Program-made: the position numbers and the translations under genes | Shown here: in pieces, positions 1-64,000 of the stretch | Position numbering within the stretch: the stretch's first letter is position 1 | How the letters are laid out: each line of letters begins with the position of its first letter | NCBI GenBank assembly: GCA_964511505.1 | Contig: CAZEFQ010000168.1 | Coordinates: 6,553-70,552 of the forward strand | Length of the DNA stretch: 64,000 nt | Source: an uncultured Rhizobium sp. | GTDB taxonomy: Bacteria; Pseudomonadota; Alphaproteobacteria; Micropepsales; Micropepsaceae | Reading direction: 5' to 3' | The notes under the pieces: generated by a model | What the model was told of the DNA's origin: nothing | Database searches by the model: none | The model's input: the letters and a program-made list of their open reading frames with translations, nothing else

Positions 1-246
1 TTCCCGCTGGCGTTGGTCGGCCGTCGGCCCGTATTGGGCAAAGCCCGCGAAGCCGCGCTGTTGATCGCTCCGCTGTCCCTGCTGATTTTGCGCCTGCTCC
101 TGCCTGCCATGGCCCTGGTCCGGAACCGCATTTTGTTCATGTCCGCCCCGCTGAAACCTGGGATCGTTATGGCCTTGCGCGAAGGCAGGCGCCGTGCTCA
201 AGGCGACAATGGATGCAAAAGCGCCCGAAACCAGCCACTTGCTCAT
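1..246 (-). CDS. Secreted Gln/Gly/Arg-rich protein, 5' part only (runs off window start)
   Basis: Not in ORF track. Manual translation MSKWLVSGAFASIVALSTAPAFAQGHNDPRFQRGG..., GGAGGA RBS, AFA-Q signal peptide, no stop before base 1. Confidence 0.65.
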   Translation of the reverse strand, partial: MSKWLVSGAFASIVALSTAPAFAQGHNDPRFQRGGHEQNAVPDQGHGRQEQAQNQQGQRSDQQRGFAGFAQYGPTADQRQRE

Positions 247-347
247 GCTGTCCTCCATACCGGTAGATTAAACCCGGAAGGGGAAAGCCAGGTTCCTTTT
301 CTTTCCCGCCTCCCCTATGGTCCGGCCGCATTTTCGCCGGATTTGCA

Positions 348-824
348 ATGTCGGTTTTCCTGGTCCGCCCCGCCCGGCCTGATGAGGCGGGCCTGATCCT
401 TTCCCTGCTCAAGGAACTGGCGGCTTATGAAAAGCTGCCCATCACCATCGGCGAAGAGGATATCGCCTTCGATTTTTTTGGGCTCAGGCCCCTGATCGAA
501 TGCGAACTGGCATTTGAGGGCGAAACCCCGGTCGGGCTTGTCACCTATTACTGGACGTATGCCACCTTCCGCGCCGCGCGCCGGCTTTATCTGGAAGACC
601 TGTTCGTGCTGCCGGCGTTTCGTGGGCGCGGCTATGGCAAGGCATTGCTGGCCCATCTGGCCAGGAAAGGCCTGGCGGCGGGCGCGGCGCGGCTGGAATG
701 GCAGGTGCTGGACTGGAACGCGCCGGCGATCCGCTTCTATCAAAGTATAGGCGCTCATCCGCATGAGGGCTGGTTCACCTATTGGCTGGAAGGCGATGCC
801 TTGACGGCATTGGGGGCGGATTGA
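348..824 (+). CDS. GNAT N-acetyltransferase (diamine/SSAT-like)
   Basis: LYLEDLFV..RGRGYGKAL, VLDWNAPAIRFY motifs; TTGA overlap with folA. Confidence 0.9.
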   Translation: MSVFLVRPARPDEAGLILSLLKELAAYEKLPITIGEEDIAFDFFGLRPLIECELAFEGETPVGLVTYYWTYATFRAARRLYLEDLFVLPAFRGRGYGKALLAHLARKGLAAGAARLEWQVLDWNAPAIRFYQSIGAHPHEGWFTYWLEGDALTALGAD

Positions 825-1285
825 GTGTCACCCTGATCCTTGCCATGGCGGAAAATGGCGTCATTGGAAAGGACGGCCAGATCCCCTGGCGCATTGCCGA
901 AGACTTGAAGCGTTTCAAGGCGCTCACTTTGGGTAAGCCCGTCATCATGGGGCGCAAGACCTGGGACTCTCTGCCGAAAAAACCGTTGCCGGAGCGCCGC
1001 AATATCGTGGTGACGCGGCAGGGAGACTTTCACGCCGCCGGCGCCGAGATCATGCCCATTGACGATGCGCTGAGGCTCGAAAACGCCATGGTGATCGGCG
1101 GGGCGGAGATTTATCAACTCGCTCTGCCTTTGGCCAGCCGCATCGAACTCACCGACGTCCATCGCGATTTTGACGGCGACGCCGTGTTCACCTTTGAGCG
1201 CAGGGGCTGGAAAGAAATCGCCCGCGAGGATCACGTCACGCCGGAAGGGCTGGCCTATAGTTTCGTGACGTTGCTCAGAGCCTGA
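821..1285 (+). CDS. folA: Dihydrofolate reductase
   Basis: AMAENGVIG..IPW..EDLKRFK..IMGRKTW..LPERRNIV, IGGAEIY; TTG start overlapping upstream stop. Confidence 0.95.
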   Translation: MSVTLILAMAENGVIGKDGQIPWRIAEDLKRFKALTLGKPVIMGRKTWDSLPKKPLPERRNIVVTRQGDFHAAGAEIMPIDDALRLENAMVIGGAEIYQLALPLASRIELTDVHRDFDGDAVFTFERRGWKEIAREDHVTPEGLAYSFVTLLRA

Positions 1286-1288
1286 TCC

Positions 1289-1440
1289 CCGCCGCTCGCA
1301 CAAGCTCGCGGCGTTGGCTTAGCTTTTCTTGGTGGGCGACGCTCACCTAGAAAAGCTTGCCCTAGCCGAGCGCAGCGAGGATGCGTCTCTCGGAATGATT
1401 CACTGGATCATTCCGTTCGCCTGCGGCGAACCGCTCCTCA
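1289..1440. repeat. Cluster of palindromes (REP/MITE-like) between convergent genes
   Basis: Hairpins agcttttct-ggtgggc/gctcacc-agaaaagct (1321-1357), cggaatgat/atcattccg (1391-1415), gttcgcc/ggcgaac (1415-1431). Confidence 0.55.
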
Positions 1441-2547
1441 CTACTCGATAATTATCTTCGGCGCCGGCCTGTCCGCGGTCTTGAGCGCCTCCGCCACCTT
1501 CTCCGCCACGGCTGCGAACGCCTTGGCTTCGGGTCCATCCGGCGCCTCCACCATCACCGGCGTTCCGGCGTCGGAGGTTTCCCGGATGCGCGGCAAGAGC
1601 GGTATCTCGCCCAGGAACGGCGTGCCCAGTTTTTCCGCCGTCTGGCGCGCGCCGCCCTGGCCGAAAATATGATGGGCATGGCCGCAATCGGGGCAGATGA
1701 AGACACTCATATTCTCCACCAGGCCCAGGATCGGCACTTCCGTCTTGCGGAACATGGCGATGCCCTTCTTGGCGTCGATCAGGGCAATATCCTGCGGGGT
1801 GGAGACGATCACCGCCCCTTTCAGCGGCACGCGTTGGGCGATGGTGAGCTGGGCATCGCCGGTGCCCGGCGGCATGTCCAGCACCAGTACGTCAAGCGGC
1901 GCCCACAGCACATCGTTCATCATCTGGGTGAGCGCCGATTGCACCATCGGTCCCCGCCAGATCATGGCCTCGTCTTCCTTGATCAGAAAACCGATGGACA
2001 TGGTCTTGAGGCCATATTTCTCGATCGGTTTGAGCTTCCTGCCTTCCGCCTCCGGTTTGTGGGTGATGCCAAGCAAGCGCGGTACCGAGGGACCATAAAT
2101 ATCGGCATCCAGCAGCCCCACTTTCAGCCCCAGCCGCTTCAGGCCGAGCGCCAGGTTGACCGCGACCGTGGATTTGCCGACCCCGCCCTTGCCGCTCGCC
2201 ACCGCGATGATGTGACGAACGCCGGGAATGCCCTGCGGTGGAGGCGGCGCCTGACGGGCCGGGCCGCCCTGGCCTTGCTGGGGCTCCGCTTGGTGCGCGG
2301 CCCCCATTTGATGGGCGGTCAGCACGGCGGTGACGGACAGGACACCCGGCACCTGGCGGGCTGCCGCTTCACATTCCGCCCGCAACGGTTCCGCCGCAGG
2401 GCCCCGCCGGGCCGGGACTTCCAAGGCAAAGCCGACATGACCCCCTTTAACCACCAAGCCGGTGATCATGTCTTGCTGTACCACACTGCGGCCGCTGGCC
2501 GGGTCAATCACCTGGTCCAGGGCCTTCCATATGTCATCACGGTTCAT
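1441..2547 (-). CDS. mrp: Mrp/ApbC Fe-S cluster carrier ATPase
   Basis: SGKGGVGKST, DADIYGPS, DMPPGTGD, ENMS..CPDC. Confidence 0.95.
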   Translation of the reverse strand: MNRDDIWKALDQVIDPASGRSVVQQDMITGLVVKGGHVGFALEVPARRGPAAEPLRAECEAAARQVPGVLSVTAVLTAHQMGAAHQAEPQQGQGGPARQAPPPPQGIPGVRHIIAVASGKGGVGKSTVAVNLALGLKRLGLKVGLLDADIYGPSVPRLLGITHKPEAEGRKLKPIEKYGLKTMSIGFLIKEDEAMIWRGPMVQSALTQMMNDVLWAPLDVLVLDMPPGTGDAQLTIAQRVPLKGAVIVSTPQDIALIDAKKGIAMFRKTEVPILGLVENMSVFICPDCGHAHHIFGQGGARQTAEKLGTPFLGEIPLLPRIRETSDAGTPVMVEAPDGPEAKAFAAVAEKVAEALKTADRPAPKIIIE

Positions 2548-2674
2548 CAGGGGCTTATAACAGCCGGTGCGGCGTCAGAGGAACCGGGGCTTTTTTCAGG
2601 GCCGGGAAGGCAATTTCGCCCTGTTTGCGTTCCCAACAGGGAGCTATTCTAAGGCAAGAATCCGGGAGCTTATC

Positions 2675-4126
2675 GTGATCCGCCGTCTTATCCTGTCCCT
2701 TCCCCTCGCTTTTCTCCTGGCCGCGCCTGCTTTCGCGCGCGGCGCGCCAGACTCCTTCGCCGATCTTTCCCAGAAGCTGCTTCCCAGCGTGGTCAATATC
2801 GCCACCTCCCAGATGCTGAAAGCGCAACCCAAGCAGGACATGCCCGCCCTGCCGCCGGGCTCGCCCCTGGAGGACCTGTTCAAGAATTTCATGGGGCCCA
2901 ATACGCCCCGCCGGGTCACCTCCCTGGGCTCCGGCTTCATCATCGATCCCGCCGGTTATATCGTCACCAACAATCATGTGATCGAGAATTCCGAGCAGAT
3001 CACCGTCACCTTGAATGACGGCTCGAGCCTGCCCGCAAAGGTGGTGGGGCGCGACACCAAGACCGACCTCGCTCTGCTCAAGGTCACGCCCAAGAAGCCC
3101 TTGCCCGCCACCCATTTCGGTGACAGCGACAAGGCACGTATCGGCGACTGGGTGATTGCCATCGGCGATCCCTTCGGCCTGGGTTCCACAGTAACGGCGG
3201 GCATCATCTCGGCGCGCAACCGCGACATCAATGCCGGGCCTTATGACGATTTCATCCAGACCGATGCTCCGATCAATCGCGGCAATTCCGGCGGGCCTCT
3301 TTTCAACATGGACGGTGAGGTGGTGGGGATCAATTCGGCGATCTTCTCGCCTTCCGGCGGCAGTATCGGCATCGGCTTTTCCATTCCCTCCAATATGGCG
3401 CGCGATGTGGTCCAGCAGCTGCGCCAGTTCGGCGTGGCGCGGCGCGGCTGGATCGGGGTGCGCATCCAGGGCGTAAGCGAAGAGGTGGCCGAGGCCATGC
3501 ATCTGCCCGGCACCCAAGGCGCGCTGATCGCCGGTGTGACGCCGGGCAGCCCCGCAGCCAAGGCCGGCCTCAACGCAGGCGATCTGGTGACCGGTTTTGA
3601 TTCCAAGCCGATCACAGATTTCCGCAATCTGTCGCGCGTGGTCGCGGCCACGCCCGCCGGCAAGACGGTCAATGTGGACGTGCTGAGAGGCGGGCGCAAA
3701 GTCAGCGTCCATATGGTGGTGGCCAAGCTGGACGAAACCACGCCCGACAAGCCGGGCAAGGCGCCGAGCGCTCCCAAACTTCCCGGCAATGGTCCTGCCA
3801 AGCCCCAATCCAACAACGGGCCGCCTTCCAAACTCTCGCAATTGGGATTGTCGCTGGGAGCGCTGGACGGAGCGGCGCGCGCCAAGTTCAAGCTCCCCGG
3901 CAATGTCGAGGGGGTAGTGGTGAGTGAGGTCAGCCCCGACAGCCCCGCCGCGGACAAGAATATCCGCCCAGGTGATGTGATCATCGAAGTGCAGAACCAG
4001 AAGGTGAAAAGTCCCGACGATGTGGAGAACCGGATTGCCGCCGACATCAAGGCCGGCCGCAAAGTCGAGCTGATGCTGGTGAGCCGGGGCGGCGATTCGA
4101 CCTATGTGGGGTTGCGTCTGGATTGA
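2675..4126 (+). CDS. degQ: Periplasmic DegP/DegQ (Do) serine protease with two PDZ domains
   Basis: TNNHV, DLALLK, GNSGG triad motifs; signal peptide after GTG 2675. Confidence 0.92.
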   Translation: MIRRLILSLPLAFLLAAPAFARGAPDSFADLSQKLLPSVVNIATSQMLKAQPKQDMPALPPGSPLEDLFKNFMGPNTPRRVTSLGSGFIIDPAGYIVTNNHVIENSEQITVTLNDGSSLPAKVVGRDTKTDLALLKVTPKKPLPATHFGDSDKARIGDWVIAIGDPFGLGSTVTAGIISARNRDINAGPYDDFIQTDAPINRGNSGGPLFNMDGEVVGINSAIFSPSGGSIGIGFSIPSNMARDVVQQLRQFGVARRGWIGVRIQGVSEEVAEAMHLPGTQGALIAGVTPGSPAAKAGLNAGDLVTGFDSKPITDFRNLSRVVAATPAGKTVNVDVLRGGRKVSVHMVVAKLDETTPDKPGKAPSAPKLPGNGPAKPQSNNGPPSKLSQLGLSLGALDGAARAKFKLPGNVEGVVVSEVSPDSPAADKNIRPGDVIIEVQNQKVKSPDDVENRIAADIKAGRKVELMLVSRGGDSTYVGLRLD

Positions 4127-4138
4127 GCGGGGGGCTGT

Positions 4139-4447
4139 GTGGGCATCCTGGTGATTTGTTCCTACAGGCCCAAGAGCGAAGCGGCGCGGCGGCTGATGGA
4201 CGATCATGTGCCGCTGTTGCACAAACACGGCCTTGTCACCGAGCGCACGGCGATACGCGGCGCGGGCCGGAACGGCGAATGGGTCGAGATTTTCGAATGG
4301 GTTTCGGAGGAAAAGTCCCGTGCCGCGCCGGGCATCCCTGAAATCGGCGCTCACTGGAAAACCATGGCGGAGGCGATGGATTTTGTGCCTCTGGCTTCGC
4401 TGGCCGAGAGCCAGAATCCTTTCGCCCACTTTATCCCTCTGGCGTAA
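4139..4447 (+). CDS. Small hypothetical protein (possibly dimeric alpha/beta barrel-like)
   Basis: Compact ORF 12 bp after degQ; VEIFEWVS motif. Confidence 0.6.
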   Translation: MGILVICSYRPKSEAARRLMDDHVPLLHKHGLVTERTAIRGAGRNGEWVEIFEWVSEEKSRAAPGIPEIGAHWKTMAEAMDFVPLASLAESQNPFAHFIPLA

Positions 4448-5300
4448 TCTCGCTGTCGCGATAGCCCTGCAGATACAGGAGCGCGGTAAGATCGTTATGC
4501 GCAATGGAGGCCGCCGCTGCCTCCGCCACCAGCGGTTTGGCATGATAGGCGACACCTAACCCCGCTTTTCGGATCATCGCCAGGTCGTTGGCCCCGTCGC
4601 CCACCGCCAGACTGTCTTCCAAGCCGATGCCGAGCCGGGCCGCGGTCTCTTCCAGCGCTCTCAATTTTCCTTCCCGTCCCAGGATCGGCTCGCCGATCAT
4701 GCCGGTCAGCCGCGTGCCGTCATCCAGTAGCGTGTTGCCATGTTCGGCGTGAAAGCCGGCCGTTTCCGCCACCCGCCGGGTGAAATAATGAAAGCCGCCG
4801 GACACCAAGAGCGTGTGTGCGCCATGCGCGCGCATGGTGGCGATCAGGCTTTTGGCGCCGGGATTGAGCCGGACCCGCTCGGCATAGGTCTTCTCCAGCG
4901 CCGAAAGCGGCAGGCCCTTCAACATGCCAACCCGCTCGCGCAAGGCGGCTTCAAACGCGATCTCCCCCCTCATCGCTCTTTCGGTGATGGCGGCGATCTC
5001 AGGCTTCAGTCCGGCCATGTCGGCCAGCTCGTCCAGGCATTCGACATTGATGATGGTGGAATCCATGTCCGCCACCAGCAGCTTCTTGCGGCGATGAGCG
5101 GTGGCGACGAGATTAGTGTCGAGCTTCAGTCCTTCCGCCAGCACCCGCGCCTCGGCCAGCAAAAGGGGCGCATCGCTGCTGACATTGTTCATCGGCAGGT
5201 CAAAGGCATGACCGGGCGAGAGGATGCATGCAGGCCCGGCGCCCAGCTTCTTGAAAAGGCCCGGCGCCGCGCCCTTGCCGATGACATTTAAAACTAACAT
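4431..5300 (-). CDS. serB: Phosphoserine phosphatase
   Basis: HAD motifs DMDST, VSGGF, GDGANDL; divergent from miaA as in many Alphaproteobacteria. Confidence 0.95.
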   Translation of the reverse strand: MLVLNVIGKGAAPGLFKKLGAGPACILSPGHAFDLPMNNVSSDAPLLLAEARVLAEGLKLDTNLVATAHRRKKLLVADMDSTIINVECLDELADMAGLKPEIAAITERAMRGEIAFEAALRERVGMLKGLPLSALEKTYAERVRLNPGAKSLIATMRAHGAHTLLVSGGFHYFTRRVAETAGFHAEHGNTLLDDGTRLTGMIGEPILGREGKLRALEETAARLGIGLEDSLAVGDGANDLAMIRKAGLGVAYHAKPLVAEAAAASIAHNDLTALLYLQGYRDSEITPEG

Positions 5301-5353
5301 TCTGGCAGAACCAACATACTGGCTCGATGCGCTTTGACGCTTGCTCATCACCG

Positions 5354-6265
5354 ATGACGTTTGACGCCGTGCTTATTGCAGGACCCACTGCCAGCGGCAA
5401 GTCGGCGGCCGCTCTGGCGGTGGCCGAAGCCTTCAACGGCGCGATCATCAATGCCGATTCCATGCAAGTGTACCGGGAAGCGCCGATCCTGACCGCCCAG
5501 CCGCGAAAGGAAGACAAAGCACGTGTGCCGCATCTGCTCTACGGTCATGTTTCCGCTTATGAGGTCTATTCGGCCGGCCGTTATGCGGCCGATGTCGTCC
5601 TTGCGTTGCGGGACGTGCGCGAAGCGGGCCGGCTTCCCATCTTTACCGGCGGCACCGGGCTTTATCTTACGGCTTTGACGGAAGGTCTGGCGGATATTCC
5701 CCCCATTCCGGCGGAAATACGCGTGCGTGCCCGCGCCCTTCTGGATGAGATCGGTGTCGCGCGCCTCCATGCAAGGCTGGCCGAGCGCGATCCCCATACG
5801 GCATCGCGCCTGCGCCCGACCGATCCGCAACGGGTGCTGCGCGCATTTGAAGTGTGGGAGGCCACCGGCCGTCCTTTGGCGCATTGGCAGCAATCGCCTT
5901 CCGAGCCGGTGTTGAAAGGTCTCAAGCTCGCGAAAATCGTGTTCGATCTGCCGCGCCCGGAGTTGCGGACCCGCATCGCCCAGCGGTTCGGCAACATGGT
6001 GGAAAAGGGAGCGCTGTCTGAGGCGCACGCCTTGAAAGAGCTTGATCCAGCCTTGCCTGCCGCAAGGCTCCTGGGCTTAAGGTCCCTCATTGCCCTCAGC
6101 GAGGGCCGGCTCAGCAAAGAAGAGGCCCTGGAGGAAGCCGTTGCCGCAACGCGGCAATTCGCCAAGCGCCAGATGACTTGGTTCCGGCAGCGCATGGGCG
6201 ATTATGTCTGGATGAACCCGAACGAAAGCAATATTATTTCCATATTGCGGCGAAATGATGCATGA
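5354..6265 (+). CDS. miaA: tRNA dimethylallyltransferase
   Basis: GPTASGKS, DSMQVY, GGTGLY, TRQFAKRQMTW. Confidence 0.96.
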   Translation: MTFDAVLIAGPTASGKSAAALAVAEAFNGAIINADSMQVYREAPILTAQPRKEDKARVPHLLYGHVSAYEVYSAGRYAADVVLALRDVREAGRLPIFTGGTGLYLTALTEGLADIPPIPAEIRVRARALLDEIGVARLHARLAERDPHTASRLRPTDPQRVLRAFEVWEATGRPLAHWQQSPSEPVLKGLKLAKIVFDLPRPELRTRIAQRFGNMVEKGALSEAHALKELDPALPAARLLGLRSLIALSEGRLSKEEALEEAVAATRQFAKRQMTWFRQRMGDYVWMNPNESNIISILRRNDA

Positions 6266-6271
6266 AATTGC

Positions 6272-6300
6272 TTGACGGGGCAAAAAGCCACTTTTATGGT
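6272..6300 (+). promoter_or_regulatory. Sigma70-type promoter of ilv operon
   Basis: TTGACG (6272-6277), 17 bp, TATGGT (6295-6300). Confidence 0.7.
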
Positions 6301-6308
6301 GCGCCGCG

Positions 6309-6359
6309 ATGAAGGCATTGCTTGTATTCATTGGAAGGCCATCGCCCGGACGGGATTGA
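6309..6359 (+). CDS. ilv attenuator leader peptide MKALLVFIGRPSPGRD
   Basis: Leu-Leu-Val-Phe-Ile control codons directly upstream of a terminator and ilvI. Confidence 0.75.
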   Translation: MKALLVFIGRPSPGRD

Positions 6360-6389
6360 CCCCTCACCGACCGGCAGGATGCATTTACC

Positions 6390-6419
6390 AGGGGCGGCAA
6401 CGCCCCTTTCTCTTTTTTT
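6390..6419 (+). terminator. Attenuator terminator of ilv leader
   Basis: aggggcg-gcaa-cgcccct then U-tract; cccct (6360-6364) can pair with the 5' arm as antiterminator. Confidence 0.8.
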
Positions 6420-6442
6420 GGCGCTTTTTTTGGATTGACGAC

Positions 6443-8239
6443 ATGGACAAAGACGACACCGCAGACAATGCCCTGGCCACCGCTGCCCCCGCCGGCACCA
6501 TGACCGGCGCCGAAATGGTGATCCGCGCCCTCAAAGACCAGGGAGTCACCCATATCTTCGGCTACCCCGGCGGCGCCGTCCTTCCCATCTATGACGCGCT
6601 CTTCGCCGAGCAGGGCATCGTCCATGTGCTGGTGCGCCATGAGCAGGGCGCGGTGCATGCGGCGGAAGGCTATGCCCGCTCCACCGGCAAGCCAGGCGTG
6701 GTGCTGGTCACCTCCGGGCCCGGCGCCACCAACGCGGTCACCGGTCTCACAGACGCCTTGATGGATTCCATTCCGGTGGTCGCCATCACAGGCCAGGTTC
6801 CCACCCACCTGATCGGCACCGATGCCTTCCAGGAATGCGATACGGTCGGCATCACCCGGCCCTGCACCAAGGACAATTGGCTGGTGCGCGATGTGGCCGA
6901 TCTCTCGCGCACGCTTCATGAAGCGTTCCAGATCGCCACCACCGGCCGGCCCGGCCCCGTGGTGGTGGACATTCCCAAGGATGTGCAGTTCCAGAAGGGC
7001 GTCTATCTGCCGCCCGGCAATGTCCAGCACCGCAGTTACCGGCCAAAGACCGAGCCAGACCCGGGCGCGATTGCGCGCGCGGTGGACATGATGGCGGCGG
7101 CAAGGCGGCCGATCTTCTACACCGGCGGCGGCATCATCAATGCCGGGCCGGAAGCTTCCAAGGCGTTGCGCGAATTGGTGGACCTGACCGGCTTTCCCAT
7201 CACTTCGACCCTGATGGGGCTGGGCGCCTTTCCCGCCTCGCGGCCCGAATGGCTTGGCATGCTGGGCATGCACGGCACCTGGGAAGCCAATCACGCCATG
7301 CATGATTGCGATCTGATGATCTGCCTGGGCGCGCGCTTCGACGATCGCGTTACCGGCCGCATCAATGCTTTCTCCCCCGGTTCGAAAAAAATCCATCTCG
7401 ACATCGATGCGTCGCAGATCAACAAGGTTGTTTCCGCCGATCTTCCCATTGTTGCCGATGCCGCGCGCGCCGTCCGCGAGATGGTCACCGCCTGGAAGGC
7501 GAAAAAGAAGCAGGTGGACAAGCCGGCATTGAAAGAATGGTGGGCGCAGATCGACACCTGGCGGGGGCGCAAATCGCTGGCCTATAAACCGTCCGACACG
7601 CTGATCAAGCCGCAATATGCCATCGACCGGCTCTATGAATTGACCAAAGATCGCGAGGTCTATGTCACCACCGAAGTGGGCCAGCACCAGATGTGGGCGG
7701 CGCAGCGCTTCAAATTCGAGCAACCCAATCGCTGGATGACCTCGGGCGGGCTGGGCACCATGGGCTATGGCCTGCCAGCGGCGGTGGGGGTGCAGCTCGC
7801 CCATCCCGGCGCGCTGGTGATCGACATCGCCGGCGAAGCCTCGGTGCAGATGACCATGCAGGAAATGTCCACCGCCATGCAGTACGACCTGCCGATCAAG
7901 ATCTTCATTCTCAACAATGAATATATGGGCATGGTTCGCCAATGGCAGGAATTGCTGCATGGCGGGCGCTATTCCCATTCCTATTCCGCGGCGCTTCCCG
8001 ATTTCGTCAAGATGGCCGACGCTTTCGGTTGTCTTGGGCTGCGCGCCGAAAAGCCGGCCGAACTCGACGACAAGATCCGCGAGATGATCGGCGTCAACAG
8101 GCCGGTCTTGTTCGACTGCCGTGTCGATCCGGCGGAGAATTGCTATCCCATGATCCCATCGGGCAAGGCGCATAATGAGATGATCTTGACCCCCGACGAC
8201 GGCGGTGAAGTCAGCGATGCCGGAAAGATTCTGGTCTGA
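6443..8239 (+). CDS. ilvI: Acetolactate synthase large subunit
   Basis: FGYPGGA, RHEQGA, TSGPGATN, VGQHQMWAAQ, SGGLGTMG. Confidence 0.96.
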   Translation: MDKDDTADNALATAAPAGTMTGAEMVIRALKDQGVTHIFGYPGGAVLPIYDALFAEQGIVHVLVRHEQGAVHAAEGYARSTGKPGVVLVTSGPGATNAVTGLTDALMDSIPVVAITGQVPTHLIGTDAFQECDTVGITRPCTKDNWLVRDVADLSRTLHEAFQIATTGRPGPVVVDIPKDVQFQKGVYLPPGNVQHRSYRPKTEPDPGAIARAVDMMAAARRPIFYTGGGIINAGPEASKALRELVDLTGFPITSTLMGLGAFPASRPEWLGMLGMHGTWEANHAMHDCDLMICLGARFDDRVTGRINAFSPGSKKIHLDIDASQINKVVSADLPIVADAARAVREMVTAWKAKKKQVDKPALKEWWAQIDTWRGRKSLAYKPSDTLIKPQYAIDRLYELTKDREVYVTTEVGQHQMWAAQRFKFEQPNRWMTSGGLGTMGYGLPAAVGVQLAHPGALVIDIAGEASVQMTMQEMSTAMQYDLPIKIFILNNEYMGMVRQWQELLHGGRYSHSYSAALPDFVKMADAFGCLGLRAEKPAELDDKIREMIGVNRPVLFDCRVDPAENCYPMIPSGKAHNEMILTPDDGGEVSDAGKILV

Positions 8240-8241
8240 CA

Positions 8242-10459
<2,218 letters not shown>

Positions 10460-10621
10460 CCCGCGTAGCCAAATCATCCCCGGTCGCCGGTACGAGGAAA
10501 GGAAATCCAGCGCATTGCCGTCACAATAAGTTCACAAAACCCGCTGTTTTTTCCGGGTAGCGGTTAACGGGCTCAAAACCCAATCCATCTAGGTTTTCGG
10601 CGGGCGAGCACCGGGTTTTTC

Positions 10622-11833
10622 TTGTCTGCAATAATTTCAGCGATGGCGGCCGAACCCTGTGAGACAGCGGGACAATTGGCCTTTCCCTGGCCATCGCTTC
10701 ACGCCGGCCAGACATGCGGTGAAGTATCCAACTGGCTCCAGGCCAATCCCGGGATATCCGCCGCCGCAATCCTGGATGACGAGGGCGCCATTGTCGGTAT
10801 CGCCAACCGGCTGATCTACCTGGCGCGCTATGCCCGCCAATATGCGCCGGAGCTCTACAGCAAGAAGCCGGTGATGGTGATGGCAAGCAAGGATCCACTG
10901 GTGGTGGATGAAAATGTCCCGGTGAGCGATCTGGGCGCCACCCTCCTGATGGAGAACCCCAACGCCCTGATCGAATGCTTCGTGGTAACCAGGCGCGGGC
11001 GCTATTTCGGCATCGTCACCGGCGAGGCTCTGTTGCGCAGCAAAGTGAAGCTGGCGCAGACCCGCGAAAACCGCCTTCAGGAAGCGCTGCAGGCCGCCAA
11101 GGCTTCGGCCAAGGCGAAGGGTGATTTCCTCGCCTTGATGAGCCATGAACTGCGCACGCCCCTCAATGCCATTATCGGCTTTTCGGAGATATTGGGCTCG
11201 GAGATGCTGGGGCCGCTGGGCCATGCCCGCTATCTGGAATACGCCCATGACGTGCACGGCGCCGGCCGGCATCTGCTGGCGCTGATCAACGATATTCTCG
11301 ATCTCTCCAAGGCGGAGGCGGGACGTTTTGAACTGAACGACGAAGAGGTGGTGCCGGCCGACCTGGTGGGCGAATCCGTGAAGATGATGCGAGTCCGCGC
11401 CCAGGAAGCCGGATTGACGTTAAGCGCCCAGCTGGAGCCCGGTCTTCCCAATATCGTCGTGGACCGGTTGCGGCTGAAACAGGTCCTGATCAACCTGCTT
11501 TCCAACGCCGTGAAATTCACGCCTGCCGGCGGCAAGGTGGAAATATCCGCTTTCGCCAGCGGTGCGGGGGACCTCATTTTGACGGTGCGCGACACCGGCA
11601 TCGGCATGGCGCCGGAGTCCATTCCCGAAGCCTTGGAGCCCTTCCGCCAGATATCCTCGCCTTTCGCCCGCAAGGTCGAAGGCACCGGACTTGGCCTTTC
11701 GCTGGTCAAATCGCTGATCGAATGCCATGGCGGGCGGCTGGAAATCGAAAGCGCGCTGAAGCAGGGCACGCTGGTGCGCCTGGTATTGCCGGCGGAACGG
11801 ACGATCCGGAAGCGCAACGCGCTCTCAGCTTAA
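10622..11833 (+). CDS. Cytoplasmic sensor histidine kinase with N-terminal CBS-like domain (start uncertain)
   Basis: MSHELRTPLNAIIGF, NLLSNAVKFT, DTGIG, GTGLGL; no obvious TM helix. Confidence 0.88.
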   Translation: MSAIISAMAAEPCETAGQLAFPWPSLHAGQTCGEVSNWLQANPGISAAAILDDEGAIVGIANRLIYLARYARQYAPELYSKKPVMVMASKDPLVVDENVPVSDLGATLLMENPNALIECFVVTRRGRYFGIVTGEALLRSKVKLAQTRENRLQEALQAAKASAKAKGDFLALMSHELRTPLNAIIGFSEILGSEMLGPLGHARYLEYAHDVHGAGRHLLALINDILDLSKAEAGRFELNDEEVVPADLVGESVKMMRVRAQEAGLTLSAQLEPGLPNIVVDRLRLKQVLINLLSNAVKFTPAGGKVEISAFASGAGDLILTVRDTGIGMAPESIPEALEPFRQISSPFARKVEGTGLGLSLVKSLIECHGGRLEIESALKQGTLVRLVLPAERTIRKRNALSA

Positions 11834-13122
11834 GTCGGGTTTTCCAAACTGAACATCGCGGCGTCGTCGTCATACGAGAACAGCTCGCCGAAACGGGCCC
11901 AGGAAACGATGGTTTTCAGCGTCTCTTCGGCCGCGTCCTCGGCCATATAGTCTTCCAATTCGTCAAGAAAGCGCGTCTTGGGCGCGGAATGGCTGGTGCG
12001 TTCGTCCAGTACCCGTTTTATGTGGGCGGCCAGCGGCACCTGGCCGATCAGGGCACGGGCGAAAATCTCCTTGCGCTCGTTCAGTTCGCTGTCGGCAAAA
12101 CGCTTGCCCATATGGGTGAGCTTGATGTCGCCGCCCTCGACATCGGCCAGGCGCAAAAGCTGCATGGCTTCCGCCACCGGAAACAACTCGTCCACTTCCA
12201 GTTCCTGCTCATAGGCGATGTCGGGCAGGTCTGCCTTGCCGTCATAGGGGGGCGCGGCCAGGGCTTCGACCAGGCCTGCGATGGTGTTGGGCGAGACATG
12301 GGTGAGCGGCATGGCGATATTGCCCGCGCCCACCACTTGGCGCATGCGCTCCACGCGGCGGGCGGTCATTTCGACATAGATCTGGTCGACATAATCTTCG
12401 AAGGCGATGGAAGTCCGGTCCCGCGGCTGGGGAAGCTTGATGGCGATTTCCGAGGAAACACGGCCCGGATTGGAGGACATCAAGAGTACCCGGTCGCACA
12501 TCAGCACCGCTTCCTCGATATTGTGGGTGACCAGGATGATGCCCTTGATCGGCAGCTTGCGGTTGCCCCAAAGCTCGATCAGGTCGGTGCGCAGATTTTC
12601 CGCCGTCAGCACGTCCAGCGCGCTGAAAGGCTCATCCATGAGAAGAATGTTGGGATGCACCACCACCGCGCGGGCAAAACCGACACGCTGGCGCATGCCG
12701 CCGGATAGCTCGCGGGGGTAGGCGCTCTCATAGCCGTCCAGTCCGATCAGGTCGATGGCGGCCAGCGCGCGGGCGCGGGTTTCCGCCGGCGGCAGGCCCA
12801 GCGCCTCCAGCCCCAGTTCCACATTTTCCAATACGGTCAGCCAGGGAAAGAGGGCGAAGCTCTGGAACACCATCGCCACGCCTTGGGCCGGGCCTTCGAT
12901 GGGCATACCCATATAGGTAAGCTGTCCGCCCTGCGGCCGCGCCAGTCCCGCGATCAGCCGCAGCAAGGTGGACTTTCCCGAGCCGGAGCGGCCGAGCAGG
13001 CCGACGATCTCGCCTTCCTTGAGGCTGAGATTGACGTCGTCCAGCACCAGCAATTCCTCGCCGCCGCCACGCGGGAAGGTGCGGCGGACATGAGCGACTT
13101 CCAGAAGATTTGTTCCTGCCAT
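11830..13122 (-). CDS. NitT/TauT-family ABC ATPase with C-terminal extension
   Basis: GRSGSGKST, LSGGMRQR, LLMDEPF. Confidence 0.92.
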   Translation of the reverse strand: MAGTNLLEVAHVRRTFPRGGGEELLVLDDVNLSLKEGEIVGLLGRSGSGKSTLLRLIAGLARPQGGQLTYMGMPIEGPAQGVAMVFQSFALFPWLTVLENVELGLEALGLPPAETRARALAAIDLIGLDGYESAYPRELSGGMRQRVGFARAVVVHPNILLMDEPFSALDVLTAENLRTDLIELWGNRKLPIKGIILVTHNIEEAVLMCDRVLLMSSNPGRVSSEIAIKLPQPRDRTSIAFEDYVDQIYVEMTARRVERMRQVVGAGNIAMPLTHVSPNTIAGLVEALAAPPYDGKADLPDIAYEQELEVDELFPVAEAMQLLRLADVEGGDIKLTHMGKRFADSELNERKEIFARALIGQVPLAAHIKRVLDERTSHSAPKTRFLDELEDYMAEDAAEETLKTIVSWARFGELFSYDDDAAMFSLENPT

Positions 13123-13130
13123 GATCTAAC

Positions 13131-14855
13131 TCATGTTAGGCGGTATTTGCGTTCCGCCAGCCAGTATAGCGGCCGCCACACCAGGCGGTTTACCACCACG
13201 ACAAAAAAACTCATCACGGCGGTGCCCAGGACCACCCGGCGGTAATCGCCCGCCAGAACGGCGGTGGCGATATAGGCGCCCAGGCCATGGGCCCTGAGCG
13301 TCACCGTTCCCCAACTCGCCACTTCCGCCACGATGGAGGCGTTCCAGGAACCGCCGGAGGCGGTGATGGCACCGGTGACGTAATAGGGAAACACCGAGGG
13401 CAGCGCCACCTTGCGCCACCAAAGCCAGCCCTTGAGCCCGAAATTGTCGGCTGCGTCGCGCAATTCCCTCGGCATGGTGCTCGCGCCGGCAATCACATTG
13501 AACAGGATGTACCATTGTGTCCCCAGCACCATCAGCGGCGAGAGCCAGATATCGGGATTGAGACTCCAATAGGCGATCAGCGACACCACCAAGGGAAACA
13601 GAAGATTGTTCGGGAAGGCGGCGAGAAATTGCGCCACCGGCTGCACGATCTGGGTAAGCCCGGGCCGCAACCCCACATAGATGCCGATCGGCGTCCATAC
13701 GAGGCTGGCCAGTCCGATCAGAACCAGGACGCGCAGCATGGTGATGAATCCGAGGCCGAAAGCCTGGAAAAAATCGCTCCAGTTGAGATTGGCATGGGCG
13801 AAGGCCCAGATGCGGAAGAAGGCGAAGGCGCCAAGAGCAGTAAGGATCGCATACCAGATGATGTCGGCGGTGCGGCTGTCCACCTCCCGCACGGCGGCGC
13901 GCACGCCGAAAGAGGGCGGCTGCCAGTGATAGCTCCAGCGCATCATCTGCTCGAAAGGCGCGGTCATCAGATCGAGCAGGCGGGAGCGCCGGTACATGGT
14001 GAGCGCCCAGTTCTCCGGCATCTCCTCGGCCTGTTCGTTGTCGGCGCGGAACCGGTCGGCCCAGGCCACCAGCGGCCGGAACATCAACTGGTCATAGATC
14101 AGAATCACCACCAGCATGGCCAGGATGGCGTAAAGAATGGCGGAAAGATTCTTCTCCGCGATGGCGACCGCGATGTAGGATCCGATGCCGGGGAGCGCGA
14201 TATTGGTCTTGCCCACGCTGATGGCTTCCGAGACGGTCACGAAGAACCAGCCGCCCGACATGGACATCATCATGTTCCAGATCAGGGCGGGCGTGCCGAA
14301 TGGTGCTTCGATGCGCCAGAAACGCGCCCAGGCGGAAAGTCCGAACATGCGCCCAGCCTCGGTCAATTCCTCCGGCACGGTGCGCAGCGACTGGTAGAAG
14401 GAAAAGGCCATGTTCCAGGCCTGGCTGGTGAAGATGGCGAAGACGCAGGCCAATTCCGCTCCAAAAACCCGCCCCGGCGACAAGGACAGGAACCAGACCA
14501 CCGTCACCGACAGGAAGGACAGGATCGGCACCGATTGCAGGATATCGAGCAGGGGCACCAGCAACGTGCCCGCACGCGGGCTTTTGGCCGCCCAGCTCGC
14601 ATAGGTGAAGGTGAAGACCAGCGAAACGCCCAAGGCGATCAGCATGCGCAACGCGGTGCGCAGCGCATAGCCGGGAAGCAAGGCCGGTGAGAGGCTCAAC
14701 TCATGGCTGGTGATGGTGGAAAGAGGCTGCACCAGTGTGAGGCTGGTGTCGGCGAACAGGATGATGAATCCCAGCACCAAGGCCGCCGCCAAGAGGTCCC
14801 AGCGGCTGGGCAGCAGGCGGCGCGCTTCGATCGAGACGGGAGGCAGGATCTTCAT
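13131..14855 (-). CDS. NitT/TauT-family ABC permease, duplicated TM domain
   Basis: Two permease modules (LDILQSVP..EAGRMFG; QFLAAFP..DAADNFG). Confidence 0.9.
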   Translation of the reverse strand: MKILPPVSIEARRLLPSRWDLLAAALVLGFIILFADTSLTLVQPLSTITSHELSLSPALLPGYALRTALRMLIALGVSLVFTFTYASWAAKSPRAGTLLVPLLDILQSVPILSFLSVTVVWFLSLSPGRVFGAELACVFAIFTSQAWNMAFSFYQSLRTVPEELTEAGRMFGLSAWARFWRIEAPFGTPALIWNMMMSMSGGWFFVTVSEAISVGKTNIALPGIGSYIAVAIAEKNLSAILYAILAMLVVILIYDQLMFRPLVAWADRFRADNEQAEEMPENWALTMYRRSRLLDLMTAPFEQMMRWSYHWQPPSFGVRAAVREVDSRTADIIWYAILTALGAFAFFRIWAFAHANLNWSDFFQAFGLGFITMLRVLVLIGLASLVWTPIGIYVGLRPGLTQIVQPVAQFLAAFPNNLLFPLVVSLIAYWSLNPDIWLSPLMVLGTQWYILFNVIAGASTMPRELRDAADNFGLKGWLWWRKVALPSVFPYYVTGAITASGGSWNASIVAEVASWGTVTLRAHGLGAYIATAVLAGDYRRVVLGTAVMSFFVVVVNRLVWRPLYWLAERKYRLT

Positions 14856-15299
14856 ATCCGGCTTGCCTCGAAGAGGTTGAAAACAAGGCTCTGGATTGTT
14901 CAGCGCCCCGATAGGCGGGATCGCGTTCCGAGGCAACCCATTTTGCGCGGGGGATCGCCTGGACCGGATCGCCGCTGTCAAGCGCCGTGCTCGGCAACTG
15001 GATAAATATACACTAAAATATATGTTATTGCAGCAAGGTGCGTGAAAGTCCTTATACAAATCAAGAGTTTCTCTATTGCACGGTTAAGCACAATCAGCGT
15101 AAAACCGCGAAACGACGGGAAAAACGGTGATTTTACCGCCGCTTAGACCTTTCGTGGCATATTTGCAGTTGGCAACCGAAAAGCTCGGCGGGCGGAACGG
15201 CGACAGGTTTTATGACGATAGGCGTGCACATTGTGATTGCATCAGGCGGTTTTGCCGCCTGTGGTCACGCGCGCCCTTTTTATGAGCCCCGTCCTTCCC

Positions 15300-15408
15300 T
15301 CGGTTCTTCGCAAGCGCTGCTTCTTCTTAGCTGCCCCTAGCCCGGTGACGCGTGAGGTTTCGTCTCGCGTGTCCGGTGGTTGGGGGATGAAAGCGAAAGA
15401 GGAACCGA
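15300..15408 (+). promoter_or_regulatory. leuA leader with four tandem Leu codons and alternative hairpins
   Basis: CTG CTT CTT CTT AGC TGC CCC TAG (15317-15340); long hairpin about 15334-15386. Confidence 0.6.
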
Positions 15409-15444
15409 AGCGCATGATCCGCGACGAACAGAAGGACTTTTGTC

Positions 15445-17013
15445 ATGACGACGACAGCTAACGGCAACACCGGCACACAAATACAGATTTTCGACACCAC
15501 CCTGCGCGACGGCGAGCAATCGCCCGGCGCGGCGATGACGCACGAGGAAAAGCTCCAGATCGCCGAACTGCTGGACGAAATGGGCGTGGACATCATCGAG
15601 GCGGGCTTTCCCATTTCCTCGCCCGGCGATTTCAAGGCGGTGAGCGAGATCGCCAGGATCGTCAAGCGCGCCACCGTGTGCGGATTGGCGCGGGCCGGCT
15701 TCAAGGATATCGACCGGGCAGGCGAAGCACTCAAGGGCGCGCGCCGGCCGCGCATCCATACCTTCATCTCCACCAGTCCCGTCCATATGAAGCACAAGCT
15801 CAATATGGGCGAAAATGCGGTGTTGGAAGCGATCGGCGCTTCGGTGACGCGGGCCCGCAATTTCACCTCCGATGTGGAATGGAGCGCGGAAGATGCCACC
15901 CGCACTGTGCCCGATTTCCTCTGCAAATGCGTGGAGGTCGCCATCCATTCGGGCGCCAGCGTGATCAATGTGCCCGATACGGTGGGTTATTCCACGCCGC
16001 AGGAATATTTCCAGATCATCACCATGCTGCGCGAGCGCGTGCCCAATGCCGACAAGGTGATCTTCTCCACTCATGTCCATAACGATCTGGGCCTGGCGGT
16101 CGCCAATTCGCTGGCGGGCGTGCTGGCGGGCGCGCGCCAGGTGGAATGCACCATCAACGGAATCGGCGAACGCGCCGGCAACGCCGCGCTGGAAGAGATC
16201 GTGATGGCGTTGAAGGTCAGGAAGGACATCATGCCCTTCACCACCAACATCAACACCACCATGCTCTCGCGCGCCTCCAAGCTGGTCTCGGGCGTCACCG
16301 GCTTTCCGGTGCAATACAACAAGGCGATCGTGGGCAAGAACGCCTTCAGCCACGAAAGCGGCATCCACCAGGACGGCATGCTCAAGCATGTCGAGACCTA
16401 CGAGATCATGCGGCCGGAAGATGTCGGCGTGCATGCCACCAGCCTGATGCTGGGCAAGCTCTCCGGCCGGCATGCCTTTCGCGACAAGCTGGAAGCCCTG
16501 GGTTATGTGTTGGACGACGCGGCTTTCGAAGACGCCTTCAAGCGCTTCAAGGATCTGGCCGACAAGAAGAAGCATGTCTTCGACGAAGACATCATCGCTC
16601 TGGTCGATGACGAGATCATGCGGGGGTCCGACACGATCAGCGTCAAGCAGCTGCGGGTCGAAAGCGGCACCGGCATCCAGCCGGTGGCGGCCTTGACCTT
16701 GGTGGTGGGGGGCGAGGAGCGGCGGGTGACGGCCGAAGGCTCGGGACCAGTGGACGCCATTTTCAATGCCATCCGGGCGCTCTACCCCCATACCGCGACA
16801 TTGCAGCTGTTCCAGATCAACGCCGTGACCGAGGGGACCGATGCCCAGGCCAGCGTCAATGTGAGGCTGGAGGAAAATGGCCGCACCGTCACCGGCAAGG
16901 CCTCGGACACCGACACCATGGCGGCGGCGGCTTACGCGTATGTCAATGCGTTAAACAAGCTTCTGGTAAAACGCGAGAAGCAGGCGCCGGAGGCATTGAC
17001 GGTCGCCCGATGA
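15445..17013 (+). CDS. leuA: 2-isopropylmalate synthase
   Basis: [34 protein letters not shown]-terminal regulatory domain. Confidence 0.97.
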
Positions 17014-17086
17014 ATAAACCCATGGTTTCGGTCCCATAGGCCGGGGCCGTCTTTAAGGAGCTGATTTTGCTGTATTTTTCAACTAA

Positions 17087-18157
<1,071 letters not shown>

Positions 18158-18169
18158 CGCGGAAGATCG

Positions 18170-19213
18170 ATGGCCGGTAACAGCTGGAAAATCGCCCGCC
18201 GCAGCAACACCCAGCTTCCGCTGGTGATCGTGCTGGCGCTGTCGATGGCCCTGGTGTTGTTGGGCCGGGCCCAGGCAGGCCTGTTCGATCATGCCAGGAC
18301 GCGCCTCACCGATTGGCTGTCGCCGGTGCTGGTGACGGTTCATGCGCCGGCCCAGCTTTTCAACCGCTTTGTCGGTTCGATCGACGAACTGTTCGTGGTC
18401 TATCGGGAAAACCTGGCGCTCAAGGAAGAGAATGCGCGGCTCCAGCAATGGCGCAATGTCGCGGTGGTTATGCAGGGCCGGGTGAAACACTACCAGGAAA
18501 TGCTGCACGCGGTTCCCGATCCCGCCGTCGATTCGGTGCTGGCGCGGGTGATCGGTCGCGCCAACCGGCCCTTCCTTCAGACCATGATCCTGGATGCCGG
18601 CGAACGCAGCCATGTCAAGCCCGGCGAGGCGGTGGTGGATGCGCGCGGCATGCTGGGACGCATCTATCTCAGCGGCGATCATACCAGCTGGGTGATCCTG
18701 CTCACCGATTTGAACAGCCGCATTCCCGTCACCATCGCGAGCGCTGACGGCAAGCCGGCTGCGCTGCAGGCCATCATGACCGGCGACAACAGCGCCCAGC
18801 CGCTGCTCGATACCCTGTCCCAAACCGTGACCCTGCGTCCGGGCGACCAGGTCATTTCCTCCGGTGATGGCGGGCTTCTGCCGCCCGGCCTCCCCGTCGG
18901 CACGGTGGTGGGCCGGCCGGGCGCGTATCGCGTCGCGCTTCTGGCCGAAGCCGCCTCGAGCGAGGATGTCGAGGTGCTGGCTTTCCGTCATCCGGCCGAA
19001 AGCCCGCCAACTGCCACGGAAACGCAGCTTCCCGCGGTCGCCGCCGGACTGCCTCCGGCGACTGCGCTTCCGGCGACGCCTGCACCCGGTTCTCCGCCGG
19101 CTGTAAAGCCGCCTTTGCCGTCCATGCCCCGCCCGGCTGCCAATATCTCGGCCGCGCTTCCATCGCACCCCATCCAGACCTCCGCCGACCCCGATCAGGA
19201 CAGGGATGACTGA
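18170..19213 (+). CDS. mreC: Rod shape protein MreC with Pro/Ala-rich tail
   Basis: TM plus coiled coil, LLTDLNSRIPV, SGDGGLLPPGLPVG; operon position. Confidence 0.93.
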   Translation: MAGNSWKIARRSNTQLPLVIVLALSMALVLLGRAQAGLFDHARTRLTDWLSPVLVTVHAPAQLFNRFVGSIDELFVVYRENLALKEENARLQQWRNVAVVMQGRVKHYQEMLHAVPDPAVDSVLARVIGRANRPFLQTMILDAGERSHVKPGEAVVDARGMLGRIYLSGDHTSWVILLTDLNSRIPVTIASADGKPAALQAIMTGDNSAQPLLDTLSQTVTLRPGDQVISSGDGGLLPPGLPVGTVVGRPGAYRVALLAEAASSEDVEVLAFRHPAESPPTATETQLPAVAAGLPPATALPATPAPGSPPAVKPPLPSMPRPAANISAALPSHPIQTSADPDQDRDD

Positions 19214-19216
19214 GCC

Positions 19217-19750
19217 ATGGCCGCCCAGGAACGCGCGAGGCTGGTGATGGGTGCAAAGTTCCTCTCAGCCCTATTGCCGGTGTTGTGCGGTTTTTTGGCC
19301 GTGGTTCTGTCCAACCTTCCCGTCAGCCTGTTCGGCAGCGCCGTGCCGCCGCCGCTCCTGGGCTTCATCCCGGTCTATTTTTGGTGCCTGGTGCGTCCCG
19401 ACCTGATGACCCCGGCCGCCACCTTTGCCATCGGCATCGTGCAGGATGTGATGTCGGGCGGCCCTCCCGGCATCTGGACGCTGAGTTTTGTCGTGGCCTA
19501 TGCCGTGATCCAGCGCCAGCGAGAAGCTTTCGCCGGCCTGGCGGGCGTGGCGGCGGTGGTGGGTTTTGCCGCCGCCATGCTGGTGGTCTCCACCGTCGCC
19601 TATCTGATCAACGCGGTTCTTTACCATGTCCCGCCGTTGGGACCGGTGGTGGCGGAACTGGCGATCACGGTGTTGTTTTATATTCCCGGCGCGTACCTGG
19701 TGAGTGCCATCCATCACCGCCTGGTCGGCCCGCTGAGAAGTGATTTCTGA
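19217..19750 (+). CDS. mreD: Rod shape protein MreD
   Basis: Hydrophobic, YFW..RPD, GIVQD; operon position. Confidence 0.88.
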   Translation: MAAQERARLVMGAKFLSALLPVLCGFLAVVLSNLPVSLFGSAVPPPLLGFIPVYFWCLVRPDLMTPAATFAIGIVQDVMSGGPPGIWTLSFVVAYAVIQRQREAFAGLAGVAAVVGFAAAMLVVSTVAYLINAVLYHVPPLGPVVAELAITVLFYIPGAYLVSAIHHRLVGPLRSDF

Positions 19751-21648
19751 TGCCGCTGTTCGATAAAAAGGACAAAAGCCGCTACGCCACCTTCACCCGG
19801 CGCAGCCTTGGCATGGGCGGCGGCATGGCCCTGGTGTTCGCCATCCTGGGCGGACGGCTTTATCAACTCCAAATCAAGGACGGCGCGGAATACAAGGAAG
19901 AGGCCGAGGACAACCGTGTTTCCCAGCGCCTGATCGCGCCGCCGCGGGGCCGCATCCTGGACCGCTTTGGTGTCGAGCTCGCCAACAACCGCCGCAATTA
20001 CCGGGTCCTCCTGGTGGCGGAACAGGCGAGCGAAGGGGTGGAGACGGCCCTCGACACCATCTCCAAGGTGATCCAGATCAGCGACGCGCAGAAGAAGCGC
20101 ATCGCCCAGACCATCGCCGAGAACAAGAAATTCGTGCCCGTGCCGGTGGCGGAAAACCTCAGCTGGGAACAATTTTCGCGCATCAACATGCACCTGCCCT
20201 ATCTGCCGGGCGTGCAGCCCGATGTGGGCGAGACCCGCGACTATCCTTTCGGCGATGCGATGGTGCATGTGCTGGGTTATGTCGCTTCGGTGTCGCCGGA
20301 AGACATGAAAGGCGATGAGGACCCGCTTCTTTCGCAGCCCGGTTTCCGCATCGGCAAGCGCGGCATCGAAAAGACCTTCGACCGCGATGTGCGCGGCGAA
20401 GCAGGTGCCTCGCGCGTCGAGGTGAATGCCTATGGAAGGGTGATACGCGAACTCGGGCATGAGGATGGCGTGGCCGGCAAGGATGTCTGGCTCACCATCG
20501 ATGCCGAGCTCCAGAAATACACCACCCAGTGCCTGGCGGCCGAAAGCGCCGCCTGCGTGGTGATGGATGTGAACAATGGCGATGTGCTGGCACTTGCCGC
20601 CACGCCCGGTTACGACCCCAACTGGTTCAACAACGGCGTCACCGACACGCAATGGCGCCAGCTCACCACCGCCGACTACAAGCCGCTCCTGAACAAGGCC
20701 ATCGGCGGCACCTATCCGCCCGGCTCCACCTTTAAGACCGCGATGGCGCTGGCGGCGGTGGACAATGGAATGGACGATCTCGTCGTCGATTGCAGGGGCT
20801 CGATCCGGCTAGGCGATCATATTTTCTATTGTGATGCCTGGAGAATTGGTGGCCACGGCAATTGCACCCTGCAGCGTGGCATTCAGGTCTCATGCGACGT
20901 CTACTTCTACGAAGTGGCGAAGCGGCTGGGCATCGACAAGATGGCAGATGCGGCCCATGCGCTGGGACTTGGCGCGCCAACTGGCATCGAGCTGCCCGGA
21001 GAGTTGGGAGGGCTCATCCCGACCCGGGCCTGGAAGATGGCGCGGTTCGGCGTTGCCTGGCAACAGGGCGAGACCCTGGTAAACGGCATCGGTCAGGGCT
21101 ATGTGCTCGCCACGCCGGTCCAGCTCTGCATGCTTGCCGCGCGGCTCGCGTCCGGCAGGGCGGTTTCACCGCGGCTGACCCATCAGGTCGGGCCCATGCT
21201 TCAGCCACGCCCGCAGCCCCCGCCGCTGCCCTTCTCGGACAAAGCATTCTCCATGGTGCGCCAGGGCATGGGCATGGCCGTCAACGCGCCAGGCGGCACC
21301 GCCTATGGCTCGCGGATCCTGCAAACCGGCTTTGAGATGGCCGGCAAGACCGGCACCGCCCAAGTACGGCGCATCACCAGCGAAGAACGCCATGGCGGGT
21401 TGACGCCGCAGAGCCAGCTGCCCTGGGCCTATCGCGAGCATGCGCTGTTCATTGCTTTCGCTCCGGTCGAACAGCCGCGTTATGCCGCTTCGGTTGTTCT
21501 TGAGCATGGCGGCAACGCAAAGACCGAGCCACAGGTGAAGTTCGCGCGCGATATCCTCACTTTCGCCCAGACGCGCGACATTTTGGGCAAGCCCACCGCC
21601 TATCCGGTCAGGTCGGCCGAAAGCGGCAATCCGGTGAGGGGCGGCTGA
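19750..21648 (+). CDS. mrdA: Penicillin-binding protein 2
   Basis: STFK, SCD, KTGT motifs; PPRGRILDR. Confidence 0.95.
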   Translation: MPLFDKKDKSRYATFTRRSLGMGGGMALVFAILGGRLYQLQIKDGAEYKEEAEDNRVSQRLIAPPRGRILDRFGVELANNRRNYRVLLVAEQASEGVETALDTISKVIQISDAQKKRIAQTIAENKKFVPVPVAENLSWEQFSRINMHLPYLPGVQPDVGETRDYPFGDAMVHVLGYVASVSPEDMKGDEDPLLSQPGFRIGKRGIEKTFDRDVRGEAGASRVEVNAYGRVIRELGHEDGVAGKDVWLTIDAELQKYTTQCLAAESAACVVMDVNNGDVLALAATPGYDPNWFNNGVTDTQWRQLTTADYKPLLNKAIGGTYPPGSTFKTAMALAAVDNGMDDLVVDCRGSIRLGDHIFYCDAWRIGGHGNCTLQRGIQVSCDVYFYEVAKRLGIDKMADAAHALGLGAPTGIELPGELGGLIPTRAWKMARFGVAWQQGETLVNGIGQGYVLATPVQLCMLAARLASGRAVSPRLTHQVGPMLQPRPQPPPLPFSDKAFSMVRQGMGMAVNAPGGTAYGSRILQTGFEMAGKTGTAQVRRITSEERHGGLTPQSQLPWAYREHALFIAFAPVEQPRYAASVVLEHGGNAKTEPQVKFARDILTFAQTRDILGKPTAYPVRSAESGNPVRGG

Positions 21649-22802
21649 TGGCAATGCGTGCCTATGCAGCGGCCAAGCGCACGCTCTCCGTCGCCGACAA
21701 GCTGATGGAAGTGAACTGGGGCCTGGTGCTCCTGATCGCCGTGATCGCAACTGCCGGCTTCGCCATGCTCTATTCCGTGGCAAACGGGCATTTCAATCCC
21801 TGGGCGACGCCCCAGATCGTGCGCTTCCTCCTGGGCTGCATCATCCTGGCCGCGGCGGCGGTGATCGATGTGCGCATCTGGATGAGCCTGGCGTATCCGG
21901 CTTACGGGCTGGCGCTTGTCTTGCTGGTGGCCGTGGTGGTGGCGGGCCATGTGGGGCTGGGCGCCCAGCGCTGGATCGCACTGGGACCGCTGGAGCTTCA
22001 GCCATCCGAATTGATGAAGATTTCGCTGGTGCTGGCGCTTGCGCGTTTCCTGCATGGAAAGAGCGTGGAGGAAGTGTCAAAGCCGCTGAACCTCCTGATC
22101 GCGCTGGCCATGATCGGCATTCCCGCCCTGCTGGTGGTGATGGAGCCCAACCTGGGCACCACGCTCATTATTGTGATGGATGGCTGCTCGCTTTTGTTCC
22201 TGGCGGGCCTTTCCTGGTACTGGATTCTGCCCACGGTGACGGCGGTGGGAGCGGCGGTTCCCATGGCCTGGCGTTTTGTGCTGCACGATTATCAGAAGGC
22301 ACGGGTGATGACGTTCCTCGATCCCGAGGCAGACGCCTTGGGCGCGGGCTGGAACATCACCCAGGCCAAGATCGCCATCGGTTCCGGCGGGCTTTCCGGC
22401 AAGGGCTTCCTGCAAGGAACCCAGAGCCGGCTCAACTTCCTGCCGGAGAAGCAGACCGATTTCATCTGGACCAGCCTATGCGAGGAGTTCGGCTTCGCAG
22501 GGGCGATCGCGGTGCTGGTCCTGTTCGCCACGGTGATCTTCTATGGCCTGCAGATCGCCATGAGCGCGCGCAGCCAGTTCAGCCGGCTGCTCGCCATGGG
22601 TATCACCCTCAATTTCTTCTTCTACATCATGGTCAATGGCTTGATGGTGATGGGCTTGATTCCGGTGGTCGGCATCCCCATGCCGCTGCTCTCTTATGGC
22701 GGCACCGCCATGCTGACGGTGATGTTCGGTTTCGGGCTGTTGATGAGTGTGCATGTGCATCGCCAAGTGGAGATTCCCCGCCATTCGGGCGGGATTATTT
22801 GA
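21648..22802 (+). CDS. rodA: SEDS glycosyltransferase RodA
   Basis: GAQRWI, QPSELMK, LPEKQTDF, PLLSYGG. Confidence 0.95.
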   Translation: MAMRAYAAAKRTLSVADKLMEVNWGLVLLIAVIATAGFAMLYSVANGHFNPWATPQIVRFLLGCIILAAAAVIDVRIWMSLAYPAYGLALVLLVAVVVAGHVGLGAQRWIALGPLELQPSELMKISLVLALARFLHGKSVEEVSKPLNLLIALAMIGIPALLVVMEPNLGTTLIIVMDGCSLLFLAGLSWYWILPTVTAVGAAVPMAWRFVLHDYQKARVMTFLDPEADALGAGWNITQAKIAIGSGGLSGKGFLQGTQSRLNFLPEKQTDFIWTSLCEEFGFAGAIAVLVLFATVIFYGLQIAMSARSQFSRLLAMGITLNFFFYIMVNGLMVMGLIPVVGIPMPLLSYGGTAMLTVMFGFGLLMSVHVHRQVEIPRHSGGII

Positions 22803-22894
22803 TATCCACAGCCTTCCTCACCACACCTTTGCTTTCCCCGTCCCAGGCGCTATAAGCCCCCTCCCGAAGCGCGGCAACACGCGTGGCTTGGTGC

Positions 22895-22970
<76 letters not shown>

Positions 22971-23034
22971 TCCAGCCCTAAGGCGGCGGACACGGCGAAA
23001 GTCTCCATCTCCGCCCGTTTGTCCTGGGACCAGC

Positions 23035-23178
23035 TTAGCGATTGAGTCTCCCAGGCCTCGGCCTGCTGCAGTATGTACGGCTCGACTTCGTCGATGCGGC
23101 AGCGGTCAACGGGGCCGACCAACCTCTGGAAAGCACTTGATCACCGCGGGAAACGCAACTGCCGGTGCAGCCGTTTGA
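23035..23178 (-). pseudogene. Degenerate 3' fragment of the gene at 27203-27574
   Basis: Shares cggcagcggtcaacggggccgacca and tctggaaagcac(t/c)tgatcaccgcgggaaac with 27203-27355; indels break the frame; no 5' part. Confidence 0.8.
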
Positions 23179-23272
23179 TAGTGGTTCTCCTCGGAAAAAA
23201 CGCCGCGCTGTCTTTGATTTCGCCCAAATCGCCCATTACCGCGATATTTTGAGGCACAAATCGGTTGTGTGT

Positions 23273-23286
23273 TTGATTCCGCTCAA
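23273..23286. promoter_or_regulatory. FNR/FixK-type box upstream of exoD
   Basis: TTGAT-TCCG-CTCAA. Confidence 0.6.
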
Positions 23287-23320
23287 TTGTCGTCACTGAT
23301 TTTTTGAGCACCGTGTCGCT

Positions 23321-23974
23321 GTGAAAATTGATCTGGCCACGGTTGATTCAATGAAGACATGCGAACCGATGGTGGGTTTTCCCAAGCCCCATTCCCTAGG
23401 TGAACTCATTTTGTCGCTGGAAGCGTTGTGTGCTCGCAACCACGGCACCGAAGTGTCCGTCGAGGATGTCGTCAACCTTTTGGGACCGCGGTCTTTCGCG
23501 CCGATTATCCTAGCTGTCGGCTTAATCGCAATCACGCCCATTGATAGCGTTCCAACGCTGCCGACAACTTTCGGAGCCATCGTGTTTCTTACTGCGTGCC
23601 AAATGCTGCTCGGACGGCAATCGCTTTGGCTGCCGCGGGTGATAGCAAGGCGTGCGGTACCCGCTGACCGCTTGAAGAAAGCGCTTAAATGGCTCGAGCC
23701 ATATGGAAGAAAGGCTGATAATTGGCTGGGCACGAGGCTCACCGCTTTCACCGATGGACCATTTCTGACTGTTATTGCGTTATCCTGTGCGCTCTTGGCG
23801 CTTACCATGCCGCTTCTGGAGCTGGCACCGCTGGTATCCACGCTGCCTGCGCTTGGTTTCGCTGCATTTGGGGTGTCATTACTCATGCGGGACGGTGTCG
23901 CCGCAATTGCCGGCATCGCTATCACGATTTTCACCTTGGCCATAGTGGCCGAGCTCGCACGACTGCCCTTCTGA
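23321..23974 (+). CDS. exoD: ExoD family membrane protein
   Basis: LGPRSF, LLGRQSLWLP, PLVSTLPA..LLMRDG; start may be GTG 23321 or later. Confidence 0.85.
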   Translation: MKIDLATVDSMKTCEPMVGFPKPHSLGELILSLEALCARNHGTEVSVEDVVNLLGPRSFAPIILAVGLIAITPIDSVPTLPTTFGAIVFLTACQMLLGRQSLWLPRVIARRAVPADRLKKALKWLEPYGRKADNWLGTRLTAFTDGPFLTVIALSCALLALTMPLLELAPLVSTLPALGFAAFGVSLLMRDGVAAIAGIAITIFTLAIVAELARLPF

Positions 23975-24050
23975 TGCTCATCCTTTGGGATCTGCGATGA
24001 ATCCTCGCTGAGCCCGTTATTCCTACTCGACTAATACGGTGACTTGGTTC

Positions 24051-24527
24051 TCAGCTGCTCGGATTTGCTTTGAGCTTCATGAAATATTGCTCTGCCCATT
24101 TAGTCGGATAACTGGCCATCAGAAGATAAACGGGCACACCAGAAAAGGGAATCTGGGCGACGGAAGCGCTAAATAATATATGTTCCTGGTAGGCATTCCA
24201 TGCGCCAATTGCGCCATCCACGAGTATTCCGAGGATGCCTGCGAGTGCGAAGAACTTCCAACGCCAAGCCATTTTTGCTCGTCGGTCGCTTCCAATATCT
24301 TCGAGGAGATCGCCAACCGTAATCCAGAAAAAGATCGCCACGACTAACGCACATGCAACAAAAATTGCCAATACCGAGCCCACCACAAACATTATGGAGA
24401 TTGCATTCAAGACTGGATCGAGGCCGAAGGCCACGTCCGCGACAACTGCCGCAACAATGATCATCAGCAATATATTGTGCCAATTGAAATAGGGGCGAAG
24501 AAACATACCATGATAATGCCGACGCAT
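24051..24527 (-). CDS. Hypothetical membrane protein, AT-richer than host genes (start uncertain)
   Basis: About four hydrophobic segments; no recognisable motif. Confidence 0.55.
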   Translation of the reverse strand: MRRHYHGMFLRPYFNWHNILLMIIVAAVVADVAFGLDPVLNAISIMFVVGSVLAIFVACALVVAIFFWITVGDLLEDIGSDRRAKMAWRWKFFALAGILGILVDGAIGAWNAYQEHILFSASVAQIPFSGVPVYLLMASYPTKWAEQYFMKLKANPSS

Positions 24528-24843
24528 TTCCCGCACCGCTTTGAGCGGGATCAATCGGGCAGGCAAGGCGATTGCCAATGAAGGGCCCGACCACGATGGT
24601 AGGGAGGTGCCGGACACCGGTTTTGAGCGCATGTATCGCCTTCTCGATTGATGGGTCTTGCGGCCGCGTGCACGCGGCAATAAAGGTGCAAGGTGGCTGA
24701 GCGGACGCGCTGTCTATGACCCGATGCGGACATCCGCAGCTGCACAAAAATCTCAGGTTTACGTGCTTGTCCTCTTGGTCTTACCATGGCACGGAATCGA
24801 GGGCCTTGTGGTTGGGCGTTCTCGGAACGACAGGAACTCAGGG

Positions 24844-25860
24844 ATGAAACGCAAATCTTGTTTTAAGGGCGTCGTTGCCGCTGCACTCATTGCTTGCGGC
24901 GCGGCCGGGGCAGCATCGGCGCAGGGGCCGATCCCGATAAATGATCCGCCGGCGCCCGCGTCGGTGCCGGGTCATCTGGCGAAAGCCGCGCAAATTGCCG
25001 GAAATAATTCCTTTGCGTCGTTGCTGGCCTATTCGGGCTTGTGGTGCATGGGGCCCACCGAGAACCGGGAGGCTGTTTTTGCCCTGGCCGGTGCAAATTA
25101 CCCGATGCCGCCGGAAAAATGGTTCGATAATCTTTATTTCCTCGGCAAACCCTTTGTCGGCGCCTATATCCTGAAAACCAGCGCCGGCCTGGTGATGTGG
25201 GACACGCTGGACAATCCCAAGGAGGCCGAAACCATGCTGGTGCCCGGCATGAGGCAGCTTGGCCTCGATCCCAAGGACATCAAGCTCATCATCCTGACGC
25301 ACGGCCATTTCGATCATTTCGGCGGCGCCAAATATATGCAGGACACCTATCACACCCCCGTCGCCGAGAGCCAGGTGGATTGGGACCTGATGGCCGCCTA
25401 CAAGGCCGACGGCTCGGATGCGCATCCCTATCCCCCGACCAAGGACCGGGTGCTTGCCGACGGCGAAGACGTGAAGGTGGGCGACGCCACCATCCACATC
25501 GTGCTGACGCCCGGTCACTCGCCCGGAACGGTCTCCTCCATCGTGCCGGTGAAAGACCATGGCAAGACCATCATGATGGCGATGTGGGGCGGCACGGCCT
25601 ATCCAAGCACCAAGGTGGCGCTCGATCAGATGGGCGACTCGATGGACAAATTTAAAGGGGCGATAGCGAAGTACAACGCCGTGGGATTTCTCAACACCCA
25701 CCCCAGGGCTTTTTATCTCCGGGAACGTCTAGCCGCGCATGACCCGAAGGCGCCCAATCCTTTGGTCATCGGCAATGCCGATACGCTGGCGAGCGTGGGT
25801 GTCATGCGCGAATGCCTGGACAACATGAAGGACTGGTATGGGGCGATGGGCAGAAAATAG
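24844..25860 (+). CDS. Secreted metallo-beta-lactamase-fold hydrolase, subclass B3-like
   Basis: Signal peptide, THGHFDH, TPGHSPG, NTHP. Confidence 0.85.
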   Translation: MKRKSCFKGVVAAALIACGAAGAASAQGPIPINDPPAPASVPGHLAKAAQIAGNNSFASLLAYSGLWCMGPTENREAVFALAGANYPMPPEKWFDNLYFLGKPFVGAYILKTSAGLVMWDTLDNPKEAETMLVPGMRQLGLDPKDIKLIILTHGHFDHFGGAKYMQDTYHTPVAESQVDWDLMAAYKADGSDAHPYPPTKDRVLADGEDVKVGDATIHIVLTPGHSPGTVSSIVPVKDHGKTIMMAMWGGTAYPSTKVALDQMGDSMDKFKGAIAKYNAVGFLNTHPRAFYLRERLAAHDPKAPNPLVIGNADTLASVGVMRECLDNMKDWYGAMGRK

Positions 25861-25874
25861 CCCACGGATCGCGG

Positions 25875-26984
25875 CTAATTGGGGTATCCGAGTTTCAGCA
25901 TCACATTCTTCTGGCCGTTCACCGTGCCCTTGTCGAGCCACTCGCGCGAGGCGGCGAACATCAGCAGATGGTTTTTCTCCCACATGGCGTTGTGGGAGGA
26001 ACAGGCGAGGTCCACAAACACCTTGTCGCCGCCGATGTCGGCGTAGAGATTGCGTACATTCTGCGGGTTCACCTGGCCGTCATGCTGGCCTGAAAACATC
26101 AGGGTGGCGATTTTCGTATTCTTCGCCATCTCCTGCGTCCAGCCCGGTCCCCGCGCGGTCACCGGCGCGCGGCGGGCCGGAGGATTCCAGGACGCGCCCA
26201 CAGGGTCGGAAGCCAGCATCTCTTTCCAGACGGAATCGAAGGTCCCTTGCTCATATTGTCCGGGGCATGGCGCCTGGCCGTTCCACAGCTTCACCAGATC
26301 GTCATGGGTCTGCACGTTGAAGGCCGAACCGCGCGATGGTGCGGGCTGCGCCGCAGCCGGCGGACGGCTCGCGCCATTGAAGTACGCGGGCGCCAGAAGC
26401 ACCATCCTGTTCACCTTGTCGGGATGTTGCGCCGCCCAGCCTGCGGCCCGGGGACCGCCCTGCGACCAGGCGACAAGGTTGAGCTTGGTTCCGTGGCGCA
26501 GATTGAGGACATAATCCACCGCCGCGCCGACATCGTTCCAGTCGGAGACCAGGGTGGTGACACCGCTCGTCATGGTCGGCTTGCAGTCGGCGGGCACCTT
26601 ATATTCGGCGCGCTGTGCGTCGTTGAGGTTGCATTTGTCATTCATCGCCGCGGGACGGGCGGAACGGCCATAGCCTTCCATGTCTACCGCGAAGACGTCG
26701 TACCCGGCATTGGCAAGATAGGCCATCCAGCTGTAGTCGGCGAACGGTACGTCGAAGCTGACTTCCGCCGGCGTTCCCGCGCCATGGACAAACAACACCA
26801 GCTTGCTGGGGTCAGGTGTGCCCCTGACCCGTTCGCGCAGATAGAGCTGAACGGTCTGTCCCTTCTCGGACGGTGCGGTAGAGACGACATTGACATGATG
26901 GTCATTGCTGGCGATCTGGTTCTGTGCCATCGCCGAAGAAGCGAGCAACACCAGGCCCACCGCCAATAAACTGTTTACCCGCAT
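25875..26984 (-). CDS. Secreted alpha/beta hydrolase
   Basis: Signal peptide, VHGAG, DMEGYGRS, AWSQGG, SSHNA. Confidence 0.88.
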   Translation of the reverse strand: MRVNSLLAVGLVLLASSAMAQNQIASNDHHVNVVSTAPSEKGQTVQLYLRERVRGTPDPSKLVLFVHGAGTPAEVSFDVPFADYSWMAYLANAGYDVFAVDMEGYGRSARPAAMNDKCNLNDAQRAEYKVPADCKPTMTSGVTTLVSDWNDVGAAVDYVLNLRHGTKLNLVAWSQGGPRAAGWAAQHPDKVNRMVLLAPAYFNGASRPPAAAQPAPSRGSAFNVQTHDDLVKLWNGQAPCPGQYEQGTFDSVWKEMLASDPVGASWNPPARRAPVTARGPGWTQEMAKNTKIATLMFSGQHDGQVNPQNVRNLYADIGGDKVFVDLACSSHNAMWEKNHLLMFAASREWLDKGTVNGQKNVMLKLGYPN

Positions 26985-27037
26985 GCTATCCCCCCATGGA
27001 TTGCGCCGAGGTTAGCATGAGAATGAAAAAACGCTAG

Positions 27038-27200
27038 ATATTCAGAGGCACCCCGATGATACCCGCGGGGGGCCTGCTCGCGCTGCAGAGAAGTCTCAAT
27101 TGTGCCTTCTGCCGGGGCCCACCAATCGCCCGTTGGGGTGCTGGATATGCACGGGAAACCGTGAGGGGCCTGGCCCCGCGAAAGGTCGACATTCGGGGCG
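27038..27200 (+). ncRNA. Candidate structured RNA
   Basis: Rod-like stem 27038-27148 with G-U pairs valid only on + strand, then cacgg-GAAA-ccgtg. Confidence 0.3.
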
Positions 27201-27202
27201 GC

Positions 27203-27574
27203 CTAGCGATTGAACTTCTCCGCGTCAGCCTGCTGCATTGCCGGAGTGTACGGCTCAACCTTGTCGATCCGGCAGCGGTCAACGGGGCCGACCACCCGTC
27301 TGGAAAGCACCTGATCACCGCGGGAAACACAACTGCTGGCACCGGCCGTTTTGAAACCGAGAGTCAGATTCCAATCGAGATCTTCGCACTGGTCAAAGAA
27401 CGTGATCTTGAACTTTTTCTTGAGCCGGTCCATCACCACAAGGCTCTTGTTTCCAGGCAACGCGGTGAAACCATCTATCTGGCCGGTCCGCAGGCAGGTG
27501 TCCTGCGCGAATGCGGATGTGGACAATATCAGACCGGCGCACAATGAAATGAACAGAAGACGACGATTATTCAT
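27203..27574 (-). CDS. Small secreted four-Cys protein (DUF6491-like)
   Basis: Signal peptide AFA-Q; TCL..IDGF, C, C..GD, CRI pattern; GAGGAG RBS. Confidence 0.7.
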   Translation of the reverse strand: MNNRRLLFISLCAGLILSTSAFAQDTCLRTGQIDGFTALPGNKSLVVMDRLKKKFKITFFDQCEDLDWNLTLGFKTAGASSCVSRGDQVLSRRVVGPVDRCRIDKVEPYTPAMQQADAEKFNR

Positions 27575-27592
27575 GTTGTTCTCCTCGAGAAT

Positions 27593-27626
27593 GGCGCCGC
27601 GCCGGGGAGAGGACCGGCGCGGCGCC
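27593..27626. other. Perfect 13-bp GC hairpin without U-tract between co-oriented genes
   Basis: ggcgccgcgccgg-N8-ccggcgcggcgcc. Confidence 0.7.
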
Positions 27627-27632
27627 TGCTGC

Positions 27633-28016
27633 TCACTTCGCGGCGATGATCTCGTTGACGACAGGCATGGCGCTGTCGGTGGTGGCCTTGATGCAATTCT
27701 GGTTGGTCACCGGGATATAGACGGCCGGCGGATACTTCGAATCCAATTCCTTGCAGAGCTCGGCAGCGGTATCGCTGATGCGAGTGCGGAATTTCGCGGC
27801 ATCGCCGGGTTTGGAAAGGTCGAGGTCGGCGTAACTCACGACTTTCTCAACCGAAAGCGACAGGACATGCATGCCCTTCAGCTTCTGCTCCTTTGGGATA
27901 ACCAGCAGCGGCGCCGTGACGGTGATATTTTCCGAAGGCTTGATGTCCTGTGCGAAGGCGGTCGGACAAAGAGCCGTCATGCCGGCAGCTGCAAAAATCA
28001 AAATCTTCTTCATCAT
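27633..28016 (-). CDS. UrcA family secreted protein
   Basis: VSYADLDLS..RI..AAELC..C pattern; signal peptide; AAGGAG RBS. Confidence 0.82.
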   Translation of the reverse strand: MMKKILIFAAAGMTALCPTAFAQDIKPSENITVTAPLLVIPKEQKLKGMHVLSLSVEKVVSYADLDLSKPGDAAKFRTRISDTAAELCKELDSKYPPAVYIPVTNQNCIKATTDSAMPVVNEIIAAK

Positions 28017-28075
28017 GAGTTTTCTCCTTAAGGGTGGTTACTCATGAAGAATGCGTAACCATGACCCGGTCCGCT

Positions 28076-28089
28076 TTGATCTGCCTCAA
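28076..28089. promoter_or_regulatory. FNR/FixK-type box upstream of urcA-like gene
   Basis: TTGAT-CTGC-CTCAA. Confidence 0.65.
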
Positions 28090-28179
28090 CGGCCGCCTTT
28101 GGTTTTTCGACGGAGCGCTCTCGGGAAGAAATCCCGTTTCTGGAGCGAGGGAAACGGCCTGCAAGGAAGAAGTTTTCGG

Positions 28180-28680
28180 CTAGTTGAAGTGCCAGTTGCC
28201 GTCCATGCGACGGCAAGCCGACCCCGAGCGAGAGTAGTGCCGGCCATTGACATAGCCGTCCTCCTGGAACTCGCGGCAAAGCATGGCTCCGTTATGATAC
28301 TCACGGGTCGGCCGGAAATAGCCGTAGCTGGTGCGGCGATCATTCTGCCAATCGTAACGTCTGCCGATCGGGCCGTCGAAACCCTGGGCATAGGCCCGGA
28401 AGGCGTAGGGCCGGTCGCTGCAGCTGATATCTTTGGCAATTGAGGCGCCAGCGAGCCCTCCGAGAATGACCCCACCAAACGTGGCTGCGGTGTTGCCGGC
28501 GCCCCGGCCGAATTGGCTTCCCAGGATGCCTCCGAGGATCGCCCCGATGACGGCGCCGGCTGTCGTATTCTGATCCCGGCAATCCTCTCCATAGAAATAA
28601 CGGGGTTCTGCCTGCCCGGGCGAGGAGAGGGCGGCCGCCAGGAATATGGCGGCAGACGCGAGAAGTGCTGACCGGCGCAT
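28180..28680 (-). CDS. Glycine-zipper surface antigen (RT0821/Lpp0805, 17-kDa antigen-like)
   Basis: GAVIGAILGGILGSQFGRG, CREF, ACR..DGNW. Confidence 0.85.
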   Translation of the reverse strand: MRRSALLASAAIFLAAALSSPGQAEPRYFYGEDCRDQNTTAGAVIGAILGGILGSQFGRGAGNTAATFGGVILGGLAGASIAKDISCSDRPYAFRAYAQGFDGPIGRRYDWQNDRRTSYGYFRPTREYHNGAMLCREFQEDGYVNGRHYSRSGSACRRMDGNWHFN

Positions 28681-28735
28681 GGCAAACCTCAAATAAAGTC
28701 CAACAAAAACAGAACATCCGATCCGGCGCCGCACT

Positions 28736-28749
28736 TTGTTTCAGATCAA
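28736..28749. promoter_or_regulatory. FNR/FixK-type box (glycine-zipper gene side)
   Basis: TTGTT-TCAG-ATCAA. Confidence 0.65.
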
Positions 28750-28786
28750 TTCCGGAACGTAAAAGTGGTCCCACAAAACGCGGCGT

Positions 28787-28800
28787 TTGCGCGGGATCAA
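28787..28800. promoter_or_regulatory. FNR/FixK-type box (ABC exporter side)
   Basis: TTGCG-CGGG-ATCAA; centre 41.5 bp before ATG 28835. Confidence 0.7.
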
Positions 28801-28834
28801 GTGCAAAAGCGGCCGAAATTGCCACTAAATCCAA

Positions 28835-29578
28835 ATGGATCTGACCATTGCATCAGCCGCATCAGTCCGGCCGCCTTCCGTGGCATTTCATGTTCATGGC
28901 CTGACCAAGATTTATCGCTCTGGAGAAATCGATGTCCCTGCGTTAAGGGGGATAGATCTGGACATCTTTGCCTCGGAAGTCCTTGTGCTTCTCGGTCCCT
29001 CCGGTTCTGGCAAGTCAACGTTTTTGAACATCCTTGGGGGGCTCGACAGGCCGACAACGGGTGAAGCGCGCTTCCGGGACCATGACCTCTGCAAAATGAC
29101 CGATCGCGAACTGACGCTTTACCGCCGGGATCATGTTGGCTTCGTTTTTCAATTCTACAACCTGATCCCAAGTTTAACGGCTCGGGAGAATGTCGCGCTG
29201 GTGACGGAAATCGCCGCAAAACCTATGACACCGGAGGAAGCCTTGGAGATTGTAGGCCTGGGCAACCGGCTGAATCACTTCCCGGCGCAATTGTCCGGCG
29301 GCGAACAACAGCGTGTGGCCATTGCGCGGGCCATTGCAAAGCGCCCGGAGATATTGCTTTGCGATGAACCGACGGGGGCGCTGGACTCGCCAACGGGCAT
29401 TGTCGTTTTGCAGGCGATAGAACGCATCAATGCAGAACTCGGCACCACATCGGTCATCATTACGCACAATATCGCGATAGCAGGCATGGGCTCGCGCGTC
29501 GTTTCCTTCGCGGATGGCAGGATAGCCAACATCGAGGCAAACACCGTCCGGCGAGCCGCCCAGTCGATAAAGTGGTGA
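28835..29578 (+). CDS. ABC exporter ATPase (LolD/MacB type)
   Basis: [34 protein letters not shown]. Confidence 0.93.
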
Positions 29579-29582
29579 TCTG

Positions 29583-31943
29583 ATGCGTGCCCTCAACAAG
29601 AAATTGTTGCGTGACCTCTGGCGGGCGAAAAGCCAGGCGCTCGCGATTGCCGCGGTGCTGGCCTGCGGGGTGGCAATCATCATCATGACATATGGCGCCA
29701 TGATGTCGTTGAGGCAAACGCGAGATACATACTATGAGCGAAACAGATTCGGGGCGATCTTTTCCCAGTTGAAACGTGCGCCGCTGCCGCTTGCCGCAAA
29801 CGCCGCGCGAATACCGGGTGTTTCCGCGGCGGATGCCCGCATCACTCACTATGCGGCGCTAGACATTGCCGGATTGGCGCGACCCGCTGCGGCCTATCTG
29901 GTGTCATTGCCAGAGGCCAGGGCTCCGTCTCTGAACAAGATCACACTCCGTAGCGGCCGCCTTCCGGAAAGGGATCGTGATGAACTGGTGATGAGCGAGA
30001 ACATGGCGCTGGCCCTCGGCTACGCTCCTGGAAGCAAGATCGGGGTCATCCTCGCCGGGAGAAAGCGTCTTTTCACGGTGACGGGTGTCGCGCTCTCACC
30101 GGAATTCGTCTATGTACTTGCTCCGGGTCAACTGATGCCGGACGATCAAGCCTTCGGAATTCTCTGGTTGGATCGTTCATTGATGGAAGCCGCCTTCGAC
30201 ATGCATGGCGCTTTCAACGATATCAGTCTTTCCGTACTCCCCAATGCCTCCATTCCAGACGTGATTCGACGCCTGGACAACCTCCTGGCCCCCTATGGCG
30301 GATCGGCCGCCTACGGGCGCGACGACCAGAGCAGCCATGCCTATATCACCCAGGAACTCGATCAGCTTCGTACCATTGCAATGGTCATTCCGCCGGTTTT
30401 TCTCGGTGTGGCCGCATTTCTTATCCATATGGTGCTGTCCCGTCTGATCGAGACAGAACGCGAATCCATCGGCCTGTTGAAATCCTTCGGCTATTCCAAC
30501 AACGAAGTTGGATGGCACTATGTGAAATTCTCCCTGGCGATAGCTCTGTTAGGGGCGGCGGCAGGATGCGCCGCCGGGTTCGGTCTTGGGCGGTGGATGA
30601 CGGGCATGTACCAGAACTATTTCCGGTTTCCCTTCCTGGAATACCGGATGGATAATGCGGTCTTCGCAGCCGCCATCGCCATCGCCTTTGCCGCTGCAAT
30701 GGCGGGCACCTTGAGCGCGGTCGGGCGCGCTATTCGGCTGGTGCCGGCCGAGGCCATGCGGCCCCCATCACCGCCCGCCTATCGCCGCACTCTCGTCGAT
30801 CTTATGGGGCTTGAGGGCCGCATATCGGTGCCAACCCAGATGATCATACGCCACATTGGCCGCTGGCCTCTGAGGGCCTTTTTCACCGCAAGCGGCGTTG
30901 CCCTGGCAATCATGTTGCTGGTGGGTCTGTTCTTTTTCTTCGATGCCATCGACGAACTGGTTGATAGCTATTATTACCGCGCCAATCGTCAGGACATTGT
31001 GATCAGTCTCATCGAACAGCGCAGCGAAAAAGCCGGCTTTGAAGTGGACCGCTTGCCGGGCATACGCGGTGCGGAACCTGTGCTTGAGGTGGCGGCTCGC
31101 CTTTCCCACGGGCATCTCGTTCAACGCCTCGGGATCGTCGGGTTGCCCAATGACACGCGGTTCCGGGCGTTTGTGGATTCCGCCGGTCGCAGCTTCACGC
31201 TGCCGCAAGAAGGCGTGCTGATTTCCGCCAAGCTTGCGAGCTTGCTGGACTTGCGCGTTGGCCAGAAATTGGAAATCCAGCTGCTGGAAGGCACCCGGCA
31301 AACAAAGTCTGTGCCCGTTTCCGGCATTGTTTCGGAAAATGTCGGCCTGTCCGCTTACATGGACCGTCGTGCGCTCGGGACGTTTGCCGGAGAAAACGGC
31401 AGCCTGACGTCCATACAGGCCGCGATAGACAGCGCCGCCCAGGCGGCGCTGCTTGGCAGGCTGAAGCAGATGCCTGCAGTTGCCACAGTTTCAACCCGGG
31501 CCCAAGCGATTTCCTCCCTGCGAGACAATATGGCCAGGAGCATGGTCATCGTCATTTATTTCTATATTGGATTGGGGTCCATCATTGTATTCGGCGTCGT
31601 CTATAATGCCGCGCGTATTTCCCTTTCGGAGCGTGGCCGCGAGCTTGCCAGCCTCAGGGTGATGGGTTTTACACGCTCGGAAACGGGTTATGTACTGATC
31701 GGAGAGCTGGCCTTGCTGGTCGTTGCGGCACTTCCGGCCGGCTGTGCTCTTGGCTATGGTCTTGCCTGGCTGATGAGCCACGCAATGGAGACGAAATTGT
31801 TTCGCGTTCCTTTTGTTATCGCCCCGGCGACATTCGGAATTGCCATGAGTATCGCACTGGCTTCCGCCGCGCTTTCCGCCCTCGCGGTGGCGCAGCGTAT
31901 CAATCGTTTGGACATGATCTCTGTCTTGAAGACCAGGGAATAG
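29583..31943 (+). CDS. FtsX/MacB-type ABC permease, two repeats
   Basis: ERESIGLLKSFGYS and ERGRELASLRVMGFT. Confidence 0.9.
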   Translation: MRALNKKLLRDLWRAKSQALAIAAVLACGVAIIIMTYGAMMSLRQTRDTYYERNRFGAIFSQLKRAPLPLAANAARIPGVSAADARITHYAALDIAGLARPAAAYLVSLPEARAPSLNKITLRSGRLPERDRDELVMSENMALALGYAPGSKIGVILAGRKRLFTVTGVALSPEFVYVLAPGQLMPDDQAFGILWLDRSLMEAAFDMHGAFNDISLSVLPNASIPDVIRRLDNLLAPYGGSAAYGRDDQSSHAYITQELDQLRTIAMVIPPVFLGVAAFLIHMVLSRLIETERESIGLLKSFGYSNNEVGWHYVKFSLAIALLGAAAGCAAGFGLGRWMTGMYQNYFRFPFLEYRMDNAVFAAAIAIAFAAAMAGTLSAVGRAIRLVPAEAMRPPSPPAYRRTLVDLMGLEGRISVPTQMIIRHIGRWPLRAFFTASGVALAIMLLVGLFFFFDAIDELVDSYYYRANRQDIVISLIEQRSEKAGFEVDRLPGIRGAEPVLEVAARLSHGHLVQRLGIVGLPNDTRFRAFVDSAGRSFTLPQEGVLISAKLASLLDLRVGQKLEIQLLEGTRQTKSVPVSGIVSENVGLSAYMDRRALGTFAGENGSLTSIQAAIDSAAQAALLGRLKQMPAVATVSTRAQAISSLRDNMARSMVIVIYFYIGLGSIIVFGVVYNAARISLSERGRELASLRVMGFTRSETGYVLIGELALLVVAALPAGCALGYGLAWLMSHAMETKLFRVPFVIAPATFGIAMSIALASAALSALAVAQRINRLDMISVLKTRE

Positions 31944-31945
31944 CC

Positions 31946-33148
31946 ATGACCCCCGCCCAGCGCCGCATCCTTTTATGGTCTGCGCTTGGGATATCAGTCG
32001 CAGCTGCCTTGGCCTGGGCCTTTTGGCCACGTCCCGTTGCGGTTGAAGTCGCGGCAGTCGGACGGGGTCCGCTGCGGGTCGAGGTTTCCGACGAAGGCCG
32101 CACGCGGGTGCGCGAAATCTACCAGGTCTCGGCCCCCGTCGCCGGCAGGCTCTTACGCGTAGAAACACATGCCGGCGATTCCGTGACCGGCGGGCAAACC
32201 GTTGTTGCTTATCTTCAGCCCACAATGGCTGCTTTTCTCGATGTCCGGTCACGGGCACAGGCGGATGCGGCGGTCAAATCTGCGGAAGCAGCCCGAGCGC
32301 TGGCCGCCAGCGAGCTTGAAAAGGCCAAAGCGCAACTCGCCTTTACCGCGTCGGATCTCAGCCGCGCCAAACGGCTTTCACAATCCAACGCCATCGCGAC
32401 GGTAGACCTGGAACGTGCTCAATTGGCTTATAATACCGCCCTGGCAGCCCGCAACACGGCGGAAGCGGCCCTCGAAGCCAAGCAATATGATCTCTTGGCA
32501 TCACGGACCCTGCTTGTCGATCCGGCCGATTATGAGCGTCTGCAGCACCAGCGCCCCAGCATGAAGCTGCTCGCGCCGGTTTCCGGCAAGGTGCTTCGCG
32601 TTTTGCATGAGAATGAATCCGTCGTCCCTGCCGGGTCTCCCATCCTTGAAATCGGTGATCCCAAAAATCTCGAGATTCTTGTCGAGCTGGTGTCGCAAAG
32701 TGCGGTCAAAATACATGAGGGAAATCAGGCGCGAATCACGGACTGGGGCGGGCCGGGCGAATTGCCGGCCCGGGTGCGCCGCATTGAGCCCGGCGGCTTC
32801 ACCAAAGTGTCCGCCTTGGGGGTGGAGGAACAGCGCGTCAATGTCCTTTTGGATTTCACCGGATCAGCCCGCACATGGGAGGCGATCGGGGATGGTTTCC
32901 GTGTCAACGCGCATATTGTCTATTGGGAAGACAAGGACGTTCTGCGGGTTTCGGCCGCCGGCCTGTTCCGCCATGGCGACGGCTGGGCGGTGTTCGCGGT
33001 GCGCGACGGTAAAGCTGCTCTGACGCCCGTGAAAATTGGCGAAAGTAATGACGAGTTTGCCGAAGCCTTAAGTGGCGTTAAAGCCGGAGACCTCGTTGTC
33101 GTTCACCCAAGCGACAGGATTGGGAACGGAACGTCTGTGAGCTATTAG
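31946..33148 (+). CDS. HlyD/MacA-type periplasmic adaptor
   Basis: N-terminal TM, APVAG / APVSG lipoyl half-motifs flanking a coiled coil. Confidence 0.9.
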   Translation: MTPAQRRILLWSALGISVAAALAWAFWPRPVAVEVAAVGRGPLRVEVSDEGRTRVREIYQVSAPVAGRLLRVETHAGDSVTGGQTVVAYLQPTMAAFLDVRSRAQADAAVKSAEAARALAASELEKAKAQLAFTASDLSRAKRLSQSNAIATVDLERAQLAYNTALAARNTAEAALEAKQYDLLASRTLLVDPADYERLQHQRPSMKLLAPVSGKVLRVLHENESVVPAGSPILEIGDPKNLEILVELVSQSAVKIHEGNQARITDWGGPGELPARVRRIEPGGFTKVSALGVEEQRVNVLLDFTGSARTWEAIGDGFRVNAHIVYWEDKDVLRVSAAGLFRHGDGWAVFAVRDGKAALTPVKIGESNDEFAEALSGVKAGDLVVVHPSDRIGNGTSVSY

Positions 33149-33267
33149 CCCGTTCCAGCATCGGGACAACGCTAGGTTTTTTTGCGTTCTTGTGCAGCGG
33201 TCGGTTTTTTCCGTCCAGGATATGTGTGCGCCGACCTCAAAAAGCCTCTCGATGCCAGCCAACGAAT

Positions 33268-33540
33268 CTATGACGAAGTGGGGTCGAATGGCACTTTGGT
33301 CACCCGGGTGACCACCTTCCGTCCCCCGCGACTTTCCACATTCAGTTGCACTTGATCGCCGATCGCGACCGAGGACAGATCGACATTGGGTGCGACCGCG
33401 TACATGTCGGTGCTGCCAAGCAGCAATTCCTGCTTGTTCAGTGCAATATAGGTGATCCAACCTTTTACCGTTGCTGCGAATGTCGAAAGCGTGCTCGCGA
33501 AAAGGAGCGCGATGGCGACGGCGATGGTTTTTCTGCTCAT
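33268..33540 (-). CDS. Small secreted OB-fold-like protein (DUF1344-like)
   Basis: Signal peptide; VKGWI..L..VAIGDQV; GGAGGG RBS. Confidence 0.65.
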   Translation of the reverse strand: MSRKTIAVAIALLFASTLSTFAATVKGWITYIALNKQELLLGSTDMYAVAPNVDLSSVAIGDQVQLNVESRGGRKVVTRVTKVPFDPTSS

Positions 33541-33639
33541 GGCGCCCTCCAATGCCTAGGTGCAGCCAAACGCGTCGAACAGAAGCTTGTGACGACCGCA
33601 ACCTGCCGATCTTTGTGCCAAGTCCTGCTTGTCCTGCCC

Positions 33640-33653
33640 TTGACATGGATCAA
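33640..33653. promoter_or_regulatory. FNR/FixK-type box
   Basis: TTGAC-ATGG-ATCAA. Confidence 0.7.
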
Positions 33654-33704
33654 GGCTGCCGCATTCCTCGGTTCATCAGCACGACCGGACCGGATTTTGG
33701 CTTC

Positions 33705-36251
33705 CTAGCGTTCGCCATCCTGGACAAGAGCTTTCTGTAAGCCGCGGCTACCTTTCGCCAACTGAAGAGCGACGACCAGGGCCAGGCCCGCGGCAAAGCA
33801 GCCTGCAATCTCGCCCTGGTTTAGCGGACTGAAATGAAAAAGTCCCTGGGCGCTTGGCAGATAGAGCGCCGCGGCCAGAACCGCACCCACCACCGAGACA
33901 AGAAGCCACAAAATCCGGTTCGGACGAAGCAGCGCTTCCGAAAGAGAAGTGCCAAAAGAGCGATTCACCAGGATCAGCCCGACGTTCATCAAGACAAGGA
34001 CCGTGAACACCAGCGCGCGCAACTCGTCCGGCGGCAGACCTGAAACCGAGCCCAGGAAAAGTGTTGCAGTGACAATAACCAGTGCCGTGGACCCCTGGCA
34101 GAATGCCCAAATGGCGGTTCTCCCCGGCAACACCGGGTCGCCCGGCCTGCGGGGAGGCCGCGCCATAACGTCTTTTTCTTCATTCTCTGCCTCGAAGACC
34201 ACCGAACAGGCGGGGTCGATTACCATCTCCAGAAGGGCAATTTGGATAGGCATGAGCATCAGAGGCAATCCGAACAGCAGGGGAATAACGGCCAATCCGG
34301 CTATGGGTATGTGGACCGCAACAATGTATTCGATTGCCTTTCGCAGATTGTCGTAGATTCTGCGCCCCAGTCGGATCGTGGCGACGATGGACGCGAAGTC
34401 GTCCTTGAGCAGGACCAGGCTGCTTGCCTCCCGGGCAACATCAGTGCCCCGGGCCCCCATCGCTATTCCGATATGAGCGGCTTTCATCGCGGGCGCATCA
34501 TTCACCCCATCTCCAGTCATGGCGACAATCTCGCCATTCTGCTTGAGAGCCTCGACCAGCCTCAACTTCTGCTGGGGACGAATTCGAGCATAGGTCGATG
34601 TCGTTTTCACCGCTTCCGCGATCTCCGGATCGCTCAATGTCTCCAGGGTTGCGCCGTCAAGGACCTCCCCAGCGTCTATGCCTGCCTGTGCCGCAATAGC
34701 TTTCGCGGTCAACGGGTAATCGCCGGTGATCATGACCACCCGTATCCCGGCACTTTGGCACTCTCTTACCGCAGCGGGCACTTCCGGCCGCAACGGGTCG
34801 GCAAAGCCGATGAGCCCGACATAGCGGAAGTCAATCTCGCGCTGCGACCGGGGCCGTGAGCCGTCCTGCCACGACAGTCTCGCCTGGGCCACCCCCAGAA
34901 CGCGGACCCCGCGCGCTGCAAAATCGTCAACCTCATGTAACAACCGTTCGCGCGCTTCACCCGACAATTTACACAATTCCGCAATCGCCTCTGGGGCTCC
35001 CTTGGCATAGGCGACCGCCGCGAACTCCCCGGAGGCGTCCCAGATGAAGGTGGTTGCCGGAAGGTCCGGAAGCAGGCCGTAACTGCCGAGAAGCGACGCC
35101 GGCCTGACGAGCTCGGCCTGCGATGCAGCGGCGTGGACCGCCTTGTCCATCGGATCAGTCGGAACCGGATCGCTTGCGCCAAGAGCCGCGTGGAGCGTGG
35201 CTTTCATGGTTTCTTGGAGGGGCAGACCGGTCGCCTTCCGCCAGACCACTCCGTCTGCGGCAATTAATTCGACCTGCATTTTGTTTTCCGTGAGCGTTCC
35301 GGTCTTGTCGGTGCACAAGACCGTTGCCGCCCCGAGTGTCTCGATGGCCGCGGCTCTTCTGGTCAAGACCCCGGCGCGCGATATCCGCCACGCGCCCATG
35401 GCCATGAACACGGTCAGAACGAGCGGGATCTCCTCCGGCAAAACCGACATGCCTATCGCAATGCCGGCCAGCGCTGCCTGCAACCAAGACCCTCTCGTGA
35501 ACCCCAGGAGCAATACAACCAATGCGGCGGTGAGCGTCCCGATACCGGCAAAATCCCGCACCAGCCACTGAAGCTGCTTTTGAAGCCGGGGTTGTTCGAG
35601 ATTCACCGATTTCAACGTTTGCCCGATCTTGCCTAATTCGGAAGACAGGCCGGTGGCAATTACACGCGCCGTTCCGGGGCCGCGAACCACCAGAGTACCC
35701 GCGTAAACGAAGGGCAAATCCTCTCCCCCCGGGGGCATCCATGACATGTCCTGACGCGATGGTATCTTCTGTACCGGGACTGATTCTCCCGTTAGTAACG
35801 ACTCGTCGGCAAGTACCTCATCACCGGACAGAAGCAACGCGTCAGCCGGCACCCGGTCGCCTTCCACCAGGATAATGGTGTCTCCCGGAACCAGGTCGCG
35901 GGCTGGAATGCGCTGGCGTTGCCCGTCCCGCAGCACGAGCGCGCGGGGACTTGCGAGGTTCCGCAGGGATTCGAGCACGCGCTCGCTGCGGCCTTCCTGC
36001 AAGACGCTGATCGACACCGAAAGCGTGGCAAACAGCGACAGGACGGTGGCGTCCAGGGCTTCTCCCAACAGGAAATAGATTGCCGCTCCCGCCAAAAGAA
36101 GCGCGAACATGGGCTGTCGTATGATGTCCCATATGATGCGCCCGACATTGCGGCGTTCTGCACTCGGCAGCTCATTCGGGCCGAATTGCCTGAGCCTTAG
36201 GGCCGCTTCCCTGGCACTCAATCCCTGGTCTGGGCGAAGGTCCATGGCCAT
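33705..36251 (-). CDS. P2-type cation-transporting P-type ATPase
   Basis: LTGES, LPEEIP, DKTGTLT, KGAPE, MITGD, GDGVNDAP. Confidence 0.94.
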   Translation of the reverse strand: MAMDLRPDQGLSAREAALRLRQFGPNELPSAERRNVGRIIWDIIRQPMFALLLAGAAIYFLLGEALDATVLSLFATLSVSISVLQEGRSERVLESLRNLASPRALVLRDGQRQRIPARDLVPGDTIILVEGDRVPADALLLSGDEVLADESLLTGESVPVQKIPSRQDMSWMPPGGEDLPFVYAGTLVVRGPGTARVIATGLSSELGKIGQTLKSVNLEQPRLQKQLQWLVRDFAGIGTLTAALVVLLLGFTRGSWLQAALAGIAIGMSVLPEEIPLVLTVFMAMGAWRISRAGVLTRRAAAIETLGAATVLCTDKTGTLTENKMQVELIAADGVVWRKATGLPLQETMKATLHAALGASDPVPTDPMDKAVHAAASQAELVRPASLLGSYGLLPDLPATTFIWDASGEFAAVAYAKGAPEAIAELCKLSGEARERLLHEVDDFAARGVRVLGVAQARLSWQDGSRPRSQREIDFRYVGLIGFADPLRPEVPAAVRECQSAGIRVVMITGDYPLTAKAIAAQAGIDAGEVLDGATLETLSDPEIAEAVKTTSTYARIRPQQKLRLVEALKQNGEIVAMTGDGVNDAPAMKAAHIGIAMGARGTDVAREASSLVLLKDDFASIVATIRLGRRIYDNLRKAIEYIVAVHIPIAGLAVIPLLFGLPLMLMPIQIALLEMVIDPACSVVFEAENEEKDVMARPPRRPGDPVLPGRTAIWAFCQGSTALVIVTATLFLGSVSGLPPDELRALVFTVLVLMNVGLILVNRSFGTSLSEALLRPNRILWLLVSVVGAVLAAALYLPSAQGLFHFSPLNQGEIAGCFAAGLALVVALQLAKGSRGLQKALVQDGER

Positions 36252-36314
36252 CACGATTGGCAGTGTGAGCCGCCCGGGATTTTACCGGGCGCCGAGATCG
36301 ATTCGAAGCCTTCG

Positions 36315-37193
36315 TTAAAGCATATCGGCAACCGTCTTGGCGATGATCCCGCTTACGTCAATGGCGGCGAATTCGTTCGGGACGGTATTGCAAGTGACCA
36401 GGCGGGCGCCCGCCGAGAGAATGGATTGGGCGGCTCCGGCGACAAGAGGTCCGTGAACCCCCAAGACGATCGGGCCGGACGCAGGCGCGGTTGACTGTAT
36501 CGCCTGTCGCATCGTGACGCCGCTGGCAATGATGTCGTCCAGGAACAGGGGAGTCCGGCCGGGCTCCAGGGGAATTGCCGGAGCGGTGATGCTGACGGAC
36601 CTGTCACCCATGCGCTGCTTGGAGAGTACCAGAAAAGGCGCATCGCAATCGTGCGCCACCGCGCTCACCCATTGGCGGCTTTCCTCGTCGGGCCCGATAA
36701 TCATGGGACGGCTCACATTTTTAAGGATCCAGGCGGCGATGGCCGGCCCCGCATGCACGACGCGGGACGGAATGGAGTAGATCTCGTCGAGGGTCTTGTA
36801 GCGATGCAGGTGAGGCTCGACGGTGGCGAGCCAGTCGAAAGCGCGGGAAATGAGCGCCGCGAAACTCTTCGAGGTCACGGCCTCGCCGTCCACGAAACGC
36901 CGGTCCTGCCGCATGTAGCAGAGATAGGGCGCCACAAGCCCGACCCGCCGCGCCCCCAGATCGCGGGCTGCATCGGCGGCGAACAGGAGTGCCGGTATCT
37001 TCGTGTCCGGGCGGGGCAAGCTGCAGACCAGGACAATGCTCCGTCCCGCAATGGCTTGGGCGAAGCGCAAGTGCGATTCTGCGTCCGGAAAGCGGGAGAC
37101 TTCCAGCCCACCCAACTCGCCCCCGCAGGCCGATGCCAGGCGCGTGGCCATCTCCTGGTTGCCAGGGAGCGCAAAGAAGACCGGCGGACTCAT
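36315..37193 (-). CDS. Ribose-phosphate pyrophosphokinase-like protein (short, divergent)
   Basis: RFPDAE, PYLCYMRQDR, EPHLH, DDIIASGVT. Confidence 0.88.
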   Translation of the reverse strand: MSPPVFFALPGNQEMATRLASACGGELGGLEVSRFPDAESHLRFAQAIAGRSIVLVCSLPRPDTKIPALLFAADAARDLGARRVGLVAPYLCYMRQDRRFVDGEAVTSKSFAALISRAFDWLATVEPHLHRYKTLDEIYSIPSRVVHAGPAIAAWILKNVSRPMIIGPDEESRQWVSAVAHDCDAPFLVLSKQRMGDRSVSITAPAIPLEPGRTPLFLDDIIASGVTMRQAIQSTAPASGPIVLGVHGPLVAGAAQSILSAGARLVTCNTVPNEFAAIDVSGIIAKTVADML

Positions 37194-38686
37194 GTGATCC
37201 CGAAAATTTCGGGATTGATCTCTGCATAACCCAGGGCATAAGCCAGTTCGCCCTCTGCCTCGGCATGCAGGGTGCAGAGCGGCGTGCCCGCCATCACCAT
37301 TTGCCCCAGGCAGACATGAAGCTCAACCCCGGCGGCCTTGGCGTTGGGCGCCCCCGCCAGTTTGGCCAGCCGGGCGACACGGCGATTATCTATGAAGGAT
37401 AGAACGCCGTCTTTCTTCGCGCAGAGCAGTTTGCGGAAGCGGGCGATGGGCGGCAGCCGCATGCCCCCTTGCGCCTCGCAGATGCGCTGGAATTTGTTCC
37501 AGGCCCGTCCGTCATCCAATGCCTTGGCGGCAAGCTCAACCCCGTGCCCCGGGGTCGAGGTGCCCGCCAGTTCCAGCACCGCCCCGGCCAGCTCAAGCGC
37601 CCGGCTCCGCAGATCATGGGGCGCCTCTTCCTTCCCGGTGAGGACGGACAGCACGTCCTGTGCCTCCAAGGCAGGCCCAATGCCGCGGCCGATGGGCTGA
37701 TTGCCGTCTCCGCGCACGATGCGGGTCCGCAAGCCGAATTGCCGCGCAACAGAAGCCAACCCGGCGCTGAGCGACTCGGCTGCTTCGGCACTGCGCACTT
37801 TCGCGGTGGGGCCCACCGGCATGTCGATCACCAGATGGGTGGAGCCCGCGGCGATTTTTTTGGAAAGCACTGAGGCGATCATCTGGCCCTCGCTGTCTAT
37901 ATCGAGCGCGTGCTCGATGCGGATCAGAATGTCGTCGGCCGGACTGAGGCGCATGGCGCCGCCCCAGGCAATGCAGCCCCCCTCCCGTTCCACAACCCGG
38001 CGCAATGTGGCCTCATCAAGATCCACCGGCGCCAGTGTTTCCATTGTGTCGGCCGTGCCCGCCGGAGAGGTTATCGCGCGGGAAGAGGTCTTTGGAATCA
38101 CAAGGCCCAGCGCGGCTGAGATCGCCACAACAATCGGCGTGGTGCGGTTTCCGGGAAGTCCGCCGACCGAATGCTTGTCGGCGATGACGGGACCCGGCCA
38201 ATGCATGCGCCGGCCGGTGTCCACCATGGCGCGGGTAAGAGAACAGATTTCGTCCTGCGCCAGCGGCTTGGCGGCGCAGGCCGTTATGAAAGAGGTCGTT
38301 TCGATGGCCGAATAGCGCCCGTCCACAATGTCTGAAATGACGAGATGAAAACCTCTTTCGTCGAGCGAATGGCCGAAGATGCGGCCGCGCACTAGGCTGA
38401 GGGATTCCACGACGGGTCCATGCCGGGCAAAGACCGGATCGCCCTCCTGGACTCCGAGAGCCCGCCATGTCGCATCCGACAGGCCGGCCTCGTCACAGTC
38501 CAGGAGATCGGATTCCACCTGATACAGCGTCGCGATGGCATGGCGGCCGCCGGCCGTGAGCAGAATCCGGTTGTGGGAGGTGAAGCCCTCGGAACGCGAA
38601 ACCGGACAATTCTTGTGCAGGAAAACGACGGTTTCCGAATGGGTGTCAAGGCCGAGACGGCGCGCTTTCAGGGCATAATCGCTCAT
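37190..38686 (-). CDS. AMP/NMP phosphorylase-like protein (thymidine phosphorylase family with N-terminal extension)
   Basis: DKHSVGGLPGNRTT, PKTSSRAITSPAGTAD, ASVLSKK, GIGPALEA; ATGA overlaps on both sides. Confidence 0.9.
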   Translation of the reverse strand: MSDYALKARRLGLDTHSETVVFLHKNCPVSRSEGFTSHNRILLTAGGRHAIATLYQVESDLLDCDEAGLSDATWRALGVQEGDPVFARHGPVVESLSLVRGRIFGHSLDERGFHLVISDIVDGRYSAIETTSFITACAAKPLAQDEICSLTRAMVDTGRRMHWPGPVIADKHSVGGLPGNRTTPIVVAISAALGLVIPKTSSRAITSPAGTADTMETLAPVDLDEATLRRVVEREGGCIAWGGAMRLSPADDILIRIEHALDIDSEGQMIASVLSKKIAAGSTHLVIDMPVGPTAKVRSAEAAESLSAGLASVARQFGLRTRIVRGDGNQPIGRGIGPALEAQDVLSVLTGKEEAPHDLRSRALELAGAVLELAGTSTPGHGVELAAKALDDGRAWNKFQRICEAQGGMRLPPIARFRKLLCAKKDGVLSFIDNRRVARLAKLAGAPNAKAAGVELHVCLGQMVMAGTPLCTLHAEAEGELAYALGYAEINPEIFGIT

Positions 38687-40050
38687 GACAGCACGACCTT
38701 CTGGCCGTGGTCCGGTACCACGCAATTCCAGTTCAGTCTTTCTTCCAGGGCATGGCGGAGCCCATCGGCTCCGGCCGGTTCGCCATGCACGATGAATGCG
38801 CTTCTTGGCGCTTTGCCGAAGCCCTGTGCCCAGCGCAGAAGTTCCTCGCGGTCCGCATGCGCCGACAGCATGGAAAGATTATGCACGTCGGCGCGCACGG
38901 GTATGTATGTGCCATGAATTTTTATACTGGACGCGCCTCGAACCATCGCGTCTCCCCGTGTGCCGCCGGCCTGGAAGCCGGCAAAGAGCACGCTGTTGCG
39001 GGGGTCGGAAGCATAATGCGCCAAGTGATGCAAGACGCGGCCCCCGGTCGCCATGCCGCTGGCGGAAACGATGATCTTCGCCATCCGATTGGCTGTGAGG
39101 GCTTTGGACTCCTCCGCGGTCCGGACGTAGTGGATGTCTCCTCCTACCAGGCGAAGCTCACTGGGGCCCAGCCTTTGGTCTTTGGGATGCCGCCGGAAAA
39201 TATCCGTGGCATCAATCGCCATGGGACTGTCGAGAAAAACGGGAAGCAGGCGGGGAAGCCGTCCCGCTTCCTTGAGGCGGGCGATATGATAAAGCAGGCT
39301 TTGCGCCCTGCCTACCGCAAAGGCCGGCACAATGACCGTCCCGCCACGATGGATGGTTTTGCCGATGATATTCGACAAGACATCGCCGGGATCGGCCCGG
39401 TCGTGCAGGCGGTCGCCATAGGTCGACTCCATCAGGAGATAATCGGCGGGACCGATGGGATCCGGATCAAGCATCAGGGGATCATTGTAGCGGCCGATGT
39501 CGCCCGAAAAGGCCACCTTTTTGCTTTCCCATGTCACAATCGCGGAAGCCGCGCCCAGGATATGGCCGGCGCGCACGAAGCGCAGCCGTGCGCCACAGGC
39601 AAGGCCGGTATCGGCGCCGAATTCCACCGGCCGTAGCTGCGTCAAAGCCCGCCGGGCGTCGGCTTCCGTATAAAGCGGAAAGGCGGGATTGTGCTTGGAA
39701 AAACGGTGACGATTGGCGTATTCGGCGTCCTGTTCCTGCAGATGGCCCGAATCCGGAAGCAGGATGCCGCAAAGATCGGCAGTTGCCTCGGTGCAAAATA
39801 TCGGCCCGCGAAATCCTTTTTTAACGAGCAGGGGCAGGTATCCGCTGTGATCGAGATGTGCATGGGTGAGGATGACGGCGGAAATGCCCGCGGGTTTGAA
39901 GGGCGGAGCATCCCAGTTCCGAAGCCTGAGCGCCTTGTATCCCTGGAAAAGGCCGCAATCCACCAGCAGGCGGCCGCCGTTACCCTGCAGCAGATATTTC
40001 GAGCCGGTGACCGTGCCGGCGCCGCCAAAAAAAGAAAGTTCGAGCGCCAC
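38683..40050 (-). CDS. MBL-fold beta-CASP ribonuclease-like protein
   Basis: VTGSKY, DCGLFQG, THAHLDH, AGHILG, ESTYGDR, SGMATGGR, SAHAD; GTG 40050 preferred over ATG 40104. Confidence 0.92.
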   Translation of the reverse strand: MALELSFFGGAGTVTGSKYLLQGNGGRLLVDCGLFQGYKALRLRNWDAPPFKPAGISAVILTHAHLDHSGYLPLLVKKGFRGPIFCTEATADLCGILLPDSGHLQEQDAEYANRHRFSKHNPAFPLYTEADARRALTQLRPVEFGADTGLACGARLRFVRAGHILGAASAIVTWESKKVAFSGDIGRYNDPLMLDPDPIGPADYLLMESTYGDRLHDRADPGDVLSNIIGKTIHRGGTVIVPAFAVGRAQSLLYHIARLKEAGRLPRLLPVFLDSPMAIDATDIFRRHPKDQRLGPSELRLVGGDIHYVRTAEESKALTANRMAKIIVSASGMATGGRVLHHLAHYASDPRNSVLFAGFQAGGTRGDAMVRGASSIKIHGTYIPVRADVHNLSMLSAHADREELLRWAQGFGKAPRSAFIVHGEPAGADGLRHALEERLNWNCVVPDHGQKVVLS

Positions 40051-40063
40051 GCTGCCGGACCTT

Positions 40064-40393
40064 TCAGGTCTTTCCGTCCAGAACTTCTTTTTTTGCCCGC
40101 TCATAAAGCTGCTTCATCACGCCTTTGAGAACGGTGTCGGAAACATCCACCTTGCCCTCTGCGAAGTCCGCATGCAGGCGGTCAAAGACGGGGTCATGGC
40201 CCTTGCCTGTTACCCCGGCGCGGACAAGGCCGGCCGCATAATCCGCCAAGGCCGCTCCTGTAAGGGAAAGCCTGCCTCCTGCCCATTCGCCCAGGAGCCT
40301 GTTGCGCATGGACATCGCCCGGAAATGCGCTTCCTCGTCATGAGCCCATTTGGCTTCATAACCCCGTTCCCGTTCGTCAAATAGGTCCGTCAT
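40064..40393 (-). CDS. DUF1476 / F1Fo ATPase inhibitor zeta-like protein
   Basis: FDERERGYEAKWAHDEE..F....RNRLLGEWA resembles the zeta N-terminus; GGGAGG RBS. Confidence 0.88.
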   Translation of the reverse strand: MTDLFDERERGYEAKWAHDEEAHFRAMSMRNRLLGEWAGGRLSLTGAALADYAAGLVRAGVTGKGHDPVFDRLHADFAEGKVDVSDTVLKGVMKQLYERAKKEVLDGKT

Positions 40394-40439
40394 TCTGGCC
40401 TCCCATGCGTCACTGTCCCGGCCCCGCGATATTGCCGCG

Positions 40440-40453
40440 TTGATCCGGATCAA
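40440..40453. promoter_or_regulatory. Perfect FNR/FixK box between divergent units
   Basis: TTGAT-CCGG-ATCAA. Confidence 0.88.
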
Positions 40454-40486
40454 AGGGGATCGCGCCTGCTGCGGTAAAAAGTAATC

Positions 40487-40759
40487 ATGATTGCGTTGGA
40501 GGATTGCATCGCATTATGCGGCTTGACTGAAAAGGAAGTCGCGGCCATCGCTGAACATGAGCATGTGCCGGCGATCGCCGCCGCCATCCTGGGCCAATAT
40601 CTCTTGTCTCAGAAGGGCGGAAGCCAGAAAATCCGCGATATTCTGGTGGACGACATCCGGGCTGCCTTGGCTGCGGGTGACAGCAAACATGCCGCCGAAT
40701 TGGTATCCGCGCTCCGCCATTTCATGAGCTATCCGCAAACCGGCGATACCAGACCCTGA
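40487..40759 (+). CDS. Small hypothetical protein
   Basis: Helical 90-aa ORF (LEDCIALCGLT..AIAEHEH) starting 40.5 bp from box centre. Confidence 0.75.
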   Translation: MIALEDCIALCGLTEKEVAAIAEHEHVPAIAAAILGQYLLSQKGGSQKIRDILVDDIRAALAAGDSKHAAELVSALRHFMSYPQTGDTRP

Positions 40760-40807
40760 CTCGCATGCCTCGGCATGTCGGCAGAGATATTTTCGGCAAA
40801 CCGCGTG

Positions 40808-40821
40808 TTGATCCGGATCAA
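40808..40821. promoter_or_regulatory. Perfect FNR/FixK box
   Basis: TTGAT-CCGG-ATCAA. Confidence 0.88.
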
Positions 40822-40873
40822 TCACGGCTCCGGCAAAGGATGCAATGTTCAAAACGATACAAAGGAGGTTTTC

Positions 40874-41299
40874 ATGTTTAAAAAAACGATACGACTGCTT
40901 GGCGCCGTGGGCATGCTCTCGGGCCTTAATACCGCCGCCATGGCGCAATCGGCTGCGCCCGCCGTTGAGCAGATCATTGTTACGGCGCCCCTGATCGTGG
41001 AAGTGAAAAAACCCGCGAATGCCACCGCGGCGCAAAGCGCCGGGGCCGGCAAGGGTGTCTTCACCGTGCTCACCGCTTCCAGCAATGTGAGTTTCGCCGA
41101 TCTCGACATCACCAAATATGCCGGCATCAACACGCTGGAAAAACGCATCTCCGACACGGCCACCGCGACCTGCAACCAGCTCAAGCGCAAATATCCAGAA
41201 AGCGTCTATGTGCCGGTCCAGACAGCGGACTGTGTCAAGTCGGCAACCGACCAGGCGATGAACCAGGTCTTTGCCATCATGGTCGCGTCCGCGAAATAA
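40874..41299 (+). CDS. UrcA family secreted protein (paralog of 27633-28016)
   Basis: VSFADLDI..RISDTA...C..L..KYP..VY.PV..C; AAGGAGG RBS. Confidence 0.82.
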   Translation: MFKKTIRLLGAVGMLSGLNTAAMAQSAAPAVEQIIVTAPLIVEVKKPANATAAQSAGAGKGVFTVLTASSNVSFADLDITKYAGINTLEKRISDTATATCNQLKRKYPESVYVPVQTADCVKSATDQAMNQVFAIMVASAK

Positions 41300-41364
41300 G
41301 GGTTTGTCATAAAGACGCACGATGTGCGGCTTGGCCGTCATCGTGCGTCATTGGCAGCTGATGC

Positions 41365-41703
41365 CTACCCCAGGTCTTTTTTCAGCATGGTGATGTGTGC
41401 TTCGACCGCCGCGCGGACATCCAGCAGGTTCGAAAGAAGAAGTTTCGCCACCACAAGGCGCGAATCCGTGCCATCCATCGATGCGAGCCGGCCGCGTTGA
41501 TTGACGATATGCCGTGAACAGGTGGCCAGGCAATTTTCCGCAATTTCCAGCCGTTCGGAGATCTGGGCGAACCGGTCCTCTTCAGCGATAAGCAACCGGG
41601 TCCAGAGCGAACAGCGCACGGTATCTTGCTCGCGCTCCAAGAGGCCGAGAAAACGGCCTATATTGGCCTGGGCTACGAACTTTGCAGCCTGATCCATATC
41701 CAT
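41365..41703 (-). CDS. Hypothetical helical protein
   Basis: ORF only; coiled-coil-like composition. Confidence 0.5.
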   Translation of the reverse strand: MDMDQAAKFVAQANIGRFLGLLEREQDTVRCSLWTRLLIAEEDRFAQISERLEIAENCLATCSRHIVNQRGRLASMDGTDSRLVVAKLLLSNLLDVRAAVEAHITMLKKDLG

Positions 41704-41763
41704 CCCCGTACCGCATCGTACATAGGACCATCGGCAAGGCTCAACGTCCAGCCTTAGCCGCGG

Positions 41764-41795
41764 AAAAAAAAAGCCCCGCCGGGGGCCGGCGGGGC
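41764..41795 (-). terminator. Intrinsic terminator after BON gene
   Basis: gccccgccgg-ccc-ccggcggggc followed by nine T on minus strand. Confidence 0.88.
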
Positions 41796-41835
41796 AGTAA
41801 AGGCGCTTGCTGGGGGAGCGAAAAAGCGCCCGAAA

Positions 41836-42486
41836 TCAGCCAATGGACAAAAAATCTTCGACTGCGACCACGCCCGGGACCGACCAGGCGGCATTCTTCA
41901 CCATCTCGCGTTCCTGCCAGCCATGAACCCGGCCCTTGAGGCTGACATGGCCGTAATCCAGCACAGAAACCTTGATGTTCTGGGCCTCAACCTCGGCATT
42001 GCGAAGAAGTGCGCTTTCGATTTTGCGCTGGATATCGGTCGGCGCAACGCGCGGCTTGATCGTGATTTCATTGATGACTCCAGCCACGCCGGAAAGCTTG
42101 CGAACCTCGCTTTCCGCCGCCTTGCGCTGGAAATCCCAGTCCACAGTCCCGCTTAAGGCGATCCAGCCATCCTGGACCTTCACCTGGATGGAATCCGCCG
42201 GAACGGCGGAATTCCAGCGCAGGATATTGGCGGCACGTCCGGCAATCTCGTCGTCGGCGGTCTTCTTGTCGAACGGATACCGGACTTCGATCTCTTCCGC
42301 GATGGCACGCACGCCTTTCACCCGTTTGACGGCGGTCTCGGCCGCGACTTTTTCCGCATAGCTGCCGACATGGCCGCTCAGCGTCACCACGCCGTTGTTC
42401 ACCGCCACGCCGATATGGGTGGCATTCACCCTCGGTTCAAAATCCAATTCATCCAGAATGTCCTGGCGCAGGGATGAATCCGTCAT
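41836..42486 (-). CDS. Triple BON domain protein, no signal peptide
   Basis: Three repeats of I.V.V..G.V.L.G.V..GV. Confidence 0.9.
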   Translation of the reverse strand: MTDSSLRQDILDELDFEPRVNATHIGVAVNNGVVTLSGHVGSYAEKVAAETAVKRVKGVRAIAEEIEVRYPFDKKTADDEIAGRAANILRWNSAVPADSIQVKVQDGWIALSGTVDWDFQRKAAESEVRKLSGVAGVINEITIKPRVAPTDIQRKIESALLRNAEVEAQNIKVSVLDYGHVSLKGRVHGWQEREMVKNAAWSVPGVVAVEDFLSIG

Positions 42487-42539
42487 TGCCTCTCTCCATC
42501 GTTGAGCGCCCAGTCTGCAGAGATCGGCGCGGCCGGTAA

Positions 42540-42553
42540 TTGATCGAAATCAA
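42540..42553. promoter_or_regulatory. FNR/FixK box (BON side)
   Basis: TTGAT-CGAA-ATCAA. Confidence 0.85.
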
Positions 42554-42574
42554 ACCAAAGCGGTGAGGGAGGGC

Positions 42575-42588
42575 TTGATCGAAAACAA
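42575..42588. promoter_or_regulatory. FNR/FixK-type box (ftsH side)
   Basis: TTGAT-CGAA-AACAA; centre 41.5 bp before ATG 42623. Confidence 0.75.
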
Positions 42589-42622
42589 GGAGCGCCCGCC
42601 CGTCCGCGGCTACGAATAAAAA

Positions 42623-44467
42623 ATGCAAGAGGACAATCAGCCTCCCCGTAGCCGCCTTCCTGTCTGGTACTATTTTGTGGCCGGCCTTGCCGGATTGGCC
42701 TTACTCGGCTGGTTTTGGCAAGCGGCGGGCCATGTCGAAACCATACCCTATAGCCAGTTCGAGACCCTGGTTTTCCAGGACAAGGTGAAAAGCGTCACGG
42801 TCGGCCAGGACACTATCACCGGGACTCTTAAGTCTCCGCTGCCCGACGGCAATACGCAGTTCGCGACATTAAAGGTCGATCCCCAGATCGCCGCGGCGCT
42901 CGCGGAAAAGAATGTGGAAGTGCAGGGCACGCCCGACAGTTCCTGGCTTTCCACTCTTCTTTCCTGGATCGTTCCGGCGCTCGCCTTTTACCTGATCTGG
43001 TCCTACCTGTTTCGCAGCAGCAGTGCCGGCCAGGGGCTCACCGGATTGAGCGCTTTGGGAAAATCCCGCGCCAAGGTCTATGTCGAGCGGGACATCAGAG
43101 TCACCTTCGCGGATGTGGCCGGCGTGGATGAAGCCAAGTTCGAGCTTCAGGAGTTGGTGTCATTCCTGAAAGACCCCAAAGCCTATGGACGGCTGGGAGC
43201 GCACGTTCCCAAGGGCGTGCTGCTGGTCGGGCCGCCTGGAACCGGCAAGACCTTGCTGGCGCGGGCAGTGGCAGGAGAGGCGGGCGTGCCGTTCTTCTCC
43301 ATTTCCGGTTCGGAGTTTGTGGAGATGTTTGTGGGCGTTGGGGCGGCACGCGTTCGCGATCTTTTCGAACAGGCGCGCAAAGCGGCGCCTTCCATCATCT
43401 TCATTGACGAACTGGATGCATTGGGGCGCAGCCGCATTGCCGGCGCGTATGGCGGCATCGACGAAAAGGAGCAGACCCTTAACCAGCTGCTTTCGGAGTT
43501 GGATGGATTTGACCCGCGTGTCGGCGTGATTCTTCTCGGCGCGACCAACAGGCCTGAGATTCTTGATCCGGCCCTTTTGCGCGCCGGGCGCTTCGACCGC
43601 CAGGTGCTGGTGGACCGGCCTGATCTCGGCGGACGGCTCGCGATTCTCAAAGTGCATGTGCGCAAGATCAAGCTCGACGGGGCCACGGATTTGACAAAGA
43701 TCGCCGGCCTCACCACGGGCTTTACCGGCGCCGATATCGCCAATCTGGTTAACGAGGCGGCGATTGCCGGCACGCGACGCGGCGCTACGGCAGTGGCCCT
43801 GGAGGATTTCACCGTGGCCATCGAGCGCATTGTGGCGGGCATCGAAAAGAAAAGCCGCGTTCTCAATCCGGAGGAGCGCCGCCGCGTCGCTTATCATGAA
43901 ATGGGGCATGCCCTGGTGGCGGCCAGCCTGCCGGATGTCGATCCTGTCCAGAAAGTGTCCATCATACCGCGCGGTGTCGGCGCGCTCGGCTACACGCTGC
44001 AGCGCCCGACCGAGGACCGTTTCCTGCTGACCGCCTCGGCGCTCAAGAATCGCATCGCCGTCCTGATGGGCGGCCGGGCCGCAGAACGGCTTTTGTTTGA
44101 CGGGAATGTCTCCAGCGGCGCGGCGGACGACCTGCAGCGCGCCACGGAAATCGCCGTGGAGATGGTCACCAAATATGGAATGGACGCCACGCTTGGACAG
44201 CGCACCTTCTCTCCACCGCCGAACCCTGCCGCTCTTTCGGGCTTTCAGGACCAGCTTTTCTCGGCTTCGCCGCAGACCGCGCGCGAGATCGACCTGGCGG
44301 TCAGGATGCTGCTGGAAGCGGGGGACGAAGCGGCCCGCCGGATCCTCTCCCAGCGGCGGGCCGACCTGGAAACAGGCGCGCAATTGCTCTTGACCCGGGA
44401 ATCGATACAGGCGGAGGATTTCGCCCCCCTCCGGTCCCGCGCGGAGGAACAGGCAAAGGTCGCCTGA
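42623..44467 (+). CDS. ftsH: ATP-dependent Zn metalloprotease FtsH (probably accessory paralog)
   Basis: Two [33 protein letters not shown]. Confidence 0.94.
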
Positions 44468-44497
44468 TTGTCGCTGAGCCCACGGTCTGGAGATGGA

Positions 44498-45064
44498 ATG
44501 CCCGCCGGCGAAATTTCCACCATTGCCTTGCAGGTCCAGAAGGTGGGGCAGTTGTTCGACACCCTGGATCCGTTGCCGTTCCGCGAACGGGACCTCGACC
44601 GCGAGGCCGAGGAATATATCGTGAGCTGGGCGCGGGAGCTGCCGCATCGCGACCTGTTGCGGATCGTGGTCCACCTGCCTCCGGCGGAAGCGCAAAGCGA
44701 GCAGGCGCGCATCCTGGGTCAGGCCATGCGCCGCTATTTTCACTATCGGGCGGAAATCACCGACGGGGAAGTGAAAGAGCTTTTCCGCCGCGGCCGTTTC
44801 TCGCTGGCCATCGGCCTTGCGGTGCTGGCCGCTTGCCTGGCCGCGACCCGTTTTCTGGGTGCCATGCTGCAGCCGGGGCAGCTGCACGCCTTTCTCAACG
44901 AAAGCCTGATCATCTTTGGCTGGGTGGCGAACTGGCGGCCGATCGAAATTTTTCTCTACGACTGGTGGCCGCTGGTTCGCAGGCACAGGCTGTTCCAAAG
45001 GCTGGCCGGTGCGGAGGTTGTGGTTCAGCCGAGCGACCAGGTTCCGAAGGCGGACAGCCCTTAA
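44498..45064 (+). CDS. Hypothetical membrane protein
   Basis: LDPLPFRERDLD; two C-terminal TM segments; GWVANWRPIEIFLYDWWP. Confidence 0.75.
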   Translation: MPAGEISTIALQVQKVGQLFDTLDPLPFRERDLDREAEEYIVSWARELPHRDLLRIVVHLPPAEAQSEQARILGQAMRRYFHYRAEITDGEVKELFRRGRFSLAIGLAVLAACLAATRFLGAMLQPGQLHAFLNESLIIFGWVANWRPIEIFLYDWWPLVRRHRLFQRLAGAEVVVQPSDQVPKADSP

Positions 45065-45107
45065 GCGTGCCCGAACCGAAGACCATGCGACAGTGAGGGA
45101 TGTGACC

Positions 45108-45317
45108 ATGCCTTACCGGGACAACCGCGATCTGCCCGCCACGCTCCAGGACCGTCTGCCGGCGCATGCCCAGGATATTTATCGCCAGGCTTTCAACCAC
45201 GCTTTCATGGCGCATGAAGGTGACCCCCGGCAAGAAGAGGCAGCGCACCGGATTGCCTGGGCGGCCGTGAAGAAGAAATACCGGAAAGAGGGCGAAATCT
45301 GGGTCACACGGAGTTGA
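45108..45317 (+). CDS. chaB: ChaB family protein
   Basis: MPY....LP......LP.HAQDIY..AFN.A..AHRIAWAAVK..Y.K..W. Confidence 0.9.
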   Translation: MPYRDNRDLPATLQDRLPAHAQDIYRQAFNHAFMAHEGDPRQEEAAHRIAWAAVKKKYRKEGEIWVTRS

Positions 45318-46257
45318 GCGGCCGCGCCCGGGGAAATTCGACCTCACGCGCCGTCTTGTCATCCCGCAACCCCAGAAAAACCGGCTGCCGCAGCTTTTTA
45401 TCGGCCGTGAGTTCCTGGTAGGAGATTTGCGCGACCAGACGCGGTTTGAGGTAGGTTTGTCCCTTTCCGGGCGGTGGTTCGAAGGCGGGCTGTTGCACGC
45501 GGAGCGGCTGGAATTTCTTGTAAAGCGCGGCCAGTGTGGGCCGGTCAAAACCCGTCCCAACCCTGCCCGCATAGCGCAGCTTTCCTTTTTCAAAGGCTCC
45601 CACCAGCAATGCGCCAAAATGCGACCGCTTCCCCTCCGGCGGCGTATAGCCCAGGATGACGAACTCATCTTCGCGATGGACTTTCACCTTGAGCCAGGAC
45701 GTGGAGCGTACGCCTTCATAAGATGAGCCAAGGTCCTTGGCGACAAGGCCTTCCAGTCCCTTGCGCCGGGCCTCTTGGTAAGCCTCCAATCCATTGCGGC
45801 CCAGCTCCCGGCTCAGCATAAGCGCCGGATTGGGACGAAAGACATTTTCCAACATCGTTTTGCGTGCTGACAACGGCTCGTCGCGGAGGTCCCGGCCATC
45901 GCAATAGAGGCAATCGAACACGACGTAGACGGGCGTACCGGCCCCCTGCTGCAGGGATTGAAAGTGGGACACGCCCTGCCGGTCGAACACCACGGCTTCG
46001 CCGTCCAGGATCAGGCTGGCCGGCGGGAGCTTTGCCACCGCCATTGCGATCTTGCCGAACTGATCTGTGCGGTCCTTGCCGTTCCGGGACCGGAGCCTCA
46101 CTTGGCCCCGCCGCTTAAAAGCCAGGATGCGGTCGCCGTCATATTTTTCCTCATAGATCCAGCCCGGCCGGTCAAACGGCTCCGCCACCAGGGTTGCCAG
46201 CATAGGCTTCGCCCGCGCCGGAAAATACGCCTCTTTGGTCGGGGATCTCTTGGGCAT
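45304..46257 (-). CDS. ATP-dependent DNA ligase, LigD ligase domain only
   Basis: PMLA, EEKYDG, LDGE, FDCL, EGLVAK, WLKVK, VGTGF, LRQPVFLGLRDDK; alternative TTG start at 46305. Confidence 0.9.
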   Translation of the reverse strand: MPKRSPTKEAYFPARAKPMLATLVAEPFDRPGWIYEEKYDGDRILAFKRRGQVRLRSRNGKDRTDQFGKIAMAVAKLPPASLILDGEAVVFDRQGVSHFQSLQQGAGTPVYVVFDCLYCDGRDLRDEPLSARKTMLENVFRPNPALMLSRELGRNGLEAYQEARRKGLEGLVAKDLGSSYEGVRSTSWLKVKVHREDEFVILGYTPPEGKRSHFGALLVGAFEKGKLRYAGRVGTGFDRPTLAALYKKFQPLRVQQPAFEPPPGKGQTYLKPRLVAQISYQELTADKKLRQPVFLGLRDDKTAREVEFPRARPLNSV

Positions 46258-46301
46258 CGTTCCTGGGCAAAGGCCGTTATGACGGCACTCGATAGCGATC
46301 C

Positions 46302-47630
46302 TCAAAGACCGAAGGGGTAGGTCTCCGGCATCCCTTTGGGCCGCTCAAGCGGCAAGGGCGTGATGGCACGGCTGTCCTCAAACCAGATCAGGGCATCGAA
46401 CTGTTCGCTCATGACGGCCTGGAAATAATGGCTGAGCAATTCCGTGTCCGGGCGATAGACGACCCCGATGGCGCGTTCCAGCCGCACCTCTTGCAGCAGC
46501 GCGCGCAGGTCAGGGCGGGTCCGCCAATCGGTGAGCGATCTTGCATGTCCGGCATGGCGAAAAAGATATTCATAACTGTCCGGCCGCGCCGGACGTACCG
46601 CCTTGACCTCCATCGGCGAGTCCCAGTCGGATGCCGCCGCCACCGTTCCGCGATCGGTGCCAAAGCCGATCGCCGCCATGTCCGAACCATAGGCGGTGCG
46701 GCAAAGCTCACCGATATTGAACTCTCCCTCCCAACCCATGGAGGTGGCCGCAGCGTTGCCGATATGGGAGTTGTGCGCCCATACAACCGTCTTTGCCTTT
46801 TTTCGGTGCTTCACCAGAAGCTGCAGAGTATCGAACATATGGCGATCACGCAGGTTCCAGGATTCGCGCGATCCCCGGTACATGATCCGGTAATAGCGTT
46901 CGGCCGCACGGACGATGCGGGCGTTCTGCGCGGCGTCAAAGAAATCATTCCCGTCCCTGGCGGCATAGTCCAGGCGCGCCTTGAGCAGGTTCAGGAGTTG
47001 CTCCTGGACTTCGGCTTCGCAAGTTTCTCCACCCATGACCGCATGGTGTCCATAACGGCCGGGATCGTCCTGCCAGGGCGTGAGACATCCATAACGCCGC
47101 CGCGCTGCGGCGGCCTCCTGCGGGTCGATCCTGTCCAGGTAGGAAAGGACCGCAGCCATGGAAGTGGATAGGCTGTAGATATCCAGTCCGCGAAACTCGA
47201 CCCGGTCCGCTTCCGGCCGCGGCTGATTGAATTTGCGCAGCCACTCGGCGAATTCCAGCACTTCCTGGTTGCACCACATCCAGCTGGGGAAGCGCGAGAA
47301 CGCCCGTTCGCCCTCCAGATGCGAAGAGCCATGCCGGACATAACGGTCGATCCGGCCGGCATCGGGCCAGTCGGCCTCCACAGCGACAATATTGAAACCG
47401 TGATCCCGGATCAGGCAGCGCGTGATCGCCGCCCGGGCACGGTAGAACTCACTGGGTCCGTGTGTCGCCTCACCCAGTAGGACGATTTCCGCCGCGCCGA
47501 AACGATGGAAAAAATCGCCAAAGCCATCGGCCTGCTCGGGCGGCGGCAGATCCTCGGCGGCCGATGAGAGGATGCGAACCGCGTCGCTTTGGGAACGGTC
47601 CAGTGGGCGGGTGCGAATATCCTGAACCAT
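46302..47630 (-). CDS. Erythromycin esterase family protein
   Basis: LGEATHG, EADWPD, WNLRDRHM, WAHNSH, ERAIGVVY. Confidence 0.9.
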   Translation of the reverse strand: MVQDIRTRPLDRSQSDAVRILSSAAEDLPPPEQADGFGDFFHRFGAAEIVLLGEATHGPSEFYRARAAITRCLIRDHGFNIVAVEADWPDAGRIDRYVRHGSSHLEGERAFSRFPSWMWCNQEVLEFAEWLRKFNQPRPEADRVEFRGLDIYSLSTSMAAVLSYLDRIDPQEAAAARRRYGCLTPWQDDPGRYGHHAVMGGETCEAEVQEQLLNLLKARLDYAARDGNDFFDAAQNARIVRAAERYYRIMYRGSRESWNLRDRHMFDTLQLLVKHRKKAKTVVWAHNSHIGNAAATSMGWEGEFNIGELCRTAYGSDMAAIGFGTDRGTVAAASDWDSPMEVKAVRPARPDSYEYLFRHAGHARSLTDWRTRPDLRALLQEVRLERAIGVVYRPDTELLSHYFQAVMSEQFDALIWFEDSRAITPLPLERPKGMPETYPFGL

Positions 47631-47639
47631 GCATCCCTC

Positions 47640-48299
47640 CTAAGCAGGGGCCGCCGCGGGCTTACGGCTGCGAGAAAGAAGTGCGATCACCTGCGCATCG
47701 CTGACCTCGCCGAAATCGCCGTAGAAATAGCCTACCGCACCAAAGGGCTCCGGCGTGGCGAGACAAACCACCAGATCGGCGTCGCCGCGGAAATCGTCTG
47801 CTACGCCCGCCGGCGCCACCGGTATAGCCATCACCACCATTGCCGGATCGCGCCGCCGTACCGCTTTGAGCGCGGCCCGCATGGTATTGCCGGTGGCCAA
47901 CCCGTCATCCACCACAATCACGATTTTGCCCTTGAGATCGGGGGCCGGGCGGCCTGCCAGGTAGAAGCGGCGGCGGCGCTCGATTTCCGCCAACTCTCGC
48001 GCGCAAATGGCATCGAATTGTTGGGGGGTCGTGCCCGTCACCCGGATCATTGCCTCATCGCGAATCACGATCGGCGCACCGCCGTCAATCACCGCCCCGA
48101 CCGCCAGTTCCTCATGCTGGGGGGCCCCGATCTTGCGCACCAGCAAAAGGTCCAGCGGCGCGTCCAGTATGTCCGCGACATGGGCGGCGACCGGCACGCC
48201 CCCGCGGGGAAGGGCAAGAACCACGCATGCCCGGCCCTTGAAAGCCGCCAAGGCTGCGGCCAACCGAAGACCTGCATCGTCGCGGTCGCGAAACAGCAT
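47640..48299 (-). CDS. Type I phosphoribosyltransferase-like protein
   Basis: FRDRDDAG, LPRGGVPV, VVDDGLATG, AVGYFY.DF. Confidence 0.9.
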   Translation of the reverse strand: MLFRDRDDAGLRLAAALAAFKGRACVVLALPRGGVPVAAHVADILDAPLDLLLVRKIGAPQHEELAVGAVIDGGAPIVIRDEAMIRVTGTTPQQFDAICARELAEIERRRRFYLAGRPAPDLKGKIVIVVDDGLATGNTMRAALKAVRRRDPAMVVMAIPVAPAGVADDFRGDADLVVCLATPEPFGAVGYFYGDFGEVSDAQVIALLSRSRKPAAAPA

Positions 48300-48309
48300 G
48301 GGTTCCTCC

Positions 48310-48963
48310 TTAGTGGAAGTTTTCCTTGAGATAACGTTCGAACCAACTCCTGGCCAAAACCATCACACCCTCCATGGCGCCGGGTTCCGGAAAGAGATGG
48401 GTGGCGCCAGGGATGATCTCCAAGCTGCTGACGGCCTTGAGCTGGCGCGCGGCCAGTCGGTTCAGATCCAGAACCTCCCGGTCATTGCCTCCGACGATAA
48501 GCAGGGTCGGGGCCGTTACGCGGGCGAGCGCCGCGCCTGCAAGATCGGGCCGTCCGCCGCGTGAAACGACCGCCGAAACCTTGTTGCCGAGTTCCGCGGC
48601 CGCGACCAGCGCCGCCGCGGCTCCGGTGCTGGCGCCGAAAAAGCCCAGGGGCAAACCGGTTGCCGGTCCCCGCCCGGCCCATGCGACGGCATCCAGCAGG
48701 CGCTCCGCCAGAAGGGCGATGTCGAAGACATTGGCCCGGTTGCGCACGGATTCTTCCGCCGGATGCAGCAAATCGAACAACAGTGTCGCCATCCCGGCCT
48801 GGTTCAGGGCATCGGCGACTTCGCGATTGCGCGTGCTGAACCGGCTGGAGCCGCTGCCATGCGCAAAGATCACCAATCCCGAAGCCCGATGCGGTCGCCG
48901 GAAGAATCCGGGAAGCCTGTTTGTCCCGACCAACACTTCACTGGGGGAGATCGTCTCGACCAT
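48310..48963 (-). CDS. Dienelactone hydrolase-like alpha/beta hydrolase
   Basis: FAHGSGSSR, GASTG, SRGGRPDL, GATHLF. Confidence 0.88.
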   Translation of the reverse strand: MVETISPSEVLVGTNRLPGFFRRPHRASGLVIFAHGSGSSRFSTRNREVADALNQAGMATLLFDLLHPAEESVRNRANVFDIALLAERLLDAVAWAGRGPATGLPLGFFGASTGAAAALVAAAELGNKVSAVVSRGGRPDLAGAALARVTAPTLLIVGGNDREVLDLNRLAARQLKAVSSLEIIPGATHLFPEPGAMEGVMVLARSWFERYLKENFH

Positions 48964-48996
48964 GGGAAAACTCTAGCAACCGCGAAAAAAGCCGAC

Positions 48997-49010
48997 TTGA
49001 CCCTGATCAA
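48997..49010. promoter_or_regulatory. FNR/FixK-type box (hydrolase operon side)
   Basis: TTGAC-CCTG-ATCAA; TAGAGT -10 on minus strand at 48970-48975. Confidence 0.8.
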
Positions 49011-49022
49011 CTCCGCGCAGCT

Positions 49023-49036
49023 TTGCGCTGGATCAA
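49023..49036. promoter_or_regulatory. FNR/FixK-type box (nitroreductase side)
   Basis: TTGCG-CTGG-ATCAA. Confidence 0.65.
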
Positions 49037-49088
49037 GGTTATTTTGCGTCCCGACGGCAGGATCACTGTGAGTTCTGGATCAAATGGC

Positions 49089-49733
49089 ATGTCTTTGCTC
49101 TCCGCCACGGTCTCTTCCATTGTCCTGCTCCCGCCTCGAAAGACCAGCGATTGCGCGGTCTTCACGGCTCTGGAACATCGCAGGACCATCCGGGACATCG
49201 GCGCGGACAAGCTGCCGCCTCAGCTTCTTTCCAATCTCCTATGGGCCGCTTATGGGATCAACCGCAGCGCCGGCCCCTTTGAGACGTCCGGCCGGACGGC
49301 GGCCTCGGCCAGCAATTCACAGGAAATAGATGTCTATGTGGCGATGGAGGAGGGCACGTTTCTTTATGAAGCCGAAGACCATCGCCTTTCCCGGATCACC
49401 GATGCCGATTTGCGGGCCGCAGCGCTGACGCCGGGGCAGGACAATTCCGGTTCGAAGGCGCCGGTGGTGCTGATTTATGCGGCGGACATGCGCAGGCTGG
49501 AATATACGCGCGGATATCGCGAACCCGGGTTGCAAGACCCGGAAGTTCAGAAATCCTATTACTATGTGGATACCGGCTTGATCGCGGGCAATGTGTATCT
49601 GTTCGCGGCCGCGGAAGGGCTGGCAGCCTGGTTTCACAATTGCGACCGCCCCGCGATAGCGCGGAAGTTGAAGCTGCGCGAGGGACAGCATGTTCTTTTC
49701 GCCCAGTCGGTCGGCTATCCCGACGGCGAATGA
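49089..49733 (+). CDS. Nitroreductase-family FMN oxidoreductase (SagB-like)
   Basis: RRTIR, LSNLLWAA.GINR, RTAASA.N.Q, DTG.IA.NVYL, AQSVGYP. Confidence 0.85.
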   Translation: MSLLSATVSSIVLLPPRKTSDCAVFTALEHRRTIRDIGADKLPPQLLSNLLWAAYGINRSAGPFETSGRTAASASNSQEIDVYVAMEEGTFLYEAEDHRLSRITDADLRAAALTPGQDNSGSKAPVVLIYAADMRRLEYTRGYREPGLQDPEVQKSYYYVDTGLIAGNVYLFAAAEGLAAWFHNCDRPAIARKLKLREGQHVLFAQSVGYPDGE

Positions 49734-49745
49734 ATTCCCGGCGGA

Positions 49746-49759
49746 TTGAGGCCGGTCAA
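49746..49759. promoter_or_regulatory. FNR/FixK-type box
   Basis: TTGAG-GCCG-GTCAA. Confidence 0.6.
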
Positions 49760-49810
49760 TTTTTTCCTTTGCCCGACAGTTAAATTGCATCCGCAGCGAT
49801 GGAGAAAAGC

Positions 49811-50392
49811 ATGCGGATTGCTGGCATTTTCCTGGCGGGAGTTCTTTCAAGCTCGGCCGCGGTGGCGAATCCGGTCAGCCTGGAAATGGACAAGCCCACC
49901 ATGGTCCAGGGCGTTGAAACGGTCTGCACCGGGGTCGGCGAGGAGGCGCGCCAAGACCCGGCCTGGAACGGCTACAGCCTGAAGGTGGAGGTGGCCGGAA
50001 ACGGCGGAGTCTATCTGGCGGACGAGATCGTGCGGGTCCGCAAAGCCGGCGCCGATCTTCTTTCCGTGCAATGTGCCGGTCCGTGGGTTCTTTTCAAGCT
50101 CCAGCCCGGTTCTTACCAGATCGTCGCGGAAATGGATGACGCCACCGCCTCTTCCCTGGCCTTCGTGGCCGGAGGAAGCCAGGGAAGGGTCATCCTTCGC
50201 TTTCCAAACATGGGCACCGGTCCCTATCCGCGGAATTACAGCGATGAGATGGCAGAGGCGCTTGGCATCAAGAACGGCCGTTTGGATGCGCTCGCGCTTC
50301 ATCCCAAGCCGCAGGACCGCCTGACGCCGAACCTGACCGCCGGTCTGGGAAAGAAAGGCGCGCGTCTGGACCTGGATTGGAAGCTGAACTGA
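49811..50392 (+). CDS. Secreted hypothetical protein
   Basis: Signal peptide; beta-rich domain with two Cys (CTGVG, CAGPW..L.PG.Y); GGAGA RBS. Confidence 0.7.
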   Translation: MRIAGIFLAGVLSSSAAVANPVSLEMDKPTMVQGVETVCTGVGEEARQDPAWNGYSLKVEVAGNGGVYLADEIVRVRKAGADLLSVQCAGPWVLFKLQPGSYQIVAEMDDATASSLAFVAGGSQGRVILRFPNMGTGPYPRNYSDEMAEALGIKNGRLDALALHPKPQDRLTPNLTAGLGKKGARLDLDWKLN

Positions 50393-50404
50393 AAAGGAAG
50401 CGCC

Positions 50405-51235
50405 ATGTCATACAAGAGCCTGTTGGTCCATCTCGATCTCGGCAAGGACAATGCCGGCCTGCTCGATTTCACCGCCGATCTCGCGCGCAGGTTCGACGCT
50501 CGCGTGATCGGAATCGCCGCCGGCCAGCCATCGGTCACGCTGGTGGGAGACGATGTCAGCGCGGGCGAGGCATTGATGGCGGATCTGGAGGAAATCAGGC
50601 GTCAGCTCGAGGCTGCGAAGGCCGCCTTCCACCGGCGGCTGGATGGCGTGGCCCGCAGGACGGAATGGAGGTCGGAAGCGGGGTACGAAATGTTGTCCTC
50701 TTATATCGCTTCGCAGGCGCATCTCGCCGATCTCATCGTCAGCGGGCCGCAACTGGCATTTTCCTTCCTGCACAATGCGAAGCGAACCAATCTCGGCGGC
50801 CTCGCGTTGGAGGCGGGTCGGCCTCTCCTGATTGTCCCGGACGGGATAACAGCATTGAAGGCGGACCATGCTTTTGTCGGCTGGAATGACAGCCGCGAAG
50901 CGCGGCGCGCCGTCGCCGATAGCCTGCCTCTGCTCAAGCTTGCCAAGGAGGTTTCCATCGTCGAAATCGCCGACGAAGCAAGGATGGGAAAAGCTCGAAA
51001 CCAGATATCGGAAATTCGGGATTGGCTGGATTGCCACGCTATCAAGGCCCAGTCATTGGTCCTGCCGGCCCGAACGGTGGACGGTGGTGATCTCCGCCGT
51101 GAACTCGGCGAGCGGCAATGCGACCTGTTCGTCGCGGGTGCCTATGGCCACAGCCGCTTGCGGGAGTTTGTCCTCAGCGGCGTAACCCGCGATCTTCTGC
51201 TCAACCCGGATTATTGCGTTCTCATATCTCATTGA
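50405..51235 (+). CDS. Tandem universal stress protein
   Basis: YKSLLVH, ADLIV, GWNDSREARRA, DLFVAGAYGHSRLRE..GVT. Confidence 0.92.
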   Translation: MSYKSLLVHLDLGKDNAGLLDFTADLARRFDARVIGIAAGQPSVTLVGDDVSAGEALMADLEEIRRQLEAAKAAFHRRLDGVARRTEWRSEAGYEMLSSYIASQAHLADLIVSGPQLAFSFLHNAKRTNLGGLALEAGRPLLIVPDGITALKADHAFVGWNDSREARRAVADSLPLLKLAKEVSIVEIADEARMGKARNQISEIRDWLDCHAIKAQSLVLPARTVDGGDLRRELGERQCDLFVAGAYGHSRLREFVLSGVTRDLLLNPDYCVLISH

Positions 51236-51314
51236 GGCTTCTGTCCACGCAGGCCGCAATCTCATTCATGCCCGGTTCATTTTGCGGCCTCTAGGAAGGC
51301 TTAAGGAGAATTGG

Positions 51315-52520
51315 ATGCCAAGCTTTCGCAAAGTGCTGTTTCAGGTTCACCTGTGGGTCGGGCTGGCGGCCGGCGTCTTTTTTATCCTGCTGGGATTATC
51401 CGGCAGCCTCTTGGTCTATCCCGAGCTTTTTACGTCTTCACCGCCCGCTCCCAAGGCAACGGCTTCCGGCACGCCGCTGTCGCTGGAAGCGGTGGTCGCG
51501 GCGGCGAGAAAAGATATGCCGCAAGCCGGCACCGGTTCCGCCACAATCACCTTGCCGCGCGTGGCCGGCAACCCGATCACCATCCAGTTCAGCAGCACCG
51601 CCGGAGGCCGGGGAGCGCGGGGCGTGGGGAATTTTCGCGGCAGCCAACCGGCAGCACGGGACGAAGCGGCGCGGCGCCCGGGTCCGGCAGGGGTGAGTGC
51701 ACAGCGCATCTATGTCGATCCCGTATCGGGCGATATTTTGGGTCATGCCAGCGCCGCACCGCGAAATTCTCCGGTGGGGCTGGCGCGTCAACTTCACGAA
51801 TCCATGCTGATGGGAGCTGCCGGCAGAACTCTGGTGGCGTGGCTGGGCGTGGGCATGCTGTTCCTCGGCTTGAGCGGGCTTTATCTGTGGTGGCCCAAGA
51901 AAGGCCAGTGGAAATTCGCCTTCGGCGTGCGGCGCACGGCGCGGGGTTTCCGGCTTTACCGGGAAATTCATGGCGCGATCGGTATCTGGTTCTGGCTGGT
52001 GTTCTTGGTCGTCACCGCGACCAGCATTCCGTTGGGCTTTCCCGGCGTCATGAGCATGCTCACGGCTTCTTCCCCCCGCAACGAGAGGGTTGCTTTCGTG
52101 CAGCCTCAAATTGTGGATGTGCCTGACAATGTCGTGCGGCTGCCGCTCAGACAGTTGGTTGCCGGCGCGGAGAAAGCTGCCGGCGCAAAGGCGACTGGTC
52201 TGGTCGTTCCCTCTCAGCCCAACCGTCCGGTCAGCGTGACTTTTGCGAACGGGAACGGTCCTCCGCGCTCCATTGCCCTCAATCCCTATACGGGACAAAG
52301 CTTCACGCCTGCGGCCTCGCCCATTGTCAACCCGGGCATTACCCGGCGTGCCATCGAACAACTCCATGGCGGAGAAGGAATGGGGCCGGTCTGGCGCTTC
52401 CTGGTGTTCCTGTCGGGCTTCCTGCCGCTGATATTTGTCGTCACCGGCCTTCTGATGTGGATTAAAAAGCGCACGGCCCGGATCGTGCAACCAAAACCCG
52501 CGTTTTCCGGGGCTTCGTAG
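51315..52520 (+). CDS. PepSY-associated TM helix protein
   Basis: HLWVGL, LHES, SGLYLWWP, EIHG, QLHGG, TGLLMW. Confidence 0.88.
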   Translation: MPSFRKVLFQVHLWVGLAAGVFFILLGLSGSLLVYPELFTSSPPAPKATASGTPLSLEAVVAAARKDMPQAGTGSATITLPRVAGNPITIQFSSTAGGRGARGVGNFRGSQPAARDEAARRPGPAGVSAQRIYVDPVSGDILGHASAAPRNSPVGLARQLHESMLMGAAGRTLVAWLGVGMLFLGLSGLYLWWPKKGQWKFAFGVRRTARGFRLYREIHGAIGIWFWLVFLVVTATSIPLGFPGVMSMLTASSPRNERVAFVQPQIVDVPDNVVRLPLRQLVAGAEKAAGAKATGLVVPSQPNRPVSVTFANGNGPPRSIALNPYTGQSFTPAASPIVNPGITRRAIEQLHGGEGMGPVWRFLVFLSGFLPLIFVVTGLLMWIKKRTARIVQPKPAFSGAS

Positions 52521-52524
52521 GCTG

Positions 52525-52920
52525 ATGCTTGCTGTGGCCAAATCGGGGCAGTTCGCCATAGCAGGGCTGTTTAGAAAGGGCCCGGCAGGTCTGGCCGCGC
52601 TTCTTGCTTTCTGTTGCTATCCGCTTTCGCCGACCTATCCGGCCAGTCTTGCTGAAGGCCGCAGGATGGCGATGGATGCTTGTTCCACCTGTCATCAGGT
52701 GACCCGGAGCCAAAAACCCCCGCAGCCGGTGTTCGATGCGGATGAGGCAAGATATATTTCCGCCCCTTCCTTTGCCGTCATCGCCAAAAAATATCGCGGC
52801 CGGTCCCAGGCGCTTGGCCGGGTCATCCGTGACCCAAAGCACCCCATGCCGGAGCAAGATTGGGACGCGCGCGACCTGCGCGACGTGATTGCCTATTTGC
52901 AATCGATCCCGGCTCCGTAA
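52525..52920 (+). CDS. Monoheme cytochrome c (start uncertain)
   Basis: CSTCH, APSF, HPMP, VIAYL. Confidence 0.75.
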   Translation: MLAVAKSGQFAIAGLFRKGPAGLAALLAFCCYPLSPTYPASLAEGRRMAMDACSTCHQVTRSQKPPQPVFDADEARYISAPSFAVIAKKYRGRSQALGRVIRDPKHPMPEQDWDARDLRDVIAYLQSIPAP

Positions 52921-52941
52921 AACCAGGATACCCCGCCTTCT

Positions 52942-52955
52942 TTGCGCCGGATCAA
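52942..52955. promoter_or_regulatory. FNR/FixK-type box upstream of cheB-like gene
   Basis: TTGCG-CCGG-ATCAA; centre 41.5 bp before ATG 52990. Confidence 0.72.
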
Positions 52956-52989
52956 TGCCTGCCCGGGCGTTTCTGAAGATGCTTCAAAA

Positions 52990-53589
52990 ATGTCTACCCT
53001 GCATCATCCTGACATTATCGCCATCGGCGGGTCGGCCGGGAGCATCGATGGCATCTGCAGGATCATGAGGCATTTTCCTTCGGACTTGCCGGCTACGGTG
53101 CTTGTCGTCACGCACAGGCCCGCCGGCATGCAAAGTCACCTCCCGCAGATCATTCAGCGAGAGACCGGCCTTGCCACCCGGATTGCCCGGGAAGGAGACC
53201 CACTGTTGCATGGCTGCTGTTTTGTCAGTCCGCCCGCGTATCATCTGACCGTCGACCCGCAATCTCACATCCGGTTGGTCGGTGACGGCTTTCATCGCGG
53301 CAGGGGCGTGGACCTTCTTTTTCATTCCCTGGCGGCGAACGCCGGGAAACGGACGATCGGCGTGATACTAAGCGGCATGCTGGCCGATGGATCGGCGGGA
53401 CTTGCCGCGATCAAGACGGCTGGAGGCGTCGCGCTGGTGCAGAGCCCGACTGACGCTGAGTTTATCAGCATGCCGCGTCACGCTCTTGAGCGCGATGGTC
53501 CTGTGGACTTTGTTGGGCCGGCTGATCTGCTTGCAGCGGAAATATTGCGGCGGGTCGGCGCTGTGCCCTTGGCCAGGCAGCTTCATTGA
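52990..53589 (+). CDS. Stand-alone CheB methylesterase domain
   Basis: [29 protein letters not shown]; no receiver domain. Confidence 0.85.
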
Positions 53590-53674
53590 CGACAAGTTAT
53601 TCTTTTGTCGTTGGAAGGTGACGCAGGCTGGCTACAATGCCATCGTTGATCCCATGTTCCGGTGCGAGGGAGTC

Positions 53675-56041
53675 ATGAATCGCAAGCAAGCCCGCAAGCC
53701 GACCGATTTCGCCGTTCTCGACCGCTATTGGCAGGCCGCCAATTTTCTTTCGGTGGGTCAGGTTTATCTGCAGGCCAATGCGCTGCTTCGGGAGCCGTTG
53801 AAACTGGAGCATGTCAAGCCCCGGCTCCTTGGTCATTGGGGCACCACCCCCGGGCTCAATTTCATTTATGCGCATCTCAATCGCATCATAAAAGAGCGGG
53901 ATCTCAACATGATCCTGATCACCGGGCCCGGCCATGGCGGTCCCGGACTGGTGGCGAACGCCTATCTCGAGGGGTCTTACACCGAACGTTTTCCGGCCAT
54001 CGAGCGCAACGCCAACGGCATTGAGCGGCTGATGCGCCAATTCTCCTGGCCTTATGGCGTACCCAGCCATGCCGCGCCGGAAACGCCGGGCTCCATCCAT
54101 GAGGGCGGGGAGTTGGGCTATTCGCTGGCACATGCCTATGGCGCGGCATTCGACAATCCGGACCTGATCGTGGCCTGTGTCGTGGGCGACGGGGAGGCGG
54201 AGACCGGCCCCCTGGCCACCTCCTGGCACTCCAACAAGTTTCTCGATCCCCGGCGCGACGGCGCGGTGCTGCCCATTCTTCATCTCAATGGCTACAAGAT
54301 CGCCAATCCTACCGTGCTTGCCCGCATCCAACGCAGTGAGTTGAGCGCCTTGCTCAAGGGCTATGGCTATGAACCCATATTCGTTGAAGGCCATGATCCC
54401 ATGCCGATGCACCGCAAGATGGCATCGGCCCTGGACAAGTGCATCAGCACGATCCGGGCGGTCCAAAGAAGGGCGCGCACCGGACGCGGCTCTTTGCGGC
54501 GTCCCCGCTGGCCCATGATCGTCCTGGTGACACCCAAGGGTTGGACCGGACCCAAAAAGGTGGATGGACTGCCGGCGGAAGGTAGCTGGCGTTCACACCA
54601 GGTACCGATCACCCACATGGATAAAAAGGGGCATGTCGCGCTGCTTGAACGCTGGATGAAAGGCTACCGGCCTGACCGGTTGTTCGACCAACACGGCAAG
54701 CTCAGCGAAGAACTGGCCGCCCTGGCCCCCACCGGACACCGCCGGCTGGGCATGAATCCCCATGCCAATGGCGGCGAATTGCTGGTGCCGCTTTCCTTGC
54801 CGCAGTTCCGGGATTTCTCGGTGACGGTTAAGGCACCGGGACAGGTCCAAGCTGAGGCCACCCGTATATTGGGTGAATATCTGCGGGAAGTTTTCACGTT
54901 GAACGCCGGCAACAATAATTTCCGGCTCTTCGGGCCGGACGAGACCGCCTCCAATCGCCTTGATGCCGTCTACCAAGCCACCGGCAAGACCTGGATGGCC
55001 GCCCGGCTTGCCACCGATTGCGATCTGGCGCCGGACGGGCGGGTGATGGAGATACTCAGCGAACATATGTGCCAGGGTTGGCTGGAAGGTTATCTTCTCA
55101 CCGGCCGGCACGGATTTTTCAGCTGTTATGAGGCCTTTGTCCACATCGTCGATTCCATGGTCAACCAGCACGCCAAGTGGATCAAATCGTGCAAGGACAT
55201 TGCCTGGCGCGCTCCCATCGCTTCCCTCAATTATCTGCTCACCAGCCATGTCTGGCGCCAGGACCATAACGGCTTCAGCCATCAGGACCCCGGTTTCATC
55301 GATCATGTGGCGAACAAAAAGCCGGAGATCGCCCGCATCTATTTGCCGCCGGATGCCAATTGCCTTCTGTCCGTGGCCGACCATTGCCTGAAGAGCCGCA
55401 ACTACATCAATGTGATTGTGGCCGGCAAACAGCCCGCTTGGCAGTGGCTGGACATGGACCGCGCCGTGCGCCATTGCGTGGCGGGGGCCGGCATATGGGA
55501 ATGGGCCGGCCACAAGGGAGAGGATCCCGATATCGTCATGGCTTCGGCCGGCGATGTCCCCACCATGGAGATGCTGGCGGCGGTGATGCTTCTGCGCGAG
55601 CATGTGCCCGGCCTGCGCATCCGCGTGGTCAATGTGGTGGACCTGATGACCTTATGGCCGGCAGATGAGCATCCCCACGGCCTCAATGACCATGATTTTG
55701 GCTCCCTCTTCACCAAGGACCGGCCGGTGATCTTCGCCTATCACGGCTATCCGACGCTGATCCACAAGCTTACTTACAACCGCGCCAACCACGCCAATTT
55801 TCACGTTCACGGCTTCAATGAAGAAGGCACAACCACCACGCCTTTCGACATGGTTGTTCTCAACAAGCTCGATCGCTTTTCCTTGATGCGCAACGCAGTC
55901 CGGCGGCTTCCGCAGCTGGCGTCGCGGGTGGCGGAGATAGACGAGATCTATTGGGGCGCCATGGAACGCCACAAGCTCCATATCAGCGAGCATGGCACGG
56001 ACATGCCGGAAGTGGCCGATTGGCGCTGGACGCCGGGATAG
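53675..56041 (+). CDS. xfp: Xylulose-5-P/fructose-6-P phosphoketolase
   Basis: [46 protein letters not shown]. Confidence 0.96.
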
Positions 56042-56048
56042 AGACGCG

Positions 56049-57125
56049 ATGAATATCTTGGCGTTGAACGCCGGCTCTTCTTCGCTCAAGTTCCGGCTGG
56101 GACCGCCCGAAGGTCCTGCCCGGTTCACGGGTGAGGCCCAAGGCTTTGGTCACACGCCGGCATTCGATATCAGAGATGCGAGCGGCGCAAAAGTGACGGA
56201 AGCGGCCCATCCCACCCTGGCCGATGCCGCCAAAGCGGTGCTCGATTTTGCCGGCCGCCAGGCAAAACCCGACGCCATTGGCCATCGCTTCGTCCATGGC
56301 GGTCCCGGTCTCCTCAGCCACCGGCGCATCGACGTCGAGGTGCGGGCTGCGCTGATCGCCGCGTCCCAGTTCGCCCCTTTGCACAATCCGCCGGCACTGG
56401 AGGTTCTGGCGCTCAGCGATGCCGTGTTCCCCGGATTGCCGCAGGTCGCCTGCCTGGATACCGCCTTTCATGCGGACATGCCGCTTTTGGCGCAGCGCCT
56501 GCCGCTGCCCGCGAACCGTCTTCCGCCGGGCCTTCGCCGTTACGGCTTTCACGGCCTTTCCTGCGAATCCATCCTGGAGCAGTTCGATACCGTGCCGCCG
56601 CGCCTGGTGATCGCCCATCTGGGCGGGGGTGCCAGTGTCACTGCCGTCAAGAATGGCCGCTCTCTCGACAGCAGCATGGGATTGACTCCCACCGGCGGCC
56701 TGATGATGGAAACCCGCAGTGGCGATCTCGATCCGGGCGTGTTGATCTACCTGTTGCGCCGGGGCGAGACGGCGGATTCGCTGGAACAGCTTGTCAATCG
56801 GCAAAGCGGCCTTGCCGGCATATCCGGCCAGGCTGATTTGCGCGCGGTCCGGGCTTTGAACGATGCGAACGGGACACTGGCTTTGGAGATGTTTGCCATC
56901 AGCGCCGCAAAGGCCATAGCCGCGATGGCCGCGGTGCTGGACGGCATGGATATGCTCGTTTTTACCGGCGGCATAGGGGAGCATGATGGCGGCATGCGGG
57001 AGGCGATCGGGGCCCGGTTGGGCTGGATGGGAAAATTTTCCGTCCAGGTGCTTCCGGCCAGGGAGGAAATCGTCATCGCCAGGCACACCGCCAGGCTGGC
57101 GGGGGCGGGAACCATCCCAGCTTAA
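56049..57125 (+). CDS. ackA: Acetate kinase
   Basis: NAGSSSLK, HRFVHGG, APLHN, DTAFH, YGFHG, SMGLTP, FTGGIGE. Confidence 0.94.
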   Translation: MNILALNAGSSSLKFRLGPPEGPARFTGEAQGFGHTPAFDIRDASGAKVTEAAHPTLADAAKAVLDFAGRQAKPDAIGHRFVHGGPGLLSHRRIDVEVRAALIAASQFAPLHNPPALEVLALSDAVFPGLPQVACLDTAFHADMPLLAQRLPLPANRLPPGLRRYGFHGLSCESILEQFDTVPPRLVIAHLGGGASVTAVKNGRSLDSSMGLTPTGGLMMETRSGDLDPGVLIYLLRRGETADSLEQLVNRQSGLAGISGQADLRAVRALNDANGTLALEMFAISAAKAIAAMAAVLDGMDMLVFTGGIGEHDGGMREAIGARLGWMGKFSVQVLPAREEIVIARHTARLAGAGTIPA

Positions 57126-57188
57126 GCCCGGAATTCGCAGGTCCGGGGCTGTATTTGCATGCCGGTCCGCTTCCTTTCCCGCTTGGAC

Positions 57189-57202
57189 TTGATCTGGGAC
57201 AA
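57189..57202. promoter_or_regulatory. FNR/FixK-type box upstream of hdeD-like gene
   Basis: TTGAT-CTGG-GACAA. Confidence 0.55.
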
Positions 57203-57317
57203 GCCGCTCCCGGCCCGCATGTGCTTTCCTTCCGTCGTGAAGGAAAAAGCTCATGCGCGCTGTCGATAAGACCGAATTCTACAAGGCTGCCATGGAACGG
57301 GCGGACTGGCAGCCGGA

Positions 57318-57911
57318 ATGACCACGTTAACCAGATCCCTGCGTGATTTCTGGGCCTTCCTGGTCACGGAAGGGGTCATTTTGATCGTGCTGGGCATGCT
57401 GGCGATCGCGACGCCTCCCGTCTTCGGCCTTTTCTTTGTTGCCCTGCTGGGTTGGCTGTTGATAGTCAGCGGCCTGACGTCATTGATCGTCACCGCACTC
57501 ACCCCTTACGCACCCGGTTTCAAATGGGCGCTGCTGTCCTCGATGCTGACGGTTGTGGTCGGAATCTTTCTGTTCCTTGGCCCAAAACAGGACATGACGG
57601 TCATTGCCTTCTCCCTGGCGGCGTTCCTTTTCCTCGACGGCCTCCTTTCCATCCTCATTGCCCTTGAGCATCGCCGGAGGCTCACTCTCAAATGGATTTG
57701 GCTCCTGATGATCGGCGCCGCCGATCTCCTTTTGGCGATGGTCATGACGATCATTCTTCCGGGATTGGATGCGTGGCTGATAGGTGCCATCGTGGGGATC
57801 GACATGCTGGTGAGCGGCCTTGCCCTGGTCGTTACCGGCATTGACCTGCGCGCCCTGCCACGAGCGCACCCGCATCATGCCGGTTCACATCCACGCAAGG
57901 GCGCGGCCTGA
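57318..57911 (+). CDS. HdeD/DUF308 membrane protein
   Basis: EGVILIVLG.LAI..P, six TM segments, GIDML.SG. Confidence 0.85.
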   Translation: MTTLTRSLRDFWAFLVTEGVILIVLGMLAIATPPVFGLFFVALLGWLLIVSGLTSLIVTALTPYAPGFKWALLSSMLTVVVGIFLFLGPKQDMTVIAFSLAAFLFLDGLLSILIALEHRRRLTLKWIWLLMIGAADLLLAMVMTIILPGLDAWLIGAIVGIDMLVSGLALVVTGIDLRALPRAHPHHAGSHPRKGAA

Positions 57912-57947
57912 CGACGGCCGGCACGGGAATGGCCGGCGATCCAGGAC

Positions 57948-59252
57948 TTAGTCTTCGGTCTTTCCCGGAAATGTCTCCGGAAGTGCGGCGAGCACCGGCA
58001 GGAAAGCGAACGCCACGGCGGTAATCATGATCCCGGGAATCAGGGGCATGCCGGTGCGATCCATCAAAATCTGGGCGATGTAAGGCGTGGCGCCCCCGAA
58101 GATCGCGGTGGCCGATGTTGCTCCCAGCGCGAGTCCGGTAAGACGTCCCTCGCCGGGAAACTGCTCTGCGGTCGCAACCGCCCCAACCGCGCTGACGCCG
58201 CCCGCGATCAGGGCCAGGACAATCGCCCCAAAAAGCGCCCAAGGTCCGGAATTCCCGCTCATCGTTGAAAACAGGGGAATGGAAAGAAGGGCGCCTGCCG
58301 CTGTAAGAACCGCCAAAACCGGCTTGCGGCCGAAACGGTCCGACAAGGCTCCCGTCACCGGGGTCACCAGGATGACCGCCAGCGCCGCAACGGCCGAAAG
58401 CCACAGCGATTCGCCTTCGCCGAACGATCCCGTGGAGGTGAGAAACGCCGGCACATAGGTGATCCCGACATAGTAGGTGATCGAACCCAAAGCCGAGATG
58501 GCAAAGGACCGGGCGATGCCGGCCCGGTGATTGAGGAGGGTGTAGTACAAAGGCTTTAACGGCACCGTTCCGGCGGTTTGCTGGCGCCGGAACTCCGGCG
58601 ATTCTTCCATGGTCGCGCGTGCGATCCACACGCTCGCCGCCAGGCCGGCACCGAAGAGAAAAGGGATCCGCCATCCCCAGGCCTCCAGGGCCGTGGCGCT
58701 GACCACGCTGACCGTCAGGGCGGACAGGCCGACGGCCAACAGGCCGCCGATCTCGCTGGCCGCGGAGGCAAGGGAGGTGATCAGGCCGCGCCGGCTGCGG
58801 GGTGCGCCTTCCAGCATATAAGCCACGACCACGCTGTATTCGCCGCCCACCGAAAAACCCATGACACCGCGAAGAAGGAAAAGAAGCCAGCCGGCCAGGC
58901 CGCCGATCCGGGCATGGGTGGGAAGCAGAGCGGTGCCAAGCATGGTCAGGGTCATGATGGCGACGGACAGGAGCATCATCCGGCGGCGGCCGAACCTGTC
59001 CCCCACATGGCCAAAGACGATCGCCCCCAGCGGGCGCAGAAGATAGGCGATGGCGAAACCGGCCAGGGTGGTGGCAAGCGCGGCTTTGTCGCCGCCAAAG
59101 AACACGCGCGACAATACGGTGGCAAAATAGAGGTACAGGGTGAAATCGTACCATTCCACAATGGTGGAGAAGGCCGCGACGGCCAGCGAACCTCTCGACA
59201 TACCGGTCTTCCGTTCTTCGGGTTCCTCCATAAGTGCTGGCACGGCGATCAA
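57948..59252 (-). CDS. MFS transporter, metabolite:H+ symporter (ProP-like)
   Basis: EWYDF, RPLG..FG..GDRFGRR, GFSVGGE, WGWRIPF; start uncertain. Confidence 0.9.
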   Translation of the reverse strand: MIAVPALMEEPEERKTGMSRGSLAVAAFSTIVEWYDFTLYLYFATVLSRVFFGGDKAALATTLAGFAIAYLLRPLGAIVFGHVGDRFGRRRMMLLSVAIMTLTMLGTALLPTHARIGGLAGWLLFLLRGVMGFSVGGEYSVVVAYMLEGAPRSRRGLITSLASAASEIGGLLAVGLSALTVSVVSATALEAWGWRIPFLFGAGLAASVWIARATMEESPEFRRQQTAGTVPLKPLYYTLLNHRAGIARSFAISALGSITYYVGITYVPAFLTSTGSFGEGESLWLSAVAALAVILVTPVTGALSDRFGRKPVLAVLTAAGALLSIPLFSTMSGNSGPWALFGAIVLALIAGGVSAVGAVATAEQFPGEGRLTGLALGATSATAIFGGATPYIAQILMDRTGMPLIPGIMITAVAFAFLPVLAALPETFPGKTED

Positions 59253-60526
59253 GTCGGCTCGGCGGCCAGCTTCCGTGGGCTGGTGCGGCTCAGGAGCAAG
59301 ACAATCGCCGCGGAGAGCGCCGGCGCGATGGCGAGCATGGCCATTCCCATCGCGAAGCTGCCGGTGGTTTGGCGCATCAAGCCGAGAAGGTAAGGACCGA
59401 AAAAGCCGCCGCCTCCGGTGCCTATCGCATTGATGAAGGCAATTCCGCCCGCCGCCGCTGCGCCGCGCAGATAAGCGGAAGGCAACACCCAGAAGGGGCC
59501 TTGCAAAGCCAGTGCCCCGATCAGCACCAGCGACAGCGCCAGCAGGATACCCAGATTGGAGTGAAGGAGGCTGGCGGTGAAAAGAGACATCGCCATCAGC
59601 ATGGCGGGCAGCGCGACATGCCAGATGCGCTCACCGCTTCTGTCGCTGTTCCGGCCCCAAAAAATCATGGCGAACAGGCTCGCGATATAGGGGAGGGCGA
59701 CCACAAAGCCCGTGGCGAGGTTGGAGACGCCCATGCCTTGCACGATCTGGGGCAGCCAGAGCCCGACGCCGTAATTCCCCATCGCATAGCCGAAATAAAC
59801 AACGGCCAGGGCGTAAACGCGTGGATCGGCAAAAACCGGCCAGAAGCGCACATGCGCGGCCGTGTCCTCGCCTTGCAGCTCCCCGGCAATAAAAGCCTTC
59901 TCCTCCGGGCTGAGCCATGGCGCCTTGCCCGGCCGGTCGGGAAACAGTCCCAACACAAAAACAGAGAGAAGGATCGCCGGCGCGGCTTCGATCAGGAACA
60001 GCCATTGCCAGCCTTTGAGCCCGTAAAAACCGTTCATCCCGAGAATGAGGCTGGAGAGCGGCGCTCCTGCGATATTCGCGAGCGGCAGCGCCGCCATGAA
60101 TATGGCCACCAGGCGGGCGCGGTAATCCTTGGGGAACCAATAGGTGAAGTAGAGGATCATGCCGGGATAGAAGCCCGCTTCCACCAGTCCCAGGCCTATC
60201 CGCACGGCATAAAAGCCGGTTGCGCCGGATATGGCAGCGTTCAATGCCGAAAGCACGCCCCATGAAAGCAAGATCAGGAAGATCCAGCGCCTTGCACCCA
60301 CCCGCTCCAAGACCAGGTTGGCGGGGACTTGGAAAAGAGCGTAGCCGAGAAAGAACACGCCGGCGCCGAAGCCATAGACGGTCGGGCCAAAGCCCAGGTC
60401 GCGATTCATGGTCAGCGCCGCGAAGCCCACATTCACGCGGTCCATGATGTTGACGAAATAGAGCAGCGTCATCAGCGGTACCAGCCGCCAGGCGCATTTG
60501 GCGAAGACCTGATCGCGTTCGGGCAT
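59249..60526 (-). CDS. MFS transporter, ACS family (TtuB-like organic acid permease)
   Basis: DRVNVGFA, QVPAN, EAGFYPG, TYWFP, GWQWLF. Confidence 0.9.
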   Translation of the reverse strand: MPERDQVFAKCAWRLVPLMTLLYFVNIMDRVNVGFAALTMNRDLGFGPTVYGFGAGVFFLGYALFQVPANLVLERVGARRWIFLILLSWGVLSALNAAISGATGFYAVRIGLGLVEAGFYPGMILYFTYWFPKDYRARLVAIFMAALPLANIAGAPLSSLILGMNGFYGLKGWQWLFLIEAAPAILLSVFVLGLFPDRPGKAPWLSPEEKAFIAGELQGEDTAAHVRFWPVFADPRVYALAVVYFGYAMGNYGVGLWLPQIVQGMGVSNLATGFVVALPYIASLFAMIFWGRNSDRSGERIWHVALPAMLMAMSLFTASLLHSNLGILLALSLVLIGALALQGPFWVLPSAYLRGAAAAGGIAFINAIGTGGGGFFGPYLLGLMRQTTGSFAMGMAMLAIAPALSAAIVLLLSRTSPRKLAAEPT

Positions 60527-60620
60527 TTTTCCCCCAACAGGGACTTGGACCATACCCTCGTTTGCTGGTCAAATACTGGATATATGCCTATAAGCTCCGA
60601 ACCGGATTTTTGACAAACGC

Positions 60621-61757
60621 ATGATCGATTGGCCCCAACTCCTGTCGCGCAATGCCGCTGGTCTTGCGACCCCCGCCCTGATCATCGATCTCGAAGCCTT
60701 CGAGAACAACATCCGCAAAATGGCCGATCATTGCCGCGCCGGCCATATCGCGCTCCGGCCGCATGCCAAGACCCACAAAAGCGCAGACGTGGCCAAACGC
60801 CAGCTCGCGGCCGGCGCGATCGGTCAATGCTGCGCCAGCCTGGACGAAGCGGAGATGCTGGCAGGCGCCGGCATTTCCTCGATCCTGATCACATCGCCGC
60901 TGGTGAGCGAATCCTCCATTCAGCGCCTCATGAGATTGAACGCGACCTGTCCCGAACTTCTGGCCGTGGCAGACAGCCGGGATGCCGTGTTCCGGTTGTC
61001 GCAGGCGGCTACCAGCGCGGACAGGGTTTTACGCCTGCTGGTCGATATCGATGTGGGTCATCACCGGACCGGCATTGCCCCCGGAGAACCGGCCTGTGCC
61101 CTGGCCCGGTTGATAAGCGACAATCCCTTTCTCGAATTCGCGGGGATTCAAGGCTATGCCGGGCATCTGATGCATCTTCCCGACCGCCTCTCGCGCCAAA
61201 AACAGTTGGCGGCGGCTTTGGGCGATCTGCGGAATACACGCGACCGGCTCGCAGGCATGGGTTTGCCGCCGCGCATCATTACCGGCGGTGGAACCGGGAG
61301 CTTTGATATCGATCCGTCAGAGCAGATCCTGACGGAGCTGCAGGCCGGCTCCTATATTTTCATGGACCGGCAATATAACGAGGTCTGGGCTGGTGAGTCC
61401 GCTGCCCCGTTTGCGACCTCGCTCTTCGTCTTCTCCACCGTGGTAAGCGCCAATTTTCCGGGGATTGCCACCACCGATGCCGGGCTCAAAGCCTTTTCCA
61501 CCGATGCCGATCCACCTTTGATCGTCTATGGCCCCGGCATGGCGTATTCCTTCTTCGGCGACGAATATGGCCGCCTCACACTGGCGGAAAATGGCCGGGC
61601 GAAAACCGGCGATGCGGTGGTCTGTATCGTCCCCCATTGCGATCCGACCGTGAATTTGTACGGCTCATATATCGTTGTCCGCGGGGGCGAGATTGTGGAC
61701 CGCTGGCCCATCGCCAGCGGCAAATACCGGCAACCGGCGTCCGGCGCGCATTTTTGA
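60621..61757 (+). CDS. DSD1 family PLP enzyme (D-threonine aldolase / hydroxy-D-amino acid lyase-like)
   Basis: TPAL, RPHAKTHK, HRTG, GGGTG, ELQAGSYIFMD, PHCDPTVNL. Confidence 0.88.
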   Translation: MIDWPQLLSRNAAGLATPALIIDLEAFENNIRKMADHCRAGHIALRPHAKTHKSADVAKRQLAAGAIGQCCASLDEAEMLAGAGISSILITSPLVSESSIQRLMRLNATCPELLAVADSRDAVFRLSQAATSADRVLRLLVDIDVGHHRTGIAPGEPACALARLISDNPFLEFAGIQGYAGHLMHLPDRLSRQKQLAAALGDLRNTRDRLAGMGLPPRIITGGGTGSFDIDPSEQILTELQAGSYIFMDRQYNEVWAGESAAPFATSLFVFSTVVSANFPGIATTDAGLKAFSTDADPPLIVYGPGMAYSFFGDEYGRLTLAENGRAKTGDAVVCIVPHCDPTVNLYGSYIVVRGGEIVDRWPIASGKYRQPASGAHF

Positions 61758-61815
61758 GGATGACGGCGGCGGTCGCGCCTCTTACCATATCTGCGAATTT
61801 CTGAGGGGGACTGCA

Positions 61816-64000
61816 ATGCGCCGTTCGGCTTTCCTCATTCTTGGCGGCCTCCTCCTGGCGGGGTCGTCTGCCGCCCAGCCGCCGCCTGCCGATCTCCTCC
61901 AACAGTTCGACAGCCACATCAATCCCAATGATATCCGCGACTGGATGAAGCAGATGGCGGCCGAGCCCAATCATGTGGGTTCGCCGCATGACAAGGCCAA
62001 TGCCGATTTCATCCTGGCCCAGTTCAAGAGCTGGGGCTGGGACGCGCATATCGAAACCTACAAGGTGCTGTATCCCACTCCTGTCAGCGAAACCCTGGAA
62101 ATGCAGGGCCCCAAGTCCTTTACCGCGACCCTGCAGGAACGGCCGATCCCAGGCGACTCCAGCGCCAGCTTCAAGGAGCCGCCGCTGCCCGCTTACCTCG
62201 AATATCAGGGCGACGGCGATGTCACCGCGCCCCTGGTCTATGTCAATTACGGCTATGTCGACGATTACAAGCGGCTGGAGCAGCTCGGCATCTCGGTCAA
62301 GGGCAAGATCGCCATCGTCCGCTATGGCCAGGGCTGGCGCGGTCTCAAGGTCAAGCTGGCGCAGGATCATGGCGCGGTGGGCACGCTGATCTATTCTGAT
62401 CCCGCCGATGACGGCTATTCCATCGACGCCCCCTATCCGGAGGGCGCGTCGCGCCCGCCCCAGGGCATCCAGCGCGGATCCTCGATGGATATGATGATCT
62501 ATCCGGGCGATCCGCTGACGCCGCGTGTCGGTGCCACCGATGACGCCAAGCGCCTCAGCCGCGAGGAAGCACCGACCATCCTGAAGATTCCCGCGCTCCC
62601 CATCTCCTATGCCGATGCCAGTGTCCTGATGGCGGCGATGGACGGGCCCGTGGCGCCGGCCAATTGGCGCGGCCATATGAACATCACCTATCGCGTCGGC
62701 GGCGGCGGGCCGCCGGTGCATCTGGCGGTCAAGTCCGAATGGAGTCTCAAACCGGTCTATGACGTGATCGCCACCCTCAAAGGCGGCAGCGCGCCCGACC
62801 AATGGGTGATCCGCGGCAATCACCATGACGGCTGGGTGGCCGGCGCCAGCGATCCCATGGCGGGCATGACCGCGATGATGGCCGAAGCCAAGGCCTTGGG
62901 CGCGATGCGCAAGGCCGGCTGGAGGCCCAAGCGCACCATCGTTTACACCAGCTGGGACGGGGAGGAGGCGCATCTCCTGGGTTCGACCGAATGGGCCGAG
63001 GACCATGCCGCCGAGATCCAGAAAAAGGCGGTGGTCTATCTCAACAGCGACGGCAATGGCCGCGGCATTCTCAATGTCAGCGGCAGTGAGGATATGGAGA
63101 AATTCGCCGATGATGCGATCACGGGACTGATGGACCCCGAAACCGGCAGACCGGTGGCGGAGCGCCGCCGCGCCCGGTTGCGCCTGGCGCAGGGCGATGA
63201 TCATGCCCGCTTCATGGGCCGTGTAGCTGCTGATCCCGCCAAAGACATGCCGGTTGAACCTTTGGGTTCAGGGTCGGATTTTTCCGTCTTCTTGCAATAT
63301 CTGGGCATCGAAACATTGGATTTCGGTTATGGCGGCGAAGGCAGCTCCACCGGCGTCTATCACTCCCGCTATGATACCTTTGAGCATCACAGCCGCTTCG
63401 TCGATCCCGGTTTTGTCTATGATGCGCTTCTGGCCAAGACCATCGGCCGGGCCGTGCTGCTGGCGGCGGACAGTGATTTGCCGCTGCAACAGAGCAGCGA
63501 CTTCGCCCAGGCTGCCGCGCAATATGACAGCGAATTGAAAAAGCTGGCCGACGACAACCGCTCCGCGGCGGAAACCCAGGCCAAGCTGCTCGCCGCGGGC
63601 GTCTATGATGCGGCGGCGGATCCCACCAAATCGCACGCCAACCCGACGCCCTTGAAGGCGGTGCCCCGGTTTGATTTCGGCCCGCTGGACAATGCGATCG
63701 CCGCCTTGACCAGAAGCGCGGCGGCTTATGACGCGGCCGTGACGGCGAAAGCCCCGCAGCTTTCGGCCAAGGACCGCGCCAGACTGATGGCGCTGATGCA
63801 GCCGTTGGACCAGACGCTTTTGTCGGAAGTGGGGCTTCCCGGACGGAGCTGGTACAAGAGCCTGCTTTATGCGCCCGGACGCTTTACCGGCTATGGCGCC
63901 AAGACCATGCCGGGCATCCGTGAGGCGATCGAGGAGGAGCGTTTTGACGACGCCGCCAAATATATCGGGCTTACAGCCGCGGCCTTGAATGCTTATGCGG
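61816..64000 (+). CDS. Secreted M28 peptidase, glutamate carboxypeptidase II / transferrin-receptor-like (runs off window end)
   Basis: Not in ORF track. MRRSAFLILGG signal peptide, PA domain (YVNYG, YSDP), GNHHDGW, WDGEE, GSGSDF, YHSRYD. Confidence 0.9.
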   Translation, partial: MRRSAFLILGGLLLAGSSAAQPPPADLLQQFDSHINPNDIRDWMKQMAAEPNHVGSPHDKANADFILAQFKSWGWDAHIETYKVLYPTPVSETLEMQGPKSFTATLQERPIPGDSSASFKEPPLPAYLEYQGDGDVTAPLVYVNYGYVDDYKRLEQLGISVKGKIAIVRYGQGWRGLKVKLAQDHGAVGTLIYSDPADDGYSIDAPYPEGASRPPQGIQRGSSMDMMIYPGDPLTPRVGATDDAKRLSREEAPTILKIPALPISYADASVLMAAMDGPVAPANWRGHMNITYRVGGGGPPVHLAVKSEWSLKPVYDVIATLKGGSAPDQWVIRGNHHDGWVAGASDPMAGMTAMMAEAKALGAMRKAGWRPKRTIVYTSWDGEEAHLLGSTEWAEDHAAEIQKKAVVYLNSDGNGRGILNVSGSEDMEKFADDAITGLMDPETGRPVAERRRARLRLAQGDDHARFMGRVAADPAKDMPVEPLGSGSDFSVFLQYLGIETLDFGYGGEGSSTGVYHSRYDTFEHHSRFVDPGFVYDALLAKTIGRAVLLAADSDLPLQQSSDFAQAAAQYDSELKKLADDNRSAAETQAKLLAAGVYDAAADPTKSHANPTPLKAVPRFDFGPLDNAIAALTRSAAAYDAAVTAKAPQLSAKDRARLMALMQPLDQTLLSEVGLPGRSWYKSLLYAPGRFTGYGAKTMPGIREAIEEERFDDAAKYIGLTAAALNAYA

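Follow-up and report, generated by a model that had tools for sequence, protein, structure and literature searches.

The window analysed here, a 64-kb stretch of DNA, was found to carry a conserved unit of three genes, which encode a beta-CASP ribonuclease, a phosphorylase-like protein of the TIGR02645 family and a PRPP synthase (PRS)-like protein of the PRK07199 family. It is proposed, tentatively and with chances that we put a little below even, that this trio is a Rubisco-free low-oxygen shunt for nucleoside monophosphates (NMPs), in which the reaction of the PRS-like protein is R15P + AMP <-> R5P + ADP (R15P, ribose-1,5-bisphosphate; R5P, ribose-5-phosphate). In the published literature, no bacterial member of the three families was found with a measured activity.

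The trio lies in a minus-strand run of five co-oriented genes, namely those for the F1Fo-ATPase inhibitor subunit zeta (DUF1476; 40064..40393, 109 aa, PF07345 97 bits), the TTHA0252-like nuclease of the metallo-beta-lactamase (MBL) fold (38683..40050; Beta-Casp and RMMBL domains), the NMP (AMP) phosphorylase-like protein (37190..38686, ATG 38686, 498 aa; TIGR02645/PRK04350), the PRS-like protein (36315..37193, 292 aa) and a type IIA-like cation P-type ATPase (33705..36254; motifs PEE, DKTGT, TGES and GDGVND). ATGA overlaps join the nuclease to the phosphorylase and the phosphorylase to the PRS-like gene, and 60 nt separate the latter from the ATPase gene. The nuclease frame is open from 40104, the likely start being GTG 40050, 13 nt past the zeta stop. 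A perfect FNR/FixK-type palindrome, TTGAT-CCGG-ATCAA (TTGATCCGGATCAA), to which no strand is assigned, occupies 40440..40453 between divergent genes. The five co-oriented genes, both overlaps and the perfect box of the sequence-only reading were all borne out by the gene structure; position 40453, given there as the end of the operon, is the end of the box and not of a gene, and zeta likely starts at ATG 40393 after GGAGG.

Measured from its centre, the box is 53.5 nt away from the start codon (ATG) of zeta and 40.5 nt away from that of an opposite-strand ORF of 90 aa and no known family (40487..40759, plus strand), 65% homologues of which lie near the module in loci L007 and L017. Because it is flanked by divergent genes, the box could serve the zeta side, the side of the 90-aa ORF, which may share or own it, or both. 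Perfect boxes number 20 genome-wide against 2.6 expected, and 3 within the window against 0.05 expected; contig C130 of the same genome carries a gene for a FixK-like regulator that has an ETVSR helix. A sigma-70 scan gave promoter counts at chance level. Among 71 loci with the module, a box stands at most 250 nt upstream in 16 (1.9 expected), and 55 are without one.

Induction at low oxygen, predicted earlier for this operon, is made plausible by analogy with Bradyrhizobium diazoefficiens, where bll3117-bll3116-bll3115, matched to the trio by name and order only, are annotated with the product names of the trio and predicted to form one operon, which has a FixK2-type box. In microoxia (0.5% O2) these genes were up by 2.1-4.4 log2 at the protein and 5-15-fold at the RNA level, and in a fixK2 mutant they were down 6.6- and 30.6-fold; in one table they are not among the direct targets of FixK2. 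This operon, known from omics tables only, differs in having the phosphorylase first and no zeta. Listed next to it as FixK2-dependent is blr3815, which we take to be a cation ATPase, and the xfp-ackA genes of the same species (bll2518-bll2517) are likewise microoxia-induced and FixK2-dependent.

The three-gene core had been said to occur in other bacteria too, and its pairing across genomes agrees. Within a genus sample of 150 genomes, PRK07199 was found in 32 of the 33 that bear the phosphorylase (the module genomes), adjacent to it in 30 of these 32, and in 0 of the 117 others. The two genes are paired in 44/44 loci with full 9-kb flanks, and the RNase is present in 34 of these. Sampling of 400 genomes of the phylum gave the phosphorylase in 48, 8 of them without PRK07199, and PRK07199 in 41, of which 40 carry the phosphorylase and one has an intact-loop PRK07199 without it; all these counts include kin and horizontally shared copies and are not independent. 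Alignment A2 omits locus L019 because of a stop codon, and L045, L046 and L083 were dropped as duplicates. Mirror-tree correlations over 43 loci were modest (phosphorylase/PRS-like 0.60, phosphorylase/nuclease 0.60, PRS-like/nuclease 0.48) and are not counted as evidence. Three stand-alone phosphorylases, without PRK07199 and PhnN, were seen in small-genome alphaproteobacteria; they weigh little because their active-site motifs are degenerate.

As had been noted, the phosphorylase carries the N-terminal extension and the SSRAITS and GNRTT motifs of AMP phosphorylases. Residues G176, S202-S207, T211, D264, S272 and K296 are kept in 77-78 of 78 sequences and match what we take to be the nucleotide-site residues of the Thermococcus kodakarensis enzyme. 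The protein passed the cut-offs of TIGR02645 (559 against 435) and PRK04350, fell under that of the AMP/NMP phosphorylase equivalog TIGR03327 (457 against 535), and missed those for thymidine and pyrimidine nucleoside phosphorylases (TIGR02643, 141/571; TIGR02644, 183/409), having E-H-A-L where the R-D-V-T base motif of nucleoside phosphorylases stands. Its best PDB match, over residues 58-488, is 4GA5 (E 7e-95). It is a candidate NMP-type enzyme, which would release R15P from NMPs. In the archaeal NMP shunt (T. kodakarensis TK0352, R15P isomerase and form III Rubisco; PDB 4GA4-4GA6) the phosphorylase likewise has the N-terminal extension and the SSRAITS, GTAD, D-x7-S and K residues, and, according to PMC9700705, acts on AMP, CMP and UMP. 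The present system differs in that the phosphorylase is accompanied by an RNase and a PRS-like protein, in an aerobic proteobacterium with an FNR/FixK box, and in that R15P isomerase and Rubisco are missing here and in nearly all module genomes. The closest solved relative of the nuclease is the Thermus ribonuclease TTHA0252 (E 2e-73); HxHxDH, H181, D202, E226, H416 and H440, which correspond to the MBL, acidic A, His B and His C motifs, are conserved in 57 sequences, and rRNA or mRNA are candidate substrates.

The PRS-like protein scored over the PRK07199 cut-off (336 against 322) and under that of PRK00934 (176 against 296). It has the class III PRS fold (TM 0.91 to 3MBI) and shares with the archaeal class III PRPP synthases (3MBI, 1U9Y, 4TWB) its length, the adenine, Mg, R5P and catalytic residues and the lack of the class I tail. 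Kept are F35, D37, E39, R95-Q-D, H128, D169, K192, R194, D219, D220 and T227, in agreement with the ligand contacts described for the PRS enzymes of E. coli and human, including the catalytic Lys and Arg. The pyrophosphate loop after D169 is altered: PD-x-E-S-x-Q-W stands in place of PD-x-G-A/G of class III enzymes and of PD-x-G-G of class I enzymes, whose allosteric C-terminal tail is also missing, and the gene, unlike those of class III, is tied to a phosphorylase gene. E171 and S172 of this loop occur in 70/70 locus proteins and 119/120 database homologues, and among 150 distant representatives E is found in 135 and S in 139; by comparison, x-G-G is present in 26/26 housekeeping PRS and x-G-A/G in 3/3 archaeal PRS alignments. 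When an hhalign match is extended without gaps, E171 lines up with the Arg of the E-A-R-G loop in the APRT of the same genome, a loop that binds a PRPP phosphate in PRT enzymes; by analogy with these other PRTases, the loop presumably plays such a role in PRS itself. A precedent for a PRS fold repurposed by loop remodelling is the phage Adps of NARP1, a PRPS-like ADP-ribose pyrophosphokinase, which, according to PMC13586617, differs in loop, substrate and context. An R15P hydrolase was rejected because the adenine-binding residues are invariant.

PRS-like/transaldolase fusions were found on 5 contigs. In P0131, on one contig, the PRS-like part replaces the N-terminal domain of the phosphorylase, and the junction looks clean; the junctions of the apparent fusions P0271, P0273, P0274 and L067 (ATPase-phosphorylase) resemble frameshifts, and these four were rejected as read-throughs.

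Rubisco and R15P isomerase had been reported missing from the window, and a search of the whole, 95%-complete genome found neither, nor PhnN; its single IF-2B match sits beside apt and is, by our reading of the sequence, probably of the MtnA type and not an R15P isomerase. Among the 33 module genomes, none has an R15P isomerase over the TIGR00511 cut-off, none has PhnN, and Rubisco gave any match in 4 and a strong match in 1. As Rubisco and R15P isomerase are missing from this common bacterial branch (48/400 genomes of the phylum sample), R15P needs another outlet. The genes rpiA and rpe, expected to be supplied from elsewhere, are indeed encoded in another part of the genome; queries for rpiA, rpe, transaldolase and apt gave no match within the loci.

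In the proposed shunt, the FNR/FixK box would drive the three-gene operon when oxygen is low, RNA would be cleaved to NMPs by the beta-CASP enzyme, and the phosphorylase would use phosphate to split these into base and R15P. The PRS-like protein, a predicted R15P-handling phosphotransferase, would then pass the 1-phosphate of R15P to AMP, so that R5P and ADP are formed. This amounts to PRPP synthesis in reverse, with one phosphate less, and would save one phosphoanhydride bond per nucleotide relative to hydrolytic routes. The catabolic direction is favoured by the RNase, phosphoketolase and ackA genes in the loci, by the gene run in L049 and by the PRS-like/transaldolase fusions.

Candidate downstream steps are phosphoketolase (xfp, 53675..56041; PRK05261 over cut-off) and acetate kinase (ackA, 56049..57125; PF00871), encoded 13 kb away on the plus strand as a separate transcription unit, ackA starting 7 nt past the xfp stop; their coordinates had been given correctly. 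The plus-strand gene run that they end is headed by an FNR/FixK-like box with 1 mismatch (48997..49010, no strand assigned), with further near-boxes at 49023 and 49746. The suggested link to xfp-ackA stood in one lineage (L049), where the order nuclease-ORF-phosphorylase-ackA-xfp-like-PRS-like, with ATGA overlaps, places both genes within the operon. Of the 44 full loci, 15 have phosphoketolase, of two unrelated lineages, and 10 have ackA. An obligatory link to xfp was not supported: in the genus xfp is not enriched (11/33 module genomes against 25/117 others, Fisher p 0.17), by a search whose threshold could miss divergent phosphoketolases.

Doubtful, but the main rival, is salvage to PRPP, in which the PRS-like protein would stand in for PhnN and convert R15P to PRPP with ATP or ADP. 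While ADP inhibits the housekeeping PRS, RNA ribose would in this way be recycled into nucleotides and NAD for half the ATP that is usually spent. PhnN, a ribose-1,5-bisphosphokinase of unrelated P-loop fold and a known R15P outlet, is fused to related phosphorylases, directly after nadC, in 3 distant genomes of 3 families, all without PRK07199. By analogy, these fusions would tie the phosphorylase family to R15P; they stand apart as a clade of their own, in which base-binding residues are changed. They also speak against the shunt, since they send R15P to PRPP, of which nadC is a user. PhnN and PRK07199 thus look like alternative partners of the phosphorylase, in keeping with the absence of PhnN from the module genomes, 22 of which (of 33) also lack xfp. 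Against salvage, the site appears to be built for one phosphate fewer between ribose and leaving group, and an acidic residue would sit where the distal phosphate of PRPP binds; an APRT query of the 77 loci brought up no PRTase gene, and the coupled ackA/phosphoketolase genes and the transaldolase fusion are left unexplained.

It is improbable that the PRS-like protein simply makes PRPP as an unregulated synthase akin to class III, with the phosphorylase either removing its AMP product or serving, in the manner of the fold relative TrpD, as a phosphoribosyltransferase dependent on PPi/PRPP. The database name, ribose-phosphate pyrophosphokinase, fits this, as do the closest structures, which are active archaeal PRS, and the missing class I tail; yet a canonical prs is already present on C171, Gly stands at the E171 position in every solved or housekeeping PRS examined, and a Pi-dependent phosphorylase would leave R15P without an outlet. 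Improbable as well is a forward run, R5P + ADP -> R15P + AMP followed by R15P + base -> NMP + Pi, as a PRPP-independent, ADP-powered salvage or base exchange. In the catabolic direction both steps of the shunt cost energy (about +13 and +9 kJ/mol) and would have to be pulled, which counts against it; the forward run is downhill. The archaeal enzyme is also described, in PMC9700705, as making NMPs from R15P. However, the RNase already supplies NMPs, and the linked phosphoketolase, acetate kinase and transaldolase use up pentose phosphate.

The zeta protein, the single copy of this genome, matches PF07345 with a conserved N-terminus. It was claimed as part of the module, which is not supported: zeta adjoins the module in 0/77 other loci and is a near-universal single-copy gene of the genus (131/150 genomes). 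None of 14 genus zeta loci examined lies beside the module; 8 adjoin a gene block that we take to be purC, and a strict box occurs in a single one of these stretches, at 13 kb from zeta. Nor is the ATPase, for which the best NCBIfam match is PMR1-type and under cut-off, supported as a core part, a close homologue being found near 4/77 loci. The arrangement of five genes that includes zeta is specific to this genome and in itself of little weight; both zeta and the ATPase are local passengers outside the conserved pathway, plausibly co-induced with it. A single evolved energy-crisis module of zeta, three enzymes, ATPase and xfp-ackA is therefore very unlikely, even though zeta follows the box and ends 13 nt before the nuclease start, the ATPase comes directly after the PRS-like gene in L011 too and blr3815 is FixK2-dependent, since zeta is absent near all other loci and its inhibitory action varies by species and is not found in all (PMC10469736). 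An anti-phage defence role was rejected (PADLOC, 0/7 proteins).

The results point to a single candidate enzyme, a single residue (E171) and a single reaction. To our knowledge, NMP phosphorylase has been understood only together with R15P isomerase and Rubisco. If the proposed shunt is true, thousands of 'PRPP synthase' and 'thymidine phosphorylase' annotations would be wrong, and aerobes would have an overlooked route that draws ATP from RNA when oxygen fails.

Five genes run in the same direction on the minus strand, as the sequence-only reading had described: zeta (PF07345; 40064..40393), a beta-CASP nuclease (38683..40050), a phosphorylase (37190..38686), a PRS-like protein resembling PRPP synthase, PRS (36315..37193), and a P-type ATPase (33705..36254). 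Both ATGA overlaps claimed within the nuclease-phosphorylase-PRS-like trio are present; 13 nt separate the end of zeta from the likely nuclease start, and a 60 nt gap precedes the ATPase gene. The perfect FNR/FixK-type box TTGAT-CCGG-ATCAA was likewise located, at 40440. The window contains 3 perfect boxes, this one included, and the whole genome 20, against 2.6 expected; the gene for a FixK-like regulator lies elsewhere in the genome. This box has zeta on one side and a divergent 90-aa ORF (40487-40759, plus strand) on the other, and suits either direction. The ORF belongs to no known family; 40.5 nt separate its ATG from the centre of the box, and it is possibly a leaderless FixK-dependent gene. 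In L007 and L017, homologues of the ORF occur close to the module. A second identical perfect box, at 40808, lies ahead of the likely start (40876) of a UrcA-family protein (40775-41299, plus strand), and an FNR-like box with 1 mismatch (33640-33653), just beyond the ATPase gene, precedes a gene (33268-33552) for a small secreted protein. Hydrolase, phosphoribosyltransferase (PRTase) and erythromycin-esterase-family genes (46302-48963, minus strand) follow consecutively after a box at 48997; counterparts of the first two are fused in L048 and L069. The window also contains a BON protein, a second FtsH, USP, cytochrome c and xfp-ackA (phosphoketolase, 53675..56041, and acetate kinase, 56049..57125, plus strand), a typical low-oxygen collection. 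The host is an alphaproteobacterium, and the nearest named homologues come from Rhizomicrobium.

The C-terminal His of beta-CASP enzymes marks RNA-specific members. Alignment of the nuclease disclosed the full set of MBL/beta-CASP motifs including this His, and the closest solved relative was the ribonuclease TTHA0252. In profile searches the phosphorylase scored above the TIGR02645 and PRK04350 cut-offs, under that for archaeal AMP phosphorylase and far under that for thymidine phosphorylase; its best structure match was the T. kodakarensis enzyme, with which it has nucleotide-site residues in common. In alphaproteobacteria with small genomes (L144-L146), TIGR02645 proteins occur stand-alone and their active-site motifs are degenerate; these bacteria also have tandem thymidine-phosphorylase-like genes. 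The PRS-like protein passed the PRK07199 cut-off and has a predicted fold of the archaeal class III PRS type (pLDDT 92.7, TM 0.91 to 3MBI); the canonical prs is on a separate contig.

Among 77 loci (the best 80 of 229 related loci, minus 3 duplicates), the PRS-like gene was found in 71 (44/44 with full flanks), the nuclease in 53, phosphoketolase in 19 (12 canonical, 7 of a distant lineage), USP in 12, ackA in 11 and BON in 10; a box was directly upstream in 16/71 against 1.9 expected. Their hosts include Alpha-, Beta- and Gammaproteobacteria and Bacteroidota, among others. In the same 77 loci zeta was absent and a close ATPase homologue occurred in only 4; neither proposed membership was supported, and the ATPase link is local. 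Nine loci, mostly of Bacteroidota (L035, L057-L059, L063, L064, L068, L070, L082), have an ATP-cone plus Mrr-type nuclease gene close to the phosphorylase. Among 150 genus genomes, each at least 85% complete, the phosphorylase occurred in 33 and the PRS-like gene in 32 (all 32 co-occurring, 30 adjacent), counts not independent of the locus counts because some genomes are common to both samples. Across 400 phylum genomes, 40/41 with PRK07199 had the phosphorylase, and 40/48 with the phosphorylase had PRK07199. Among the plasmid matches listed, 27/40 rows were at least 35% identical to the PRS-like protein.

Zeta was found in 131/150 genus genomes, usually at other places, and its position in the window is therefore local. 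In 8/14 genus loci examined it adjoins one same gene block, which we take to be purC (compare contig C5 of this genome with window 40064-40393), while in the window genome and closer relatives its places are other and variable. Zeta is not inhibitory in all cases, according to the available part of PMC10469736.

The suggested link with xfp-ackA survived in part: coupling in some lineages and co-regulation speak for it, but it is optional and xfp is not enriched in genus genomes carrying the module (11/33 vs 25/117, p 0.17). The phosphorylase and PRS-like genes of L049 have ackA and a phosphoketolase-like gene, ATGA-coupled, between them. The distant phosphoketolase-like lineage, inside the operon in L016, L021, L022, L026, L027, L032 and L049, is ~22% identical to the window xfp and far below every PRK05261 cut-off. 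A PRS-like/transaldolase fusion (P0272, 660 aa) was present on 5 contigs, and a PRS-like/phosphorylase fusion (P0131, 724 aa), with PRS-like replacing the N-terminal domain, on 1.

Equated with the trio by name and clustering only, Bradyrhizobium diazoefficiens bll3115-bll3117 encode an MBL hydrolase, a ribose-phosphate pyrophosphokinase and a thymidine-phosphorylase family protein; at 0.5% O2 they rose by log2 2.9, 4.4 and 2.1 as protein and 15.4-, 7.7- and 5.1-fold as RNA, alongside phosphoketolase bll2518, and a table in the same source classes them as not direct FixK2 targets (PMC6515984, in part). The accessible part of PMC9104804 reports, in a fixK2 mutant, decreases of 30.6-fold for bll3115 and 6.6-fold for bll3117, with a box at -74, and of 10-fold for bll2518-17.

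The PRS-like family retains the residues for adenine, Mg, ribose-5-phosphate (R5P) and the attacked phosphate, and its phosphate loop reads PD-x-E-S in place of PD-x-G-G/A. This held for 70/70 proteins covering the loop from the best 80 of 229 loci and for 119/120 homologues, and among 150 distant representatives E was found in 135 and S in 139; G-G occurred in 26/26 housekeeping PRS and Gly in 3/3 archaeal alignments. The same loop in PRS holds the gamma-phosphate. With the register set by ungapped extension, E171 of the PD-x-E-S loop falls opposite the Arg in the E-A-R-G loop of APRT. In the parts of the sources available, the retained residues bind ligands in E. coli and human PRS (PMC9232217, PMC6332680, bioRxiv 10.1101/2022.06.27.496812), the PPi loop of PRTases binds a PRPP phosphate (PMC12102755; PMC5430920), phage Adps is a precedent for a repurposed PRS fold (PMC13586617), and the part of PMC5395218 seen adds nothing further on the loop. 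On the simplest reading, the PRS-like step would be R5P + ADP <-> R15P (ribose-1,5-bisphosphate) + AMP, the PRS reaction minus one phosphate.

Searches that the sequence-only reading had called for in the genome, which is 95% complete, disclosed no Rubisco, and the sole IF-2B gene was read as MtnA-type rather than as an R15P isomerase; PhnN (ribose-1,5-bisphosphokinase) was not found there either. RpiA and Rpe, expected to be supplied from outside the window, are both encoded in the genome. The R15P isomerase and PhnN cut-offs were passed by none of the 33 phosphorylase-containing genomes of the genus, and 1 of them had a strong Rubisco match. Eight phylum genomes have the phosphorylase without PRK07199, and in 3 of these, from three families, PhnN is fused to the NMP-phosphorylase-like protein directly after nadC (L176:3149-5080, L177:3659-5977, L178:2877-5096). 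The fused phosphorylases form a sister clade with some residues changed, including base-binding ones. These fusions tie the phosphorylase branch to R15P, and suggest that PhnN and PRK07199 are alternative R15P outlets; the fusions may provide a path from a nucleotide via R15P to PRPP that feeds NAD synthesis.

The main rival, that the trio serves salvage to PRPP, we consider unlikely. Our literature search found no biochemical study of the trio, and being incomplete it does not establish absence from print. The NMP shunt is described only together with isomerase and Rubisco in the parts of PMC9700705 and PMC5113843 available; the trio would share the first step of the archaeal shunt without belonging to it. 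Our preferred though tentative reading of this genuine, widespread and uncharacterised three-gene unit is a putative Rubisco-free NMP shunt.
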